Part shown: positions 1 through 57,880 of the stretch, piece by piece | Layout of the letters: each line of letters starts with the position of its first letter | How positions within the stretch are numbered: the first letter of the stretch is position 1 | Source of the DNA: Alphaproteobacteria bacterium | Lineage (GTDB): Bacteria > Pseudomonadota > Alphaproteobacteria > JAJTHO01 > CANGYM01 | Reading direction: 5' to 3' | DNA length: 57,880 nt | Assembly: GCA_947458235.1 (NCBI GenBank) | Contig: CANGYP010000002.1 | Location: forward strand, 1-57,880 | Program-made: the position numbers and the translations under genes | Notes under the pieces: model-generated | Databases searched by the model: none | What the model saw: only the letters and a program-made list of their open reading frames with translations | Told to the model about the DNA's origin: nothing

Positions 1-150
1 ACCTGTTACCTGAAAGGTGGGTTCCCCCATTCGGAAATCAGCGGATCAAAGGGTCTTGGCCCCTCCCCGCTGCTTATCGCAGCCTAGCACGTCCTTCATC
101 GCCTGCAATCGCCAAGGCATCCACCAGATGCTCTTATTTACGCTTGAGGA
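1..150 (-). rRNA. rrl: 23S ribosomal RNA, 5' end (partial, continues beyond the window start)
   Basis: The reverse complement reads AAGAGCATCTGGTGGATGCCTTGGCGATTGCAGGCGATGAAGGACGTGCTAGGCTGCGATAAGC...GATTTCCGAATGGGGGAACCC, the conserved 5' domain of bacterial 23S rRNA. The 5' boundary (~140-150) is estimated from the E. coli layout. Confidence 0.9.
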
Positions 151-589
151 TTGTTCTCAGCTTCTCAGATTTTGGTGTCAGACACCACAGAAACAGAAAT
201 AGGATTCTGCTTGTGCGGTGCCTAACCCTCACTGAGAGTCAGTTATCATATTTTTACAGTGTCACAGACCAGCCTGCACTCCCTAGTGAGTTGGGCGTTG
301 ATTTCAAAATCTCGCCAGCAGGGAGTGTGTTTATAGATCACCCTCACCCTCCTGTCAACAGCCTTTTTTTATGACGGATTCTTTTTCTTGGGGGCTACTC
401 TTTATGGGGTAAAAGGCGGCTTTTGTCGTGGTTATGGGGCCGTTCATGCCTCCCCAGCGTGGCCAACATCGCCCGCATATGATAGATGACGTATAAAAAA
501 AAGATTGTCATAATGATGGCCTTTTTCACTGGCTGCGTGCGCAGGCATAATGCGTGCCCACCGATCGGCAAGATCTACAGGTCCAAACC

Positions 590-1591
590 ATGGTTTTCTA
601 CGCTGTGGCACCCATGATGGGGTACACCCATCGCTGGGCGCGTGTTTTTTATCGGATGTTATCGGGGCATGTACAGCTTTATACGGAAATGCTGGTGGAT
701 CAGGCTGTGATTCATGGCTGCGATATCACCGTGTTGCCCCAAGAGGGCCCTGTTATTCTCCAGCTAGGGGGCAGTGATCCTGATACCATGGCCCGCGCCG
801 TTGCCATGGCGGAGCCTCATGCCTATGTGGCCTATAACATCAATGCGGGATGCCCCAGTGATCGCGTGAAACAGGGGGCTTTTGGGGCGTGCCTGATGAA
901 AGACCCGCCTCGTGTGGCGGCCCTGATTCGGGCCATGCGACAGGAAACCCATCGCCCTGTTGAGGTCAAAACCCGCCTAGGGGTGGATGATCTGGACAAT
1001 GACGATCATTTGTATCGTTTTTTAGAGAGCTGCTTACACGCTGGGTGTGCCCGCATTGTCCTGCATGCGCGTAAAGCGTGGCTTTCTGGCCTGAGCCCTG
1101 CCGAAAATCGCACCATCCCCCCCCTGCAATACGAGCGTGTTCTGGCAGCCAAGGCAAGATTTCCTGATGCGCAAATCATGATCAACGGGGGGTTGTCAAC
1201 ATTTAACAACCCGTGGCACGATGCCTTGGATGGGGTTATGTTGGGACGGGCGGTCTGGGATCATCCAGAGATTCTGCTGACGGTAGATCCCTTGGTGACG
1301 GAGCAGGAGGGGCGAGGGGACATCGCAGACATTGTCCAGCACTATATTGCCTTTTGCCATGAGGCGGGGGCGCGGCCCTCTCTGTTTCTGCCCCCCCTGA
1401 TGGGGCTGGGGCGGGGCAAAGCAGGGGCGCGGGCGTGGCGACAATCCCTAACCAACATCCTCGCCCAGCGGACGGGACAGGGGGGCAGTGGGAAACACGA
1501 TCCCCTGTTGATCCACCGCATGATAGAGGAGAGTTTTGTACGCTTCACGGGGGATCTCAATGGCGCCAAATTGACGCAAATGGTCGTTTAA
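590..1591 (+). CDS. dusA: tRNA-dihydrouridine synthase A
   Basis: AVAPMMGYTHRW..LYTEM..LQLGGSDP..NINAGCPSDRV..GAFGACLM..HARKAWLSGLSPAENRTIPPL is colinear with DusA. The ORF-track start at 554 is GTG; the first ATG (590) lies just before the conserved APM motif. Confidence 0.85.
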   Translation: MVFYAVAPMMGYTHRWARVFYRMLSGHVQLYTEMLVDQAVIHGCDITVLPQEGPVILQLGGSDPDTMARAVAMAEPHAYVAYNINAGCPSDRVKQGAFGACLMKDPPRVAALIRAMRQETHRPVEVKTRLGVDDLDNDDHLYRFLESCLHAGCARIVLHARKAWLSGLSPAENRTIPPLQYERVLAAKARFPDAQIMINGGLSTFNNPWHDALDGVMLGRAVWDHPEILLTVDPLVTEQEGRGDIADIVQHYIAFCHEAGARPSLFLPPLMGLGRGKAGARAWRQSLTNILAQRTGQGGSGKHDPLLIHRMIEESFVRFTGDLNGAKLTQMVV

Positions 1592-2083
1592 AAATTGGGT
1601 ATCCAGCAGGGCAAAGCCCCCCTGATTCAGGCGATGCACCAAATCCACAAAGGCCACCTTGCTGGCGTTGGGGATGCGGCTGAACATGCTTTCACCAAAA
1701 AATACGCCCCCCATATGCAAGCCATATAGCCCCCCCACCAGCTGACCCTGCTGCCAGACCTCAACGCTGTGGGCATGGCCCAAGTCATGCAAATCACAAA
1801 ATAGGCTATAGATTTCACGGTTGATCCATGTTTCGGGACGTTTTTCTGTGGCCGCCGCGCACCCTTGCACCACATCCGCAAAGGCCGTATTTACCCGAAT
1901 ATCCCATGGCTTTTTCAGGATTTTTCTCAGGCTGCGGGATATATGCAGGGCCCGTAGAGGCATGACGCCGCGCATATCGGGGTCCACCCAAAACAAATCC
2001 TCGTCCCCTGCCCCTTCAGCCATGGGAAACAGGCCGATACGATAGGCCTTCAGCAGGGTTTCAGGGGTAAGACGCGGGAGCAT
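1448..2083 (-). CDS. aat: leucyl/phenylalanyl-tRNA--protein transferase
   Basis: 211 aa with LKAYRIGLFPM, FWVDPDMRGV, HISRSLRK, GHAHSVEVW, LVGGLYG and GESMFSR motifs typical of Aat. Confidence 0.9.
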   Translation of the reverse strand: MLPRLTPETLLKAYRIGLFPMAEGAGDEDLFWVDPDMRGVMPLRALHISRSLRKILKKPWDIRVNTAFADVVQGCAAATEKRPETWINREIYSLFCDLHDLGHAHSVEVWQQGQLVGGLYGLHMGGVFFGESMFSRIPNASKVAFVDLVHRLNQGGFALLDTQFLNDHLRQFGAIEIPREAYKTLLYHAVDQQGIVFPTAPLSRPLGEDVG

Positions 2084-2113
2084 AACAGAGGCACTAACGC
2101 TTTCAACAACAGC

Positions 2114-2119
2114 ATTATA
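2114..2119 (-). promoter_or_regulatory. candidate -10 box (TATAAT) upstream of aat
   Basis: A perfect TATAAT on the minus strand sits 31 nt upstream of the aat ATG. The -35 is weak (TCGCTT at 17-nt spacing). Confidence 0.25.
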
Positions 2120-2219
2120 CCTCTATAGGCTGAAAAAAGCGACGGCATCCTCTGAAGATACGCAAGCTGTAGGACTGAAAAAAACCTCTACCCCCCCTGC
2201 CCTCTTCTGCCTTCCAAAC

Positions 2220-2561
2220 CTATTTCTGCCACATCAACGCAACCCCTGCTAGAATCAGGGCACTGCCCAAGATTTTGTAAACGGTCAGGCTTTCCCCAAA
2301 AAAAACATGGCTCAGGGCCACCACAAAAACATAGGATATGGCCACCGTAGGATGGGCCACGGACAGATTGATTTTTTGCAGGGAAAGAATATACAAAATC
2401 GCCGCCACAAAATACAGCCCCAGCCCCCCGATCAATTTTGGATCCAAAAAAGACCAGAAAAGGGCTTGCCCCTCTGGTTTTGGCATCATGGCAAAACTTT
2501 TAAACAGCATCTGCGCCACAACACCCAAGGCAATGGAGACACATAAAAAGAGGATGGGCAT
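2220..2561 (-). CDS. small 4-TM DMT/SMR-like membrane protein (ArnE/EamA-like)
   Basis: 113 aa from the internal ATG at 2561 (MPILFLCVSIALGVVAQMLFK...ILGSALILAGVALMWQK) with four hydrophobic helices. The upstream 118 codons of the ORF-track frame look non-protein-like. Confidence 0.55.
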   Translation of the reverse strand: MPILFLCVSIALGVVAQMLFKSFAMMPKPEGQALFWSFLDPKLIGGLGLYFVAAILYILSLQKINLSVAHPTVAISYVFVVALSHVFFGESLTVYKILGSALILAGVALMWQK

Positions 2562-2926
2562 AACGGTCACGATTGCTGGGAGAAAAGGGTCCGAGGCCGC
2601 GCCACAACCCGTAAAGACACCCCCACAGGCAGAGGCTTTGCGCGTCTCAAAACATAATGATCCAAGAGATTCAGCGCCGTGTGCAATCGGGCCCCTAATA
2701 GGGATAGCACGGGGGATTCGTTGTGCATGGGGATAACGAGGGAGAGGCGAGAGTTCATACCTATAACATGTACAGAATCTTAGTTGCCATTGCGTACTCA
2801 AACAGTACCGTGAAAGAAACAAAATATCCTTAAAAAAAGACAAAAAATCTTTAGGTAACAAAGGCAAAAGGCCTGAAGGGCCATGGTGAAGTCGTGGATG
2901 GTTCAGGTTCGACATTCAACACAAAT

Positions 2927-2964
2927 CCAGCCAGAGGCCCTGAACATCAAGGCCTCTCCGCTGG
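2927..2964 (-). terminator. candidate rho-independent terminator after glnA
   Basis: Hairpin CCAGC-AGAGGCC/GGCCTCT-GCTGG lies 13 nt downstream of the glnA stop and is followed on the minus strand by AUUUGUGUU. Confidence 0.35.
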
Positions 2965-2976
2965 AGTGTTCGGGGA

Positions 2977-4380
2977 TTACGAACTGAAATACAGTTTATA
3001 TTCCACAGGGTGTGGGCTGGTTTCGTACAGTTTAACTTCGTCCATTTTCATGGCGATGTAGGCTTCGATCATGCCTTGGGAAAACACATCCCCTTGGGTG
3101 AGGAAGGTGTGATCTTTTTCCAGTGCATCCAAAGCCTGACGCAGAGAGCTACACACGGTGGGGAGGGATTTCATTTCCTCGTCCGAGGCATCGTACAGGT
3201 TGCGGTCCATGGCCGCGCCCGGATCAATTTGGTTGCGAATGCCGTCCAATCCCGCCATCACCATGGCGGCAAAAGCCAGATAGGGGTTGGCGGTGGGGTC
3301 AGGGAAACGCACCTCAACCCGCTTGGCTTTGGGGGATTCATAATGGGGAATCCGGCAGGACACCGAACGGTTACGGGAGGAATAGCCCAAAACCACAGGC
3401 GCCTCGAATCCGGGGATCAGACGTTTGTAACTGTTGGTGGTGGGGTTGGTAAAGGCATTGATGGCGCGACCATGTTTGATGATGCCGCCGATGTACCACA
3501 GGGCCTCTTGGGACAATCCCGCATATTCGGATCCCGCAAACATGGGCTGGCCATTTTTCCACAAGGACTGGTGAACATGCATACCCGATCCGTTGTCACC
3601 CGCCATAGGCTTGGCCATAAAGGTGGCGGTTTTGTTATAGGACTGGGCCACGTTACGCACCACATATTTGTACAGCTGCATGCGGTCCGCCGTTTCCACC
3701 AAGGTGCCGTACAAAATCCCCAATTCACACTGGGCAGGGGCCACCTCGTGGTGGTGTTTTTCCACGGGGATGCCCATTTCCTTCATACGGGACAGCATTT
3801 CGGCGCGGATATCCACAAGGGCATCCACGGGGGCGCAGGGGAAATATCCCCCCTTGGCGCTGGGGCGGTGCCCCAAATTGCCCCCTTCGTAGTCGCGGCC
3901 AGAGTTGTTGGGCAGCTCTTCGGAATCAATGCGATAAAATACGTGATCTTGATTGTGGGCAAAACGCACGTCGTCAAAAATGAAAAACTCCGCTTCAGGA
4001 CCAAAATACGCGGTTTCGGCCAGTTGCGAGGATTTGACATAAGCCTCGGCCGCCTTGGCGATAGAGCGAGGGTCGCGGTCATAAGGTTTATTCGTGATGG
4101 GATCCACAACATCACAAATCACCACCAAGCTGGGCTGGGCCGTGAAGGGATCCACCACCACACTTTGGGCGTCGGGCATGAGTTTCATGTCGGATTCGTT
4201 GATCGCTTTCCATCCAGGGATGGAGGAGCCGTCAAACATGATCCCCTCGTCAAACATCTTTTGGTCCACCGCAGACACATCCATGGCCATATGGTGCCAG
4301 ACACCTTTCATGTCTGAAAAGCGCACGTCGGCAGATTGAATGTCATGTTCCTGAATCAGATCAAAAACCTTGTTCCCCAT
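2977..4380 (-). CDS. glnA: glutamine synthetase type I
   Basis: 467 aa with FDGSSIPGW, FGPEAEFFIF, KPMAGDNGSGMHVHQSLW, NPTTNSYKRLIPGFEAP, SVSCRIP and the NLYD adenylylation-loop region. Confidence 0.95.
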   Translation of the reverse strand: MGNKVFDLIQEHDIQSADVRFSDMKGVWHHMAMDVSAVDQKMFDEGIMFDGSSIPGWKAINESDMKLMPDAQSVVVDPFTAQPSLVVICDVVDPITNKPYDRDPRSIAKAAEAYVKSSQLAETAYFGPEAEFFIFDDVRFAHNQDHVFYRIDSEELPNNSGRDYEGGNLGHRPSAKGGYFPCAPVDALVDIRAEMLSRMKEMGIPVEKHHHEVAPAQCELGILYGTLVETADRMQLYKYVVRNVAQSYNKTATFMAKPMAGDNGSGMHVHQSLWKNGQPMFAGSEYAGLSQEALWYIGGIIKHGRAINAFTNPTTNSYKRLIPGFEAPVVLGYSSRNRSVSCRIPHYESPKAKRVEVRFPDPTANPYLAFAAMVMAGLDGIRNQIDPGAAMDRNLYDASDEEMKSLPTVCSSLRQALDALEKDHTFLTQGDVFSQGMIEAYIAMKMDEVKLYETSPHPVEYKLYFSS

Positions 4381-4413
4381 AAAAAATTCCTTTGCGATGA
4401 TAAAAAGATGTCA

Positions 4414-4430
4414 TGGCATCATACATGCCA
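4414..4430 (-). promoter_or_regulatory. perfect palindrome TGGCAT-N5-ATGCCA; reads as a sigma-54 -24/-12-like element (TGGCATgtatgATGC) upstream of glnA
   Basis: GG and GC are spaced as in the TGGCAC-N5-TTGC consensus, ~35 nt upstream of the glnA ATG, with an AAGGA Shine-Dalgarno in between. It could equally be a dimeric transcription-factor operator. Confidence 0.3.
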
Positions 4431-4531
4431 AAAACTGGTTAAATCCTCAAGACCTGCCACACAAACGCCAGAAGGTTTCCGCCACTTTCTGCAAACAGTT
4501 GTTTTTTTGTCACACGCTTCTGCCCCTGCCC

Positions 4532-5068
4532 TCACTCTGACACCGTCACCAAGGCGGGGCGCACGATGCGATCATGCATGCGATATCCCGCCTGAATCAC
4601 CCGCACGATATGACCCTGTGGGATGGTATCGCTGGGCTCTTGCAGCATGGCTTGGTGCAGGTTGTGATCAAAGGCTTCCCCCACGGGATTGTATTTGCTG
4701 ACCCCGTGTTTTTCCAAGGTGGACAACAGTTGCTTGGCCGTCATGGTGATGCCAGTGACAAAGGTTTCCACGGGGGATCCCGCCTCGGATTCGGGAACAT
4801 GAGCAAGGGCCTGATCGAAAATATCTGCCACCGTCAGCAGGTCTTTGACAAAGCCAGAGACGGCAAATTTAATGGCCTCTGATTTTTCCCGCTCCATCCG
4901 TTTGATTGTGTTTTCGCGGTCCGCGAGGGCCCGCAGAACGTCGGCCTCAGCTTTTTCCAGACGTTCGCGCAGCAGAGTCAGCTCGTCAGGCGCCTCTGGG
5001 GTTTGGGTTTCAGTGGGGATATCCTCTGAAGGGATTTCGGTAGAGAATGATGGGTTTTGGGTGGTCAT
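4532..5068 (-). CDS. grpE: nucleotide exchange factor GrpE
   Basis: 178 aa with an acidic N-terminus, a coiled-coil (LRERLEKAEADVLRALADRENTIKR) and C-terminal GYRMHDRIVRPALVTVS typical of GrpE. Confidence 0.9.
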   Translation of the reverse strand: MTTQNPSFSTEIPSEDIPTETQTPEAPDELTLLRERLEKAEADVLRALADRENTIKRMEREKSEAIKFAVSGFVKDLLTVADIFDQALAHVPESEAGSPVETFVTGITMTAKQLLSTLEKHGVSKYNPVGEAFDHNLHQAMLQEPSDTIPQGHIVRVIQAGYRMHDRIVRPALVTVSE

Positions 5069-5110
5069 TATGCCGTCCTTGGTTTGTTGATAAGGAATCT
5101 GGGGGCCATT

Positions 5111-6286
5111 TTAGCGATCAATTTCCCCAAAAACAATATCCAAAGAGCCAATAATCGCCACAACGTCCGCCAGCATATGGCCACGACTGAGGAAATCCAG
5201 CGCCTGAAGAAACGCAAATCCCGGGGCGCGAATTTTGCAGCGATAGGGCTTGTTGCTGCCATCGGCAATCAAGTAAACGCCAAATTCCCCTTTGGGAGCT
5301 TCGGTGGCGGTGTAGGTTTCACCAGCAGGGACGTGATAGCCTTCGGTGTAGAGTTTGAAATGATGAATCAGGGCCTCCATAGAGGATTTCATCAAGGCGC
5401 GGGGGGGCGGGGTGATTTTGTGGTTTTCAAAATGCACGGGACCAGAGGGCATCTTTTCGATACACTGCGCAATGATACGCAAAGATTGATACATTTCCTG
5501 AATCCGGATCAAATAGCGATCATAACAATCCCCATGTTTGCCAATGGGCACATCAAAATCCATCTGATCGTACACGTCATAGGGCTGGGCTTTGCGTAGA
5601 TCCCACGGCACGCCGCTGGCCCGCAACACGGGGCCCGTCATGCCCCATGCCAAGGCCTCGTCCCGCGAAAACACCCCGATATCCACGGTGCGTTGTTTAA
5701 AGATACGGTTTTCCGTGAGCAGCCCCTCCATATCCTGAATGGTTTTGGGCAGGGCTTCGATGAAGGCCTGAATATCCTCAAGCAAGCCCGCAGGCAAATC
5801 CCGATGCACACCCCCAGGGCGGAAATAGGCCGCATGCAAACGGGCGCCGCAGACCCGTTCATAAAAGCCCATGATTTTTTCCCGCTCTTCAAAGGCCCAC
5901 AAAAAGGGGGTCATGGCCCCCACATCCAAGGCAAAGGTGGCAATGTTCAACAGATGGTTCATGATGCGAGTCAATTCCGCATACAGCACGCGAATGTACT
6001 GGCCGCGCGGGGGTGGGGTGATGCCCAGCAAACGCTCCACCGCCAAGGCAAAGGTGTGTTCCTGCCCCATGGGGGAGACATAATCCAAACGGTCGAAATA
6101 GGGAACGGATTGCAAATAGGTTTTGTATTCAATCAGCTTTTCTGTGCCCCGATGCAACAGGCCGATGTGGGGATCGGCGCGTTCGATAACCTCGCCGTCC
6201 ATTTCCAAAACCAAGCGCAACACCCCATGCGCCGCGGGATGCTGGGGGCCAAAATTAAGGGTCGTGGTTTTTTTTTCCTGCATCAT
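5111..6286 (-). CDS. nuoD: NADH-quinone oxidoreductase subunit D
   Basis: 391 aa with [38 protein letters not shown] and C-terminal DIVFGEIDR. Confidence 0.95.
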
Positions 6287-6377
6287 GACATCACCGCTGG
6301 AAGGTTACAGGGACTCTTATCCCCCATTTGCTGCAAAATGTCGATAGGGGTTTTTGGGCGTGGCCATAACCCCAACC

Positions 6378-7703
6378 TTATAAAAGAGCCAGTCGCAAGG
6401 CTTCCACCATATGCCCCAATTTCATGCCAGCGGATCCTTTGATCAAAATCAGGTCTTTGGGCTTCAGGGTTTTTGTGAAAGCTTCACCCAAGTCTGCCAC
6501 ACTTGAGACACACAGGCCCTGTTGGTGTTTGGGCAATTTGGCGTGCAGGGCGGCCATGGCAGGGCCCACGGTGTGCACGGTGGCGATGGACTTACCCACC
6601 AGATCATCCAGCAGGGCCGTATGATACCCCGCGCTGTGTTTGCCCATTTCCAGCATATCCCCCAGCAAGGCAATGCGCCGCCCCGAACACGGCAGGGCCG
6701 CCAGCCGTTGCAACGCTGCCCGCATGGATGCGGGGGAGGCATTATAGGCATCATGAATAATCCGCACCCCCGCAATCTCTAGGATATTCCCCCGCCCCGA
6801 AGGACGCTGAAAGGTGGAAAGGGCGTCATAGGCCGTTTTTACGTCCGCCCCAGCCTCGGCCACCACACTCAAGGCGTACAGGATGCAGGCTTTCAGGGCA
6901 GGATCATCGTTATACCCTGTTAAATCGAAGGATTGCCCCTGCCATTCCCACGTTTTCCGCTCTGCCAATCCTGCGGTGGGGATGGCGGTGATGCGCTGTG
7001 CCCCGCTGTTTTGCGCGGCATCCAAAAGAACATCCGTATAGGCATGATCGTCCCCGTACAGGGCGGTGCCGCCCTTTATAACCCCTTCAAAAATTTCTGC
7101 CTTAGCCAGCGCAATGTCCCGGAGGGAGGAAAAATTGCCGATATGGGACGGGGCCACCGTGGTGATTAAGGCCAAATGGGGGCGGACCAATCGGGTGAGA
7201 TCGCGTAGTTCCCCCGCGTGGTTCATGCCCATTTCCACAATGACAAAAGAGGCTTGCTTGGGGGATCGCATCAACGTCACGGGAACGCCCAAGTGATTAT
7301 TATAATTCCCCGTTGTGGCCGTTGTGGCCCCTTGGGGGGACAGCATGACGCGCAGAAGTTCCTTGGTGGTGGTTTTCCCCACACTACCAGTGATGCCGAT
7401 GACAAAGGCATCCTCTAGCTGGGTGCGGCGATAACGGGCCATCGCTTGCATGGTTGCAAAGGTATCTGACACCCGCAGGACGCGGGGATCGGGGTGAGCT
7501 TCTGCGGACAACACCGCCCCTGCCCCCGCTGCCAGTGCCGCGTCAATATAATGATGACCATCATGGGTTTCCCCCCGCAGGCACACAAACAGATCCCCTG
7601 CGCTGAGGCTTCGTGTATCCAAAGACACGCCCGTGATGGTTAAGGGTTCGCTGCATCGTAAAGAAAGAGCCGCGTTGATTTCTGCTGTGGTCCATAATGT
7701 CAT
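6378..7703 (-). CDS. murF: UDP-N-acetylmuramoyl-tripeptide--D-alanyl-D-alanine ligase
   Basis: 441 aa from the ATG at 7703 (MTLWTTAEINAAL) with GITGSVGKTTTKE P-loop and DAYNASPASM. It has an ATGA overlap with the murE stop. The 76 upstream codons of the ORF are Arg/His-rich junk. Confidence 0.9.
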   Translation of the reverse strand: MTLWTTAEINAALSLRCSEPLTITGVSLDTRSLSAGDLFVCLRGETHDGHHYIDAALAAGAGAVLSAEAHPDPRVLRVSDTFATMQAMARYRRTQLEDAFVIGITGSVGKTTTKELLRVMLSPQGATTATTGNYNNHLGVPVTLMRSPKQASFVIVEMGMNHAGELRDLTRLVRPHLALITTVAPSHIGNFSSLRDIALAKAEIFEGVIKGGTALYGDDHAYTDVLLDAAQNSGAQRITAIPTAGLAERKTWEWQGQSFDLTGYNDDPALKACILYALSVVAEAGADVKTAYDALSTFQRPSGRGNILEIAGVRIIHDAYNASPASMRAALQRLAALPCSGRRIALLGDMLEMGKHSAGYHTALLDDLVGKSIATVHTVGPAMAALHAKLPKHQQGLCVSSVADLGEAFTKTLKPKDLILIKGSAGMKLGHMVEALRLALL

Positions 7704-9172
7704 GATAAACTGTCCCCAAAAAAAGAACGAATGGTGGCGTGATCCGAAAACGGGATGGTGGCTTGGCCGATGATTTGGCCTTGCTCGTGGCCCTTGCCCG
7801 CAATGATGACGGTGTCGCCAGCTTTGGCGGCCCGCAATGCCGCGTGGATGGCGGCGCCGCGATCGGGGATTTCCACGGCGTTGGGACATGCTGCCATAAT
7901 GGCTTGACGAATCAGAGCGGGGTCCTCGCATCTGGGATTATCGTCCGTGATGTACACCCCATCCGCCAAACGATGGGCCACAGCCCCCATCAGGGGACGC
8001 TTGCCCGCATCACGGTTGCCGCCGCACCCAAATACCACCCACAAACGGCCCGTGGTGTGGGGGCGCAGGTGATTGAGGGCCTTTTCCAGCGCATCGGGCG
8101 TATGGGCATAATCCACAAAGACAGAAAAGAGACCGCTATGGACGTTTTCCATGCGGCCCACCACCCCGCGCAGCTGGGGAAGAACGGATATAATATCCCC
8201 AAAATCATGGCCACACCCCAGCAACAGCGCAACGGCGGCGGCCACGTTTTCTGCCTGAAACGTGCCGTAAAGGGGCAGCGTTAGGGATGCTCGCGCTCCT
8301 CCGCAAACCAAGGTCATCTGCAAACCCTGCGGGGTGGGTTGTAAATCCTGAATGTCCAAATCCCGCCCTAGGCGCAGAACGCTCAGGCCCCGCGTGCGGC
8401 AAGCATCCTCCAGCGTATCGGGCAAATCTGCCCCGATAACGGCGGTATGGGGGGGCGTGAGGAGATCCAGAAACAAACGGGCCTTGGCGGCAAAATAAGC
8501 ATCAAAGGTTTTGTGATAATCCAAATGGTCCTGCGTGAAGTTGGTCCATGCGGCGGCCCTGAGGTTAACCCCGTCCAACCGGTGTTGGTGTAGGCCGTGG
8601 CTAGAGGCCTCCAGCGCCACATGCTGTATGCCGGTTTGGGCCAGATCCCGTAATTGACGATGCAGCGTAATGGGATCGGGGGTGGTTAAACTGTCCGAGA
8701 GCACAAAATCCCGCGTGGTTTGTAGCCCCAACGTCCCCATGGCGGCGGAGGGCACCCCCATGGCCATCCACAACCGATGACAGAAATTGGCCACGGAGGT
8801 TTTTCCGTTGGTGCCCGTGACGGCCACCACGGTTTCAGGCTGGGGCGCAAAGGCAGCGGCGCAAAACAGACTCAGCGCCCACCGCGCCGAGGGCACCACA
8901 AAAACTGGCACATCCGCCCTCACAGGGCGGCAGGCCACCACCGCCACGGCGCCCCGCGCTATGGCATCGGGGATAAAATCACCACTATCAACATTTCCCC
9001 CCTCTAGGGCAAAGAACACATCGCCGACTTGCACCTTGCGGGAATCAAAGGCAAGGCCCGTAAACTTGGGGAAATCGCGCGGCAACGTCACCCCCAAAGG
9101 GGCAAGGTTACTGGGCGTCGGGGGACAAAGAAACGGCATCGTCATCAGGGACCGGAGGGCTGGCGTTGGCAT
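7700..9172 (-). CDS. murE: UDP-N-acetylmuramoyl-L-alanyl-D-glutamate--2,6-diaminopimelate ligase
   Basis: VTGTNGKTS P-loop, DYAHTPDALEKAL, GCGGNRDAGKRP and the DNPR motif (ITDDNPRCEDP) of meso-DAP-adding MurE. The start is uncertain (alternative ATGs at 9145 and 9139). Confidence 0.9.
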   Translation of the reverse strand: MPTPALRSLMTMPFLCPPTPSNLAPLGVTLPRDFPKFTGLAFDSRKVQVGDVFFALEGGNVDSGDFIPDAIARGAVAVVACRPVRADVPVFVVPSARWALSLFCAAAFAPQPETVVAVTGTNGKTSVANFCHRLWMAMGVPSAAMGTLGLQTTRDFVLSDSLTTPDPITLHRQLRDLAQTGIQHVALEASSHGLHQHRLDGVNLRAAAWTNFTQDHLDYHKTFDAYFAAKARLFLDLLTPPHTAVIGADLPDTLEDACRTRGLSVLRLGRDLDIQDLQPTPQGLQMTLVCGGARASLTLPLYGTFQAENVAAAVALLLGCGHDFGDIISVLPQLRGVVGRMENVHSGLFSVFVDYAHTPDALEKALNHLRPHTTGRLWVVFGCGGNRDAGKRPLMGAVAHRLADGVYITDDNPRCEDPALIRQAIMAACPNAVEIPDRGAAIHAALRAAKAGDTVIIAGKGHEQGQIIGQATIPFSDHATIRSFFGDSLS

Positions 9173-10805
9173 CAGACACCAAGGTGTCAGGGGACTCTAT
9201 CACAGGTTTGGGCATAATCCCAAGCAAAGGGGAGGCTTGCTCCACAATTTTGGCCACCACAGGCGCGGCCACCCAGCCCCCTGTGGCATAGCCATATGTG
9301 TCTTTGGTGGGGACGGGCTCATCCACCATGGTATACACCACAACCTGCGGATCGGACATGGGATAAGCGGCAATGAAGGACGCCATGCGTTTGTTGCGAC
9401 TATAGCCCCGCCCCGTGATTTTTTCGGCGGTGCCTGTTTTCCCGCCGACTTCGTACCCAAGAACATCAGATTTCCCCCCCGTGCCCGAGGCCACCACGTC
9501 CCGCAAAATGGTGCGCATCATGGCGGAGGTTTCGGGTTTCATGATGGAGATTCCCTTAACAGGGCCAACAGTTTTTTCAAAATGCAGCGGCACCATCACG
9601 CCGTTGTTCACCAAGGCCCCAAAGGCCTGCACCAACTGCATGGCGGAAACAGACAGACCATGGCCAAAGGCGACGGTGGTGCGGTAAACTTCGCTCCAAT
9701 TTTGGGGTAACATGGGCTTGCCGATTTCATCAAAGGGCACCACGGCAGGATCCAAAAGCCCCAATTTTTGCAAAAACCCTCGCTGATCGGGACCAGACAC
9801 ACGACTGATGATATGGGCGGTGCCGATGTTCGAGGAATGAATCATCACCTCGGTGGCATTCATGCGACCCTCTTTGGGTTTAAAGTCACGAATGGTGAAA
9901 CGGCCGATTTTGATGGGCTCGCCAACGGGAAAGGTCTCGGTCATGGTGATGGCCCCCAGATCAAGGGCAGTGGCGATGGAAAAGCTCTTCATCGTCGATC
10001 CCATTTCATAAACACCCGTAACGGGACGGTTCAACCGTTGATCCTCGGTGGCACCCTGAACAGCGTTTAGATCAAAGTCGGGATAGGATACCAGCGCCAG
10101 CACGTCCCCCGTTTTCACACTGGCCACCACCACCATGCCAGCCACGGCTTTGTGTTTGTCGATGGCTTCTCTCAAGGCCCGCATGCTCAGATCTTGGATG
10201 CGACTATCCAAACTTAGGACCAAAGGCCCCTCGCGCTTGAGTAAATTTTGGTCATAGGCGCGTTCAATACCACTCAACCCGCGGCGATCTGTATCGGTGT
10301 AGCCGATCAAGTGGGCAGCCAGTCGGGCTTTGGGATAAATGCGGCGGGGTTCGTAAAAGGATTCCACCCCCGGTAGGCCCAAATAATTGATGGCGTAAAA
10401 TTGCTTGGGTGTTAAATGACGGGCAATCCAGACAAAGTGTTTTTTAGAGGTCAGGTTCGTTTTAATGGCCGCGCATTCGGCGGGAGTAAAAACACGGCAC
10501 AGGGCCTTGGCGGTCTCTTTGGGGTTTTTCAGACGCGAGGGATTAACATACACAGAATAGGTCATCAGATCGGTGGCCAGCAAGCGCCCTTCGCGGTCCA
10601 CAATGTCCGCCCGTTTGGGCACTGTTTCTGGCACATAGGGGTCATGGCCCATATCCCCCAACGACAACTGCACCAGCCGCCCCGCAATCACCAGCACAAC
10701 CACCATCAATCCCCCCAACACCATCACCAAACGACGCCGCACCATGGCCAAAGGCGAAGCGGACAACAGGGGGTCTGAGGCAGAGGTTTTTTTTGATTTT
10801 GGCAT
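9108..10805 (-). CDS. ftsI: peptidoglycan D,D-transpeptidase FtsI (PBP3)
   Basis: N-terminal TM anchor followed by the SxxK (GSTMKSF), SxN (HSSNIG) and KTG (GGKTGTAEK) triad. The ORF-track start at 10841 is TTG; the first ATG is at 10805. Confidence 0.9.
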   Translation of the reverse strand: MPKSKKTSASDPLLSASPLAMVRRRLVMVLGGLMVVVLVIAGRLVQLSLGDMGHDPYVPETVPKRADIVDREGRLLATDLMTYSVYVNPSRLKNPKETAKALCRVFTPAECAAIKTNLTSKKHFVWIARHLTPKQFYAINYLGLPGVESFYEPRRIYPKARLAAHLIGYTDTDRRGLSGIERAYDQNLLKREGPLVLSLDSRIQDLSMRALREAIDKHKAVAGMVVVASVKTGDVLALVSYPDFDLNAVQGATEDQRLNRPVTGVYEMGSTMKSFSIATALDLGAITMTETFPVGEPIKIGRFTIRDFKPKEGRMNATEVMIHSSNIGTAHIISRVSGPDQRGFLQKLGLLDPAVVPFDEIGKPMLPQNWSEVYRTTVAFGHGLSVSAMQLVQAFGALVNNGVMVPLHFEKTVGPVKGISIMKPETSAMMRTILRDVVASGTGGKSDVLGYEVGGKTGTAEKITGRGYSRNKRMASFIAAYPMSDPQVVVYTMVDEPVPTKDTYGYATGGWVAAPVVAKIVEQASPLLGIMPKPVIESPDTLVSDANASPPVPDDDAVSLSPDAQ

Positions 10806-10873
10806 ACCGCGAACTATAGCGAGGGGAAGGGAGATGCTCAAGCGGCTTTCAAGTGTTGGGCACCTCTATTAAC

Positions 10874-10962
10874 CGTCATTGCGAGCGTAGCGAAGCAATC
10901 CAGAAAGGCTTCAGCGCGAGGAAACCCTAGATTGCTTCGTCGCGTTGCTCCTCGCAATGACG
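10874..10962. repeat. 89-bp palindromic (MITE-like) repeat, copy A
   Basis: Left arm CGTCATTGCGAGCGTAGCGAAGCAATCCAG and right arm CTAGATTGCTTCG..CTCGCAATGACG are inverted repeats. One arm is near-identical (1 mismatch in 30) to an arm of the copy at 38051-38138. Confidence 0.8.
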
Positions 10963-11033
10963 AAAAGCTGAGGTTTTTAGATGTGCCCTGTTGTATGCGT
11001 TCACCCCAATTTCAATTTATAGTGTAAGGTGCC

Positions 11034-11339
11034 TTATGTTTGCACAATGCGCAACCGCGTAACTGCGGTATAGCCGAAGTAGAGATTGACTCTCTCCAGC
11101 ACCAAGAGGCGCATCATTTCGAGGTTGAGAGCGAAGGCCCCGCCAGCGATAACGGTCAAGGTGCCTTCGCGGCGACTGTGGGCGGGGAAAGAGAGGCTTT
11201 TGGGGTGCGTCACCTTGGCCAGATCGGGGCCCACGATTTTGGGCCATGCCATAATAACATCAGCGTTGGGAAAACCCCGTTTTTTCAGGGCGGCCTCGGC
11301 GACTTTAAACAAAACAGGATGGGCATTTTTCAGGACCAT
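11034..11339 (-). CDS. DUF721/DciA-family protein
   Basis: 101 aa with the pattern W..IVG..LA..T.P..L.....GTL.V......A.EL......L.RVN...G......I typical of DUF721. Confidence 0.55.
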   Translation of the reverse strand: MVLKNAHPVLFKVAEAALKKRGFPNADVIMAWPKIVGPDLAKVTHPKSLSFPAHSRREGTLTVIAGGAFALNLEMMRLLVLERVNLYFGYTAVTRLRIVQT

Positions 11340-11351
11340 AATCCCCCACCC

Positions 11352-12065
11352 CTAGGCCAGCAATCCCGTATAGCCCCAAAAATGGCCCTGTGTATCTTCG
11401 GGGGTTTCCTCGGATGTCCACAGAGCCCCCTCGGTCGTTTCCACAACCATGGCGGCATGGGGTAAGGGGGGTGTCCCCTTGGGTAAATAATACCAAGAAA
11501 AATCATGACCACTGCTTTCGGGCACCCCCTCGCCCCAGACCAAGGCCTGCATCATTTCGACGCAGGTGGCCATCAGGGGCAAATGAAACAACACACTGCC
11601 TGACACGTCCCGAAGAGTCGTCAACCACGCCGTGGCCTCTGTCAGGGGCAAAATCATATAATCAATGGTTTGGGTGGTATAGGCCTGAAGGAGATCTGCA
11701 TACTCAGAAAATCCCTGATACGGCGTGATGGCCCCAAACAACTGAATGGCGAGTTTCAGGCCCTCTTCCCCCACATAACCCACGCGAAAGGGGTCTTCGT
11801 ACTGCAGGGCGCCCATCATCAGCGTGCGCCATACCGCCATGACAAAGGCTGGCGGCAACGTGCCGGATTCTGCCAACAGGCGGCGGAGAATCTGGGTTTC
11901 TCGGGCAGGTCGGATGAAGGCGTGGGGTTGGCCTTTTTTAAGTTGGGCCACATCTGCGACGATGGCCATGCGTTTTTTTAAAAGTGCGATCAATGCGTCG
12001 TCACAGGCATCAATCTGGGCCCTGAGATCCGCAAGAGAATCTGAAAAAAGACGTGCATTCATCAT
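11352..12065 (-). CDS. chorismate mutase family protein (N-terminal AroQ-like domain plus uncharacterised C-terminal domain)
   Basis: N-terminal [33 protein letters not shown]....[12 protein letters not shown] matches the CM_2 helix pattern. It sits divergently from metX, as in many alphaproteobacteria. Confidence 0.55.
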
Positions 12066-12088
12066 ACAGCCAGCATAAAACGGTTGCT

Positions 12089-13219
12089 ATGACAAAGCAA
12101 CCCTCCTTTCTGTATAACAACCCCGATGTTTTGCGTCACACGATCCATGATGCGGGGACGCGCACCCTGCAATGCGGGGTGACGTTGCCAGAAGTCCGTT
12201 TGGCCTATCAAACCTATGGCACACTGAATGCCGATGCCAGCAATGCGGTGTTGGTGTGTCATGCCCTAACAGGGGATCAATATCTGCTGGGCACCCATCC
12301 CCTAACAGGGAAAGAGGGCTGGTGGCATACCATGATCGGACCAAAGAAAGCGATTGATACGGATCGTTTTTTTGTGATTTGCAGCAATGTGTTGGGGGGG
12401 TGTGCGGGGTCTACGGGCCCCCTAAGCCTGAACCCCGCCACAGGCAAAGAATATGGTATTGATTTTCCCACCGTCACCATGCGGGACATGGTGCAAATGC
12501 AATATGACCTGATTCGAGGATTGGGAATTCAGCAGCTGGCGGCTATTATTGGGCCCTCCATGGGGGGGATGCAGGCGTTGCAATGGGGGTCCACCTATCC
12601 CCACGCGGCGCGGCATATCATTTTGCTGGCCACATCCCATCGCCACAGTGCCCAAAACATTGCCTTTCATGAAATTGGTCGCCAAGCCATTATGGCGGAC
12701 CCTGATTGGCACGGGGGACGTTATCGGGATTTTGGGGTGATCCCGCGCCGTGGTCTGGCGGTGGCCCGTATGACGGGGCACGTGACATATATGTCAGAGC
12801 AAACCCTGCAACGTCGCTTTGGCCGCAGTTTACAGGACCGCACCCAACTGAGTTATGGTTTTGATGCGGATTTTCAGGTGGAAAGCTATCTGCGCTATCA
12901 GGGCAGCACCTTTGTGGATCGGTTTGATGCCAACAGTTATTTGTATATGACGCGGGCCACAGATTATTTTGATTTGGCTTTTGACCACGGCGGGGTATTG
13001 GCCAAGGCCTTTTCGGGTCAAACACGGTATCACGTTATTTCTTTGTCCAGTGACTGGCTGTTTCCCACGGCGGGGATGCGGCAAATTGTCAAGGCCCTGA
13101 ATGCCTCTGGCCATGCCGTCAGTTTTGTGGAGATCCAAACCCATCGGGGCCATGATGCCTTTTTGTTGAACGAGCCCGATGTGATGCAAACCTTATCCAG
13201 TTGTTTTGGAACGGTTTGA
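12089..13219 (+). CDS. metX: homoserine O-acetyltransferase
   Basis: 376 aa from the ATG at 12089 with VCHALTGD, nucleophile elbow [12 protein letters not shown] and HRGHDAFLL. Confidence 0.9.
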
Positions 13220-13278
13220 GGAGGGGGACGGCAATCCCCATCCTCACGTTTGACCCCATCATGAATCGCTGGGCATCA

Positions 13279-14037
13279 TCAAGGGCTTTTGGGATTTATC
13301 GTTTTCTTTTGAAAGGCCATGATGTAATTGATGCTGGTATCCTTGCCAGTTGTCCAAAGGGAAAACAGGGGATTATAGGATAATCCCGTCACATCCCGCA
13401 GAGTCAAACCCTCTTGCATGAAAACGGCAGCAATTTCAGAGGGACGCATAAACAACCGCCAGTCGTGTGTCCCCCGTGGCAGCCACTGGATAATATATTC
13501 TGCGGCCACCTTGGCCAGCAAAAACGATTTCAACGTGCGATTTAACGTCGAAAGAATCAACACGCCCCCTGGGTTGACCAAGCGGGCACATGTTTGTAAA
13601 AATAACATATGATCATCCACATGCTCCACGACCTCTAAGGCCAGCACAACATCAAAAGACATATCGGCGGGTAAATCCTCTGGCCCCTGCAAACGATAAT
13701 CAATAGAAAGCCCTTGGGCAGCCGCATGCTCCCGCGCCACTTGCAGGGTTTCTTCTGAAGCATCTAGGGCCGTCACAGCCCCCCCTAGGCGTGCCATGGG
13801 CTCGGCCACCAAGCCGCCGCCGCAGCCAATATCCAAAATCGACAGACCCGCAAAGGGCTGGGCCATGGCCTCTGGCTTAGAGAGGTTCAGGCTCTTTAGG
13901 GCCGTGATCTGATCCCGAATATACGACAAGCGCACAGGATTCAAGCGATGCAGGGGCTTAAAGGGCCCCTGCGGATCCCACCAGCTTTGGGCGATGGCCC
14001 CAAATTTTTCAGGTTCGTTGGCCAAAATGGTGCTCAT
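13279..14037 (-). CDS. ubiG: bifunctional 3-demethylubiquinol 3-O-methyltransferase/2-polyprenyl-6-hydroxyphenol methylase
   Basis: FGAIAQSWWDPQGPFKPLHRLNPVRLSYI, SAM motif ILDIGCGGGL, and LEVVEHVDD. Confidence 0.9.
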   Translation of the reverse strand: MSTILANEPEKFGAIAQSWWDPQGPFKPLHRLNPVRLSYIRDQITALKSLNLSKPEAMAQPFAGLSILDIGCGGGLVAEPMARLGGAVTALDASEETLQVAREHAAAQGLSIDYRLQGPEDLPADMSFDVVLALEVVEHVDDHMLFLQTCARLVNPGGVLILSTLNRTLKSFLLAKVAAEYIIQWLPRGTHDWRLFMRPSEIAAVFMQEGLTLRDVTGLSYNPLFSLWTTGKDTSINYIMAFQKKTINPKSP

Positions 14038-14507
14038 GCTTTCTCCTGACCATAGCGGTATTGCAAAAGGGCTTTAAGAAATTCCGCCCAATTCTTGGCG
14101 TCTTCCATGGACAGCAGAGTTTCCCAGAGGCGTTTCTGAAGGGCGCGGCGGTCTTCGGGGGTGGCGTCTTCTAAATCTAAGGCCCACGCCAAAACCTCAG
14201 GATCCTTCGTCACCATAGGCACCGTTTGACCTGTTGCCCGTTTATATAGGGCCAAAGCCCGCGTGTAAGGGGCTCGCAAATCCTGATAGGCCTGATTCAG
14301 CGCTTCTGGCTGGATGGCAGGCAGGGCCTTGGTTTGGGTGATAACATCGGGATGCACTTGGCGGATACGGTGATGAAAGGCCGCCTCCAACACATCCTCC
14401 CCTAAGCGCAAGGTGGGATCCACCCCCAAAATGGCAAAGGGAGCGCCCGCCTGCACGGCGCAGCAAGCGGGATCCTGTTGGTGACAGGCATAGCAGGGAA
14501 CACTCAT
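14034..14507 (-). CDS. J-domain co-chaperone, HscB-like
   Basis: 157 aa with a Cys-rich N-terminus (CYAC..CC), an HPD motif (QVHPDV) and a C-terminal helical region (DPEVLAWALDLED) resembling HscB. ATGA overlaps on both sides. Confidence 0.5.
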   Translation of the reverse strand: MSVPCYACHQQDPACCAVQAGAPFAILGVDPTLRLGEDVLEAAFHHRIRQVHPDVITQTKALPAIQPEALNQAYQDLRAPYTRALALYKRATGQTVPMVTKDPEVLAWALDLEDATPEDRRALQKRLWETLLSMEDAKNWAEFLKALLQYRYGQEKA

Positions 14508-15142
14508 ACCGAGCCCTCAACGGGGGCAGGTTCTGGTTTCTTGGCAGGGGGGGTAATGATACCCCCAGAGACCACCATTTTGATGCCTTGCTCAACAGTC
14601 ATATCCAAAACCACCACATCCTCTTGGGGCACCATCAGCAAAAAGCCAGAGGTGGGGTTGGGTGTTGTGGGGACAAACACGTTGATGGTAGAGGGGTTGA
14701 GTTTTTCCGAGGCCTCCCCCACCGTTGTGCCTGTCACAAAACCCAACGTCCATGCCCCGCGCCGGGGAAATTCTACCAACACGACTTTACGAAAGGCCTC
14801 TGATGTGTTGGTCAGCATGGTTTGAAAAATCTGTTTAAAGGCCCCGTATAAACCCCGCATAATCGGAATATGGCCCAAGATTGATTCCCCCATGCGAACC
14901 AAAACTTGGCCCAAAACGCTGCGGGCGATGGCCCCAATCACCACCAGAAACACCAAGGCAATCAACAATCCCATGCCCGGAATATGATAAAACAAATCAA
15001 ACTGCTGTTGATACTTCTGGGGCAACAACGCCCCCACCGCCGCATCAATCCATCCCAGCAACATCACAACAACATACAGGGTCAACGCCACTGGCGCCAC
15101 CACCAAAATCCCCGCCAGTATGTTTTTGCGTAAAAATCCCAT
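14504..15142 (-). CDS. DUF502 family membrane protein
   Basis: 212 aa with two N-terminal TM helices and the conserved core ..PIMRGLYGAFKQI...VVLVEFPRRG.WTLGFVT.. Confidence 0.65.
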   Translation of the reverse strand: MGFLRKNILAGILVVAPVALTLYVVVMLLGWIDAAVGALLPQKYQQQFDLFYHIPGMGLLIALVFLVVIGAIARSVLGQVLVRMGESILGHIPIMRGLYGAFKQIFQTMLTNTSEAFRKVVLVEFPRRGAWTLGFVTGTTVGEASEKLNPSTINVFVPTTPNPTSGFLLMVPQEDVVVLDMTVEQGIKMVVSGGIITPPAKKPEPAPVEGSV

Positions 15143-15221
15143 ATCCTCATTCTAGAGCCAAACGGGACGGGGAAACAAGGCAAAAATGCAGTGTGTTTCT
15201 CGCTTCCGTGATGAAACGCCC

Positions 15222-16610
15222 TTAAACACCCCAACCAAAATCCTCTTCCCGAACCATGAGCCCAAGGGCCCTTAATTGGGCGATCAAATCCGCAACCAAA
15301 ACAGGAAAGCCTTCTGGTGTCAAAGATTCACAGCGCACACTCAGGGCAGGCTGGGTGTTGCTGGCACGCACCAGCCACCAACCTTCGGGGGTTTCCACAC
15401 GGATCCCGTCAATGGCCAAATGGGGGGTGCCAGAGGCTTCGATCCGTTGACGCAGGGCCTCAATGATAGAAAATTTTTGATCATCGGGGCAGAAAACCCG
15501 AACCTCTGGGGATGTCCATGACGGCGGCAAAGCCTGAACCTGTGACGACAAAGGCCCCTGATCCAGAATCTCTAAGGTGCGAAGGGCGGCATACAAAGCA
15601 TCATCATACCCCCCATAGCGATCGGCAAAAAAGATATGCCCACTGCCCTCCCCCGCGAACAGGGCGCCAGAGGTTTTCATTTTGGCCTTCATATGGGCAT
15701 GGCCCACCATCCAGATCACAGGGTGGCCACCATGGGCTTGAATATCATCAAAAAACAGACGCGATGTTTTCACATCCCCCAGCAGGGTGGCCCCTGAATG
15801 ATCTTGCAAAACCCCCCGCGCCAAAAGGGTTAAAAGGGCATCCATGCCCAATATCTGCCCCTGATTGTCCACAACCCCCAAACGATCCGCATCCCCATCA
15901 AAGGCCAGCCCGATATCCGCACGGTGATCCAACACCGCCTGTTGAAGCTGCGCCATATTCTTCGGCTCGCTGGGATCAGGGTGATGGGCGGGAAAGGTGC
16001 CATCAATCGCTGAATTGATCACAAAGTGGTGCCCAGGCAAATGGGGGATCAAATCCAAAATCACATCGCCCGCCGCACCATTCCCGGGATCCCAAACACA
16101 GGTCAGGGTGGGGGCTATCCTGCCAAGATGCGTGGCCCTAAGCAAAGCCTGAACATAACCAGCCCGCAAGGTAACGGAGGCTATCTCCCCCGCCTCGGTC
16201 ACAGGCGTGGCTGTATGCATCAAGGGGTGCAAAGCGCGGAGATCATCCCCATAAAAAGGCCCCCCTCCCACAACACACTTAAACCCATTATACTCAGGGG
16301 GATTATGGGATCCCGTCACCATAATCCCCGAAGAGGCCCCCGTGTCTTGCGTAGCAAAATACGTCATGGGCGTGGGCCCAACCCCAATATCCAAAACCCT
16401 CAAGCCCCCCGCCGCCAACCCCAATCGCAGGGACTCCGCCAACATCGGGGAATGCAACCGCCCATCATACCCCACCACCACAGAAGATAACCCCTGACTT
16501 TTGAGCGTTTGGGCGTAGGCCAACCCAAAATGACGGGCAAAGGTGGGGGTTAGCGTATCCCCCACAATGCCGCGAATGTCATAGGCCCGAAAAATGCTGG
16601 GATCAAACAT
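15222..16610 (-). CDS. phosphomannomutase/phosphoglucomutase
   Basis: FRAYDIRG, phosphoserine loop TGSHNPPEYNGFK, metal loop FDGDADRLG, and GEGSGH. The ORF-track start at 16619 is TTG; an ATG is at 16610. Confidence 0.85.
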   Translation of the reverse strand: MFDPSIFRAYDIRGIVGDTLTPTFARHFGLAYAQTLKSQGLSSVVVGYDGRLHSPMLAESLRLGLAAGGLRVLDIGVGPTPMTYFATQDTGASSGIMVTGSHNPPEYNGFKCVVGGGPFYGDDLRALHPLMHTATPVTEAGEIASVTLRAGYVQALLRATHLGRIAPTLTCVWDPGNGAAGDVILDLIPHLPGHHFVINSAIDGTFPAHHPDPSEPKNMAQLQQAVLDHRADIGLAFDGDADRLGVVDNQGQILGMDALLTLLARGVLQDHSGATLLGDVKTSRLFFDDIQAHGGHPVIWMVGHAHMKAKMKTSGALFAGEGSGHIFFADRYGGYDDALYAALRTLEILDQGPLSSQVQALPPSWTSPEVRVFCPDDQKFSIIEALRQRIEASGTPHLAIDGIRVETPEGWWLVRASNTQPALSVRCESLTPEGFPVLVADLIAQLRALGLMVREEDFGWGV

Positions 16611-16622
16611 GATGAACAAGAT

Positions 16623-18116
16623 TTAAGATAGGGGATAGGTGGCAAAAAACCGCTCCATCAAATGCACACCAAAACCTGTAGCACCTTTAGGGGCGAGCTC
16701 TTTGCCATTTTTGGAGGCCGTCACACCCGCAATGTCAATATGGGCCCATGCCACATCCTTTTGAATAAAGCGCTGCAAGAACTGCGCTGCGGTGATGCTG
16801 CCCGCGCCGCGACCCGATCCGATGTTACGCATATCGGCAATGGGGCTGTTCATGTCTTTGTCATACTCTTCATTCATGGGAAAGCGCCAGATGGGCTCGT
16901 TGGCCTCTTTGGAGGCTGCATACAAAGCCTCGGCCAATTTATCATTGTTGCTGAACAAACCCGCGGTCAGATCCCCCAACGCCACCACAATCGCCCCTGT
17001 TAAGGTAGCAAAATCAATGACGGTTTTAGGCCTGAATGTTTCTTGGGCATACCACAGCGCATCACTCAGAACCAAACGCCCCTCGGCATCGGTATTTAAG
17101 ACCTCGATGGTCTGTCCAGACATAGAGGTAACAATATCCCCAGGCCGCTGGGCGGTGCCAGAGGGCATATTTTCAACCAGCCCCACAACCCCCACCACGT
17201 GCGCGGGGGATTTTTGCTCGGCCAACATCTGCAACGTGGCCACCACAACGGCGGATCCGCCCATGTCCCACTTCATGTCCTCCATATTGGCGGCGGGCTT
17301 AATGGAAATCCCCCCCGTGTCAAAGGTCACGCCCTTACCCACCAAGGCAATGGGGGCGTCCTGAGTTTTGGCCCCCCGATATTCCATCACCACCAACTGC
17401 GATTCCACGGCGCTGCCCTGTCCCACACCCAGCAAGGCCCCCATCCCCAGTTTTTTCATCTCTTTTTCACCCAAAACCTTCACGGACACGGGCAGTTTTG
17501 CAAAAACCTCTTTGATTTTTTCAGCGTAGGTTTCAGGGTTTAAAAGGTTCGAGGGTTCATTTTGCAGGGTCCGGGCCAAATACACCGCGCGGACAAAGGC
17601 CGATGTTTTTTCAAAGCACACATCAGCGGCCTTTTTATCTTTCACAAGGAACGTCAAAGAGGATAGCTTGGGCTTTTTGACGTCAGGGCGCTCCTTGGTG
17701 ATATATTTGTCAAAGCGGTAGCCTTTCAGCAACGCCCCCGCTGCCAGATCATTAGCCGCATGCTCCACCGATCCCCCGACATCCAAAGGCGCCACAACAG
17801 CGGCGGCATCTTGACCACTCTGCAGGGCTGTAATGATGCTGGCCCCGATTTTTTGCAAGGACAACGGGGTTAGGTCCACAGCCTTGCCAATACCTGCCAC
17901 CACAACGGTGATGGGCTTTGTGTTCAGGGTGACCTTGTAGGTGGCCGTTTTTCCTAAAGTGCCCTTAAAATCATCGTGCCGCAACACATCCCCCACAATG
18001 CCCTGCGCGGCGGCGTCCAGCAACGGATCGGCAATCAAAGTTTTATCCTCATCATAAAACACCACCACAGCGGCGGCAGCATCAGGGGACGTCAAAGCAA
18101 AGGAAACGGGTAGCAT
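16623..18116 (-). CDS. pepA: leucyl aminopeptidase (M17)
   Basis: VGKGVTFDTGGISIKP and NTDAEGRLVLSDAL signature motifs. Confidence 0.9.
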   Translation of the reverse strand: MLPVSFALTSPDAAAAVVVFYDEDKTLIADPLLDAAAQGIVGDVLRHDDFKGTLGKTATYKVTLNTKPITVVVAGIGKAVDLTPLSLQKIGASIITALQSGQDAAAVVAPLDVGGSVEHAANDLAAGALLKGYRFDKYITKERPDVKKPKLSSLTFLVKDKKAADVCFEKTSAFVRAVYLARTLQNEPSNLLNPETYAEKIKEVFAKLPVSVKVLGEKEMKKLGMGALLGVGQGSAVESQLVVMEYRGAKTQDAPIALVGKGVTFDTGGISIKPAANMEDMKWDMGGSAVVVATLQMLAEQKSPAHVVGVVGLVENMPSGTAQRPGDIVTSMSGQTIEVLNTDAEGRLVLSDALWYAQETFRPKTVIDFATLTGAIVVALGDLTAGLFSNNDKLAEALYAASKEANEPIWRFPMNEEYDKDMNSPIADMRNIGSGRGAGSITAAQFLQRFIQKDVAWAHIDIAGVTASKNGKELAPKGATGFGVHLMERFFATYPLS

Positions 18117-18420
18117 GGGGATAGTCCTTGTTTAGGGCGAATCATATCCCTGTTTGTATCATGATTCTTGAGGCAGGCAACAGAAAGTATTCCATTGGTT
18201 GGCGGTTGTGGCAGGCGTTCAAAAAACTGGACGGTTAGAATGGTTTTGCCTGAAGTCTAGGAAACATGTACACCTTGGGGCGCCTCTATTAACCCTGAAT
18301 GTCCCCCCATGTCGCCTGCTTCTGCTTTATTTTATGTATGATTTGGGATATACTGATCTTTAAGGAAAGCTCTTTCAAAAGCCATTTGTTTTTTATGCAT
18401 CAAAAACCGCAGGTTGTTTT

Positions 18421-18861
18421 ATGAAAATCCTGAATTTTTTTATCATGTTGTGCGTGCTCTCTTCCGTGGCTTGGGGGCAGGGATTAACGGTGCAATCGTT
18501 TGATGGTCATGGCAAAGCCCCCCAAAGGCCTACACCCACAACAACACTGGGGGGGGAGTACCATAAACAGAAGTCAACCGCAGCGCCCTATCAGGATCAA
18601 CCTTTAGCTTCAGCGCAAGAATACCGAGGCTATAACGGTCGTACCCTAGAGCAGTCTTTTTATCGGTGTAAATTTGAATCCTTTCGAACGGCGCCCCCAG
18701 GGGATCAGAATCGCGGGATTTTAGAGAAAATGCGCATACGCATGTATATCATGGATACATGCATGAACTCAGAGGGCTTTTTTCGACAGCAAAAATCTTT
18801 TGGGCTGGATTTTAACGTCTTGACCTCCGCAGACTTTATTATCCCTGCCCCCAAAAATTGA
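18421..18861 (+). CDS. hypothetical secreted protein
   Basis: 146 aa with a clear signal peptide (MKILNFFIMLCVLSSVAWGQ). It is AT-richer than its neighbours and I recognise no family. Confidence 0.45.
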   Translation: MKILNFFIMLCVLSSVAWGQGLTVQSFDGHGKAPQRPTPTTTLGGEYHKQKSTAAPYQDQPLASAQEYRGYNGRTLEQSFYRCKFESFRTAPPGDQNRGILEKMRIRMYIMDTCMNSEGFFRQQKSFGLDFNVLTSADFIIPAPKN

Positions 18862-18892
18862 TTGTGTGGTTTTGCCAACGCGGGCTGTCCCT

Positions 18893-19669
18893 CTACCCAA
18901 ACCGCCCCGTAATATACCCTTGCGTACGTTCGTTTTTGGGGTTGGTGAACAGGACATCGGTGGGGCCGACCTCGATCATTTTGCCCATATGAAAAAAGGC
19001 CGTTGTTTGGGACACGCGGGCTGCCTGTTGCATGGAATGGGTGACGATGATGATGGTATAGTTGGCTTTCAGATCATCGATCAGCTCTTCGATCTTGGCG
19101 GTGGCGATGGGATCCAAAGCCGAGCAGGGCTCGTCCATCAAAATCACCTCTGGACTGATGGCAATGCTGCGGGCGATGCACAGCCGTTGTTGCTGTCCGC
19201 CGGACAGGCTGGTGCCTTCGGTATGCAGGCGGTCTTTGACCTCTTGCCATAAGCCAGCCCGTTTTAGACTTTCCACCACAATCTCCTCCAAATCGGCCTT
19301 GGTTTTGGCCATGCCATGAATGCGGGGGCCATAGGCGACATTGTCAAAAATAGACTTGGGAAACGGATTGGGCTTTTGAAAAACCATCCCCACGCGGGCC
19401 CGCAGCATCACGGTGTCCACACTGGGGGCATAGATGTTCTGACCATCCAACAGGATGGACCCGCGCACCACACAATCCTCGACCACATCATTCATGCGAT
19501 TCAAGCACCGTAAAAAGGTGGACTTGCCACAGCCTGATGGGCCAATCAAAGCCGTAACGTGCCGCGCGGGAATCGTCAAGGAAATATCATACAAGGCCTG
19601 CGTTTGGCCGTAAAACACCGAAACGGCGTGGGCTTCCATTTTTTTGTCCATTTGGGCATCCTGAGGCAT
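18893..19669 (-). CDS. pstB: phosphate ABC transporter ATP-binding protein
   Basis: GPSGCGKST Walker [14 protein letters not shown] signature and [12 protein letters not shown]alker B. The ATG at 19669 lies just after the pstA stop. Confidence 0.9.
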
Positions 19670-19673
19670 GTTG

Positions 19674-20867
19674 TTAGGACCACGTTTTTTGATGTCTATG
19701 CCGCAAAACAATGGCCACGGCGTTCATGATCAACAAAAAAACCAACAAAACCAAAATGGCACCAGCGGTTTTTTCTGCAAAGGCCCGCTCGGGGCTTTCG
19801 GACCAGAGAAAAATCTGCACGGGCAGGGTGGTGGCGGCCTCAGTAATCCCCCCTGGAACATCCACAATAAAAGCCACCATACCAATCAACAATAGCGGGG
19901 CCGTTTCCCCCAAAATGTGCGCCATGGATAAAATGGATCCCGTCATGATCCCAGGGATTGAATACGGCACAACATGGTGGAACACCATCTGCGTTTTGGA
20001 CGCCCCCATGGCCAGCGCCGCCATACGGATGCTGGTGGGTACGGACTTCAGGGCCGCTGTGGTGGCAATCACCAACGTGGGCAAAATAATCAACGCCAGC
20101 ACCGCTCCGCCGACCAGAGGGGTTGAACGCGGCCAGCCCAAAAACTGAATAAACAACGACAGCCCCAACAATCCAAACACAATGGACGGCACTGCCGCCA
20201 GATTGTTGATGTTAATTTCCACCCATGTGCGCCATGCGCTGGGTTTGGCGTACTCGGTTAAGTAAATGGCCGTCATCACCCCAATGGGAAAGGCCATGAC
20301 AAAGGCCGTGGCCAGTGTCAGCAACGACCCCACCAAAGCACTGTAAATCCCCACCAATTCAGGCTCGCGCGAATCCCCCGATGTGAAAAAAGTGATGTTA
20401 AAATGTTGGCGCACCACCCCCAAATCCCGAAGATCATTCAGGATTTTGCGCTGTTCGGGCTTTAAGGGGCTATCTTGATAGCTATGTTTTAACACCATAT
20501 CAGCATCATCGGACAACCTCAGGCGCAGCGGGCCCTGAGGTTGCTTTAGCCATGCCACCAACTGCGAGCCCGCATCAGCACCGAACAGGCGAATCACATC
20601 CTGCTTGGACGTGACGGGGGTTTGCAAAAAGGATGTGATGATGGCCACCACGGCGGCTCGATCGCTGGAGGGCAGGTTGGGCGGAATATCCTGCGCCTGA
20701 ATTTCCACGCTATAGGACACAAAGGCCCCCCAGCCTTGGGCGATGAGGGAACTCAGCAACGTCAACAGCGCCAGCAACGCAAACCCAACGCAGCCCACGG
20801 CCACACGGCGAAACACCCGATCCCGCCAGTGGCGACGACGAAAAGACCTGTTTTTGTGATCAATCAT
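19674..20867 (-). CDS. pstA: phosphate ABC transporter permease PstA
   Basis: Long-form PstA with a periplasmic insertion, multiple TM helices and C-terminal ..[22 protein letters not shown]. Position lies between pstC and pstB. Confidence 0.85.
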
Positions 20868-22074
20868 AACGGGAACGATACGCTTTGATGCGGTTCATGG
20901 CAATGATGTTCATCATCAGGGTGATAAAAAACAACACAAAGCCCAAGGCGTAGGCGGACAGGGTTTTGGGGCTGTCAAATTCCTGATCCCCGATTAACAG
21001 CTTGACAATCTGCACCGTTACGGTGGTGACGGGCTCTAATGGGTTGGCCGTTAAGTTGGCCGCAATGCCCGCCGCCATCACCACAATCATGGTTTCCCCC
21101 ACAGCGCGGGAAAAGGCTAGAATAAACGCACTGATGATCCCAGGCAAGGCCGCTGGCACCACCACGCCAGTGATAACCTCTTGGGATGTGGCCCCCAATC
21201 CCAACGCTCCCTCTTTTAGGCGTTTGGGCACGGCAGAAAGCACATCATCGCACAACGACGACACCAGCGGAATGATCATCACCCCCATGACACTCCCCGC
21301 CACCAAGGCACTTTCTGTCATCACCGTCAGGCCGAAAGAGGCCCCAAAATCCCGCAGCGTGGGGGCAATGACCGCCACGGCAAAAAACCCATACACCACG
21401 GTGGGAATGCCAGAGAGAATCTCCAACATAGGCTTTAGCCAGAACCGCTGGCGATGGGTGGCGTATTGACTCAGGAAAATGGCGGAAAACAAACCTAGCG
21501 GCAGGGCCAAGCTCAGGGCAATCACCGTCATCATCAACGTGCCCGCAAACAACGGAATGGCCCCAAAACTGCCCGAGCTTCCCGTTTGATCGGACCGCAG
21601 GGCCATTTGCGGGCTCCAATGCGTGCCAAACAGAAAATCCCATGGGGACACCAGACGGAAAAACGCCATGGCCTCGAATGTCAAAGATAAAACAATGGCA
21701 GCCGTGGTGAAAATGGCCACCAGCGATGACAGGCGCAAAAGGGTTATCACCATCCCCTCCGCAATGGCGCGGGCGTGACAACGGGGGGTTAGATAACGCC
21801 AGCACAGCCACCAGCCTACCCCCAAAATGGCCACCGACAGCCACGGCCCCAGCAGGGTTTCCCATGACAGCGAAAAACACGCCATAGCCCCAAAGGCCCC
21901 CAGCACAATGCCATTCAGCCACACCACTTGCCCCCATCGGGCGGAAGGGTTCAGGGAAAAAGACCGGCCCTGCATTGCCTGTACATCCGCAGGCTTCATC
22001 ATGCCGCGCAGGGCCCAAAACCGCTGCACCAAACACAAAACAGACATGCCCAGAATCAGAGAGGGTGTGATCAT
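20860..22074 (-). CDS. pstC: phosphate ABC transporter permease PstC
   Basis: Polytopic permease with the EAA-like loop (LKEGALGLGATSQEV). ATG at 22074 (the track start at 22080 is TTG). It overlaps the pstA start. Confidence 0.85.
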   Translation of the reverse strand: MITPSLILGMSVLCLVQRFWALRGMMKPADVQAMQGRSFSLNPSARWGQVVWLNGIVLGAFGAMACFSLSWETLLGPWLSVAILGVGWWLCWRYLTPRCHARAIAEGMVITLLRLSSLVAIFTTAAIVLSLTFEAMAFFRLVSPWDFLFGTHWSPQMALRSDQTGSSGSFGAIPLFAGTLMMTVIALSLALPLGLFSAIFLSQYATHRQRFWLKPMLEILSGIPTVVYGFFAVAVIAPTLRDFGASFGLTVMTESALVAGSVMGVMIIPLVSSLCDDVLSAVPKRLKEGALGLGATSQEVITGVVVPAALPGIISAFILAFSRAVGETMIVVMAAGIAANLTANPLEPVTTVTVQIVKLLIGDQEFDSPKTLSAYALGFVLFFITLMMNIIAMNRIKAYRSRYD

Positions 22075-22110
22075 TAGCAAAACGCACCTCCCACAACGGG
22101 ACTCCTATGG

Positions 22111-23223
22111 CTAAGGCTTGGTCGGCACCGCGCTTCCCGCAGGGGTCGAGGCAGGGGCAGGAGCCGTAAACGTCAGGGCCTGCAGCATTTCAACCTTTTG
22201 GCGCTCCAGATTTTGCTGCACGGGCGGCAGGGGGATCAGGCCCTTCTCCACCATCACACCCAACTCACCCACGGCATCATCGGACACCAGAAACGCAGAA
22301 AAATCTTTTAATCCCGCCACCAAGGGAAAATGGGATTTTTTTACATACACGAACAACGACCGTGACACAGAGTACTTCCCGCTGGAAATGGTGTCCAAGG
22401 TAGGCTGCTGACCGTCGATGGATATGGGCTTTATACGATCGGCGTTTTGCTCTAAGAAACTAAAGCCAAACAGGCCCAGTGCCTCTGGGTTGACCTCCAG
22501 CCGCTGGATGATGAGGTTGTCGTTTTCGCCAGCTTCAACATAGCGTCCGTCTTCGCGCATGGTTTCACAGGCAGCTTTGATGGCCTCTGGAGTCAGGATT
22601 TTGGGCAAAGCAGTTTTTTCGCAGCCCCCCTCCATCACCATTTCCACAAAGGCATCCCGTGTGCCAGATGTTGTGGGGGGGCCATAAACCGTAATAGGCC
22701 GCACGGGCAAATCGGGGCGTACATCGGACCACGTTTGATAGGGGTTATCCACCAACTTGCCATTCAAAACCACCTTGGCGGCCAAAGCCCGCTGAAGATC
22801 CTGCTTGGAAAGGATAAAATCCTGCGCTGTTTTGGATTGACCCAACACGATGCCGTCAAATCCGATTTTTAATTCCATGACTTCGGTGACGCCGTTGCTG
22901 GCACACAAGGCTTTCTCGCTGTCTTTGACGGGGCGCGATGCATTGATGATATCTGGGGAATTCTTATCCACGCCCGCGCAAAACAATTTAAAGCCCGATC
23001 CCGTCCCTGTGGATTCCACGATGGGGGTTTTGAAGACCTTATCCCGCCCAAACTGCTCAGCCGCTGCCGTGATAAAGGGATAGAGGGTGGATGATCCCAC
23101 AGCATGAATGGCGTCAGCTTGGGGTTTTTCAGAGATAGGCTGGGGCTTGGCAGGTGCTGCCAAGGACGATGTCTGAAGAAGAGCCATCACAACCAGCACA
23201 TAAAAACCAAGGCGGTGCATCAT
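22111..23223 (-). CDS. pstS: phosphate-binding protein (PstS family, PBP-like)
   Basis: Signal peptide MMHRLGFYVLVVMALLQTSSLAAP, then GSSTLYPF..TGTGSGFK motifs of phosphate-binding PBPs. It heads the pstCAB genes. Confidence 0.75.
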   Translation of the reverse strand: MMHRLGFYVLVVMALLQTSSLAAPAKPQPISEKPQADAIHAVGSSTLYPFITAAAEQFGRDKVFKTPIVESTGTGSGFKLFCAGVDKNSPDIINASRPVKDSEKALCASNGVTEVMELKIGFDGIVLGQSKTAQDFILSKQDLQRALAAKVVLNGKLVDNPYQTWSDVRPDLPVRPITVYGPPTTSGTRDAFVEMVMEGGCEKTALPKILTPEAIKAACETMREDGRYVEAGENDNLIIQRLEVNPEALGLFGFSFLEQNADRIKPISIDGQQPTLDTISSGKYSVSRSLFVYVKKSHFPLVAGLKDFSAFLVSDDAVGELGVMVEKGLIPLPPVQQNLERQKVEMLQALTFTAPAPASTPAGSAVPTKP

Positions 23224-23264
23224 AACGAGGGCCTTTCGTTGCAGGTGAAGATCACACACCTTGC

Positions 23265-24362
23265 TTATCGCGGAATCGAATGGAAAAAGCAAGGGGGTAA
23301 ATACAAAACCCCACCACAGGTTGGGACGCTGACCCCTGTGGTTTCGGGGAAGGAATAGGGCAGCCCCAAAAAGCTTCGGATACCCAGATAGGCAAAGGCT
23401 TCGGCTTCCATAAAATCACTGTCAAAACCAGCGGTGTCGCCGTCCCGTACGGGGCAGGACAGGGCTTGGGATAGAGCCTCCACAATGGCTTTGTTTTTTC
23501 GCCCCCCCCCTACCAACAGGCATTCTTGGCAGTGGGGCTGGTGCTGCTGAATCCCCCGCGCAATGGCCACAGCCGTCACATAAGCTAAGGTAGCCAAGCG
23601 ATCATTCAGGGACAACCCCTGTAAAATCCCCGCACGTTGGGCAAAATGATTACGATCCAGAGATTTTGGCCCCCGTTTTAAAAAAAAGGGATCCGCCAGC
23701 AACGTTTCGGCCAAATCTCGATGCAGGGTGCCAGATAACGCCAAGGCCCCCCCGTGATCATACCGTGCGCCCACTGTGTTTTGCAAAACATCATCCATCA
23801 ACGCATTCCCTGGGCCTGCATCAAAGGCCACCATACCGTCCTGATCATCCAGCAGGGTGATGTTACTGACGCCGCCGATGTTGACAATGGCCAGCGGCTT
23901 GGGGTGCCCCCGTCCCCGCACACGGTGATAAATGGGCACAAGGGGTGCCCCTTGGCCGCCGTTTTGCATATCTTTTTGGCGAAAATCCGACACCACAGGG
24001 ACGCCAAAATGACGAGCCAAGGCCACAGGATCATCCATTTGCAAGGTCCACCCCAAATCAGGGCGATGATCCAAGGTATGGCCATGACTGGCGATCAAAT
24101 CGGGGCGGATGTGGGATTGTCTCAGGATAGATTCACAGGCCATCTGGGACCAGTGAGAGAAGTCCTCTCGCACCGCATCATTGGATGTATGGTGATGGGC
24201 ACAAAACAACAAGCGTTTGCGGAAATCATCGGGATAAGGCACAAAGGCCGTGGAGAGAGTTTCCACAGCATCCTCTCCATCACTGCGGATCAGGGCGGCA
24301 TCCATCCCATCGGCAGATGTGCCACTCATCAATCCCAAAGACACAAACCATCGTTTTGTCAT
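23265..24362 (-). CDS. anmK: anhydro-N-acetylmuramic acid kinase
   Basis: N-terminal GLMSGTSADGMDAAL, NIGGVSN and GPGNALMD motifs. Start taken at the ATG at 24362. Confidence 0.85.
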   Translation of the reverse strand: MTKRWFVSLGLMSGTSADGMDAALIRSDGEDAVETLSTAFVPYPDDFRKRLLFCAHHHTSNDAVREDFSHWSQMACESILRQSHIRPDLIASHGHTLDHRPDLGWTLQMDDPVALARHFGVPVVSDFRQKDMQNGGQGAPLVPIYHRVRGRGHPKPLAIVNIGGVSNITLLDDQDGMVAFDAGPGNALMDDVLQNTVGARYDHGGALALSGTLHRDLAETLLADPFFLKRGPKSLDRNHFAQRAGILQGLSLNDRLATLAYVTAVAIARGIQQHQPHCQECLLVGGGRKNKAIVEALSQALSCPVRDGDTAGFDSDFMEAEAFAYLGIRSFLGLPYSFPETTGVSVPTCGGVLYLPPCFFHSIPR

Positions 24363-24409
24363 ATCCTGATTTAGGCCCATCCTATGATGTTGCGAGAGGT
24401 GATATGCCG

Positions 24410-25714
24410 TCAACCCTTGCCCAAAACCCGCGCGAAAATCTCATCCACATACTGCATGTGATGGCCGTCGTCGCACAGTGCGAGGAGTTCTTCGGGCGGG
24501 ATATAGGCCGTGATGGCGGGATCAGCCTGTAAACGTTCGCAGAACAGGCCGCCCTGATGCCATGTTTCCATGGCGTTTTTTTGCACCAGAGCGTAGGCCT
24601 CTTCGCGGCTGCATCCCCGCTGGGTCAGGGCCAGCAAAATCCGTTGAGAGGCATGCAGCCCCCCCAAAGCATTCAGATTTTTTTTCATCTGCTCTGGATA
24701 GACTTGCAACATTTCCACCACCCCTGCCGCACGATGCAGGGCAAAATCCAGAGCAATGCAGGCGGCGGGCAGCAGGGTGCGCTCGACCGAGGAATGGGAA
24801 ATGTCTCGCTCGTGCCACAACGCCACGTTTTCCATGGCGGGAATCACCGCCGCGCGAATCACGCGAGCGAGACCCGTCAGGTTTTCCGTTAAAACAGGAT
24901 TGCGCTTGTGCGGCATGGCCGAGGATCCTTTTTGCCCCTTGGCAAAATACTCTTCAACTTCCCGCACTTCACTGCGTTGCAAGTGGCGGATCTCTGTGGC
25001 CAGATGTTCGATACTGCTGGCGATGCCCCCCATAACACCCACCAAAAACGCATGACGATCCCGCGGAATCACTTGCGTTGAGATGGGTTCTGGGGTCAGG
25101 CCCAATTTCTCGGCCACATAGCGTTCCACCGACGGTGGAATGTTGGCAAAAGTCCCCACCGCCCCCGAAATGGCGCAGGTGGCGACATGGGACCGTGCAT
25201 AGAGTAGGCGGGCTTTTTGCCGCTCCATTTGGGCATAAAACGTCAGCAGCTTCACCCCAAAGGTGGTGGGCTCCGCATGGATCCCGTGGCTACGTCCAAT
25301 GCATAGCGTGGTTTTGTGGGCTAGGGCCTGTACCTTCAGCGCGGCCAGCAGGCGGTCCAACCCCTGAACCCACAAATCCACCATCTGGGTCAACTGCACA
25401 GACAGGCAGGTATCCAACACATCCGACGATGTCATGCCCTGATGCACATACCGCGCCTTTTCCCCCGACAATTCAGAAATATGGGTTAGAAAGGCGATGA
25501 CATCATGCTTGGTGGTGGCCTCGATGTCCAAAATGCGGGCAGGATTGATCCGATCACGGGCGGGTTTCATGGCCTCAGCCACACCCTCTGGGATCATGCC
25601 TAGGGCCTCCAACTTTTGCGCGGCGTAGTATTCAATATCAAACCAGATGCGAAAGCGGGTTTCATCAGTAAAAATGGCCGTCGCTTCGGGGCGGCTATAG
25701 CGGGAAATCATCAT
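24410..25714 (-). CDS. purB: adenylosuccinate lyase
   Basis: MISRYSRPE N-terminus and the fumarate-lyase signature GSSAMPHKRNP. Confidence 0.9.
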   Translation of the reverse strand: MMISRYSRPEATAIFTDETRFRIWFDIEYYAAQKLEALGMIPEGVAEAMKPARDRINPARILDIEATTKHDVIAFLTHISELSGEKARYVHQGMTSSDVLDTCLSVQLTQMVDLWVQGLDRLLAALKVQALAHKTTLCIGRSHGIHAEPTTFGVKLLTFYAQMERQKARLLYARSHVATCAISGAVGTFANIPPSVERYVAEKLGLTPEPISTQVIPRDRHAFLVGVMGGIASSIEHLATEIRHLQRSEVREVEEYFAKGQKGSSAMPHKRNPVLTENLTGLARVIRAAVIPAMENVALWHERDISHSSVERTLLPAACIALDFALHRAAGVVEMLQVYPEQMKKNLNALGGLHASQRILLALTQRGCSREEAYALVQKNAMETWHQGGLFCERLQADPAITAYIPPEELLALCDDGHHMQYVDEIFARVLGKG

Positions 25715-26093
25715 AATCTCAAAACCATTCATAAACTCAATACGGTACACGACCCTAAAAAGACTTTACTGGAAAAATCAACGAATTCTTCCACACCACT
25801 TTCCTCCAAAACGCTCCACAAGGGATTGACGAACGCATGGGTAACGTCCGCATCCTTAACGCCACCCCCTTCACCCTGAACGCAACATGAAGTGGCACTC
25901 TGCAATTGGGAGGGGTGTATGCAAAGTCAAAAAATTTTTGGGAATCACGGCACCTTCAGAGACAATCAAGTCTTCCCCTATGATCGCGCGTGCCAAAAAG
26001 GAAAACAAGACAACGGGGAAGCAATCCATAACGCGGCGAACACCAAGGGAAGACCGCGAAGGTTCAGGGTGTGCAGGTTGGCCTTGATGCATT

Positions 26094-26849
26094 TCACGCC
26101 CCCTTCACCCGCCGTTTGACCAAGCGATAGTTCAGGTAAAAGATCAGCGTCATCAGACCGATGTACAGCATCACGCGCAGGCCAGTTTCTTTGCGCTGGA
26201 TCATATAGGGCTCGGCGGCCCATGTCAGGAAAGCAGAAACGTCTGAGGTGTATTGATCCAAAGTTTTGGGGCTGCCATCTTTGTAGTCCACGGCCCCATC
26301 CAGCAAGGGGGCGGCCATGGCGATGCGGTGGCCGGGCATAAAGCGGTTGTAGTATTGCCCATCGGCCAGATCAAAACCCGCAGGGGCTTCGGTGTAGCCC
26401 ATCAGCAGGGCCTTGACATAGTCTGCGCCGCCGTGGCGGGCCTTGGTCATTAAGGAAAGATCGGGGGGATAGGCCCCATTGTTGGCCGCTTCCGCCGCTT
26501 TACGGTTGGGAAAGGGGTCAGGAAAATGATCGGACGGGCGGCCCGGGCGGGTGAACATTTCCCCCATGTCGTTGGGGCCGTCTTTGATTTCATAGCTGGC
26601 GGCAATGGCCTTGATTTCGTCCTCGTTATATCCCAAATCGCCCAAATTCCGAAAGGCAATCAGGGACAGACTATGACAGGTGGCGCAAACCTCGCGGTAC
26701 ACCTGAAAGCCTCTCTGCAACTGGTTTTGATCAAATTTCCCCAGCGGTCCAGAGAAGGTCCATGTATGCTCGGGCAGTTCGATGCGCTCCGCAGCGTGGG
26801 CGGGCAGCATCAGGGTGAAAAGAAACAGCGACAAAAATAAAAGACGCAT
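26094..26849 (-). CDS. petC: cytochrome c1
   Basis: Signal peptide MRLLFLSLFLFTLMLPAHAAE, heme site CATCHS and a C-terminal TM anchor. It follows petB. Confidence 0.85.
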   Translation of the reverse strand: MRLLFLSLFLFTLMLPAHAAERIELPEHTWTFSGPLGKFDQNQLQRGFQVYREVCATCHSLSLIAFRNLGDLGYNEDEIKAIAASYEIKDGPNDMGEMFTRPGRPSDHFPDPFPNRKAAEAANNGAYPPDLSLMTKARHGGADYVKALLMGYTEAPAGFDLADGQYYNRFMPGHRIAMAAPLLDGAVDYKDGSPKTLDQYTSDVSAFLTWAAEPYMIQRKETGLRVMLYIGLMTLIFYLNYRLVKRRVKGA

Positions 26850-26931
26850 AGCGAGGGTCCTTAGGTGGGGAAGAAACCCTCCCCCATAGGGAGGGAGGGG
26901 TGTTGTGCAGGAAAGATTCAGGGCATCCGTT

Positions 26932-28182
26932 CTAAATTGTGGGTTCATCCAAGGTTTTTGGCAGCGTGGCCACAGGTTCATACTTTGACAACAGGGGAAG
27001 CAGCACGAAAAAGTGAATGAAATACCACGCCGTGGCGGCTTGGCCGATCATAATCATAGTGCCCTCAGGCGGCTGAGAGCCCACATAGCCAAGCACTAAG
27101 GCATTGAACAAAAACAGCCAGAACACAATTTTGTACCATGGACGAAACCGCGCGGAACGCACGGGATGACGATCTAACCACGGCAGGAAAAACAACACCA
27201 AAACCGAGGCAAACATGGCCAAAACCCCCGCCAGTTTTGAGTCAATGGTAAAAAGCAACAGGGGAATGTCAAAATCAATGGCCCGCAAAATGGCATAAAA
27301 GGGCAGGAAATACCACTCCGGCACAATGTGCGCCGGTGTTTGCAGGGGGTTGGCCGGAATGTAATTATCGGGGTGGCCCAAATAATCGGGGGCGAAGAAC
27401 ACAAAGGCGGAATAGAACATCAAAAACACGCCCAAACCCACCAAGTCCTTCAGGGTGTAGTAGGGGTGAAACGGGATTTTGTCCTTGGGCGATGTGATAT
27501 CAATCCCCTTGGGGTTGTTGGACCCAAAGCGGTGCAACGCCACCAGATGCAGCACCACCAAGCCCACAATCAAAAATGGCATCAGGTAATGCAGGGCAAA
27601 AAACCGTGTCAGGGTGGGGTTATCCACGGCAAAGCTGCCGCGGGTCAGTTGCACCAGATCCTCGCCCACCACGGGAATGGCGGAAAAGAAATTGGTGATC
27701 ACCTCAGCGCCCCATAAGCTCATTTGGCCCCAAGGCAAAACATAACCCATAAAGGCCGTGGCCATCATAATCAGAAAAATCGCCACACCCAGCGCCCACA
27801 GCAATTCCCGCGGGGGCTTGTACGATCCATAATAAAGACCGCGGAAAATGTGGATATACACCACAATAAAAAACATGGATGCGCCGTTCATGTGCAAATA
27901 GCGGATCAACCATCCGCCGTTCACATCGCGCATGATGCGCTCCACACTGTTAAAGGCCATTTGGGTGTTGGCCGTATAATTCATGGCCAGAAAAATGCCC
28001 GAAATGATCATGATCATCAGCATAATACCGGCCAAGGAGCCAAAATTCCACCAGATGTTCAAATTTTTGGGGGTGGGGTAACGGTTCAGTTCATGATCCA
28101 TGAACGAAAAAATGGGTAAACGGTGGTCGATCCAGCCGATGATACCTTTTTTGGCAGGGGGGATTTTGGATTCAGATTCCAT
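26932..28182 (-). CDS. petB: cytochrome b
   Basis: 416 aa with [19 protein letters not shown] and [13 protein letters not shown] motifs. Confidence 0.95.
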
Positions 28183-28187
28183 ATGCG

Positions 28188-28724
28188 TTACGAGGCCTTT
28201 TTGTCTTCAGGTTTTAAACCAATCACAATTTTTGTATCCGAAACAAAACGATAATCTGGAACGGGTAGGTTTGTGGCCGCAGGTCCCTTAACAACGCGCC
28301 CTGAGGCATCAAAGTGAGACCCATGGCAAGGACAGGCCCAGCCATGATCGGATCCTTCCGCGGCCTTGGGGACACAGCCCAAATGGGTGCAGTTACCCAT
28401 AACCACCAGCCATTCTGGCTTTTGAACGCGGGCTTTATCCGTTTGCGGCTCGATGATGGCGGTGGCATCACCAGCGGCGGCGGCGGCGATGTCTTCAGGG
28501 GTGCGGTGACGCACAAAAACAACTTTTCCGCGGTAGATCACGGTGCGCGTGGTGCCTAGGGCAATGGTGGACAGGTCCACCTCGGTGGTGGACAGGGCCA
28601 AAACGTCCTTTGCGGGAAACAAACTTTGGGCAAAGGGCTTGGCCGCCCCCACAACGCCCACGGCCAAAGCGGCCCCCGTGGCAAGGGAGAGGAAATCACG
28701 ACGATTGACAGCAGGCTGGGTCAT
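28188..28724 (-). CDS. petA: ubiquinol-cytochrome c reductase Rieske iron-sulfur subunit
   Basis: Tat-type N-terminus ([13 protein letters not shown]) and Rieske boxes CTHLGC and [11 protein letters not shown] at 28724. Confidence 0.9.
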
Positions 28725-28805
28725 GGTATGGATGGTAAACTGATGAGAGAACAAAGCCTCTCTATACGATAGTTTTCTCCCCCCAATCAAGGTGAAAAAC
28801 ACACC

Positions 28806-30368
28806 ATGCTTTTGTTCAAACGCGTCTTTACGGTGTCGTTTTTTACCCTGATTAGCCGGATTTTGGGGTTTGTACGGGATATCATGATTGCCCATCACTT
28901 TGGAACGGGGCCAGTTGCGGATGCGTTTTTTGCGGCGTTTAAATTACCCAACGTGTTTCGCCGCATGTTTGCCGAGGGTGCCATGCAATCCGCCTTTATC
29001 CCCCTGTATGCGGGCCTACTGACCAAGGAGGGGGAAGACAACGCCGCGGCGTTTTCCAGACGGGTGTTGTTTTATCTGTCCTTGACGTTGCTGGTGGTGA
29101 CGGTTTTGGTGACGGGGTTTGCGCGGGAGGTGACCTTGATCCTCGCCCCCGGATTTGACCAAAAGCCCGAGGTTTGGTCCATGGCCACAACCTATACCCA
29201 AATCATGATGCCCTATTTGATTTTCATGGCATGGTTGTCGATTTTTACGGGCGTTTTGAACACCCATGGGTATTTTCGTTATGGGGCCATTGCGCCGATT
29301 TTTTTGAATTTGGCCTTTGTTCTGGCCTTGCTTTTGTTTCCCCAACATCCCGATGCCATGATGATGGCATGGGCGGTGACGCTGTCGGGGGTGGTGCAGC
29401 TGGTGTATGCCCTGTGGGGAATGCAGCGGCACGGGCACGGCCTGTGGGGGCGAGGGGCAGGACGGCCCTGCGGGGATTCCCTGCGGCGGTTTTTGCGTCT
29501 GTTCTGGCCTGCGGCTTTGGGGGCGGGCGTGTATCAGATTAACATTCTGGTGGATATGATGTTTGCCTCCACGTTGCCAGATGGGGCCATTTCCTATTTG
29601 TATTATGCGGACCGATTTCATCAACTGCCGCTGGGGATTGTGGCGGTCGCGCTCAGCACGGCCTTGCTGCCCATGTTTTCGTCTTTGTTAAAGGCGGATC
29701 GCTATGATGAGGCCATCACCCTACAACACGAGGGCTTTCGCCTCGGCTTTGCCCTGATGATTCCTGCGGCGGCGGCCTTGGTGGGGCTGGCGGATTTGAT
29801 CATGCGCGGCACCCTGAAACATGGGGAGTTTACCAACGAGGCCGCCTTGGCCTCAGCGCGGGCGCTGCAAATGTACGCCCTTGCCCTGCCCGCCTACGCC
29901 GTGATCAAAATCATGAGTGCGGCCTGCTTTGCCCGTGAAAACACGAAAACACCCGTTTATGTGGCCCTGATGGGGATTGTTCTGAATGTGATCCTGTGTT
30001 TTGCTTTGATTGATACCCTGCATCATGCGGGTATTGCTCTGGCCACGGCCCTGTCTACGTGGGTTCAGGCCTTTGCATTTATGCAGGTGGGCAAGCGGCA
30101 GTATAACCTGCCCGTGTGGGGCTTTGGGTTGCGGTATTTGATGGCCCCGTTGGCGGCATCAGCCCTGATGCTGGGGGTTCTTTATGGGGTGCGTTTGGGA
30201 TTGCCAGCGTTGGCGCTTGCCCATCCCGTCACCATGCTGTTGGTATGCACCGCCGTGGGGGGTGGGGTGTATGCTGTTACCTACAGCGTTTTGTGTCCCG
30301 ATGTGGTGCGTTCCTTAAAAAAACGCCTGCAAGAGCGCAAAGAAAGAAAACGGCTGGCGGCATCATGA
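28806..30368 (+). CDS. murJ: lipid II flippase MurJ
   Basis: 520 aa, about 14 TM helices, with an N-terminus ([43 protein letters not shown]) typical of MurJ/MviN. Confidence 0.9.
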
Positions 30369-31153
30369 ATCATTTACAGCGTATCTGTGACAACACCCGC
30401 CGCGAGGTTTTGGCCCGTGAAAAACAAACGCCGCTGGCTGCGTTAAAAGACAATCTCACTTCGGCCCCGCCAGTGCGGGGCTTTGCCCATGCGTTGCAAC
30501 AAAAGGTTTTGGCCAAGCAAACCGCCGTCATTGCGGAAATCAAGCGCATTTCGCCGTCTTTGGGGGCCTTGCACACGGGGGCGGATGCTGTGACGCAGGC
30601 GGCTCTGTATGCACAAGGGGGGGCAACGTGCCTGTCTGTTTTGACCGACAGCGCCTTTTTTGGGGGCAGTTTGCAAGATCTGGTGGATATTCGCGCCCTT
30701 ACCACGTTGCCAGTGCTGCGCAAGGATTTTATGCTGACCCCCTATCAAATCTATGAATCCCGTGTTTATGGGGCGGATTGCGTGCTCTTGATTCTGGCCG
30801 CCCTCTCAGATGCTGAGGTTTTATCCCTGCATGATCTGGCCCTGTCGCTGGGCATGGATGTGTTGCTGGAGGTTCATGATGCGCCAGAGCTTCAAAGGGC
30901 CCTTGCCCTGTCTTCCCCCCTAATCGGGATTAACAATCGCAATCTGACAACGCTGGATATTGATGTGAACACGGGCCTAGCGCTGCGGCCATGGCCGAAA
31001 GGTCGCCTGATGGTGGCCGAAAGCGGATTTTATGAACGCCGCGATATTGTTCAGTATGAACAGGCGGGCTGTTATGCCTTTTTAATCGGCACCGCCCTGA
31101 TGAAAAGTGACGATCCTCGGGATGCCCTGAAACGCCTTCGGGGGACGTCCTAG
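30365..31153 (+). CDS. trpC: indole-3-glycerol phosphate synthase
   Basis: 262 aa from the ATG at 30365 (ATGA overlap with the murJ stop) with VIAEIKRISPS, LSVLTD..FFGGS, LRKDF and INNRNL motifs. Confidence 0.9.
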   Translation: MNHLQRICDNTRREVLAREKQTPLAALKDNLTSAPPVRGFAHALQQKVLAKQTAVIAEIKRISPSLGALHTGADAVTQAALYAQGGATCLSVLTDSAFFGGSLQDLVDIRALTTLPVLRKDFMLTPYQIYESRVYGADCVLLILAALSDAEVLSLHDLALSLGMDVLLEVHDAPELQRALALSSPLIGINNRNLTTLDIDVNTGLALRPWPKGRLMVAESGFYERRDIVQYEQAGCYAFLIGTALMKSDDPRDALKRLRGTS

Positions 31154-31348
31154 GCACATTCATTATAAGCCACGCGCCCATGCTATCCTGCTTTTGTGTG
31201 GCGTGATCCGCAGTACTGTGTTATTGGCAGGGTAGAGTACCCACAGGCGGCCGTCCACGGAGCGATTGCTGCTCGCACTGGCGGTATGACAAGGTCGAAC
31301 CCATAAGAGACCAACAGACTGGCCATACTCGTGGCCCATGTGATCTTG

Positions 31349-31390
31349 GGGTGGACATCTCCCCCTAGGCCACCTGTGTCCACCCTTTTT
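31349..31390 (+). terminator. rho-independent terminator on the plus strand (9-bp stem GGGTGGACA/TGTCCACCC plus T5)
   Basis: A perfect 9-bp stem is followed by TTTTT. It lies ~200 nt downstream of the trpC stop, and its loop contains the stop codon of the convergent holC. Confidence 0.5.
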
Positions 31391-31808
31391 CATCCTGCCG
31401 GTGCAGGGATAGGGTGTGTCCAGCCTCTTGGTGGCGGCGCCAGTGGGTGCGGGATTCTTGGGTGCTGGCCTCATGGCCAGCCTGAAACAGGTAATAATAC
31501 GCATGAAAAACGCTGAGATTTTCAGGAGCGTTCCCGTTCAACATTAAGCATGCAGTGGCCCCATTGCGCGGCACGCACTGATGGGAAACCAAGATGGGCT
31601 GGGCTTCGGCATAGGGATCAGAGCATCGCCCATGGGGCAAAAAAGAGTCCGCCCGATAGGTCCATAACAGTCCGTTGATTTCATCCCGCTGATGGATCGG
31701 GGGGGTGTACACCAGACATTTAATGCCTTCACGGTAAAGGGTTTCCAAAAGACGCGGCAGGGTGTGCAGGGGGGAAAGGGACTGATAAAAAAGGGCTTTG
31801 GCACTCAT
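31365..31808 (-). CDS. holC: DNA polymerase III subunit chi
   Basis: 147 aa; the N-terminal F(Y)Q....... LPRLLETLYREGIKCLVY......EINGLLWTYR..SFLPHG pattern matches HolC. Confidence 0.8.
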   Translation of the reverse strand: MSAKALFYQSLSPLHTLPRLLETLYREGIKCLVYTPPIHQRDEINGLLWTYRADSFLPHGRCSDPYAEAQPILVSHQCVPRNGATACLMLNGNAPENLSVFHAYYYLFQAGHEASTQESRTHWRRHQEAGHTLSLHRQDEKGWTQVA

Positions 31809-34800
31809 AAGGAATCCACGTTTTCCTTTTCAGGATGGAGAACTGACATCACCAAGGCCCGCACTTTCTTCAAATCGATTTTGCCTGTGGGCAGAAGGGG
31901 AATCTCATCCCCCCGCACCATGGCATCGGGTTTGGGCAACCAAAGGTTGGGCAGACGGCTACGGTCCTTCAGAGCCTGATACAGCATGTCTGGCGTTTGG
32001 GTGTCGCTGACAAACAGAACCCCCAAACGCTCGCCTTTGTTGGTATCGGGCAAGCTGACCACCACGGCCTGATGATGGCCCAAAAGGGTGTGGATTTCCT
32101 CTTCAATTTTGCCGTGGGGGACCATTTCCCCGCCCAGTTTGCTGAAACGGCTCAGGCGATCTGTGATCATCAAAAACCCCTCTGGGTCTATTGTTCCGAT
32201 ATCGCCCGTATCGTACCAGCCCCCTTTCATCACCGCCGCCGTTCGTTCGGGAGCGTTATAGTACCCCTGCATTTGCGCGGGACTTTTGATCATAATCCGC
32301 CCTTCCTGCCCTGGAGGGAGGGGTGTATCGTCTTCAAGCCCCACAATGCGCACACTGACTCCGGGGATGGGCTTGCCCACACTGCCCACACGGGTGCCTT
32401 TGTGCCGCCGGCCCCCATGATCAATATCGGGCACATTGACGGACACCACGGGTCCCAGCTCGGTGGTGCCATACCCCTCTAAGATATGGGCATGGGGCAG
32501 GGCGGCAGAAAGTTTTTTCCCCGTTTCCGTCGTTAATTTTTCCCCCCCCACAATCACCAACCGTAAAGTGTCCAGATCATGAGCCTTGGCCACGTTGATG
32601 TAGGTGCGCATAAAAGTCGGTGTGGCCACAATCAGGCCGCTGCGTTCTTTGGCAATGGTCCTGACCACCGTTTTTGCATCCAGCGGGTTGGGATGATACA
32701 CCACGGGCCGCCCCGTTATGGCCGGCAACCACAAACAGGCCGTCAGACCAAAGGAATGAAAAAACGGCAAAATGGCCATCAGGGAGAGTTCTGCTTTATC
32801 CTCGGCCTGCTCCAGCAAACCCCCAACACTTTCGATATTGGCTATGATGTTCTGGTGGGAGAGGGCGATGACTTTGGGCACACCCGTGCTGCCACTGGAA
32901 AACAACAAAACGGCGGTATCATCCTTGCGCCCCCGCACCCACAATCGTTTCAACACAAAGGACGGGCACAGTGCCGCCTGTAACACGGTTATGATTTTTC
33001 GTGTTTGGGGTAGCGTGGCCTGCATATCCTCCAAAAAAATCATGCGATCATCAGGGGCTATACCTGCTTTTTCCACAAAGGCGCGGGATGTGATAAACCG
33101 ATCCGCAGCAAGTGTGGCCAGCGCGGTGTTTAACGCCTCTTCCCCTAGAGAAAAATTCAGATTCACTGCCACCTTGCCCTGCATCACAGCGGCAATGTTC
33201 ACCAAGGCCCCTCCCACACTGGCAGGCAGAAGCAGGGGGATGTTATCCCCCCATCTTTGTTCCGATAACCACAGCCCGATCATGCGGGTGCCCGCCAAGG
33301 CTTGGAATCCTGTGCAGCGTTTGCCCGTTGTGTCGGAAAAAATACAATCCCGCAGATGGTGCCGCATTTGCACAACAAAGCGTGCCCCCAATGTATCATG
33401 GTGGGGATAGCGCAGGGGAATGGCCTCGGTGCCCATTTCGGAAATGATTTGTTCCAGCTGCCAAGCCCGCGTTTCGGGTGGCAGGACCTTGCCCACGGAC
33501 ACGGTGAGGGGATAGGGAAGCTGTTTTGGCCATTTTTTGAAAAAACGACGGCCAGAAAAACTGAAAATGCTGCCCCACAACCGTTCCAGATGAATGGGCA
33601 CAATGTCAACATCCAGACCCTCAACCAGAGCCTCTATCCCCCGTTTAAAGGGATACAGATGCCCTGTGCGGCTCAGGATCCCTTCAGGAAACAGGCACAC
33701 AACGCCCCCTTCGCGCAGGTGTTGCCGCGCAGCCTCTAAGCCCTGTCGTGTTTCCCCGACGGCCCCACTGCCAAAGGGAATCGCCCCCGCAACCGTTAAA
33801 CAAAAACGGGTCAGGGGCTTTTTCCAAAATTTGGCCAAAACCAAAAAATGCACCCGCTTGGGGGCCAACATACTAATGAGCAAACCATCAATAAACGTCA
33901 CATGATTCGCCACAATCACAGTGGGGCGTTTCAGGGGGGGGAAGTGTCCCTGATGCAGACCATCACCCGTGAGTTTGATGCGATAAATCCGTCGCATGAT
34001 CCAATACAGAAAGGATTCCAGCGCATCATGCAGCAAAACAGGATACGCCATGACCCCCAACACCAACGCCACAATCACAATGCCACCACTGGCGGAGATG
34101 ATCTCAGAGGCCGATAAATTAAAGTGGGTGCCCAGAAGCCAGAACAGGCCAGAGGCCAACAAGACCCCCATCATGTCTAGAACATTGTTCAGGGCCATGA
34201 CTTGGCCCCGTTGATCGTCTGGCGATTGTTGTTGCATCAACGTCACCACGGGCACAATGAACAATCCCGCCCCCACACCCGCCAGCCCGATCCACAGGGC
34301 TGTATCCCAATACCCCGACGCAAAGACACCGCAGATACTACAGGATATCCCCATCACAACAGCACCCCAGACGATCAGGGTTTTACGGATGCTTTTGCCC
34401 AAAATGGATCCAGCGACCACGCTGCCTATGCCGATACCCACAGCCAGAAAGGAAAACAGGGACCCCGCTTTGGCCTCGCTGAGGCCAAGTTCCTTCGTGC
34501 CCAACAAAATCAGGGATAGGTAAATCAACCCCCCCATCATCCAATACACAATGCTGCCCGTTAAGGCCCCCATCAGGGTGCGGCGGGCCTTCACGATGGG
34601 CCATGTGCGGACGATTTCCCCGAAGGGGTTGAGGTCAAAGGGCTTGCTGGGATTATGGAGGGTTGTGGCAGGCGACAGCAGACATAACAGCGTTCCAATC
34701 ACCGCCAGAGCGGTTAAAATCAGCCCGATCATCACGGGGTTGTTCTGAAATACCTGCCACATCACTCCCCCTGCCAAGGATCCCGTGATGATGGCCACAT

Positions 34801-35254
34801 AGGTGAGCATGTTCAGGTATCCGTTGGCCTTGGGCCAGTCTTCGGGCTTCATCCATTCTGGCAAAATCCCGTATTTTGACGGACTGAAAAAGGTGGACTG
34901 AACCGCCATAAAAAACAACGTCATCATCAGCAAATCCATGCGATGCGGGGCCCAAACAAAAATTGCCAGCGCTGCCCCCATGGCCACGATTTCAACGGAT
35001 TTGCTGATTTTTAAAATACGGCTTTTGGGGTATCGGTCTGTCACATAACCCGCATAGCCCGAAAACAAAACAAACGGCAAAATGGCCAGCGCACTGATGA
35101 TGGATAAATAGGCTTTTTGGTCGTTGGGATCCGTAAAGATGGCCACTGAAGCTAGCGATAACACCAACTTAAAGGCATTGTCGTTAAAGGCCCCAAAAAA
35201 CTGGGCGGCCAAAAAACACAAAAAACGGGGATGAAAGGGGTGAATGGTACGCAC
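31805..35254 (-). CDS. aas: triple fusion: MFS lysophospholipid transporter (LplT-like) / PlsC-type acyltransferase / acyl-ACP synthetase (Aas)
   Basis: 1149 aa with ~12 TM helices at the N-terminus, the HxxxxD acyltransferase box (NHVTFID), and AMP-binding motifs LLFSSGSTGVPKVIALSH and GYGTTE. GTG start. Confidence 0.85.
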   Translation of the reverse strand: MRTIHPFHPRFLCFLAAQFFGAFNDNAFKLVLSLASVAIFTDPNDQKAYLSIISALAILPFVLFSGYAGYVTDRYPKSRILKISKSVEIVAMGAALAIFVWAPHRMDLLMMTLFFMAVQSTFFSPSKYGILPEWMKPEDWPKANGYLNMLTYVAIITGSLAGGVMWQVFQNNPVMIGLILTALAVIGTLLCLLSPATTLHNPSKPFDLNPFGEIVRTWPIVKARRTLMGALTGSIVYWMMGGLIYLSLILLGTKELGLSEAKAGSLFSFLAVGIGIGSVVAGSILGKSIRKTLIVWGAVVMGISCSICGVFASGYWDTALWIGLAGVGAGLFIVPVVTLMQQQSPDDQRGQVMALNNVLDMMGVLLASGLFWLLGTHFNLSASEIISASGGIVIVALVLGVMAYPVLLHDALESFLYWIMRRIYRIKLTGDGLHQGHFPPLKRPTVIVANHVTFIDGLLISMLAPKRVHFLVLAKFWKKPLTRFCLTVAGAIPFGSGAVGETRQGLEAARQHLREGGVVCLFPEGILSRTGHLYPFKRGIEALVEGLDVDIVPIHLERLWGSIFSFSGRRFFKKWPKQLPYPLTVSVGKVLPPETRAWQLEQIISEMGTEAIPLRYPHHDTLGARFVVQMRHHLRDCIFSDTTGKRCTGFQALAGTRMIGLWLSEQRWGDNIPLLLPASVGGALVNIAAVMQGKVAVNLNFSLGEEALNTALATLAADRFITSRAFVEKAGIAPDDRMIFLEDMQATLPQTRKIITVLQAALCPSFVLKRLWVRGRKDDTAVLLFSSGSTGVPKVIALSHQNIIANIESVGGLLEQAEDKAELSLMAILPFFHSFGLTACLWLPAITGRPVVYHPNPLDAKTVVRTIAKERSGLIVATPTFMRTYINVAKAHDLDTLRLVIVGGEKLTTETGKKLSAALPHAHILEGYGTTELGPVVSVNVPDIDHGGRRHKGTRVGSVGKPIPGVSVRIVGLEDDTPLPPGQEGRIMIKSPAQMQGYYNAPERTAAVMKGGWYDTGDIGTIDPEGFLMITDRLSRFSKLGGEMVPHGKIEEEIHTLLGHHQAVVVSLPDTNKGERLGVLFVSDTQTPDMLYQALKDRSRLPNLWLPKPDAMVRGDEIPLLPTGKIDLKKVRALVMSVLHPEKENVDSL

Positions 35255-35272
35255 AATCAGGATCCAAAGGGG

Positions 35273-35836
35273 TTATGGGCTAAGGCGCACAAACAAAAAT
35301 TTTGTGTATTCTTTTAAGGGGCCCCACCATGCGTCAGGATTTTTCCACCGATCATCCTTCAAAAGGGGCTCGATCCGCAAGGGATGAGGGGTGACAATAC
35401 GATCTGGCAAAGCCTTTTGAAACAACAGCAGGGCACGGGGCAGATGCAAATCATCGGTGACTAAAATCAGATGATGAATATCATGGGCATACACCCATGC
35501 CGCCGTTTGCTGGGCATTTTCCACCGTGTTGCGGGCGATGCTGTCAAACACAACACAGCAGGTCATTTGGGATGCGGGGATTTTTCCCCGTTGAATCAAC
35601 TCTGTTTTTTTTACATCGGGATGAACACCAGATACATAGAAAAAGCGGCCGTGGCCTTCTTGGAACAAGCGCAGACCCTCGTCAATGCGGCCTTGGCGAC
35701 CCGTTAGCACAACAATGGCATCAGCAGGTTTGTCTGGCAACGTCTGATCCGTGGGCAAGGTGTGCAGAAACACAAAAAAGCCCATGACATAAAACAAAAT
35801 CAACAGGTTAAAAACAGACGAGATAACAAAAAACAT
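35273..35836 (-). CDS. DUF218 (YdcF/ElyC/SanA-like) membrane-anchored protein
   Basis: N-terminal TM helix then ADAIVVLTGRQGRIDEGLRLF..G....FYVSGV, typical of DUF218. ATG at 35836 (the track start at 35893 is GTG). Confidence 0.6.
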   Translation of the reverse strand: MFFVISSVFNLLILFYVMGFFVFLHTLPTDQTLPDKPADAIVVLTGRQGRIDEGLRLFQEGHGRFFYVSGVHPDVKKTELIQRGKIPASQMTCCVVFDSIARNTVENAQQTAAWVYAHDIHHLILVTDDLHLPRALLLFQKALPDRIVTPHPLRIEPLLKDDRWKNPDAWWGPLKEYTKFLFVRLSP

Positions 35837-35977
35837 AAGCGGGGTATCGTGCGTTGGCAACAAGGTATGTGAACAGGAAACGTACCCTACCACAGGGTCG
35901 TTTTAAAAAAAATCCGAAACTGATAAACCCCAAAAAGCATACCCGCATGAATGCGCCCAATGCGGTGAGCCATCCCC

Positions 35978-38056
35978 CTAACAAGACGTCGCGGCGCAGG
36001 CGGGATCCTTCAGCAGGGGGGTTATGGTGTCCATGACGCGGGATGGGGTCAGGATTTGGGGCAGCAACACAGGCGGACGATCCCCCGTTGGATAAAAAAT
36101 ATACACGGGAACCCCTGTGCGGTTAAAGGTTTCCAGATAACGGGTCAGGGTATCATCGCGGCGGGTCCAGTCTGCCCGCAGCACCGCAATGCCATTGTCC
36201 GAAAAAAAGGTCTGGACCTCTTGCCGGTGCAGGGTTGTGTTTTCGTTGACTTTGCACGTGATGCACCAATCGGCGGTGGCATAGACAAACACGGGTTGAT
36301 CTTTGGCGCGCAGGGCATTTAAGGTCTCCAGCGCAAAGCCCTGACTCTGGGCGTGCTGATCCCTGCTGTTTGCATCCATAGTATGGGCCAGAACAGGAAT
36401 CAACAGCAGCAATCCCGCCATCATCCCCCACAATCCCCGTTTCATGGTTTGTTTTTTGGACAGCTGAATCAAACTCAGGACCACCGCAACCCCCAGCAAT
36501 CCAAAGCCCACCATCACCACCACCAAAATCCCCGCCTGTTGTCCCAACACCCACAACAACCACAGAATCGTCACCAACAACGGGTACACCATCAGGGTTT
36601 TCACATGCTGCATCCACGGCCCAGGAGCAGGCAACAGGCGATGAATGGCGGGCACCATACTGATCATCAAATACGGAAAGGCCATCCCCAGACCCAGCAT
36701 CACAAAAACCATCATCAGATTGGGCACAGGCAACGTCAGGGCAAAGCCAATGGCTGGCGCCATAAAGGGAACGCTGCACGGGGATGCCAGAACGGTGGCC
36801 AACAGGCCCGTTAAAAACGCCCCCCGATACCCCTGATGGTGGGCCACGGCAATGGACAAATGCACGGGCACCTTACCCCGCAAGCCCTGAATCACCGCAA
36901 ACAAAACCAGAATCAGGGTGACCAGAAACCAAGGCTCTTGCAACTGAAAGCCCCACCCCACGGCCATGCCCGTCTGCCGCAGGCCCGCCATGATCCCCGC
37001 CATGATGACAAAGCCCAGCACAATGCCCCCTGCGTACACCAGACCGTCCAAACGGGCCTCCCGTTCTTCTTTGCCGCGCAGATGGGCGATGGACAGGGCC
37101 TTTAGGGACAAAATGGGAAACACGCAGGGCATGATGTTTAAAATCAGGCCCCCCAAAAAAGCATACAGCCACGCCTGCGGCCAGCCCAGCATGGCAAAGC
37201 GTTCGCGGTAAAACCCAACCTCTGGCGATCCCTGCGGCAAAGATACCGTATAGGGCGTGCCGTCCAGCATCACAAAGCCCGAAAGGGGTTCTTTCAGGGG
37301 CAAATTAACCCCCTCCTCCAGCGGGATCTGCATGAGCAAGGTTTTGCTCCGCTGATCCAAAGTTTGGGCCGCGCTGGGGGGGACAACACCCACGGACTCG
37401 ATAAAGATATAACCCTCTTGGACACGGCGGGGGGCATCGGCGATCAGAACACCAAGCGTTTGATCCTGCACAAAAAAATGTCCGCTCAGGCTGGGATAGG
37501 TCAAATCCACCTTGCGCCGCTCCATAAAATCCGCATCGGGGGCCGCGTTGGGGGTCACAATTTGGGCGGGCAACACAAAGGTGGCATCTTCAGGAATGCA
37601 AATGTCCTGACAGGCCAGCCATGTGGCCTTGATCTGAATGGGCCGCGTTAAATCAGGCAAGGGGGACGGGGCCGTGATGGAAAAATACAAACGAATGGTG
37701 CCCTGATACCCATAATTCACCAAATGCGCCACTGGCAAGCGCTCTGGCGCAGGCCACGACAAACGCGATAACGTAAAGGACGACGGAATATCCACCTGCA
37801 ACTGCGTGGGCAACCCCGAATCCCCTGGGTTTTTCCAATAGCTGTGCCAGCCTGGGGTGTGGGTGAGTTCCAACGCAAAATGATGCACGGCCCCAGCGGA
37901 CCATCCTGCCTGCGCGGCGATCAGGGTTGGTGCGACTTGCTCGGCATGCACAACACGGGGCGTGATCCGCAAAGCCTCGGCTTTGGCGGGAAGAGTAGAA
38001 AAACCAAAAATCCCTAGCAACAGAACAAAACAGGACTGACGCAAAACCTTCGTCAT
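35978..38056 (-). CDS. protein-disulfide reductase DsbD/ScsB family
   Basis: Signal peptide MTKVLRQSCFVLLLGIFGFSTLPAKA, N-terminal domain WLACQDICIPE, membrane core CVFPILSLK / PCSVPFMAPA, and C-terminal thioredoxin ADWCITCK. The upstream 44 codons of the ORF run through a palindromic repeat. Confidence 0.8.
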   Translation of the reverse strand: MTKVLRQSCFVLLLGIFGFSTLPAKAEALRITPRVVHAEQVAPTLIAAQAGWSAGAVHHFALELTHTPGWHSYWKNPGDSGLPTQLQVDIPSSFTLSRLSWPAPERLPVAHLVNYGYQGTIRLYFSITAPSPLPDLTRPIQIKATWLACQDICIPEDATFVLPAQIVTPNAAPDADFMERRKVDLTYPSLSGHFFVQDQTLGVLIADAPRRVQEGYIFIESVGVVPPSAAQTLDQRSKTLLMQIPLEEGVNLPLKEPLSGFVMLDGTPYTVSLPQGSPEVGFYRERFAMLGWPQAWLYAFLGGLILNIMPCVFPILSLKALSIAHLRGKEEREARLDGLVYAGGIVLGFVIMAGIMAGLRQTGMAVGWGFQLQEPWFLVTLILVLFAVIQGLRGKVPVHLSIAVAHHQGYRGAFLTGLLATVLASPCSVPFMAPAIGFALTLPVPNLMMVFVMLGLGMAFPYLMISMVPAIHRLLPAPGPWMQHVKTLMVYPLLVTILWLLWVLGQQAGILVVVMVGFGLLGVAVVLSLIQLSKKQTMKRGLWGMMAGLLLLIPVLAHTMDANSRDQHAQSQGFALETLNALRAKDQPVFVYATADWCITCKVNENTTLHRQEVQTFFSDNGIAVLRADWTRRDDTLTRYLETFNRTGVPVYIFYPTGDRPPVLLPQILTPSRVMDTITPLLKDPACAATSC

Positions 38057-38138
38057 TGCGAGCCTCCGGAGGAGGCGTGGCAATCCAGTCATGCCCATGG
38101 CGGCATCTCTGGATTGCTTCGCTGCGCTCGCAATGACG
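38051..38138. repeat. 88-bp palindromic (MITE-like) repeat, copy B
   Basis: CGTCATTGCGAGC..GGCAATCCAG ... CTGGATTGCTTCGCTGCGCTCGCAATGACG, with the same termini and core as copy A. Its terminal CAATGACG supplies the putative ATG-ACG start of the dsbD-like gene. Confidence 0.8.
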
Positions 38139-38211
38139 ATGTGCATAAGCCCCACAAAAAACACAAAGCGTTTCATAAAACAGCCCATGGATGGAATTCT
38201 TATTCTTTTTT

Positions 38212-38850
38212 TTACAGCGTTACCACCGTTTTGCCAAGAGATGGACGGGGATAGGGGTCTGGAAATACAGAGGGCACCTGCCCCCGTGCCAAGGCCAGAA
38301 AATTCGACAGCAGTTGATACCCATAATCGCTGGCGATGCTTTCAGGATGAAACTGAACGCCATACAGAGGCAGGGATTCATGACGCATGGCCATAATCAG
38401 ATCATCATCCAAGCTGCGGGCCGTCACCAGCAAGTCTGGCGGGGCACGATCCACCACCAAAGAATGATAACGGGCCACCGTATACGGCGACGGGATGTGG
38501 GAAAACAAGGGGCAATCCCCATGGGATATTTGGGATTGTTTGCCGTGCATGGGTTTGGGGGCGCGGATGATGTTGGCCCCAAAGGCCTCCCCCAAGGCTT
38601 GATGGCCCAGACAGACCCCCAGCAGAGGCCGTTTGGTATCCGCCGCATACCGCACCAACGGTACACTGATCCCCGCCTCTTTGGGGGAGCAAGGGCCTGG
38701 GGAAATGATCATGGCCTGCGGGGACAGCGCGTCAACTTCAGAAAGGGTGATGGCATCATTGCGCACAACGCGCACATCGGCCCCAATCACCTGAACGTAA
38801 TGAACCAGATTGTAAACAAAACTGTCGTAATTATCGATGAACAGAATCAT
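38212..38850 (-). CDS. anthranilate/aminodeoxychorismate synthase glutamine amidotransferase component II
   Basis: MILFIDNYDSFVYNL, catalytic GVCLGHQ and FHPES. trpG versus pabA cannot be told apart from sequence alone. Confidence 0.85.
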   Translation of the reverse strand: MILFIDNYDSFVYNLVHYVQVIGADVRVVRNDAITLSEVDALSPQAMIISPGPCSPKEAGISVPLVRYAADTKRPLLGVCLGHQALGEAFGANIIRAPKPMHGKQSQISHGDCPLFSHIPSPYTVARYHSLVVDRAPPDLLVTARSLDDDLIMAMRHESLPLYGVQFHPESIASDYGYQLLSNFLALARGQVPSVFPDPYPRPSLGKTVVTL

Positions 38851-38904
38851 CACAGGCCCCAGCGTTATGGTGTGCAGGGGCCTTTGTGTTCAGACAGTCG
38901 TTTT

Positions 38905-39396
38905 TTAAAACGACGTTCCCGTGGCCCCGACGCCCCCTGGATTGTAAAGGTTATATTCAATAATGCCAGACCAAAATTTTTCCGCTTTGTGCAGGGTGTC
39001 ACAAGCCTGACGAATTTCGGACTCCTTGGTGTGGGTGGCGGCCAAGCGATCGGCGTGACTGGCAAAAATGTCACGGAATTTCAAAAACAAATCCTTGCCC
39101 TTGGGCGTTAAGCGCACGCGGACAGAACGACGGTCATGGACGGAACGCTGCTGCTCCAGATAGGTATTCTCCACCATTTTCCGGACGTTATAGGACACGT
39201 TGGATCCCAAATAATAGCCACGGTTAATCAATTCCCCGATGGTCAATTCGTCCAAACCGATGTTAAACAAAATCAGTGTTTGGACGTTGTTGATGTCTTG
39301 GATACCGATTTTGTCCAGTTCGGCTTTGACAACTTCTAAAAACTGGCGGTGAACACGCTCTAGAGAGCGCACAAATTCAAGATAGGGTTGCAGCAC
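38905..39396 (-). CDS. MarR-family (winged-helix) transcriptional regulator
   Basis: 163 aa; the ..LTIGELINRGYYLGSNVSYNVRKMVENTYLEQQRSVHDRRSVRVRLTPKGKDL wHTH pattern is typical of MarR-like regulators. GTG start preceded by a perfect GAAGGAG Shine-Dalgarno. Confidence 0.6.
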   Translation of the reverse strand: MLQPYLEFVRSLERVHRQFLEVVKAELDKIGIQDINNVQTLILFNIGLDELTIGELINRGYYLGSNVSYNVRKMVENTYLEQQRSVHDRRSVRVRLTPKGKDLFLKFRDIFASHADRLAATHTKESEIRQACDTLHKAEKFWSGIIEYNLYNPGGVGATGTSF

Positions 39397-39546
39397 GGTG
39401 ATGCTCCTTCAAAAAGTTTCAAGTTCCAGTGTGATCATGTCTTTTGTACACGTGTTATGTTACGATACAAGGGTTTTGTTAAAACCTAGCTAAAAAAAAC
39501 CTGAAAAGTTTTGATATGCCCTTTGGCGCCGTCATGAATGTGATGG

Positions 39547-41928
39547 ATGTTACAGAGGATCTGTCTTTTTTGGGTTATCGTATTGGCCAACAGTATTCCT
39601 ATAAAGATGGATTTTATGGCAGAGTTGGAATCTTTGGCGAGGGGGGTTAAAATTTTTATTCCCCTGACTCGGTCCCCAGAAAAAATAGATTTTTACCGTA
39701 CATTGCTAGAAAATGTTGGTGTTTTGCTTATACCGGCTGAGGCTTTTGTTGATCGAACAGCGACTCCCAAAGAACTTGATCACACGCGTGCCAAGAATAT
39801 TCTTGGCAAAACTGAGGAGATGAAAGCTGTTGCGCAAGGGCTTGCCAATAATGAATCAGGTTTTTTTGCCATGTTGTTTTACCATCTGGGCTATGTGCAG
39901 GATGGGAAATCTTTGGAAGATGTGGAAACAGCATTAAGGGGCTATATTAATGGCGAAAATAATAATGAATTCATTCCTGAGTTTATCAGGGAAGACTACC
40001 GTAGTGCCGCCGCCGATTTGTTTCAGCATCCAGAAGAGATTGTTTTTGCAGTTGATGATTCCAAGTTATCGATTGTGGCTGTTCGGTTCAGCACCATTTA
40101 TGGGATGGCCGAAAAGAAAAAAAAGAGTGTTTCTAAAGAACAAAACGCTGCGCAAGCGTTGGTGAAGCTTATTGATGAAAGCTGCGCTGTTATCGCCAAA
40201 AAAGCTTGGGATAAGCATATTGCTGAAAACTCGGGTGCGAATGAGAACAAAGAAGCATTTATTGCACACAAAAAGCAAAGTCTTTTAGATGCAATCAAAA
40301 AAGATGATAAAGATTTTCCCGGCGCAATGGCGTCGACGTTTTATGAGGTGGCTGGGGGCATTCCTGCTTTTTATACGTTGGTGTTTGAGGCACTGGCAAA
40401 GAATCAAAAAGCTCTTTTGCCTGTCGAAAGTGCCAGCACCATTAATGCCGTTCGGTTAAAACGTACTGACGAAGAATTGATCGTTGAGGAAGTGTTTACT
40501 GTTGATGGTTCACCAGTTTTACGTGGCAAAAGTAAAACCCCAGAATTTCTTAGGCATCCGGATACGGCTAGAGCTTTGTATCCTAATGAACCGGTTACTT
40601 TGCGTACTTGTGTTGTTTTGCCGAATCAAAATACTACGTTAATTGATGCAAATCCAAAACAACTTGGTGGATATGGCGGCCGTAAAGAGGCTTTAGGAAA
40701 AGGAGGCCTTCTTCCATCATCTAATACTTCCTGTATCCCGATTCATCAAGCGCAAATTCCTGTTGCGGTTATTTTTAGCACTGCCGAACAGTTAGAGAGT
40801 GCCAACAATCATCCTGTCGTTCAACAGTTGCAAGAGCAGGGACATCAGGTCACATACTACACGGCAGGGGCGTTGCTGCCTGAACTTGAAAGCCAAGGAA
40901 TTTTTGATCCCAGCCAGTTTGGCCATGACCATGGAGAGGCTTTTTACCAATCCGTCACGGGGAATGGTGTGTTTGTGTTACTGCCAGAAGAGCAGACACA
41001 AGATAATCTTGATATGGATACTTTAGAATTAGCTCTGATTATTAACACTATGATCGGGAAAGCCAATGCGGATACGGGCAAGCGAATCATACGGGTTGGC
41101 GGTGAAACACTTATTTATGAGGCCATAAAAAGAACCCAAGAAATCTGTTTGACCTCAAGTCCATTGTTATCGAGTTGTCGAACAACCCTTGAAGGTTTTG
41201 CTAAAACTTTTGAAGAGGTGATACAAAAATCTTCCATACGGCTTGGAGCAAGTCCGGCTGTTCGATACCCTAATCACAGTAGGCTTTCTAAGCAAGAACC
41301 CCCGTCGCCATGTGAGGAGCAATTTATTATTCTCAGCTTTTGTGGCAGTGCTGTATGTCAAGAACCAGAAACATTGGCGTTTTCTGAAGAGAGAATGCGC
41401 GGTATTCTTGATGCCGCCATCACACAGGCAAACCAAGACCATAAAAAAATCATTGTTGTCCATGGTGCAGGTCATGAGGGCCTGATGGGAATTTTTGATA
41501 AGGTTGCATCTGAATATCAAGAGAAAAACCCTGATTTGATTGCGGTTTTGGGTGCCACAACCCCAGAATTATTGGAAACAGAAGCCGAAGGCAAGCCGCC
41601 CACACGAGGTATTCTTTATAATATCCTTTATTTACAGCGCCTTGGAATCGTTACCGGGGCTCTGAACATGTGCGTTGGGCCTGGCGGTCTTGGGACTGTG
41701 CATGAAGTGTTGGAAGTTTTGCGCCTGGGAAAAAGTATTGAAAAAGAAGGAAGAAACATCCATATTGATCTTAGTCTTTTCAGAGATGAGGATCCCCTAA
41801 AGCCCCTCTTCGCCGCGATATGTGATAATTTTGGGCAGCCTGTTGCAACAAAACAAACATTTGTGCCACAATCTGTAGCACCAGAGGTGTTGCTCACATT
41901 GTTTAATCCCAGTGCAGTGCGCCATTGA
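39547..41928 (+). CDS. large hypothetical protein with C-terminal LOG/SLOG (TIGR00730-like) domain
   Basis: 793 aa. Residues ~592-730 carry the LOG-family motifs in order: SFCGSA, IIVVHGAGHEGLMG, AVLGATTPE, LQR, and CVGPGGLGTVHEVLEVL (PGGxGTxxE). I recognise nothing in the N-terminal ~590 aa. Sampled 60-nt lines give 38-42% GC versus 53-65% in the flanks. The start is uncertain (ATGs at 39547, 39607, 39616). Confidence 0.6.
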   Translation: MLQRICLFWVIVLANSIPIKMDFMAELESLARGVKIFIPLTRSPEKIDFYRTLLENVGVLLIPAEAFVDRTATPKELDHTRAKNILGKTEEMKAVAQGLANNESGFFAMLFYHLGYVQDGKSLEDVETALRGYINGENNNEFIPEFIREDYRSAAADLFQHPEEIVFAVDDSKLSIVAVRFSTIYGMAEKKKKSVSKEQNAAQALVKLIDESCAVIAKKAWDKHIAENSGANENKEAFIAHKKQSLLDAIKKDDKDFPGAMASTFYEVAGGIPAFYTLVFEALAKNQKALLPVESASTINAVRLKRTDEELIVEEVFTVDGSPVLRGKSKTPEFLRHPDTARALYPNEPVTLRTCVVLPNQNTTLIDANPKQLGGYGGRKEALGKGGLLPSSNTSCIPIHQAQIPVAVIFSTAEQLESANNHPVVQQLQEQGHQVTYYTAGALLPELESQGIFDPSQFGHDHGEAFYQSVTGNGVFVLLPEEQTQDNLDMDTLELALIINTMIGKANADTGKRIIRVGGETLIYEAIKRTQEICLTSSPLLSSCRTTLEGFAKTFEEVIQKSSIRLGASPAVRYPNHSRLSKQEPPSPCEEQFIILSFCGSAVCQEPETLAFSEERMRGILDAAITQANQDHKKIIVVHGAGHEGLMGIFDKVASEYQEKNPDLIAVLGATTPELLETEAEGKPPTRGILYNILYLQRLGIVTGALNMCVGPGGLGTVHEVLEVLRLGKSIEKEGRNIHIDLSLFRDEDPLKPLFAAICDNFGQPVATKQTFVPQSVAPEVLLTLFNPSAVRH

Positions 41929-41965
41929 CCGATCATAGCCGATTACCCACCCCCAAGGCCCCCTT

Positions 41966-43126
41966 ATGACGACCCACCCCCACCCTGTTGTGATGATTGT
42001 GGCGGCGGGGGATGGGACCCGTGCGGGATTGCCTGTGCCTAAGCAGTATTATGGGGATCCCTCGCCGCTGGGGCGGGTTTTGTCGGGTTTGTCCGCCCTG
42101 TATCCCACCATCGTGGTGCATGGGGCGCATCATGGGGTATGGATTGACCCCCTGAGGGCGCAATATCCCCATGTTCATTTTTGCGTGGGGGGGGCAACGC
42201 GGGCCGATTCGGTGGTGTGTGGGTTGAGGGTCATGGCGTCTGCGGATTTTCCCGCCGCCGCCCCCCATGTTCTGATTCATGATGCGGCGCGTCCGTCGGC
42301 CCCCCTATCTTTGTTTGCGCGGGTGGCGGCTTTGCTGGGGCAGGGTCATCAGGCCGTGTGTCCCGTTCTGCCCATCAGCGATACGGTCTGCCGCAGTGAT
42401 GGTCATATCTGGCAGGGGGCGCTGGATCGCGCGGGGATCTACCGCGTACAAACGCCGCAGGGGTTTGACCGCGCGGCCCTGCAGGATGCCTTTGAAAAAA
42501 CGGGCGATGCGGCCTTTACGGACGAGGGATCCCGCATGCACGCCGCTGGATACACGGTGCATGTTACAGACGGGGCCCCCGAAAACACGAAAATCACTAT
42601 GCCGGAGGATCTGATGCATCACACCCCCCCCCAACATCACCGCTGGGTCACTGGATCGGGATTTGATGTCCATGCCTTTGATCCCACCAAGCAAACCATC
42701 ACGCTGTGCGGGCTGTGTTTGCCGGCTTCGCAGGGGTTATCGGGGCATTCGGATGCGGATGTGGCGCTGCATGCCTTAACCGATGCTGTGCTGGGCACCA
42801 TGGCGCTGGGGGATATTGGCGAGCATTTCCCCCCCACGGACCCCGCGTGGCAGGGGGCGGATTCCACGCTCTTTTTGGGATTTGCCCTACAACAGTTGGC
42901 CCAGCATCAGGGGATTTTGGACCATATTGACCTCACCATCATCGGGGAAACCCCCAAAATTGCCCCCCATCGGGACCGCTATCGGGGCCGCTTAGCAGAC
43001 CTGTGCGCTCTGCCCCTGAATCGCGTCAGTGTGAAGGCCACCACCACGGAAAAACTGGGATTTTTGGGCCGTAAAGAAGGACTGGCCGCCCAAGCCACCG
43101 TCACCGTGCGCTTTTTGGGAGGGTGA
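41966..43126 (+). CDS. ispDF: bifunctional 2-C-methyl-D-erythritol 4-phosphate cytidylyltransferase / 2,4-cyclodiphosphate synthase
   Basis: 386 aa with an IspD N-terminal half (VAAGDGTRAG..PKQY, IHDAARP) and an IspF C-terminal half (GSGFDVHAF, SDADVALHALTDAVLG, GDIGEHFP). Confidence 0.9.
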   Translation: MTTHPHPVVMIVAAGDGTRAGLPVPKQYYGDPSPLGRVLSGLSALYPTIVVHGAHHGVWIDPLRAQYPHVHFCVGGATRADSVVCGLRVMASADFPAAAPHVLIHDAARPSAPLSLFARVAALLGQGHQAVCPVLPISDTVCRSDGHIWQGALDRAGIYRVQTPQGFDRAALQDAFEKTGDAAFTDEGSRMHAAGYTVHVTDGAPENTKITMPEDLMHHTPPQHHRWVTGSGFDVHAFDPTKQTITLCGLCLPASQGLSGHSDADVALHALTDAVLGTMALGDIGEHFPPTDPAWQGADSTLFLGFALQQLAQHQGILDHIDLTIIGETPKIAPHRDRYRGRLADLCALPLNRVSVKATTTEKLGFLGRKEGLAAQATVTVRFLGG

Positions 43127-43130
43127 GGGT

Positions 43131-43829
43131 ATGGTTGTGTTGCCTGCCCCCATCCCAGAGGCCGCCATTGCGGTGGAGGGTTTGTCTTTTTCCTACTCCC
43201 CCCTAGAGCCGCCGGTTTTAAAAGGGGTGTCCTTAACCGTCAATGCGGGGGATATTGTCATTATGACAGGGCCGTCAGGGTCGGGAAAATCCACATTTTT
43301 GACCATAGTGGGAGCCCTGCGTCACGCCACACAGGGGCGGGTGAGTGTTTTTGGCAAAAACCTGATTGGCGCATCACAGGATACCTTACTGGCCGTGCGG
43401 CGACAAACGGGGTATATTTTCCAAGCGCATAATTTGCTGGAATCCCTAACCGCCCTGCAAAACGTCAGCATGACGTTGGAGCTGGACGGGGATTTGCGGG
43501 AAACCGATCGCCGTGACTTGGCGGCGGATATGCTGGGGCGGGTGGGCCTGTCGGGGCATGAACACAAAAAACCGGGGGCGTTGTCGGGGGGACAACGGCA
43601 AAGGGTCTCCATCGCCCGCGCCCTCGTCGGCAAGCCCAAAATGGTTTTGGCGGATGAACCCACGGCGTCCCTAGACAAGGCCAGTGGTCAGGCGTGCGTA
43701 GAAATCCTGAAGGCTTTGGCGCTGGAAAATGGCACCACCATTTTTTTGGTGTCCCACGATTACCGCATTTTAAATCAAGCCCACCGTATTGTGGAACTGG
43801 AGGACGGCATCCTTCGCAATGCCCCTTAA
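43131..43829 (+). CDS. ABC transporter ATP-binding protein, DevA-like
   Basis: GPSGSGKSTFLTIVGALR Walker A, GYIFQAHNLLESLTALQNV, LSGGQRQRVSIARAL and VLADEPTASLD. This closely follows the DevA/MacB-type ATPase pattern. Confidence 0.8.
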   Translation: MVVLPAPIPEAAIAVEGLSFSYSPLEPPVLKGVSLTVNAGDIVIMTGPSGSGKSTFLTIVGALRHATQGRVSVFGKNLIGASQDTLLAVRRQTGYIFQAHNLLESLTALQNVSMTLELDGDLRETDRRDLAADMLGRVGLSGHEHKKPGALSGGQRQRVSIARALVGKPKMVLADEPTASLDKASGQACVEILKALALENGTTIFLVSHDYRILNQAHRIVELEDGILRNAP

Positions 43830-43869
43830 AAGCGGATAACGTGCCTGTGTCTGGCGCAAGCGTCCCGCC

Positions 43870-45042
43870 TTATCTTGGACCCCAAAAGGATTGTCGGGAT
43901 CCAAGCGTCGCCCGCCGAATTTCATCCCGTCGGTAAATGGCCACATTGCAGATCAAGCCAAATCCGATCATGGTGGTCAGCATCGACGTGCCCCCATAAG
44001 ACAACAAAGGAAAGGGAACACCCACCACTGGCACAAGGCCCGTAATCATCCCTAGATTGATAGAGACATGCATAAAAAACAGGCTGGTGATCCCCAAACA
44101 GAGCAGACGCCCAAATTGATTCCGGCAGGACAGGGCGATGCTATACCCATACCCCACCAAAATCAGGCACAAAGACAAGGCAAACACAGTCCCTATCAAG
44201 CCAAACTCTTCCGCAAAGACACTGAAAATAAAATCGGTGTGTCGCTCGGGAATAAAATCCAATCGGTTTTGAGATCCTTGGCCCCAGCCTTGGCCAAACA
44301 ATCCGCCAGCCCCAAAGGCAATTTTAGATTGCGTGATGTGATAGCCCGCCCCCAAGGGATCCCGAGACGGATCCAAAAACGTTAATACCCTCTGTTTTTG
44401 GTACCCATGCATGGCATAGCGCCAGCCGATCATCCCAATGAGCGGGGCCATCAACGCCGCCGTGATAAAAATCCACATGGGCACACCGCTAAGGAAAAAA
44501 ATAACCACACTAGAAAGAAAAATAATCCCCGCAGTCCCCAAATCAGGCTGTTCTGCCACCAAGAAAAACGGAATGGCAACCAACAACAACGCAATCATTA
44601 AAAAAGAAAAACGCTTTCTTTCCTCTGGAATCACCCCATGAAAATAACGGGACAAGGCCAGAATTAAACCGATCTTCATGGTTTCTGAGGGTTGCAGATG
44701 CATAAACCCCAGATTGATCCACCGCTGGGCCCCCATCCCCACATGCCCAATAAAAAAAACCACCACCAGCAGCACCACCATCCCCCCATAAACCCAATAG
44801 GCGTATTTCAACCATGTTTGCAGGGGCACCAACGTAACCGCCAGCAATAACGCAAAGGCAAGCATAAAGCGTAAAATCTGCTGTTTCGCCCAAGGATCAA
44901 AAGACATACCCGCCACAGAATAAAGCGTCATAACGCCGAGCAAAGCCAGCGTGCAGGAACATAACAGAATACCCGTGGGCAAGCGGCGCACGTGTCCCCG
45001 CACCATGGCAAGATACAAAGACAAACCGTGATTGTTAAACAT
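43870..45042 (-). CDS. rodA: peptidoglycan glycosyltransferase RodA (SEDS)
   Basis: 390 aa, ~10 TM helices, with SE..KI.L.L.L..Y and PE.HTDFIFSV..EE.G motifs. It lies immediately downstream of mrdA. Confidence 0.9.
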   Translation of the reverse strand: MFNNHGLSLYLAMVRGHVRRLPTGILLCSCTLALLGVMTLYSVAGMSFDPWAKQQILRFMLAFALLLAVTLVPLQTWLKYAYWVYGGMVVLLVVVFFIGHVGMGAQRWINLGFMHLQPSETMKIGLILALSRYFHGVIPEERKRFSFLMIALLLVAIPFFLVAEQPDLGTAGIIFLSSVVIFFLSGVPMWIFITAALMAPLIGMIGWRYAMHGYQKQRVLTFLDPSRDPLGAGYHITQSKIAFGAGGLFGQGWGQGSQNRLDFIPERHTDFIFSVFAEEFGLIGTVFALSLCLILVGYGYSIALSCRNQFGRLLCLGITSLFFMHVSINLGMITGLVPVVGVPFPLLSYGGTSMLTTMIGFGLICNVAIYRRDEIRRATLGSRQSFWGPR

Positions 45043-46840
45043 AGCCTAACTCATGCATTTTTAAAAAAATATCCTTGGTGACGGGGGCAGCAGCACGGGA
45101 TCCACTGCTGCCGTGTTCGATAATCACTGCACTGGCGTATTTTGGGCTATCTACAGGGGCAAAGGCGATGAACATACCATGATCGCGAAAGGGTCTGGGC
45201 AAATCCTCGTTTTTAATCCCCGCAGCACGCTGGGCCATGGAAATACGCCGCACCTGCGCTGTTCCCGTTTTGCCAGCATAGGCAAAGTCCATATCCACCA
45301 ACCGCTGCGCATAGGCCGTCCCCCCTGGAATATTCACCACATCACTCATGGCCTGGCGAACCAGTTTCAAATGTTCAGGGTGGATCCCAAGCGGGGCAAA
45401 GGCTTTGGGATGCTCGCGATGAAACAGTGTGGGATGCACGTTGGTGCCCGTGGCCAATCGGGCTGTCATCACCGCCAGTTGCAGGGGCGTGGTGAGTAAA
45501 TACCCCTGACCGATACCCGCAATAATGGTTTCTCCGGGAAACCAAACCTGATTTTTGGCCATTTGTTTCCAAGCAGGATCGGGAACAATACCAGCTTTTT
45601 CGCCGGAAAGTTCAATGTTTGTTTTGCTGCCCAGACCCACAAGACGGGCAAAGTCTGCCAGATTTTGAATTCCCATCCGACGCGTCATTTCATAAAAATA
45701 CACATCGCAGGATTTCACGATGGCATCGTGCCAATTCACGACACCATGGCCCTCTTTTTTCCAGCAGTGCACTTTGCGTCCGCCAAAAAAATAGTACCCT
45801 GGGCAAAAAACAGTCTGGTTGGGCTTGACGATATTGTTATGCAACAAGGCCAATCCTGTTAAGGTTTTAAAGGTTGAGGCTGGGGGATACAGACCTGCTA
45901 TGGGCTTGTTAATGAGGGGTTTGTCTGGATTTTGAGCCAGCTGTTGCCATGTGGCGTGATCCACCCCAGAGGTGAACACATTGGGGTCATAAGACGGGGC
46001 GGAAACCTGAACCAAAATTTCCCCTGTTCGCACATCCAGTACCACAACGGCCCCTGTTTCTAGGCCCATCCGTGCGTAGGCAAAGCGTTGCAGCTCTAAA
46101 TCGATGGACAATCTCTGGGTTTTTCCTTCAGCGGGGGATAGCCTCTTGATTTCCCGAATAATACGACCTGCCGCATTGATTTCGACATGTCGCTCCCCTG
46201 GATCTCCACGCAGATCCATATCTTTGTTTTCTTCGATGCCCAACTTTCCTGACTGGGCATCGGGTAGTTTTAAAAGAGGATCATTATTCTTGGCTTTGAT
46301 TTCTGCCTCGGACACGGGGGACACATACCCAAGAATATGGGCCAAAATAGGCCCATGGGGATAGGTCCGAAACATGCCTTCCTCGGATATCAGTCCAGAG
46401 ATTTCAGCACTTAAAAACTCAGCTTTGGACACATCCTGCCAAGAGACTTTTTTCTTAAAAAGCAAAGGGACAAATTTGGGGTTGCGGCGGGCTTGACGTA
46501 ACAAGGTTTTTTTTTCTTTGGCACTGATGGGAAAGTGCTGGCTTAAAAGGTCAATAACCGTCTCAAGGTTTTCAATGTGTTCTGGCATCAACATCAAGCG
46601 GTATTGCTGCTCATTGTGGGCCAGAATCTGGCCGTTGCGATCCACAATCCGACCACGCAAGGGGGAAAGCAGTTGCACGTTAACACGGTTGTCTTCGGCA
46701 ATTTCTTTGTATTTGAGGGCTTCATGGGCCTGCAATCGATACAATTGACCATACAAAACACCAAAGAATCCCAGTTTGACCGTGCCCAGCAAAAAGGCGC
46801 GTCTGGAAAAAACTTGGTATCGGTTATCTTCCAAAATCAT
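45035..46840 (-). CDS. mrdA: penicillin-binding protein 2
   Basis: TM anchor, then SxxK (ASTFKTLT), SxD (KSCDVYF) and KTG (GKTGTAQV). ATGA overlap with the mreD stop. Confidence 0.9.
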   Translation of the reverse strand: MILEDNRYQVFSRRAFLLGTVKLGFFGVLYGQLYRLQAHEALKYKEIAEDNRVNVQLLSPLRGRIVDRNGQILAHNEQQYRLMLMPEHIENLETVIDLLSQHFPISAKEKKTLLRQARRNPKFVPLLFKKKVSWQDVSKAEFLSAEISGLISEEGMFRTYPHGPILAHILGYVSPVSEAEIKAKNNDPLLKLPDAQSGKLGIEENKDMDLRGDPGERHVEINAAGRIIREIKRLSPAEGKTQRLSIDLELQRFAYARMGLETGAVVVLDVRTGEILVQVSAPSYDPNVFTSGVDHATWQQLAQNPDKPLINKPIAGLYPPASTFKTLTGLALLHNNIVKPNQTVFCPGYYFFGGRKVHCWKKEGHGVVNWHDAIVKSCDVYFYEMTRRMGIQNLADFARLVGLGSKTNIELSGEKAGIVPDPAWKQMAKNQVWFPGETIIAGIGQGYLLTTPLQLAVMTARLATGTNVHPTLFHREHPKAFAPLGIHPEHLKLVRQAMSDVVNIPGGTAYAQRLVDMDFAYAGKTGTAQVRRISMAQRAAGIKNEDLPRPFRDHGMFIAFAPVDSPKYASAVIIEHGSSGSRAAAPVTKDIFLKMHELGYV

Positions 46841-47346
46841 CGGTGTCTCGCGGGCCCATACAACAGGCAAAGTCCCACCATAAGGCCATTGGCAACACCC
46901 CAAGTGGCTAGGATATCAAGATACCCAGAGAAAGAGTCTTCCAAAAGACTTTGGACCAACCATTGACTTGTCAACCATAGACCAGACATAACGGCAAATC
47001 CAAAAATCAAATACGATCGGGGATGTTTTTGGTACAGCCTCGTGTGGCCAGACAAAACAATATAAAATGTCAGGCACAGAAGCGCGTTGGTGCCCAAGGG
47101 CGTTGCTGATCCCATGTCTTGGAAGAGCCCCAACCCCCAAACAAACCACGGGGGCAGAACGTGATGATGTTGCACAATCATCAAAAAAAAGATAAGGGCA
47201 TAAAACGCTTGCAACGAAATGGTCCAAGGCCCAATCTCAACAGAGAAAAAAAACAGAAACACAGACAGGGCCAGCAAAAGAGCCGGAAAAAACAATGTGG
47301 GCAATACCAACAAGGGATGGTGCGTACGGGAAGATAGAGAGACCAT
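46837..47346 (-). CDS. mreD: rod shape-determining protein MreD
   Basis: 169-aa polytopic membrane protein between mreC and mrdA. The call rests on position and hydrophobicity. Confidence 0.7.
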   Translation of the reverse strand: MVSLSSRTHHPLLVLPTLFFPALLLALSVFLFFFSVEIGPWTISLQAFYALIFFLMIVQHHHVLPPWFVWGLGLFQDMGSATPLGTNALLCLTFYIVLSGHTRLYQKHPRSYLIFGFAVMSGLWLTSQWLVQSLLEDSFSGYLDILATWGVANGLMVGLCLLYGPARHR

Positions 47347-47347
47347 A

Positions 47348-48169
47348 TCAATATAATACCTGCACAAAATCGATATCTTTGGGATGATAAAGGGGCACCG
47401 CCCATGTTCTGTCATCCTTAATCACAACCTTGGCCACGGGAATACCTGCGGGCAAGAATGTATCATCCCCAGTGGTGAGGAGAATCTCACCCTGCATAAA
47501 GGCTTTGTCGTGCGTGTATCGCATGTTCAGGACTTGGCCATTGGTGCCTTGTAAAAGGGCCGATTGGCGCGACATTTCCCCGATCACAGGAACGCGGGAG
47601 GCTTTATCTGTAATCAAGAGGACCTCGCCCCCCCTCGCGCTGACCGATAAAATGCGACCCACCATAGCATAACGGGCTGTGACAATATGCCTAGGGGCTA
47701 TCGCGGGATGCTTTTGGGTTTCAATCAGCATCCGCCTCGCAGAGGGGCCATAATTATATCGTCGGATACGTGTGGTGACAAAGGCATGGGGGGGACTGGG
47801 GAGGAAATGGACTTGCTCTTGAATCTGGTCTTGATGTTGCAAGGCCGCTTCCGCATGGCGAACCCGTTCCCGTAAACTCACAATGGTGGCTTTCAACTCT
47901 TGGTTAATTTGGTCGGCCTCGTAAAGATTTTTCCAATCCCCTACCAACCGTTGCCACCCCTGAACTTTGGCTTGCACGCCAGACAGGGTGTGATCGAGAG
48001 AGGCTTGATAAAGGGTCTTCAGGACGGTTGCGGGACGTAGGCTCTGTGTATCTATGACAAACAGGGCTATGGACACCACAAAGAACAGAAAATAGAGAAT
48101 GGGTGGTGCTGCCAGCGGGCCATGGACAGAATCAGAGAGATGAACTTTAAGGACGCTATTTTGCCGCAT
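47348..48169 (-). CDS. mreC: rod shape-determining protein MreC
   Basis: 273 aa with an N-terminal TM helix, a coiled coil (NQELKATIVSLRERV), and beta-rich C-terminal GIPVAKV / SRVPVIG motifs. Confidence 0.85.
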   Translation of the reverse strand: MRQNSVLKVHLSDSVHGPLAAPPILYFLFFVVSIALFVIDTQSLRPATVLKTLYQASLDHTLSGVQAKVQGWQRLVGDWKNLYEADQINQELKATIVSLRERVRHAEAALQHQDQIQEQVHFLPSPPHAFVTTRIRRYNYGPSARRMLIETQKHPAIAPRHIVTARYAMVGRILSVSARGGEVLLITDKASRVPVIGEMSRQSALLQGTNGQVLNMRYTHDKAFMQGEILLTTGDDTFLPAGIPVAKVVIKDDRTWAVPLYHPKDIDFVQVLY

Positions 48170-48251
48170 TTTTTATAAAGATTTTTTAACGGTGAAGGAT
48201 CATCTAAGACTACGCATACTAAAGGTCCGTTGTCTTAAAAAAAGATAAAAA

Positions 48252-48284
48252 ACACCCACCAGAATGTTTCAGGTGGGTGTTTTT
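48252..48284 (-). terminator. rho-independent terminator after clpA (bidirectional hairpin)
   Basis: ACACCCACC-N11-GGTGGGTGT is flanked by A-runs and T-runs on both sides, ~70 nt downstream of the clpA stop. Confidence 0.65.
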
Positions 48285-48352
48285 AAAACACTGATGTTTT
48301 TTTATCACGCCCTAAGATGGTGCGTACCCCCCCCCATCGCGCGGGCCATGCG

Positions 48353-50674
48353 TTAACCATTCAGCATGGCTTTGGTGGTTTTGCGGGGGGATTTTTTGGT
48401 GGGGGGCGAGGGATGCAAACTGCCCTCCCCAATATCAAAGTGCAAACGATCCTCTTTCAGAACGATGCAAACGTTCCCGCCCTTAACCAACTTCCCAAAC
48501 AGCAGCTCTTCGGCCAAAGGTTTGCGAACATGATCCTGTATCACCCGCGCCAAAGGCCGCGCCCCATAATCGGGATCATACCCCTTGTTCGCCAGCCACG
48601 TACGGGCATCGTCGCTGATGTCGATGGTGACATCTTTATCGGTCAGCTGGGCCTCCAATTCCACGATAAACTTATCCACGATGGTTTCAACATGTTCCCG
48701 TCCCAGCTTTTTAAAAGAAATGATGGCATCCAAACGATTGCGGAACTCTGGGGTAAACAGACGGTTGATGGACTCTTTTTCATCCCCGCTTTGACGTTCT
48801 TGTTTAAAGCCCAAGGCACTTTTGGACAACAGATCCGCGCCCACGTTGCTGGTCATAATCACAATCACATTGTGAAAGGAAATGGCTTTGCCATTATGAT
48901 CCGTCAATTTGCCGTGATCCATCACCTGTAACAAAATGTTGAACAGATCGGGATGCGCTTTTTCAATTTCATCCAACAGCAAAACACAGTACGGATGTTG
49001 TTCGACTTTATCGGTCAGCAAGCCCCCCTGTTCAAACCCCACATACCCTGGGGGGGCCCCAATCAAGCGGGACAGGCTGTGTTTTTCCATATATTCGGAC
49101 ATGTCAAACCGCAGCAAGGGAATGTGCATCAAACTGGACAACTGCCGCGCCACCTCGGTTTTCCCAACGCCAGTGGGACCAGTGAACACATAACACCCGA
49201 TGGGTTTTTCTGGATCCCGCAAGCCCGCCCGCGATAATTTTAACGCCGCATCCAACTGATCGATGGCTTCGTTCTGGCCAAAAATCACGGTTTTTAAAGT
49301 ACTTTTCAGGAGATAGAGCATCTCCTTATCGGTCTTGCTGATGGTTTTTTCAGGAATACGGGCAATTTTGGCCACGATGGATTCAATATCCCGCCGCGCA
49401 ATAATTTTTTTTCTCTTCGAGGGGATTTGCAAATGCTGGGCTGCCCCCGCTTCATCCAACACATCAATGGCTTTATCCGGCAATTTCCGATCATTGATAT
49501 AGCGCACCGACAGAGTGACGGCGGCTTTTAGCGCATCCTGTGCGTATTTGACCTGATGATGGGCTTCGTAATAGGGCTTTAATCCCGTGATAATTTTTAG
49601 GGCATCGTCCTCTGAGGGTTCCGCCACATCAATTTTTTGAAAACGTCGCACGAGGGCGCGGTCTTTTTCAAAGTGCCCACGGAATTCTTTGTATGTTGTG
49701 GCCCCGATACAACGCAAGGTTCCACGAGCCAAGGCGGGTTTTAGCAGGTTCGACGCATCCATAGCCCCCCCACTGGTGGCCCCCGCCCCGATCAGGGTAT
49801 GAATTTCATCGATAAACAAAATGGCATTTTTCAGGCCCTCTAGGTAATGAATCAGATTTTTCAGGCGCTCTTCAAAATCCCCACGATAACGGGTACCAGC
49901 GAGCAAAGCGCCCATGTCCAAACTGTAAATTTCACAATCTTTTAAAACAGCGGGCACGGCACCTTCAACAATTTGACGGGCAAGGCCCTCGGCGATGGCC
50001 GTTTTCCCCACCCCTGGATCCCCCACCAGCAGGGGGTTGTTTTTCGTTCGACGACACAAAATCTGAATTGTGCGGGCAATTTCATCGGCGCGGCCGATGA
50101 TGGGATCAATTTTCCCCTCGGTGGCGCGTTGATTTAAGTTAATCAGATAGCTGCTTTGGTCGCGATTTTTCCCATCGGGCTCTTGCGTTTCTTTTTCAAC
50201 CCCACTTGTGGCCGTTGACGTCGGGGAACTGGTAGATTTTGCCCCCTTGGCAATGCCGTGGGAAATATAATTCACAGCATCAAAGCGGGACATATCCTGT
50301 TCTTGCAGGAAATACACGGCGTGGGATTCGCGTTCAGAAAATAACGCCACCAAAACGTTGGCCCCTGTGACTTCAGAACGCCCTGCCGATTGCACATGAA
50401 TCACCGCCCGCTGGATCACCCGCTGAAAGGCCGCCGTGGGCTTGGGGTCTTGGGGCATGGCGGTGACAAGGCTTTTGAGCTCTTTATCCAAATACTGGGA
50501 CAAAGCATAGGACAGCTTTTTGAGATCGACATTACAGGCTTTCATGACCGTAGAGGCCTCCCGATCATCCACCAGCGACAGCAACAGATGCTCTAACGTG
50601 GCGAATTCGTGGTTACGCTCCCCCGCCAGATCCAAAGCGCGGTGAAGGGTTTTTTCTAGGTTTGAGGATAACAT
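48353..50674 (-). CDS. clpA: ATP-dependent Clp protease ATP-binding subunit ClpA
   Basis: 773 aa with an N-domain and two AAA+ modules ([15 protein letters not shown] and [14 protein letters not shown]alker A motifs), directly downstream of clpS. Confidence 0.95.
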
Positions 50675-50676
50675 GC

Positions 50677-50997
50677 CTACGCCTTCTCAATCATACATTG
50701 CAAAGGATGCTGATGCTTTTGAACCACACGGCGCACCTGTGCCACCTTGGTTTCGGCAACCTCCAGCGTATAAACACCGCATGTTCCCGATCCTTTGGTA
50801 TGGATATCCAGCATAATTTTCGTTGCGTCCTCTAACGTTTTCCCAAAATAGGCTTGCAAAATATGGACCACGAAATCCATAGGCGTATAATCATCATTCA
50901 GCATCACCACCCGATACATCGAGGGACGCCGCAACCGAGGTGCGGCGCGTGTCCTGAGTTCCGTGTGGATTTCAGCGCTATGATCATTCAACGCCAT
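50677..50997 (-). CDS. clpS: ATP-dependent Clp protease adaptor ClpS
   Basis: 106 aa with the [21 protein letters not shown] core, typical of ClpS. Confidence 0.9.
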
Positions 50998-51346
50998 ACT
51001 GCGAAAAACCCATCCTTAGGATTCAGTGTAGACGAAAAGAGTGAACAAAAGGTAGGCAGGATTCATTTTCTAAGATCCTCTCTCATCACAATCAGCCTTT
51101 GTGATCTATTAACCTCGTGATTAAGTCACGTGCACGCATCATTCCGCATCTCTTTCAGTCACTGTGGCGTATTTTGCTAAGAAAGCAAGAGGAAAGTGTA
51201 TGGGGATCAGGGGTGCTGGACAAGGGCGTGTCATCATTCGCTCAAAAGCGACTTTTCCCGTATGCTGGGCTGCGAATCCTGCCAAAAACAGCCATACCAA
51301 TTCACTTTCAAAACCATAAAAATTCCCCCATGTTTTTGAAAAAATT

Positions 51347-51456
51347 CCCTCTCCCGCTTGCGGGGGAGGGTTAGGGAGGGGGTCTTTTGCATTATTTTTC
51401 AGAACATTATTCTTATTGCAGCCCCCTCTCCCCAACCCCCCGACGGAGAGAGGGGG
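51347..51456. repeat. pair of GC-rich hairpins separated by an AT-rich spacer
   Basis: CCCTCTCCCGC-TT-GCGGGGGAGGG (51347-51370) and CCCCCTCTCC-N13-GGAGAGAGGGGG (51422-51456). AGGGAGGGGG and CCCCCTCTCC also form an outer inverted repeat around a 38-nt AT-rich spacer. Confidence 0.5.
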
Positions 51457-51558
51457 TTCTTGATTGTGCTTTGGTATGATTGTGCCATGCCACCCTCCTC
51501 ATCCCCCTAGCCTCCACCGCAAACTTTGCTATGATACCGTTCTTTGGGAAAGGTATTT

Positions 51559-53319
51559 ATGGCTGTATTGGATGAATCGCTGTCATTGACGGGCCGTGTG
51601 TGGTCCTTTAAACCGTTTTCGGATCGCACGGCCTTAGCCCTGTCCCAGCAGCATGGTGTTCACGAGGTTGTGGGGAAACTGATGGCCATTCGGGGCATAG
51701 ATCTGAACACGGCGGAGGGGTTTTTGAATCCACGGCTAAAGGATATGTTGCCCGATCCCTTTCACCTGATAGACATGGACCGCGCCGTGGATCGGATGGT
51801 GGCGGCCCTCCTCAACGGGGAATCGGTGGCGGTGTTTGGGGATTATGATGTGGATGGGGCCACCTCATCGGCATTGTTGAAGCGGTATATGGCCATGCTG
51901 GGGCGGCCCCTGCGGGTATACATTCCCGATCGCATGGCGGAGGGGTATGGGCCCAACCGCGGGGCCTTTGATAAGCTCAAAGCCCAAGGGGTCAAACTGG
52001 TTATTACGGTGGATTGCGGCATTGTGGCCCATGATGCGCTGGGCTATGCGCGGGATCTGGGGCTAGATGTTGTGGTCATTGATCATCATGTTGGGGAAAG
52101 TGCCGTGCCCCCCGCCGTGGCGGTGGTGAACCCCAACCGTTTGGATGAAACCAGCCCCTGCGGCCATCTGGCGGCAGTGGGGGTGACGTTTTTGTTTCTG
52201 GTGGCTTTGAATCAAACCCTGAAACAACAGGGCTTTTTTGAAACCCAGCCCGAGCCCAATTTGCTGTTGCTACTGGATATTGTGGCCCTAGGTACGGTGT
52301 GTGATGTGGTGCCGCTGCACGGGGTGAATCGCGCCTTTGTGGCGCAGGGCTTAAAGGTTCTGGGGCGGCGCATGAATACGGGGCTAAAGGTTCTCTCTGA
52401 TGTGGCGCGTCTGGACGAAGCCCCCAGCCCCTATCATCTGGGCTTTATTCTGGGGCCCCATATCAACGCTGGGGGGCGTGTGGGGCAATCGGACATGGGG
52501 ACAAAATTGCTGAGCTGTGACGATGCACAGGAGGCCCTGCTGTACGCCCAAGCCCTCGCCCTGCACAACAGCGAACGCAAGGCTATTGAGGCCGATATTC
52601 TGGATCAAGCCATTCGTCAGGCCGAGGGCAGCACAGGCAGCGTGATTTGGGTTTACGGCCCCAGCTGGCATCCGGGGGTGATTGGGATTGTGGCCAGCCG
52701 TTTGAAAGATCGCTATCACAAACCGGCCATTGTCTTGGCAGGGGATGGCAAGGGCGTGGCCAAGGCATCCTGTCGGTCCGTTCGCGGGGTGCATTTGGGG
52801 CAAATGATTCTGGCAGCGCGGCAAGAGGGGATTCTGCTGGCTGGCGGTGGCCACGCCATGGCAGGGGGCTTTAGTGTTTCAGAAAACGATCTATCGCAGG
52901 CACAGGCCTTTTTTGAATCCCGCATTGGTGATGTGATTGCGCGGGATAACATTCGCCCGCTGTTGGATTTGGATTTGTCCTTGCCCTTAACCGCGGCCAA
53001 CGTGGGCCTGCTGGAGCAGATGGAGCGTTTATCCCCCTTTGGCGTTGGGAATCCCCAGCCCCGTTTTGCTTTTTCTAATGTCATTGTCTCCTTTGCCGAT
53101 GTGGTGGGGGGGGCGCATGTGCGGTGCCAACTGAAAGACCCAGCCCGATCATGGTCATCCAAGGCCATTGCCTTTCGTTGCGCCGATCATCCCATGGGAC
53201 AGGCCCTGCTGAATCATCGCGGCAAGCCCCTGTCGGTGGCTGGTACTCTGAAAAAAGACACATGGGGCCAAACCCCCAGCGTTCAGGTGATTATTGAGGA
53301 TATTCAACGTGTGCCTTAA
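51559..53319 (+). CDS. recJ: single-stranded-DNA-specific exonuclease RecJ
   Basis: DHH family motifs (VFGDYDVDGATS, VITVDCG, VVVIDHH) and DHHA1 GGGHAMAGG. ATG at 51559 is preceded by GGAAAGG (the track start at 51544 is TTG). Confidence 0.9.
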   Translation: MAVLDESLSLTGRVWSFKPFSDRTALALSQQHGVHEVVGKLMAIRGIDLNTAEGFLNPRLKDMLPDPFHLIDMDRAVDRMVAALLNGESVAVFGDYDVDGATSSALLKRYMAMLGRPLRVYIPDRMAEGYGPNRGAFDKLKAQGVKLVITVDCGIVAHDALGYARDLGLDVVVIDHHVGESAVPPAVAVVNPNRLDETSPCGHLAAVGVTFLFLVALNQTLKQQGFFETQPEPNLLLLLDIVALGTVCDVVPLHGVNRAFVAQGLKVLGRRMNTGLKVLSDVARLDEAPSPYHLGFILGPHINAGGRVGQSDMGTKLLSCDDAQEALLYAQALALHNSERKAIEADILDQAIRQAEGSTGSVIWVYGPSWHPGVIGIVASRLKDRYHKPAIVLAGDGKGVAKASCRSVRGVHLGQMILAARQEGILLAGGGHAMAGGFSVSENDLSQAQAFFESRIGDVIARDNIRPLLDLDLSLPLTAANVGLLEQMERLSPFGVGNPQPRFAFSNVIVSFADVVGGAHVRCQLKDPARSWSSKAIAFRCADHPMGQALLNHRGKPLSVAGTLKKDTWGQTPSVQVIIEDIQRVP

Positions 53320-53911
53320 TCAGCACATGCGCTTCGTGTCCGGGATCATCGGGATGATCCCGCAGATGAAAGGCCAAGATATCATGGGCCAGTGCCGTCG
53401 AATCATGATAATAAATAGCTCTGTTTTGGGCAAACATGGCCGCTGTTAAGGTATCGCCCTTGCGGGGGACAATGTTATCAATGACCAGAATGCCTTGCTC
53501 CCCTTGCCGGACCAAGGTTATCAACACATGGTGATCCGAAGATTCTAACAGCATGTGGGCGGGTTCAATATAAACGCGCCCCCCCAGCGGCACATGCACA
53601 GCCTTTTTGATATGGGCGATGCTTTGTTTGTGGCGATTCAAGGCCTCTTGCACATCCTGCAGGAAACTCAAACTGGCTTTACGACATAAAGATAAAATGG
53701 CCAGAGGCGATATTTCCACATTGCCCTTTCCCACCAACACGGCGGGGGGATTCATGCGGTAATAATTCTCTAACCATATGGCCTTTTGGCCGTTTTCATC
53801 CACCGCAAACAAATCATGATTGTGTATAAAAAAACGGGACGAGAGCAAGTCCGATAACCCATCCATGGATAACCGTCCCTGCTGTTGACACGCAATCACC
53901 TTAACGTCCAT
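53291..53911 (-). CDS. hypothetical protein
   Basis: 206-aa intact ORF with an ATG start and no signal peptide; I recognise no motif. Its 3' end overlaps the recJ 3' end by 29 nt. Confidence 0.4.
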   Translation of the reverse strand: MDVKVIACQQQGRLSMDGLSDLLSSRFFIHNHDLFAVDENGQKAIWLENYYRMNPPAVLVGKGNVEISPLAILSLCRKASLSFLQDVQEALNRHKQSIAHIKKAVHVPLGGRVYIEPAHMLLESSDHHVLITLVRQGEQGILVIDNIVPRKGDTLTAAMFAQNRAIYYHDSTALAHDILAFHLRDHPDDPGHEAHVLIKAHVEYPQ

Positions 53912-54092
53912 GATGGATACCGTTTTTCCTGCAAGATTATGATCGTTTTCCTTTGACTATAGCGGGGAGTCTTTAAAGAAAACGTAAATCGCCCCCCCTT
54001 ACCCACCATTTTTGCTTGTTCCCCAAGGGCCTAAGATTACAGGGGGTTATCATCTGGCCTTTGCAAAATAAAGATTTTACAACGATCTATTC

Positions 54093-55272
54093 CTATTTGG
54101 AATGATCCTCGGAATGGACAAGTCTTTGTATTTGTATTTGTTGTGACATTACCGAGGGGGTGATCGATGTGACTTGACCACTTATGTCCAAAAACGCAGG
54201 GACGCCATTAAAATCACCCTTCTGCTCCACAGGGCTCACCGTTCCTACTGGGTATGGGGTTGCTTGGGGTGTATATCCCCCTCGCCCCAATTGGACGGTG
54301 ACAGAAACGCCGCCGTTCTGGGGGACAAAAAACACTCCACCCGTTGTAGAATTATCTGTGCCGCTTTTGGCAGCGCCTTGGGCGTTGCCTTGGGCGTTCC
54401 GAAGGCTGGGGCTTGTCACGCCGTGATCTGTTAGCCATCCAACGAATGCCGTGCTGGTATTGGCAACTTGCCAAAGGGCTTTTGTATACTCAGCGACATC
54501 AACATGTCCCTGGCGAGACGGTAAACGTTTTCCCGTTTGGGCATTAAGACACAACTCAGATATGCGTGCGACGGGGTAAGGGCCCGATCCCCCTTCCACA
54601 CCATCGGGATGTCCTGAACCGTTAAATATCAAAACTTTTGATAGGTTTATGGTGGTATTCCTTAAAAGAAATCCTTGCAAGTTATGCCCAGCTTGGGCTG
54701 CAATATTTTCAAAGGACTTGGGTAAGGGTTTGTTAGGTCGATAGGCAGCAAGAATCTCTGCGAGCCCATTATCAGACGTTTCCCAAGTATGTTTTATCAA
54801 GTCACCCCATGTCGCGGCTTTGTTATCATTAAAAAATGATGAACCTCGGGCTTTGGCGGCAGCAATAACCTCTGGGGGAACGGGGTTATCAAGATTTTCC
54901 GTTTTTCCCCCTAAAACATCTTGGAAAACGCGAAACATTGTCAGGGCTTTTACAGTCGAGGCCGCCGTGTGATTGGATGGGATATTCCCTGCGGGCACGG
55001 ACGCAGATATTGCCCCGTTTTCGTTGATGCGTACCGTAACGGGTTGGGTGCTTATTGGGGGGGGGGGGGGGGGTGATGGTTGCAGCCGAGCAATACGGGG
55101 TGTTGCTAATCCGAGCGTTGATCTCCTGAGCATCTTTTATGACTGCGATCAGGGTTGAGATGGTGGGGTCAGTTGAAGACAGTATAGGGTTGGCTAAAGG
55201 AAGGATATTCCCTGTGGTCATAAGTTGCGCACCCCAAAACAATGAGGCGGCGGAGGATACGATAAGACTCAT
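54093..55272 (-). pseudogene. class A beta-lactamase-like serine hydrolase, reading frame broken at a poly-C(17) tract (phase-OFF state, pseudogene or assembly error)
   Basis: The downstream frame (54093-55133) carries SxxK (AASTVKAL), SDN (TSDNGLAEIL), an E-x3-N omega-loop-like motif (SELCLN) and KSG (AAKSGTD). The upstream frame (55272 down to the tract) supplies a hydrophobic N-terminus (MSLIVSSAASLFWGAQLM) and starts 17 nt after the protease stop. The two frames meet in the C17 tract, and both read poly-Pro across it. Confidence 0.6.
55057..55073. repeat. homopolymeric tract G17 (C17 on the coding strand)
   Basis: Counted directly: 17 consecutive G at 55057-55073. It encodes PPPPP(P) in both open frames. 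Confidence 0.95.
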
Positions 55273-55289
55273 AACCCAGACCCCCCCCC

Positions 55290-56282
55290 TTATCGTCTCA
55301 ACTGCACCAAAATCGGGGGCGTTAGGGCGGCGTTGGGGGTGTCCTCCATCATCACCTGATGGATGCGATTGATGGCGTCTTGGTTTAATTTAACGCCCAC
55401 ACCCCAAGTGTCGCCGTTTTGCCATTCCCGCTGGCTGGAAATCACGCCCACCATAGCAAAGGTATCATACAGGGGATCATAGGCGAATATGGGACCGCCC
55501 GAAGTCCCCTCGAACGATAGGGCGCCATGTTCAAACTGATTGCCTTTGCCTGGGGATTCGGCGTTGCGATAGGTCAGGGTTGTGCTGCGATAAAGTTTTC
55601 CATCTTCGCCCAAGGGGGGCTTGACGGGATACCCCGAAACGGTTAGGGCCATGGCAGAGCGCACATCGCTGGGATGAAAATGGGCATCCGTCACCAAGGC
55701 CACGGGGACGCTGCCCCACTTGGTCCAAAAGGCCTCGCCGTAGGGGGCCGATTCCAAGTGCACGAGCGCCACATCTTCGTTGTTATCAAGGGCCGGCCCC
55801 GAAGAGTTCATATATTCCACAGAGGCAATCCCCACAGGGGGATAGGGAATGTTGGATCCGTTGCGGGCGGCAAAAAATTTGCCGTCTTGGTAATAGCCCT
55901 GACCCGCATCATAAAAACAATGGGCGGCGGTTAACACCACCTTGGGGGCGATCATGGTGCCCGTACATCCATTGTATTGGCCCATGCCAAAGCGAATTTG
56001 CAGCTGTCCCACATACATCCATGGATAGGCCAAGGTATCTGCCACGGGCTCCATTGCGGGGGTCTTGGGGGCGGCATCTCCCTGCAACACGGGGCCCATA
56101 TCGCCGTAACGGGCTTGATCTTGATAGCCTTCCCCAGCCCGTTGATAGGTGCTGAGCAAAGCATAACGCAGAGCATCGTCCAAACGAATCGACAGGGGCT
56201 TGGTCTCGCCGGCCAGCGCAAAAGCCCCTTGCGTCACAACACAAAGCACCGTAAAAAAAAGACTCTTAAAAAAAGGGCGCAT
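55290..56282 (-). CDS. secreted trypsin-like serine protease (S1 family)
   Basis: Signal peptide MRPFFKSLFFTVLCVVTQGAFALAG and catalytic triad contexts VLTAAHC (His), NEDVALVHL (Asp) and EGTSGGPIF (Ser). Confidence 0.8.
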   Translation of the reverse strand: MRPFFKSLFFTVLCVVTQGAFALAGETKPLSIRLDDALRYALLSTYQRAGEGYQDQARYGDMGPVLQGDAAPKTPAMEPVADTLAYPWMYVGQLQIRFGMGQYNGCTGTMIAPKVVLTAAHCFYDAGQGYYQDGKFFAARNGSNIPYPPVGIASVEYMNSSGPALDNNEDVALVHLESAPYGEAFWTKWGSVPVALVTDAHFHPSDVRSAMALTVSGYPVKPPLGEDGKLYRSTTLTYRNAESPGKGNQFEHGALSFEGTSGGPIFAYDPLYDTFAMVGVISSQREWQNGDTWGVGVKLNQDAINRIHQVMMEDTPNAALTPPILVQLRR

Positions 56283-56349
56283 ACCAAAACATGGTTTTTG
56301 TTTCCCCTTCAGAGTATGTGATGTTTATTTAAAAAGCAAGGATTTTTCC

Positions 56350-57030
56350 ATGCCCCTTATCCTCTTGCGTCATGGTCAAAGTGTTTGGAATCTGGAAAAC
56401 CGCTTTACGGGCTGGGTGGATGTGGATTTAACGGATCAGGGAAAAGCTGAGGCTGTTAGTGCTGGAGAAACCCTGAAATCGGCAGGTCTGATGCCGGATG
56501 TTGTGTTTGTGTCCCCGCTGAAGCGGGCCAAGGAAACGTGCCAGCGGGTGCTGTCCGCCTTAGGGTGTTCCGTGACCCCCCAAGAGTCGCCAGAAATGAT
56601 CGAGCGGTTTTATGGGGCCCTGACAGGATTAAACAAAGAAGAAACCGCCGAAGCTCACGGCGCGGATCAAGTGCACATCTGGCGCCGCAGTTACGATCAG
56701 GCCCCGCCCGCTTTGCTGGAAAACCATGATCATCACCCTGCGAACAATCCGTTGTTTCAGAATTTTCCCTTTCGTTTGCCCGCCACAGAAAGCCTGAAAG
56801 ATGTGGTGGGGCGGGTGGATCCTTTTTATCGCAACATTCTTTCCCCTCTGCTGAATCAAAACAAAACGGTGTTGATTGTGGCCCATGGCAACAGCATTCG
56901 GGCGTTGATTAAACTGATGGCGGGTTTGTCGGATCCACAGATTGAATCCGTGGAAATCCCCACGGGTCGCCCTGTGATTTTGACGCCAGAGGGGCAACAT
57001 TGGCATTATAAAATTTTGTCTTCCTCATGA
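56350..57030 (+). CDS. gpmA: 2,3-bisphosphoglycerate-dependent phosphoglycerate mutase
   Basis: 226 aa from the ATG at 56350 with [32 protein letters not shown] and [11 protein letters not shown]. Confidence 0.9.
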
Positions 57031-57880
57031 CGCTGGCTTTTCAAGACATCATTCTGACGTTGCAGCAATTCTGGTCGCGCCAAGGGTGTGTGTTGTTGCA
57101 ACCCTATGACAAAGAAATGGGGGCGGGCACGTTTCATCCGGCCACGGCCCTGAAATGCTTGGGGCCAGATCCATGGTACGCCGCGTATCCTCAGCCCTGT
57201 CGCCGCCCCACGGACGGCCGCTATGGCAACAATCCCAACCGATTGCAGCATTACTATCAATTTCAGGTGATTTTAAAACCCAGTCCTGACCATGTTCAGG
57301 CGTTGTATCTGTCCAGTCTGGATGCCATCGGGTTATCCCTGAACGATCACGACATTCGCTTTGTTGAGGATGATTGGGAAAGCCCCACCCTAGGCGCGGC
57401 AGGATTGGGGTGGGAGGTCTGGTGTGACGGCATGGAAATCACCCAGTTTACCTATTTTCAGCAAATGGGGGGTATTCCCTGTTCCCCTGTTTCGGTGGAG
57501 TTGACCTATGGCCTAGAGCGTCTGGCCATGTACATTCAGGGCCGCGAAAATGTTTATGATCTGGCGTTTAATGATCCCGCATCCCGTTACCCCATGACCT
57601 ACGGCGATGTGTTTCTGGCCAACGAACAACAGCAATCGGCGTATAATTTTGAGGCCGCGGATCCCACAGCCCTAAAACACGCCTTTGAAACGGCAGAAAA
57701 GGAATGCCCCCGTCTGCTCGGGCTGGGATTGATCTTGCCCGCCTATGAACAGGCCATTGGGGCCAGCCATTTGTTTAACCTGATGGATGCGCGGGGCATG
57801 ATTGGGGTGAATGAACGCGCCCGCACCATTGGCCGCATTCGGGCCTTGGCCAAGGCCTGCTGCGAGGCCTATACAGCACA
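57027..57880 (+). CDS. glyQ: glycine--tRNA ligase alpha subunit (partial, runs off the window end)
   Basis: Absent from the ORF track because there is no stop in the window. My translation from the ATG at 57027 ([40 protein letters not shown]...[23 protein letters not shown]...) is colinear with E. coli GlyQ. ATGA overlap with the gpmA stop. Confidence 0.9.

Follow-up and report, generated by a model that had tools for sequence, protein, structure and literature searches.

A gene lying immediately upstream of ispDF in an uncultured freshwater alphaproteobacterium appears, from sequence profiles and a structure model, to encode a previously undescribed fusion of an ITPase/Ham1-like domain with a LOG-like domain. 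The gene sits within a stretch of 57,880 nucleotides (the window) and is an exchangeable accessory gene rather than a core gene, being one of at least three unrelated, mutually exclusive low-GC cargos that swap behind a leader of ~110 bp in closely related uncultured lake bacteria. It is considered probable, though only just, that the product is a three-module accessory enzyme that dismantles a nucleotide in two steps, housed in an exchangeable slot upstream of ispDF. The folds, motifs, cassette structure, composition and divergence statistics presented here form the basis of this reading.

The length of the longest open reading frame (Table 1) is an upper bound, with residues 1-33 deriving from the leader. 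In the family alignment, conservation of the protein sets in at residue 34/35 and extends to the C-terminus, and in other carriers of the Ham1-LOG gene the DNA encoding residues 1-33 is non-coding or read in another frame. Of the candidate starts at 39547, 39607 and 39616, only the last is an ATG throughout the six aligned loci. Four of the five distinct alleles of this cargo (X) start with MKIFIPL and have in-frame stops ahead of it, while the allele in the window has lost the gene's own start codon and a 14-bp deletion joins the leader in frame to the gene. Residues 1-33 were at first regarded as plainly untranslated and later as uncertain; the alternative cargos share them in frame. An open frame of ~760 codons is retained in all alleles and in a homologue of 34% identity (P0010).

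Table 1. Features of the Ham1-LOG locus in window coordinates.
Feature	Position	Strand	Basis or remark
Longest ORF	39547..41928	+	793 aa
ITPase/Ham1/RdgB-like domain (predicted), aa 34-394	39646..40728	+	AF2, Foldseek, hhalign, residue mapping
Helical insertion 1 in Ham1-like fold, aa ~102-159	39850..40023	+	~58 aa
Helical insertion 2 in Ham1-like fold, aa ~187-253	40105..40305	+	~67 aa
Middle alpha/beta domain and linker, aa 395-585	40729..41301	+	Predicted secondary structure
Divergent LOG-type domain, aa 586-793	41302..41928	+	hhalign, PDB profile search, motifs
Conserved leader common to all cargo types	39537..39648	+	~110 bp; the starts at 39547, 39607 and 39616 lie inside
Exchangeable cargo segment	39649..41945	+	blastn breakpoints; cargo and IspDF identity tables
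MarR/LdtR-like regulator	38905..39396	-	Divergently transcribed; native composition, GC3 0.59
ispDF and ABC ATPase, conserved right flank of the slot	41966..43829	+	37-bp gap to cargo

The C-terminal LOG domain put forward in the initial annotation carries its motifs where that annotation had placed them and in canonical order: FCGSA (598-602), IIVVHGAGHEGLMG (635-648) with its glycine-rich loop GAGHEGLMG (640-648), VLGATTP (667-673), R698, and PGGLGTVHE (712-720), of which E720 is the motif Glu. The P, G, G, G, T and E of the PGGxGTxxE motif are invariant in all eight family sequences, P0010 included. In the hhalign alignment, R698 pairs with the Arg of MHERK and E720 with the motif Glu, and both residues are invariant in the family. 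A catalytic Arg and Glu are the defining residues of LOGs (PMC6864091).

An HMM match had also been anticipated for this domain, and this part of the proposal fares unevenly, as the curated thresholds are missed while profile-level tests are significant. The isolated domain scores 15.6 bits against PF03641 (cut-off 27) and 19.6 bits against TIGR00730 (cut-off 96.35), and Pfam returns zero matches for the full-length protein. The weak PF03641 and TIGR00730 matches recur consistently in the window protein, P0007 and P0010. Alignment by hhalign to 120 real LOG proteins gives a score of 40.5 (P=1.6e-5), where 130 shuffles reach 24.2 at most. When the C-terminal profile is compared with all PDB sequences, LOG and PpnN proteins occupy ranks 1-12 (best E=0.0018), with PpnN chains matching residues ~660-760 only. 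The assignment thus holds as remote homology only, below both the Pfam and the TIGRFAM cut-offs. An internal LOG duplication linking the middle and C-terminal domains was considered and rejected (hhalign score 21.7, inside the shuffle range).

LOG is not the sole recognizable module, as had been claimed together with the statement that the first ~590 residues match nothing, because residues 34-394 are predicted to form an ITPase/Ham1-like fold. An AF2 model of this domain, built from a family-only alignment without Ham1 sequences, reaches a pLDDT of 80.5 and a pTM of 0.71. Searched with Foldseek against 350,542 PDB chains, it retrieves ITPase/Ham1/RdgB structures at all of ranks 1-13 (probability 0.44-0.99), and its best-probability viral fold matches are of the Ham1 type too. 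The target-normalised TM-scores to ITPases are modest (0.32-0.56) because of two helical insertions, the first of which is 38 aa longer in P0010. By hhalign against 120 real Ham1 proteins the domain scores 31.7 (P=6e-4 to 1e-3) with a probability of just 21-28%; this score exceeds all 100 shuffles (maximum 23.9-25.5) and every control pair. The Ham1 fold became detectable only with a real 120-sequence profile and a structure model. Pfam and NCBIfam give no match for residues 34-338 at E<=10, a search of PDB sequences with an insertion-trimmed N-terminal profile returns noise only (BolA, YoeB) and no ITPase, and the N-terminus gives no signal when aligned by hhalign to individual ITPA, RdgB and consensus sequences. 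A full-length AF2 model (pLDDT 42.6) was discarded together with its generic flavodoxin- and Rossmann-like Foldseek matches.

The residues of the putative active site are unevenly preserved. Within the confidently aligned half of the domain, eight of twelve Ham1 phosphate/metal-site columns are both identical and invariant in the family (T41, K46, E76, N84, K88, D170, D171 and S172), the twelve being the nearly invariant columns T, N, K, E, E, N, K and D-D-S-G-L, with hydrophobic core positions left out. L174 also matches its Ham1 column but is not invariant, being Ile in P0010, and three Ham1 invariants are altered (N to S43, E to F49 and G to K173). Of the base-recognition motifs SAR, FGYDP and SHR, P258, G259, R379 and A382 alone persist, in a region where the alignment is of low confidence. 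With three invariants altered and FGYDP and SHR lost, the Ham1-like module may serve for binding and not for catalysis.

The middle domain has no match in PDB sequences, Pfam or NCBIfam, nor by hhalign against LOG, Ham1 or the C-terminal domain. Synonymous variation is nearly absent from residues ~390-590 while amino acid changes persist, and the ratio of synonymous to nonsynonymous codon differences is 2:27 there against 60:97 elsewhere (p=5e-4). The dN/dS of the domain is 1.2-3.8 in six of six pairs. An overlapping ORF was rejected as the cause of the low dS because every alternative frame is interrupted within the segment.

The gene stands out from its surroundings in composition, much as the initial annotation had described. 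The four 60-nt hand counts behind its claim of AT-richness are reproduced exactly (38%, 42%, 53% and 65%), the ORF has a GC content of 0.435 against 0.538 for the remainder of the window, and the lowest-GC segment of 2382 bp within the whole 57.9 kb begins at 39201. The anomaly is one of synonymous codon usage, because GC3 is low (0.37 against 0.46-0.69 in 42 other genes) but GC1 and GC2 are unremarkable. The result is a single-gene island whose composition looks foreign. A low GC3 relative to neighbors is also found in locus L002 and in P0010 (0.42 against 0.65 and 0.67).

The position immediately upstream of ispDF is a recombination hot spot. In loci L014-L018, the space from this leader to ispDF is filled by unrelated low-GC3 genes (Y1 and Y2); the leader of the window is 94-96% identical to those of L014 and L015, whose cargo is unrelated, and its homology with L001, L002 and L007 begins at 39536/7. 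The X, Y1 and Y2 cargos share flanks, IspDF is 94-98% identical among their carriers, and cargo GC3 is 0.36-0.46 against 0.64-0.77. The gene had been proposed to be acquired rather than core. Syntenic orthologues of the same composition do exist, but the slot is variable and the Ham1-LOG gene is therefore not a lineage core gene. Its description as regulator-adjacent is true in the window but is not conserved: the MarR/LdtR-like regulator is absent from beside the gene in L002-L007, and the upstream neighbor in other carriers is a ygfZ/GcvT-like gene. Scans of the locus for promoters and terminators gave nothing above shuffles, the leader has no match in Rfam, the window contains no tRNA, and flanking repeats are short and at chance level.

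The family is small, comprising eight clusters at 90% identity that collapse into two at 50% identity among 1.84 billion representatives. The one distant homologue lies in a metagenome-assembled genome (MAG) labelled Holosporales, between gdh and lepA; it is the sole hint of host association. The dS of the Ham1-LOG gene is 0.17, against 0.37 and 0.78 in its neighbors, and its dN/dS is 0.5-0.9 against 0.1-0.3. Vertical inheritance with ispDF, first inferred from protein identities of 83% versus 86%, was dropped because dS is two- to four-fold below that of the flanks and the distribution of cargos is incongruent with IspDF relatedness.

If the favored reading is correct, the protein would act as a single-polypeptide version of a detoxification route deduced from yeast genetics, in which Ham1p is proposed to be followed by Log1p as non-canonical nucleotides are broken down (Carlsson et al. 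2018, PMC5940212). The first module, an ITPase/Ham1-like nucleoside-triphosphate pyrophosphatase fold with a remodelled base-recognition half, would convert an NTP to NMP and PPi. The third, a nucleoside-5'-monophosphate N-glycosidase of divergent LOG type that retains its catalytic Arg and Glu, would then split the NMP into free base and ribose 5-phosphate, with the alpha/beta domain lying between them. The substrate is probably a non-canonical or modified purine nucleotide. We infer the catalytic activity, the substrate, the coupling of the two steps and the biological role from the features described above.

A different reading, judged unlikely, is that the protein constitutes a single-protein nucleotide-sensing conflict system directed against phages or competitors. 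Here the Ham1-like domain would bind a modified NTP signal without turnover, like KomB with dITP in Kongming, the LOG/SLOG-type domain would deplete nucleotides or serve as a second sensor as in ThsA, and the fast-evolving middle domain would recognize the target. A HAM1-like sensor subunit has published precedent (PMC13454610), and KomBC is found at rank 31 among the Foldseek fold matches. The slot, a hot spot whose orphan cargos exclude one another, resembles a defense island, toxin-antitoxin (TA) modules, Fic and zeta toxin occur near the slot in relatives, and the raised dN/dS, above 1 in all pairs for the middle domain, counts in favor of this reading, as does the remodelled base-recognition half. 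However, neither the window protein nor P0010 nor the alternative cargos have a match in PADLOC (PADLOC-DB 2.0), SIR2, TIR and deaminase partner genes are absent from three different contexts, and tblastn against plasmids and phages found no relatives. Both domains keep their metal- and phosphate-binding catalytic residues across 34% identity, which favors catalysis. A broader form of the idea, rather unlikely in our judgment, sees in the slot a hot spot that generates diversity among single-gene conflict modules, and in the Ham1-X-LOG protein a new, self-contained nucleotide-based immunity or antagonism system. The Ham1-like domain would then capture a base-modified NTP made during infection or attack. 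Destruction of this nucleotide, or of the nucleotide pool more widely, would fall to the LOG domain, and the arms race would be fought by the middle domain, whose dN/dS is above 1.

The suggestion of the initial annotation, that the protein is a secreted effector by which a host-associated bacterium manipulates nucleotide or cytokinin-type signals of its host, is improbable. The longest ORF does open with a hydrophobic, signal-like stretch, MLQRICLFWVIVLANSIPIK, which is also present in the alternative cargos of L014, L015 and L017, and the low GC, lineage restriction and fast evolution of the gene, like the Holosporales-labelled homologue, would suit an effector. Secretion nevertheless lacks support because the signal-like N-terminus is not conserved among family members, being absent from the four X alleles that begin at MKIFIPL, and because its frame drifts from one leader subtype to another. 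Between these subtypes the DNA of the leader is conserved yet its frame shifts, so selection does not act on it as a peptide. The host-associated hallmarks that had been claimed for the genome find no counterpart in the window, where the genes are ordinary core genes.

It is very improbable that the gene belongs functionally to the ispDF operon as a housekeeping or cytokinin-related gene, with the MEP pathway supplying DMAPP for isopentenyl-adenine nucleotides that LOG would activate. It is true that in the window and in L002-L008 alike ispDF immediately follows the gene on the same strand, and that the 37-bp gap between them contains no terminator-like site. The N-terminus also bears a weak likeness to isopentenyl phosphate kinase (IPK) and amino-acid kinases (E 0.005-0.05), but this was set aside as a generic resemblance confined to the first beta-alpha-beta unit, whereas GLMG and PGGxGTxxE are LOG-specific. 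Unrelated orphans occupy the same position where IspDF is 94-98% identical, the gene downstream in L001 is ilvD, other genes flank it in the Holosporales-labelled MAG, and its GC3 and dS are decoupled from those of ispDF. The least credible reading, a foreign ORF in decay or without function, might draw on the raised dN/dS and the lost start codon, but the frame stays open in every allele and in the 34%-identical homologue, conservation within the family concentrates on the catalytic motifs, and dN/dS is below 1 in both enzymatic domains.

Should the favored two-step enzyme be confirmed, the Ham1-LOG fusion would provide 'Rosetta-stone' evidence that LOG enzymes act downstream of ITPases in the destruction of non-canonical nucleotides, an idea that so far rests on yeast genetics. 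Cytokinin activation by LOG would then be a later specialization, and the fusion would offer a single protein in which to assay the hand-over of substrate between both steps. The locus itself is a clean natural case of cassette replacement, with flanks 94-98% identical, unrelated orphans and one leader. For uncultured freshwater Alphaproteobacteria, the slot would mark a defined place in which to search for new accessory functions, be it in defense, antagonism or interaction with a host.

Members of the LOG family (for example At5g11950, PDB 1ydh) resemble the C-terminal ~150 residues, with GLMG, the Arg and PGGxGTxxE in register. They are stand-alone dimers or hexamers of ~200 aa, however, whereas the LOG-type domain here terminates a multidomain protein of ~760 aa, has GAGHEGLMG as its loop and scores far under the curated cut-offs. 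PpnN (YgdH) is a (p)ppGpp-regulated nucleotide 5'-monophosphate nucleosidase. Like the window protein, it is large, has several domains and includes a LOG catalytic domain, but that domain is central between unrelated domains rather than C-terminal. PpnN has no Ham1-like module, and no similarity to the window protein extends beyond the LOG core; the PpnN-specific N- and C-terminal domains are not matched, which bears out the earlier claim that the two architectures differ.

The ITPase/Ham1/RdgB family (PF01725; E. coli RdgB 1k7k, PH1917 2dvo, human ITPA 2j4e) shares the predicted fold and, in the same order from domain residue 1, the T..x..K, E, N..K and DDSxL residues. The window protein differs in its two helical insertions, the changes at S43, F49 and K173, the loss of FGYDP and SHR, and the lack of a PF01725 match. 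KomB, the HAM1-like dITP-binding subunit of the KomBC effector of Kongming, offers a parallel of a Ham1-like fold outside house-cleaning and in a variable accessory context, and is a weak fold match. Kongming, in contrast, needs the deaminase KomA and the SIR2 protein KomC, neither of which is found at any locus here, and PADLOC is silent. A functional parallel proposed here is the yeast Ham1p-Log1p route, where an NTP pyrophosphatase is followed by an NMP N-glycosidase in the same order as predicted for the window protein. In yeast, however, these are two separate, conserved housekeeping proteins, whereas here they would be joined with an extra domain in one fusion, encoded by a gene that is rare, exchangeable and fast-evolving.

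The gene X stands apart from the rest of the window in its codon choice. Its GC content is 0.435 against 0.538 for the remaining window, and the 2.4-kb stretch of lowest GC in the 57.9 kb, starting at 39201, overlaps it. GC3 is 0.37, compared with 0.46–0.69 in the 42 other window genes, and GC1 (0.55) and GC2 (0.38) are ordinary; the anomaly is one of synonymous codon usage. It is limited to X alone, since the MarR-family neighbour has a GC3 of 0.59. The initial annotation had called the composition foreign-looking and the architecture unusual, and both descriptions hold; its four 60-nt line counts (38, 42, 53, 65%) recur exactly on recount, and every motif lies at the position quoted. Elsewhere in the window, a 346-aa ORF without a Pfam match has the second-lowest GC3 (0.46) and could likewise be foreign or an orphan. 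The window contains no tRNA genes.

By curated thresholds the X protein falls outside the LOG family, because it has no Pfam match at E<=0.1 and TIGR00730 scores 16.7 bits where the cut-off is 96.35; the LOG-family HMM check proposed earlier thus misses. Weak PF03641 and TIGR00730 matches occur at the same location in the X protein, in its family member P0007 and in P0010, the sole distant homologue (34% identical). Aligned by hhalign with 120 real LOG proteins, the family's C-terminal domain (aa 586–793) reached P=1.6e-5 (score 40.5, 115 columns; column shuffles, 30 + 100, maximum 24.2; reversed query 17.4), with the FCGS strand, GLMG loop, Arg and PGGxGTxxE in register. Its profile, run against all PDB sequences, returned LOG or PpnN as the top 12 matches (best E 0.0018) and as 18 of the 22 listed. 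R698 and E720 are both invariant; in the alignment they fall on the catalytic Arg and Glu, the two residues by which LOG enzymes are defined alongside PGGxGTxxE (PMC6864091). Since DprA, YpsA and ThsA-type SLOG chains were absent from the PDB matches, the domain counts as a highly divergent member of LOG proper. The proposed C-terminal LOG-like domain is therefore borne out by hhalign and the PDB profile.

The preceding ~590 residues, initially said to match nothing, include an ITPase/Ham1 fold at aa 34–394 according to AlphaFold2, Foldseek and hhalign. Modelled alone, from an alignment of the X family's own seven sequences only, this segment gave a pLDDT of 80.5 and a pTM of 0.71. Its top 13 Foldseek matches among 350,542 PDB chains are all ITPase/Ham1/RdgB, including RdgB, Coxiella and S. 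aureus Ham1, PH1917, Plasmodium Ham1 and human ITPA (probability up to 0.99; target-normalised TM 0.32–0.56), and Ham1-type proteins are also the best-probability fold matches in a viral library. Single ITPase/Ham1 sequences gave no hhalign signal with the N-terminus, and ITPase was absent when an insertion-trimmed profile was run against PDB sequences. With 120 real PF01725 proteins, hhalign scored 31.7 (P=1e-3, probability 21–28%), above all 100 shuffles (maximum 23.9–25.5) and every control domain pair (10–19), in an alignment beginning at residue 1 of both domains. Two helical insertions (aa ~102–159 and ~187–253) coincide exactly with the length differences between the window family and P0010. 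The half of the alignment that is confident has 12 nearly invariant polar or motif columns of Ham1. Of these, eight are both identical and invariant in the family (T41, K46, E76, N84, K88, D170, D171, S172), L174 agrees with the consensus and is Ile in P0010, and three are altered (S43, F49, K173). Little is left of the SAR, FGYDP and SHR base-recognition motifs. We read this module as one that probably keeps the triphosphate and metal site with a new base specificity, and infer its activity.

The middle region (aa 395–585) shows beta-alpha alternation in the full-length model, itself poor, and has no match among PDB sequences, Pfam or NCBIfam, or by hhalign with LOG, Ham1 or the C-terminal domain. 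Across aa ~390–590 (~600 nt), dS is only 0.008–0.032 in all six pairs of four alleles, while amino-acid change persists (dN/dS 1.2–3.8 in all six). Synonymous and nonsynonymous codon differences number 2:27 here and 60:97 in the rest of X (Fisher p=5e-4). No overlapping ORF explains the pattern; a recent exchange with positive selection after it may, and so may constraint at the nucleotide level. X alleles overall are younger than their flanks, because dS between the window and the X carrier L002 is 0.17 for X, while ispDF and the ABC gene give 0.37 and 0.78; this fits between-lineage exchange. Values of dN/dS are 0.51–0.88 for X, 0.58–0.83 for the Y cargos described below and 0.11–0.31 for neighbours.

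As in the window, ispDF and an ABC ATPase gene directly follow X in loci L002–L008. Downstream of X in L001 is ilvD, and the P0010 gene, between gdh and lepA, is a single-gene low-GC3 island (0.42 versus 0.65 and 0.67). The label 'regulator-adjacent' stands for the window, with its MarR gene, and fails in L002–L008, where the upstream neighbour is ygfZ/GcvT-like. That MarR-family gene scores best with the LdtR model (NF047395; 159.5 bits where the cut-off is 250); its composition is native, and in other genomes it is unlinked to X. In L014 and L015 the same slot holds unrelated genes of 822 and 786 aa, and homology to the window is confined to the leader (94–96%) and the right flank (~92%). 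With further IspDF-bearing contigs sampled, the slot proves to have at least three orphan cargos that exclude one another, X, Y1 and Y2, behind a common leader. Y1 and Y2 are 22–27% identical, whereas the IspDF of their hosts is 97–98% identical; IspDF places the window genome with the Y carriers (94–95% identity), apart from the other X carriers (86%). GC3 is low in all cargos (0.36–0.46), and none matches Pfam or PADLOC. Taken together, the slot neighbourhood in relatives resembles a region of accessory or defence type. The C-terminal segments of the Y proteins are hydrophobic and Gly/Ala-rich. ParE, RelE, Fic, zeta-toxin and Band_7 genes occur a few kb from the slot in relatives.

Coordinates of features in the window and at related loci
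Feature	Locus	Position (strand)	Detail
X ORF	window	39547-41928 (+)	793 codons
Slot upstream of ispDF	window	39537-41945	
Slot	L014	940-3504	
Slot	L015	7506-9978	
Slot	L016, L017, L018		
Homology to L014/L015	window	39537-39648; 41946 onward	
Cargo X	window, L001, L002, L007		
Cargo Y1	L014, L017		
Cargo Y2	L015, L016, L018/19		
Low-dS segment	window	~40714-41316	
uORF region	window	39616-39660	
uORF region	L002	~7260-7311	
Variable/accessory stretch	L002	1-1200	
Variable/accessory stretch	L015	3671-6025	
Variable/accessory stretch	L018	5666-6451	
Second low-GC orphan	L002	3939-5375	478 aa, GC ~0.35
MarR-family gene	window	38905-39396 (-)	
346-aa ORF	window	54093-55133 (-)	
MFS transporter + acyltransferase + AMP-binding fusion	window	31805-35254 (-)	1149 aa; resembles Aas-type lysophospholipid transporter/acyltransferase
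23S rRNA gene, 5' end	window	1-147 (-)	truncated by window edge

At other X loci, TAA TAA precedes the ATG of MKIFIPL. A 14-bp deletion in the window takes out both stops and this ATG, and the ORF therefore extends upstream into the leader; because that leader is of the Y type, the locus is a chimera. Between leader subtypes the DNA is kept while the reading frame drifts, which favours a role as nucleic acid (a promoter or 5' UTR, for example) over one as a signal peptide. The suggested secreted effector and host manipulation have no support. The leader has no Rfam match. Its sole invariant ATG, at 39616, opens a 15-codon uORF in L002-type loci, and the overlap of the uORF stop with the X start (ATGA) suggests translational coupling. 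The JGI annotation calls a 55-aa ORF there in a different frame.

Seven X clusters (81–100% identity) emerged from 5.8 billion proteins in a word-indexed search, and P0010 was the single addition from an exhaustive profile search covering 1.84 billion representatives. The family derives from freshwater metagenomes or MAGs labelled 'Alphaproteobacteria bacterium', and P0010 from a MAG labelled Holosporales; relatives sought on plasmids and phages were not found. Source annotation says only 'predicted Rossmann-fold nucleotide-binding protein', and a literature search found no description of a Ham1–LOG fusion.

The X protein would combine two steps in a single protein, the Ham1 module converting NTP to NMP and PPi and the LOG module converting NMP to base and ribose 5-phosphate. 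The initial interpretation rightly saw a LOG-like domain, foreign composition and odd architecture; it missed the Ham1 module, the two-step logic and the exchangeable cassette. Destruction of non-canonical nucleotides, not cytokinin activation, has been proposed as the original LOG role, and genetic evidence from yeast puts Log1p after Ham1p in destroying non-canonical purine and pyrimidine nucleotides (PMC5940212). The yeast route thus has the two activities in the same order, whereas in the X protein both would be fused.

Follow-up and report, generated by a model that had tools for sequence, protein, structure and literature searches.

Can a gene whose two halves lie in different reading frames on either side of a long cytosine run be a gene that is switched on and off, or is it broken, misassembled or recoded? 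The question is raised by a locus in a 57,880-nt stretch of alphaproteobacterial DNA (hereafter the window), where two overlapping ORFs of the minus strand, one of 127 aa (54889..55272, ATG at 55270-55272) and the other of 346 aa in a different frame (54093..55133), share a homopolymer of 17 cytosines on the gene strand (G17 on the plus strand, 55057-55073). A preliminary description had proposed that this run joins the two frames of a single beta-lactamase-like gene and acts as a candidate phase-variation switch. The length of 17 was exact on recounting, and translation confirmed that both ORFs read through the tract as poly-proline. As had also been proposed, the start codon and a hydrophobic, signal-like leader are supplied by the upstream frame. 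The parts of the gene are the following.

54093..55272, minus strand: whole split gene, one CDS at C16 (392 aa) or C19 (393 aa)
55074..55272, minus strand: 5' segment in frame A, comprising the ATG, an N-terminus that is hydrophobic and resembles a signal peptide, and a linker bearing the PYC motif (55090-55098)
55057..55073, minus strand: C17 homopolymer, encoding Pro68-72 and carrying the frame break; 15 or 16 nt in other assemblies of the strain
54093..55056, minus strand: 3' segment in frame B, with a class-A-beta-lactamase-like domain; stop codon at 54093-54095

Editing of the tract in silico reproduced the frame arithmetic that had been put forward, in which 16 or 19 cytosines fuse the frames into a protein of about 390 aa and 17 leave them apart. 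With C16 a single ORF of 392 aa is obtained and with C19 one of 393 aa, while C15 or C18 places a stop codon immediately 3' of the tract and C17 or C20 yields the out-of-frame product of 127 aa. The tract lies early in the coding sequence (codons 68-72 of 392). Two characters of contingency loci are found here: a long mononucleotide run (about 7-8 nt or more) in the 5' coding part, and a one-base length change that toggles between the full-length frame and early termination.

Such a run is exceptional in its surroundings. The second-longest G/C run in the window has 9 nt, and G15 appeared in none of 100 dinucleotide-preserving shuffles of the window. A G/C run of at least 17 nt has an order-0 expectation of 1.5e-5, and about 0.009 runs of at least 15 nt are expected on extrapolation of the rate at which run lengths fall off in the window itself (by a ratio of 0.36 per base). 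In 620 kb of fetched alphaproteobacterial loci, the tract is the sole homopolymer of 15 nt or more. Only one long tract is present in about 62 kb, so that nothing points to a larger repertoire of phase-variable genes. On a smaller scale, the density of 7-9 nt homopolymers in the window is unusually high, with all four bases represented (81 runs of at least 7 nt and 29 of at least 8 nt in 58 kb), and the majority of these lie inside intact genes. Other overlapping ORF pairs (murF/murE/ftsI, murJ/trpC) were considered as possible homopolymer frameshifts and rejected, being normal adjacent genes with in-frame upstream extensions; the assembly is therefore not generally error-ridden.

Homologues establish that the two frames form one gene. 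When the fused sequence was searched against 5.8 billion protein clusters, only four of them matched. The closest homologue, P0001 (386 aa), is 91-94% identical and collinear with 100% of the fused query; it passes from its MSLIVS... start directly into the domain, and the TPPPPP of the window is replaced by APPP. Two others, P0003 and P0004, are 54-57% identical (BLASTP local alignment), are encoded in one frame and have no poly-proline at the tract site. An exhaustive HMM search of 1.84 billion representatives adds one fragment, P0005, while P0006, which came up in the representative search, was discarded as a repetitive false positive. P0001, P0003, P0004 and P0005 all run in a single frame from the N-terminus through the PYC motif into the domain, and P59-Y60-C61, located 5' of the tract, is invariant across the family. 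Since the homologues cross the tract in one frame, both ORFs are one gene, and since PYC is invariant, the upstream frame belongs to the protein. The preliminary description had made its case depend on the orthologues not leaving the upstream frame outside the protein, and they do include it.

With five real members among 1.84 billion cluster representatives, this is a very small orphan family. Scans of genome contig and metagenome contig collections with the family alignment returned no relatives, and the gene is present in none of the species representatives among the 185,579 species of the genome collection. In public gene calls, the OFF alleles are given a product of 281 aa, P0002 (54093-54938 in the window), which starts at Met112 (MFRVF...). 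As this start lies 3' of Ser105, the deposited protein lacks both the active-site serine and the leader. The annotation can now be corrected from the 281-aa fragment of the gene callers to the real product of 392 aa, predicted to be exported.

The downstream frame carries three motifs of serine beta-lactamases.

54948-54959, minus strand: STVK motif, S105-T-V-K108
54768-54776, minus strand: SDN motif, S166-D-N168
54360-54368, minus strand: KSG motif, K302-S-G304

The class A triad of SxxK, SDN and K[ST]G is thus found in order, as in TEM-1, BlaC and KPC-2, and none of the four members compared departs from it at S, K, S, N, K or G, P0004 having SHN. The spacing from SxxK to SDN is 61 residues, against 60 in class A. 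On the other hand, the window protein has about 30 extra residues between SDN and KSG, and an equivalent of the omega-loop Glu166/Asn170 was not identified, this region giving no reliable alignment. Profile comparisons gave a weaker signal: Pfam PF13354 (Beta-lactamase2) scores 20.0 bits on the window protein (E = 4.8e-4), below its gathering score of 22 and hence below the threshold of the curated family, and it matches three of four members at E <= 1, with 4.8e-4 as the best value. The fused protein has no match in NCBIfam, a PDB sequence search returned nothing meaningful, and hhalign against TEM-1 aligned the SDN region alone, with negligible probability.

AlphaFold models of the full-length protein and of the domain only are of low confidence (pLDDT 33 and 40). 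Their secondary-structure elements follow an order that fits the fold: two strands, then a helix that begins with the serine, then a helical domain, and three strands after KSG. When the low-confidence domain model was submitted to Foldseek, the top 50 hits were all class A enzymes (BlaC, KPC-2, TEM-1 and others) over about 260 columns, with a best E-value of 0.011 and a TM-score of about 0.22. We regard the protein as probably belonging to the SxxK / class-A-like fold, from whose known members it has diverged strongly. The proposed beta-lactamase character therefore stands for the motifs of the downstream frame and falls short at the Pfam gathering score; as an assignment it appears weak but consistent. 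With respect to export, a relative that will return below, L095, has the canonical signal peptide MSFRGHFVSLFSAALCLAQP, of which the N-terminus of the window protein, MSLIVSSAASLFWGAQ, is a weaker homologue. The protein would thus be exported, and it is putatively active.

The neighbourhood of the gene combines a conserved upstream partner with a variable slot.

55290..56282, minus strand: upstream trypsin/V8-like serine protease gene, 330 aa, with signal peptide
55273..55289, minus strand: spacer of 17 nt from the protease stop codon to the ATG, TAA-G9-TCTGGGTT-ATG, with G9 at 55281-55289
54033..55282, no strand assigned: strain-variable cassette, split gene with short flanks

In the contigs of P0001 and L095, the protease gene likewise precedes the gene. 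The G9 run is likely to be the ribosome-binding site. A scan for promoters and terminators near the gene gave nothing above shuffle expectation; as no such element stands out, the split gene would be co-transcribed with the protease gene.

The chromosome around this slot is unremarkable. The window is an ordinary chromosomal segment with aat, glnA, grpE, murF/murE/ftsI, pst genes, anmK, purB and bc1-complex genes, along with murJ, trpC, aas, dsbD, ispDF, rodA/pbp2/mreCD, clpSA, recJ and gpmA. Comparison of its NuoD with the proteins of uncultured Alphaproteobacteria and of Rhodospirillales-like metagenome-assembled genomes gave identities of no more than 80%. The sample codes (MEHR18, KRAE22) may point to a freshwater lake, and the host is probably a plankton organism of fresh water. 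Several features of the window deserve mention in their own right. A complete nuoD (5111-6286, minus strand) stands alone in an unusual order between grpE (4532-5068) and murF (6378-7931), with no other nuo gene beside it. A palindromic MITE-like repeat of 132 nt (10857-10988) reads GGGCACCTCTATTAACCGTCATTGCGAGCG...CTCGCAATGACGAAAA.CTGAGGTTTTTAGATGTGCCC; a second copy lies beyond the window end (995-1126 in contig L001 and 909-1040 in contig L083), giving at least two copies of 98-99% identity. The 5' end of a 23S rRNA gene (1-147, minus strand) lies about 400 nt from a divergent dihydrouridine synthase gene (554-1591), and neither a 16S gene nor a tRNA is found within the window, which suggests an unlinked 23S rRNA gene. 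At the thresholds used, Pfam matches neither of two large plus-strand ORFs, 39547-41928 (793 aa) and 38191-39111 (306 aa).

The occupants of the slot differ between relatives. In contigs L093 and L094 (2259-3879), genes for NfeD and Band_7 proteins replace window positions 54033-55282, and in L084-L088 the protease gene is followed by Metal_resist, GT9 and histidine kinase genes. The two flanks of L093 differ in their identity to the window (96% and 99%), a sign of possible recombination, and one cassette breakpoint falls within the G9 run at 55281-55289. On these comparisons of gene content, the gene appears to be dispensable in relatives.

The history of the tract itself can be read from the more distant relative L095, whose protein is about 66-69% identical in amino acids. 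In DNA, identity to the window reaches 95.6% in the flank with the protease gene but only 80% in the gene itself, the 5' end of which is not alignable. At the tract site, L095 has AAT CCC CCA ATA, that is, C5. For P0001, a tract of about C10 was inferred from the protein alone (three prolines, APPP). With C5 in L095, three prolines in P0001 and C15-17 here, the run has expanded in this lineage. Codon usage provides the material for such growth: CCC makes up 55% of the proline codons, and GGG, at 40%, is the commonest glycine codon, a preference that explains the many short C and G runs. As CCC is the preferred proline codon, a pure-CCC proline run requires no special selection. The possibility that the alternative-frame ATG at 55133 is a designed internal start was rejected: this ATG is missing in L095, and in the window it has no Shine-Dalgarno sequence.

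A slipped-strand switch predicts that tract length differs within the strain. Further contigs of the strain were located via the neighbouring protease gene, and all tract lengths given here are contig consensus lengths.

Window: C17
L001 (ENA ERZ27280167, 62,245 nt): C17
L002 (Logan SRR6754089): C17
L083 (ENA ERZ28613002, sample SAMN08331108): C16, in frame, the contig encoding P0007
L091 (ENA ERZ27263785, 62,243 nt): C15
L092 (ENA ERZ27280134): contig end falls within the tract (C7-A-C10)

The cluster of P0002, the window's own gene call, has a second member, P0007, a protein of 392 aa that is residue-for-residue identical to the predicted C16 fusion. An in-frame C16 allele exists in public assemblies, and the fusion predicted for 16 cytosines has been found in nature. 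The comparison of tract lengths in related assemblies, which the preliminary description had recommended, returned 15, 16 and 17, and not a single in-frame length everywhere.

These alleles share an otherwise clonal background. Outside the tract, same-strain assemblies differ by 1-2 SNPs over 7-18 kb, and the G9 run, located 208 nt from the tract on the plus strand, has 9 nt in all of them. With only SNPs outside the tract and a constant G9, the tract is the sole indel-variable site in this clonal sequence. Window position 57854 is G in the window and A in L001, L083 and L091, so the window is a separate consensus of the same strain. L001 and L083 are separated by one SNP only, at a distance of 6,136 nt upstream of the tract and either close to the second copy of the MITE-like repeat or inside it. 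The three C17 sequences (window, L001 and L002) may come from the same sample, and the independence of the assemblies is uncertain.

The reading that we favour, and to which we would give a little better than an even chance, is that a hypermutable intragenic C-tract toggles an accessory gene in and out of frame, the window carrying an OFF allele. In this reading, 54093-55272 is one accessory gene, the pure CCC run at its codons 68-72 has grown in this lineage, and its product of about 392 aa would be exported and contain a divergent domain of the class-A-beta-lactamase / SxxK type. A G/C run of such length would gain and lose single bases by slipped-strand mispairing at replication. Lengths of 3n+1 (16, 19) would give the full-length protein and be ON, while the others would end early, C17 with the 127-aa product and C15 or C18 with a stop immediately after the tract. 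The C17 of the window would then be OFF, C16 ON, and C15 a second OFF allele of the same strain. The length differences would arise in cells, and switching would be reversible and frequent. The context is that of contingency genes, with an early tract in a strain-variable accessory gene whose product is predicted to be exported. Of the suggested ON/OFF switch, what has been secured is that ON and OFF lengths occur among the assemblies; they would have arisen in the cell, but may also stem from library PCR, sequencing or assembly.

A technical origin is for this reason the first rival to be weighed. There would be one true in-frame length, most likely C16, while 15, 17 and the broken contig would result from stutter, indels and assembler choices. 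An in-frame C16 assembly is on record, as this explanation expects, and the A that interrupts the tract at the end of L092 (C7-A-C10) is clearly an error of the reads. Furthermore, the place where the assemblies vary, besides 1-2 SNPs, coincides with the one place where technical errors are frequent. On the other side, the modal length under stutter is as a rule the true one or one base shorter, and modes spanning 15-17 are hard to obtain from one true length; three separate consensuses, those of the window, L001 and L002, have 17, and yet another gives 15. Moreover, some real heterogeneity is to be expected in any case at a G/C run of 15-17 nt, which, as is established for mononucleotide repeats, cannot stay stable in vivo. 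Illumina sequencing produces spurious or unreliable indel calls in homopolymers longer than about 14 nt (PMC8808543), a range that includes a tract of 15-17 nt. Given that the lengths compared are contig consensuses and that they exceed this limit, a technical origin is a serious rival, though on balance we regard it as rather unlikely. Were it correct, the gene would be an ordinary one, and the case would serve only as a warning against relying on frameshifts in metagenome-assembled genomes when they fall at homopolymers of more than 14 nt.

If the variation is real, it could still be the first step of decay. Codon bias towards CCC together with slippage would have produced the tract in a dispensable gene, and C17 and C15 would be the onset of pseudogenisation, a real variation without selection. 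Several observations agree with this. The gene is missing from related strains that have other cassettes in the slot, though such dispensability suits a selected switch equally well; the CCC preference and 7-9 nt runs are common genome-wide; the family is tiny; and OFF alleles are the majority of those observed. The gene copy of L095 independently carries a frameshifting deletion mid-gene (L095:723-763, at the KEMA / HPNLQQF junction), unconnected to any homopolymer, which is either a pseudogene mutation or an assembly error. In the strain of the window, by contrast, the alleles lack the marks of a fixed pseudogene, namely several lesions or a loss of downstream conservation. The lesion is a single one, the C15, C16 and C17 alleles do not differ in any of the 325 residues that follow the tract, and no second lesion is found in 320 downstream codons of any allele. 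The frameshift is therefore recent or reversible, and the downstream frame is intact in the OFF alleles, as in contingency loci. The ON allele also persists in the same clonal background, and back-mutation to ON is expected to be frequent at this length, so that the OFF state is not fixed. Neutral decay thus appears improbable to us. Selection is a separate matter from slippage. Of the three lengths observed, one is ON, a proportion that would also result if tract length drifted neutrally. That C15-17 constitutes a selected contingency locus, controlling an orphan secreted class-A-beta-lactamase-like enzyme in an environmental alphaproteobacterium, is a possibility that we advance with clear reservations.

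A last alternative would make the C17 gene functional as it stands. A +1 ribosomal frameshift by tRNA-Pro at CCC-C, or slippage of RNA polymerase, would restore the frame and yield the C16 product. Consecutive prolines stall ribosomes, a subject familiar from EF-P, and wherever in C17 a +1 shift takes place, the result is exactly TPPPPPISTQ, with the junction peptide ITPPPPPISTQPVTVR. CCC-C is also the textbook +1 slippery motif for tRNA-Pro (PMC7577736), and the tract amounts to a chain of overlapping CCC-C sites. A programmed site should nevertheless be conserved, and the tract has 5, about 10, 15, 16 or 17 nt in relatives, among which P0001, P0003, P0004 and P0007 are in frame; no stimulatory element was identified either. 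As the architecture is not conserved in orthologues, recoding would account at most for leaky expression from the OFF state and not for a programmed event, and we consider it very improbable as an explanation of the locus.

The slipped-strand reading has well-known counterparts. The intragenic poly-G and poly-C loci of Neisseria, Campylobacter jejuni, Haemophilus and Helicobacter (e.g. hmbR/hpuA, PMC3786947; C. jejuni, PMC3025981) undergo translational phase variation by slipped-strand mispairing. They share with the present locus an early G/C homopolymer in a strain-variable accessory gene for an exported (here predicted) product, with one length in three in frame and an intact downstream ORF, and, as far as the consensus lengths of the assemblies reflect the cells, the coexistence of ON and OFF alleles in an otherwise identical background. 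They differ in that the host here is an uncultured alphaproteobacterium known only from metagenomes and not a host-adapted pathogen, in that one tract is found in about 62 kb, its 15-17 nt being at the long end of the usual range, and in that the alleles are known from assemblies and not from switching in clonal culture. Closer in this respect are organisms that are not classed as phase-variable, with the ESX-1-associated tracts of Mycobacterium tuberculosis (PMC11898584) and the poly-G of Klebsiella pneumoniae rmpA (bioRxiv 10.1101/2025.09.12.675794). There, as proposed here, one homopolymer indel reversibly toggles one gene without a large repertoire of loci; those tracts are shorter and have measured phenotypes, whereas the present locus is known from sequence alone. 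Our literature search found no precedent in a host such as an uncultured alphaproteobacterium. The mechanism is of the classic Neisseria/Campylobacter contingency type, and the gene family and the host lineage are new.

Should the length differences prove biological, this locus would represent a clean natural case of homopolymer phase variation outside the usual pathogens, with ON (C16) and OFF (C15, C17) alleles of one clonal strain already present in public metagenome assemblies. The orphan family, with its class-A-beta-lactamase-like motifs, has a putative activity that could be of interest by itself. If the switch is moreover a selected one, repeat-based bet-hedging, so far documented mainly in host-adapted pathogens, would also exist in environmental bacteria, and the proportions of ON and OFF alleles could be followed directly in metagenome time series.
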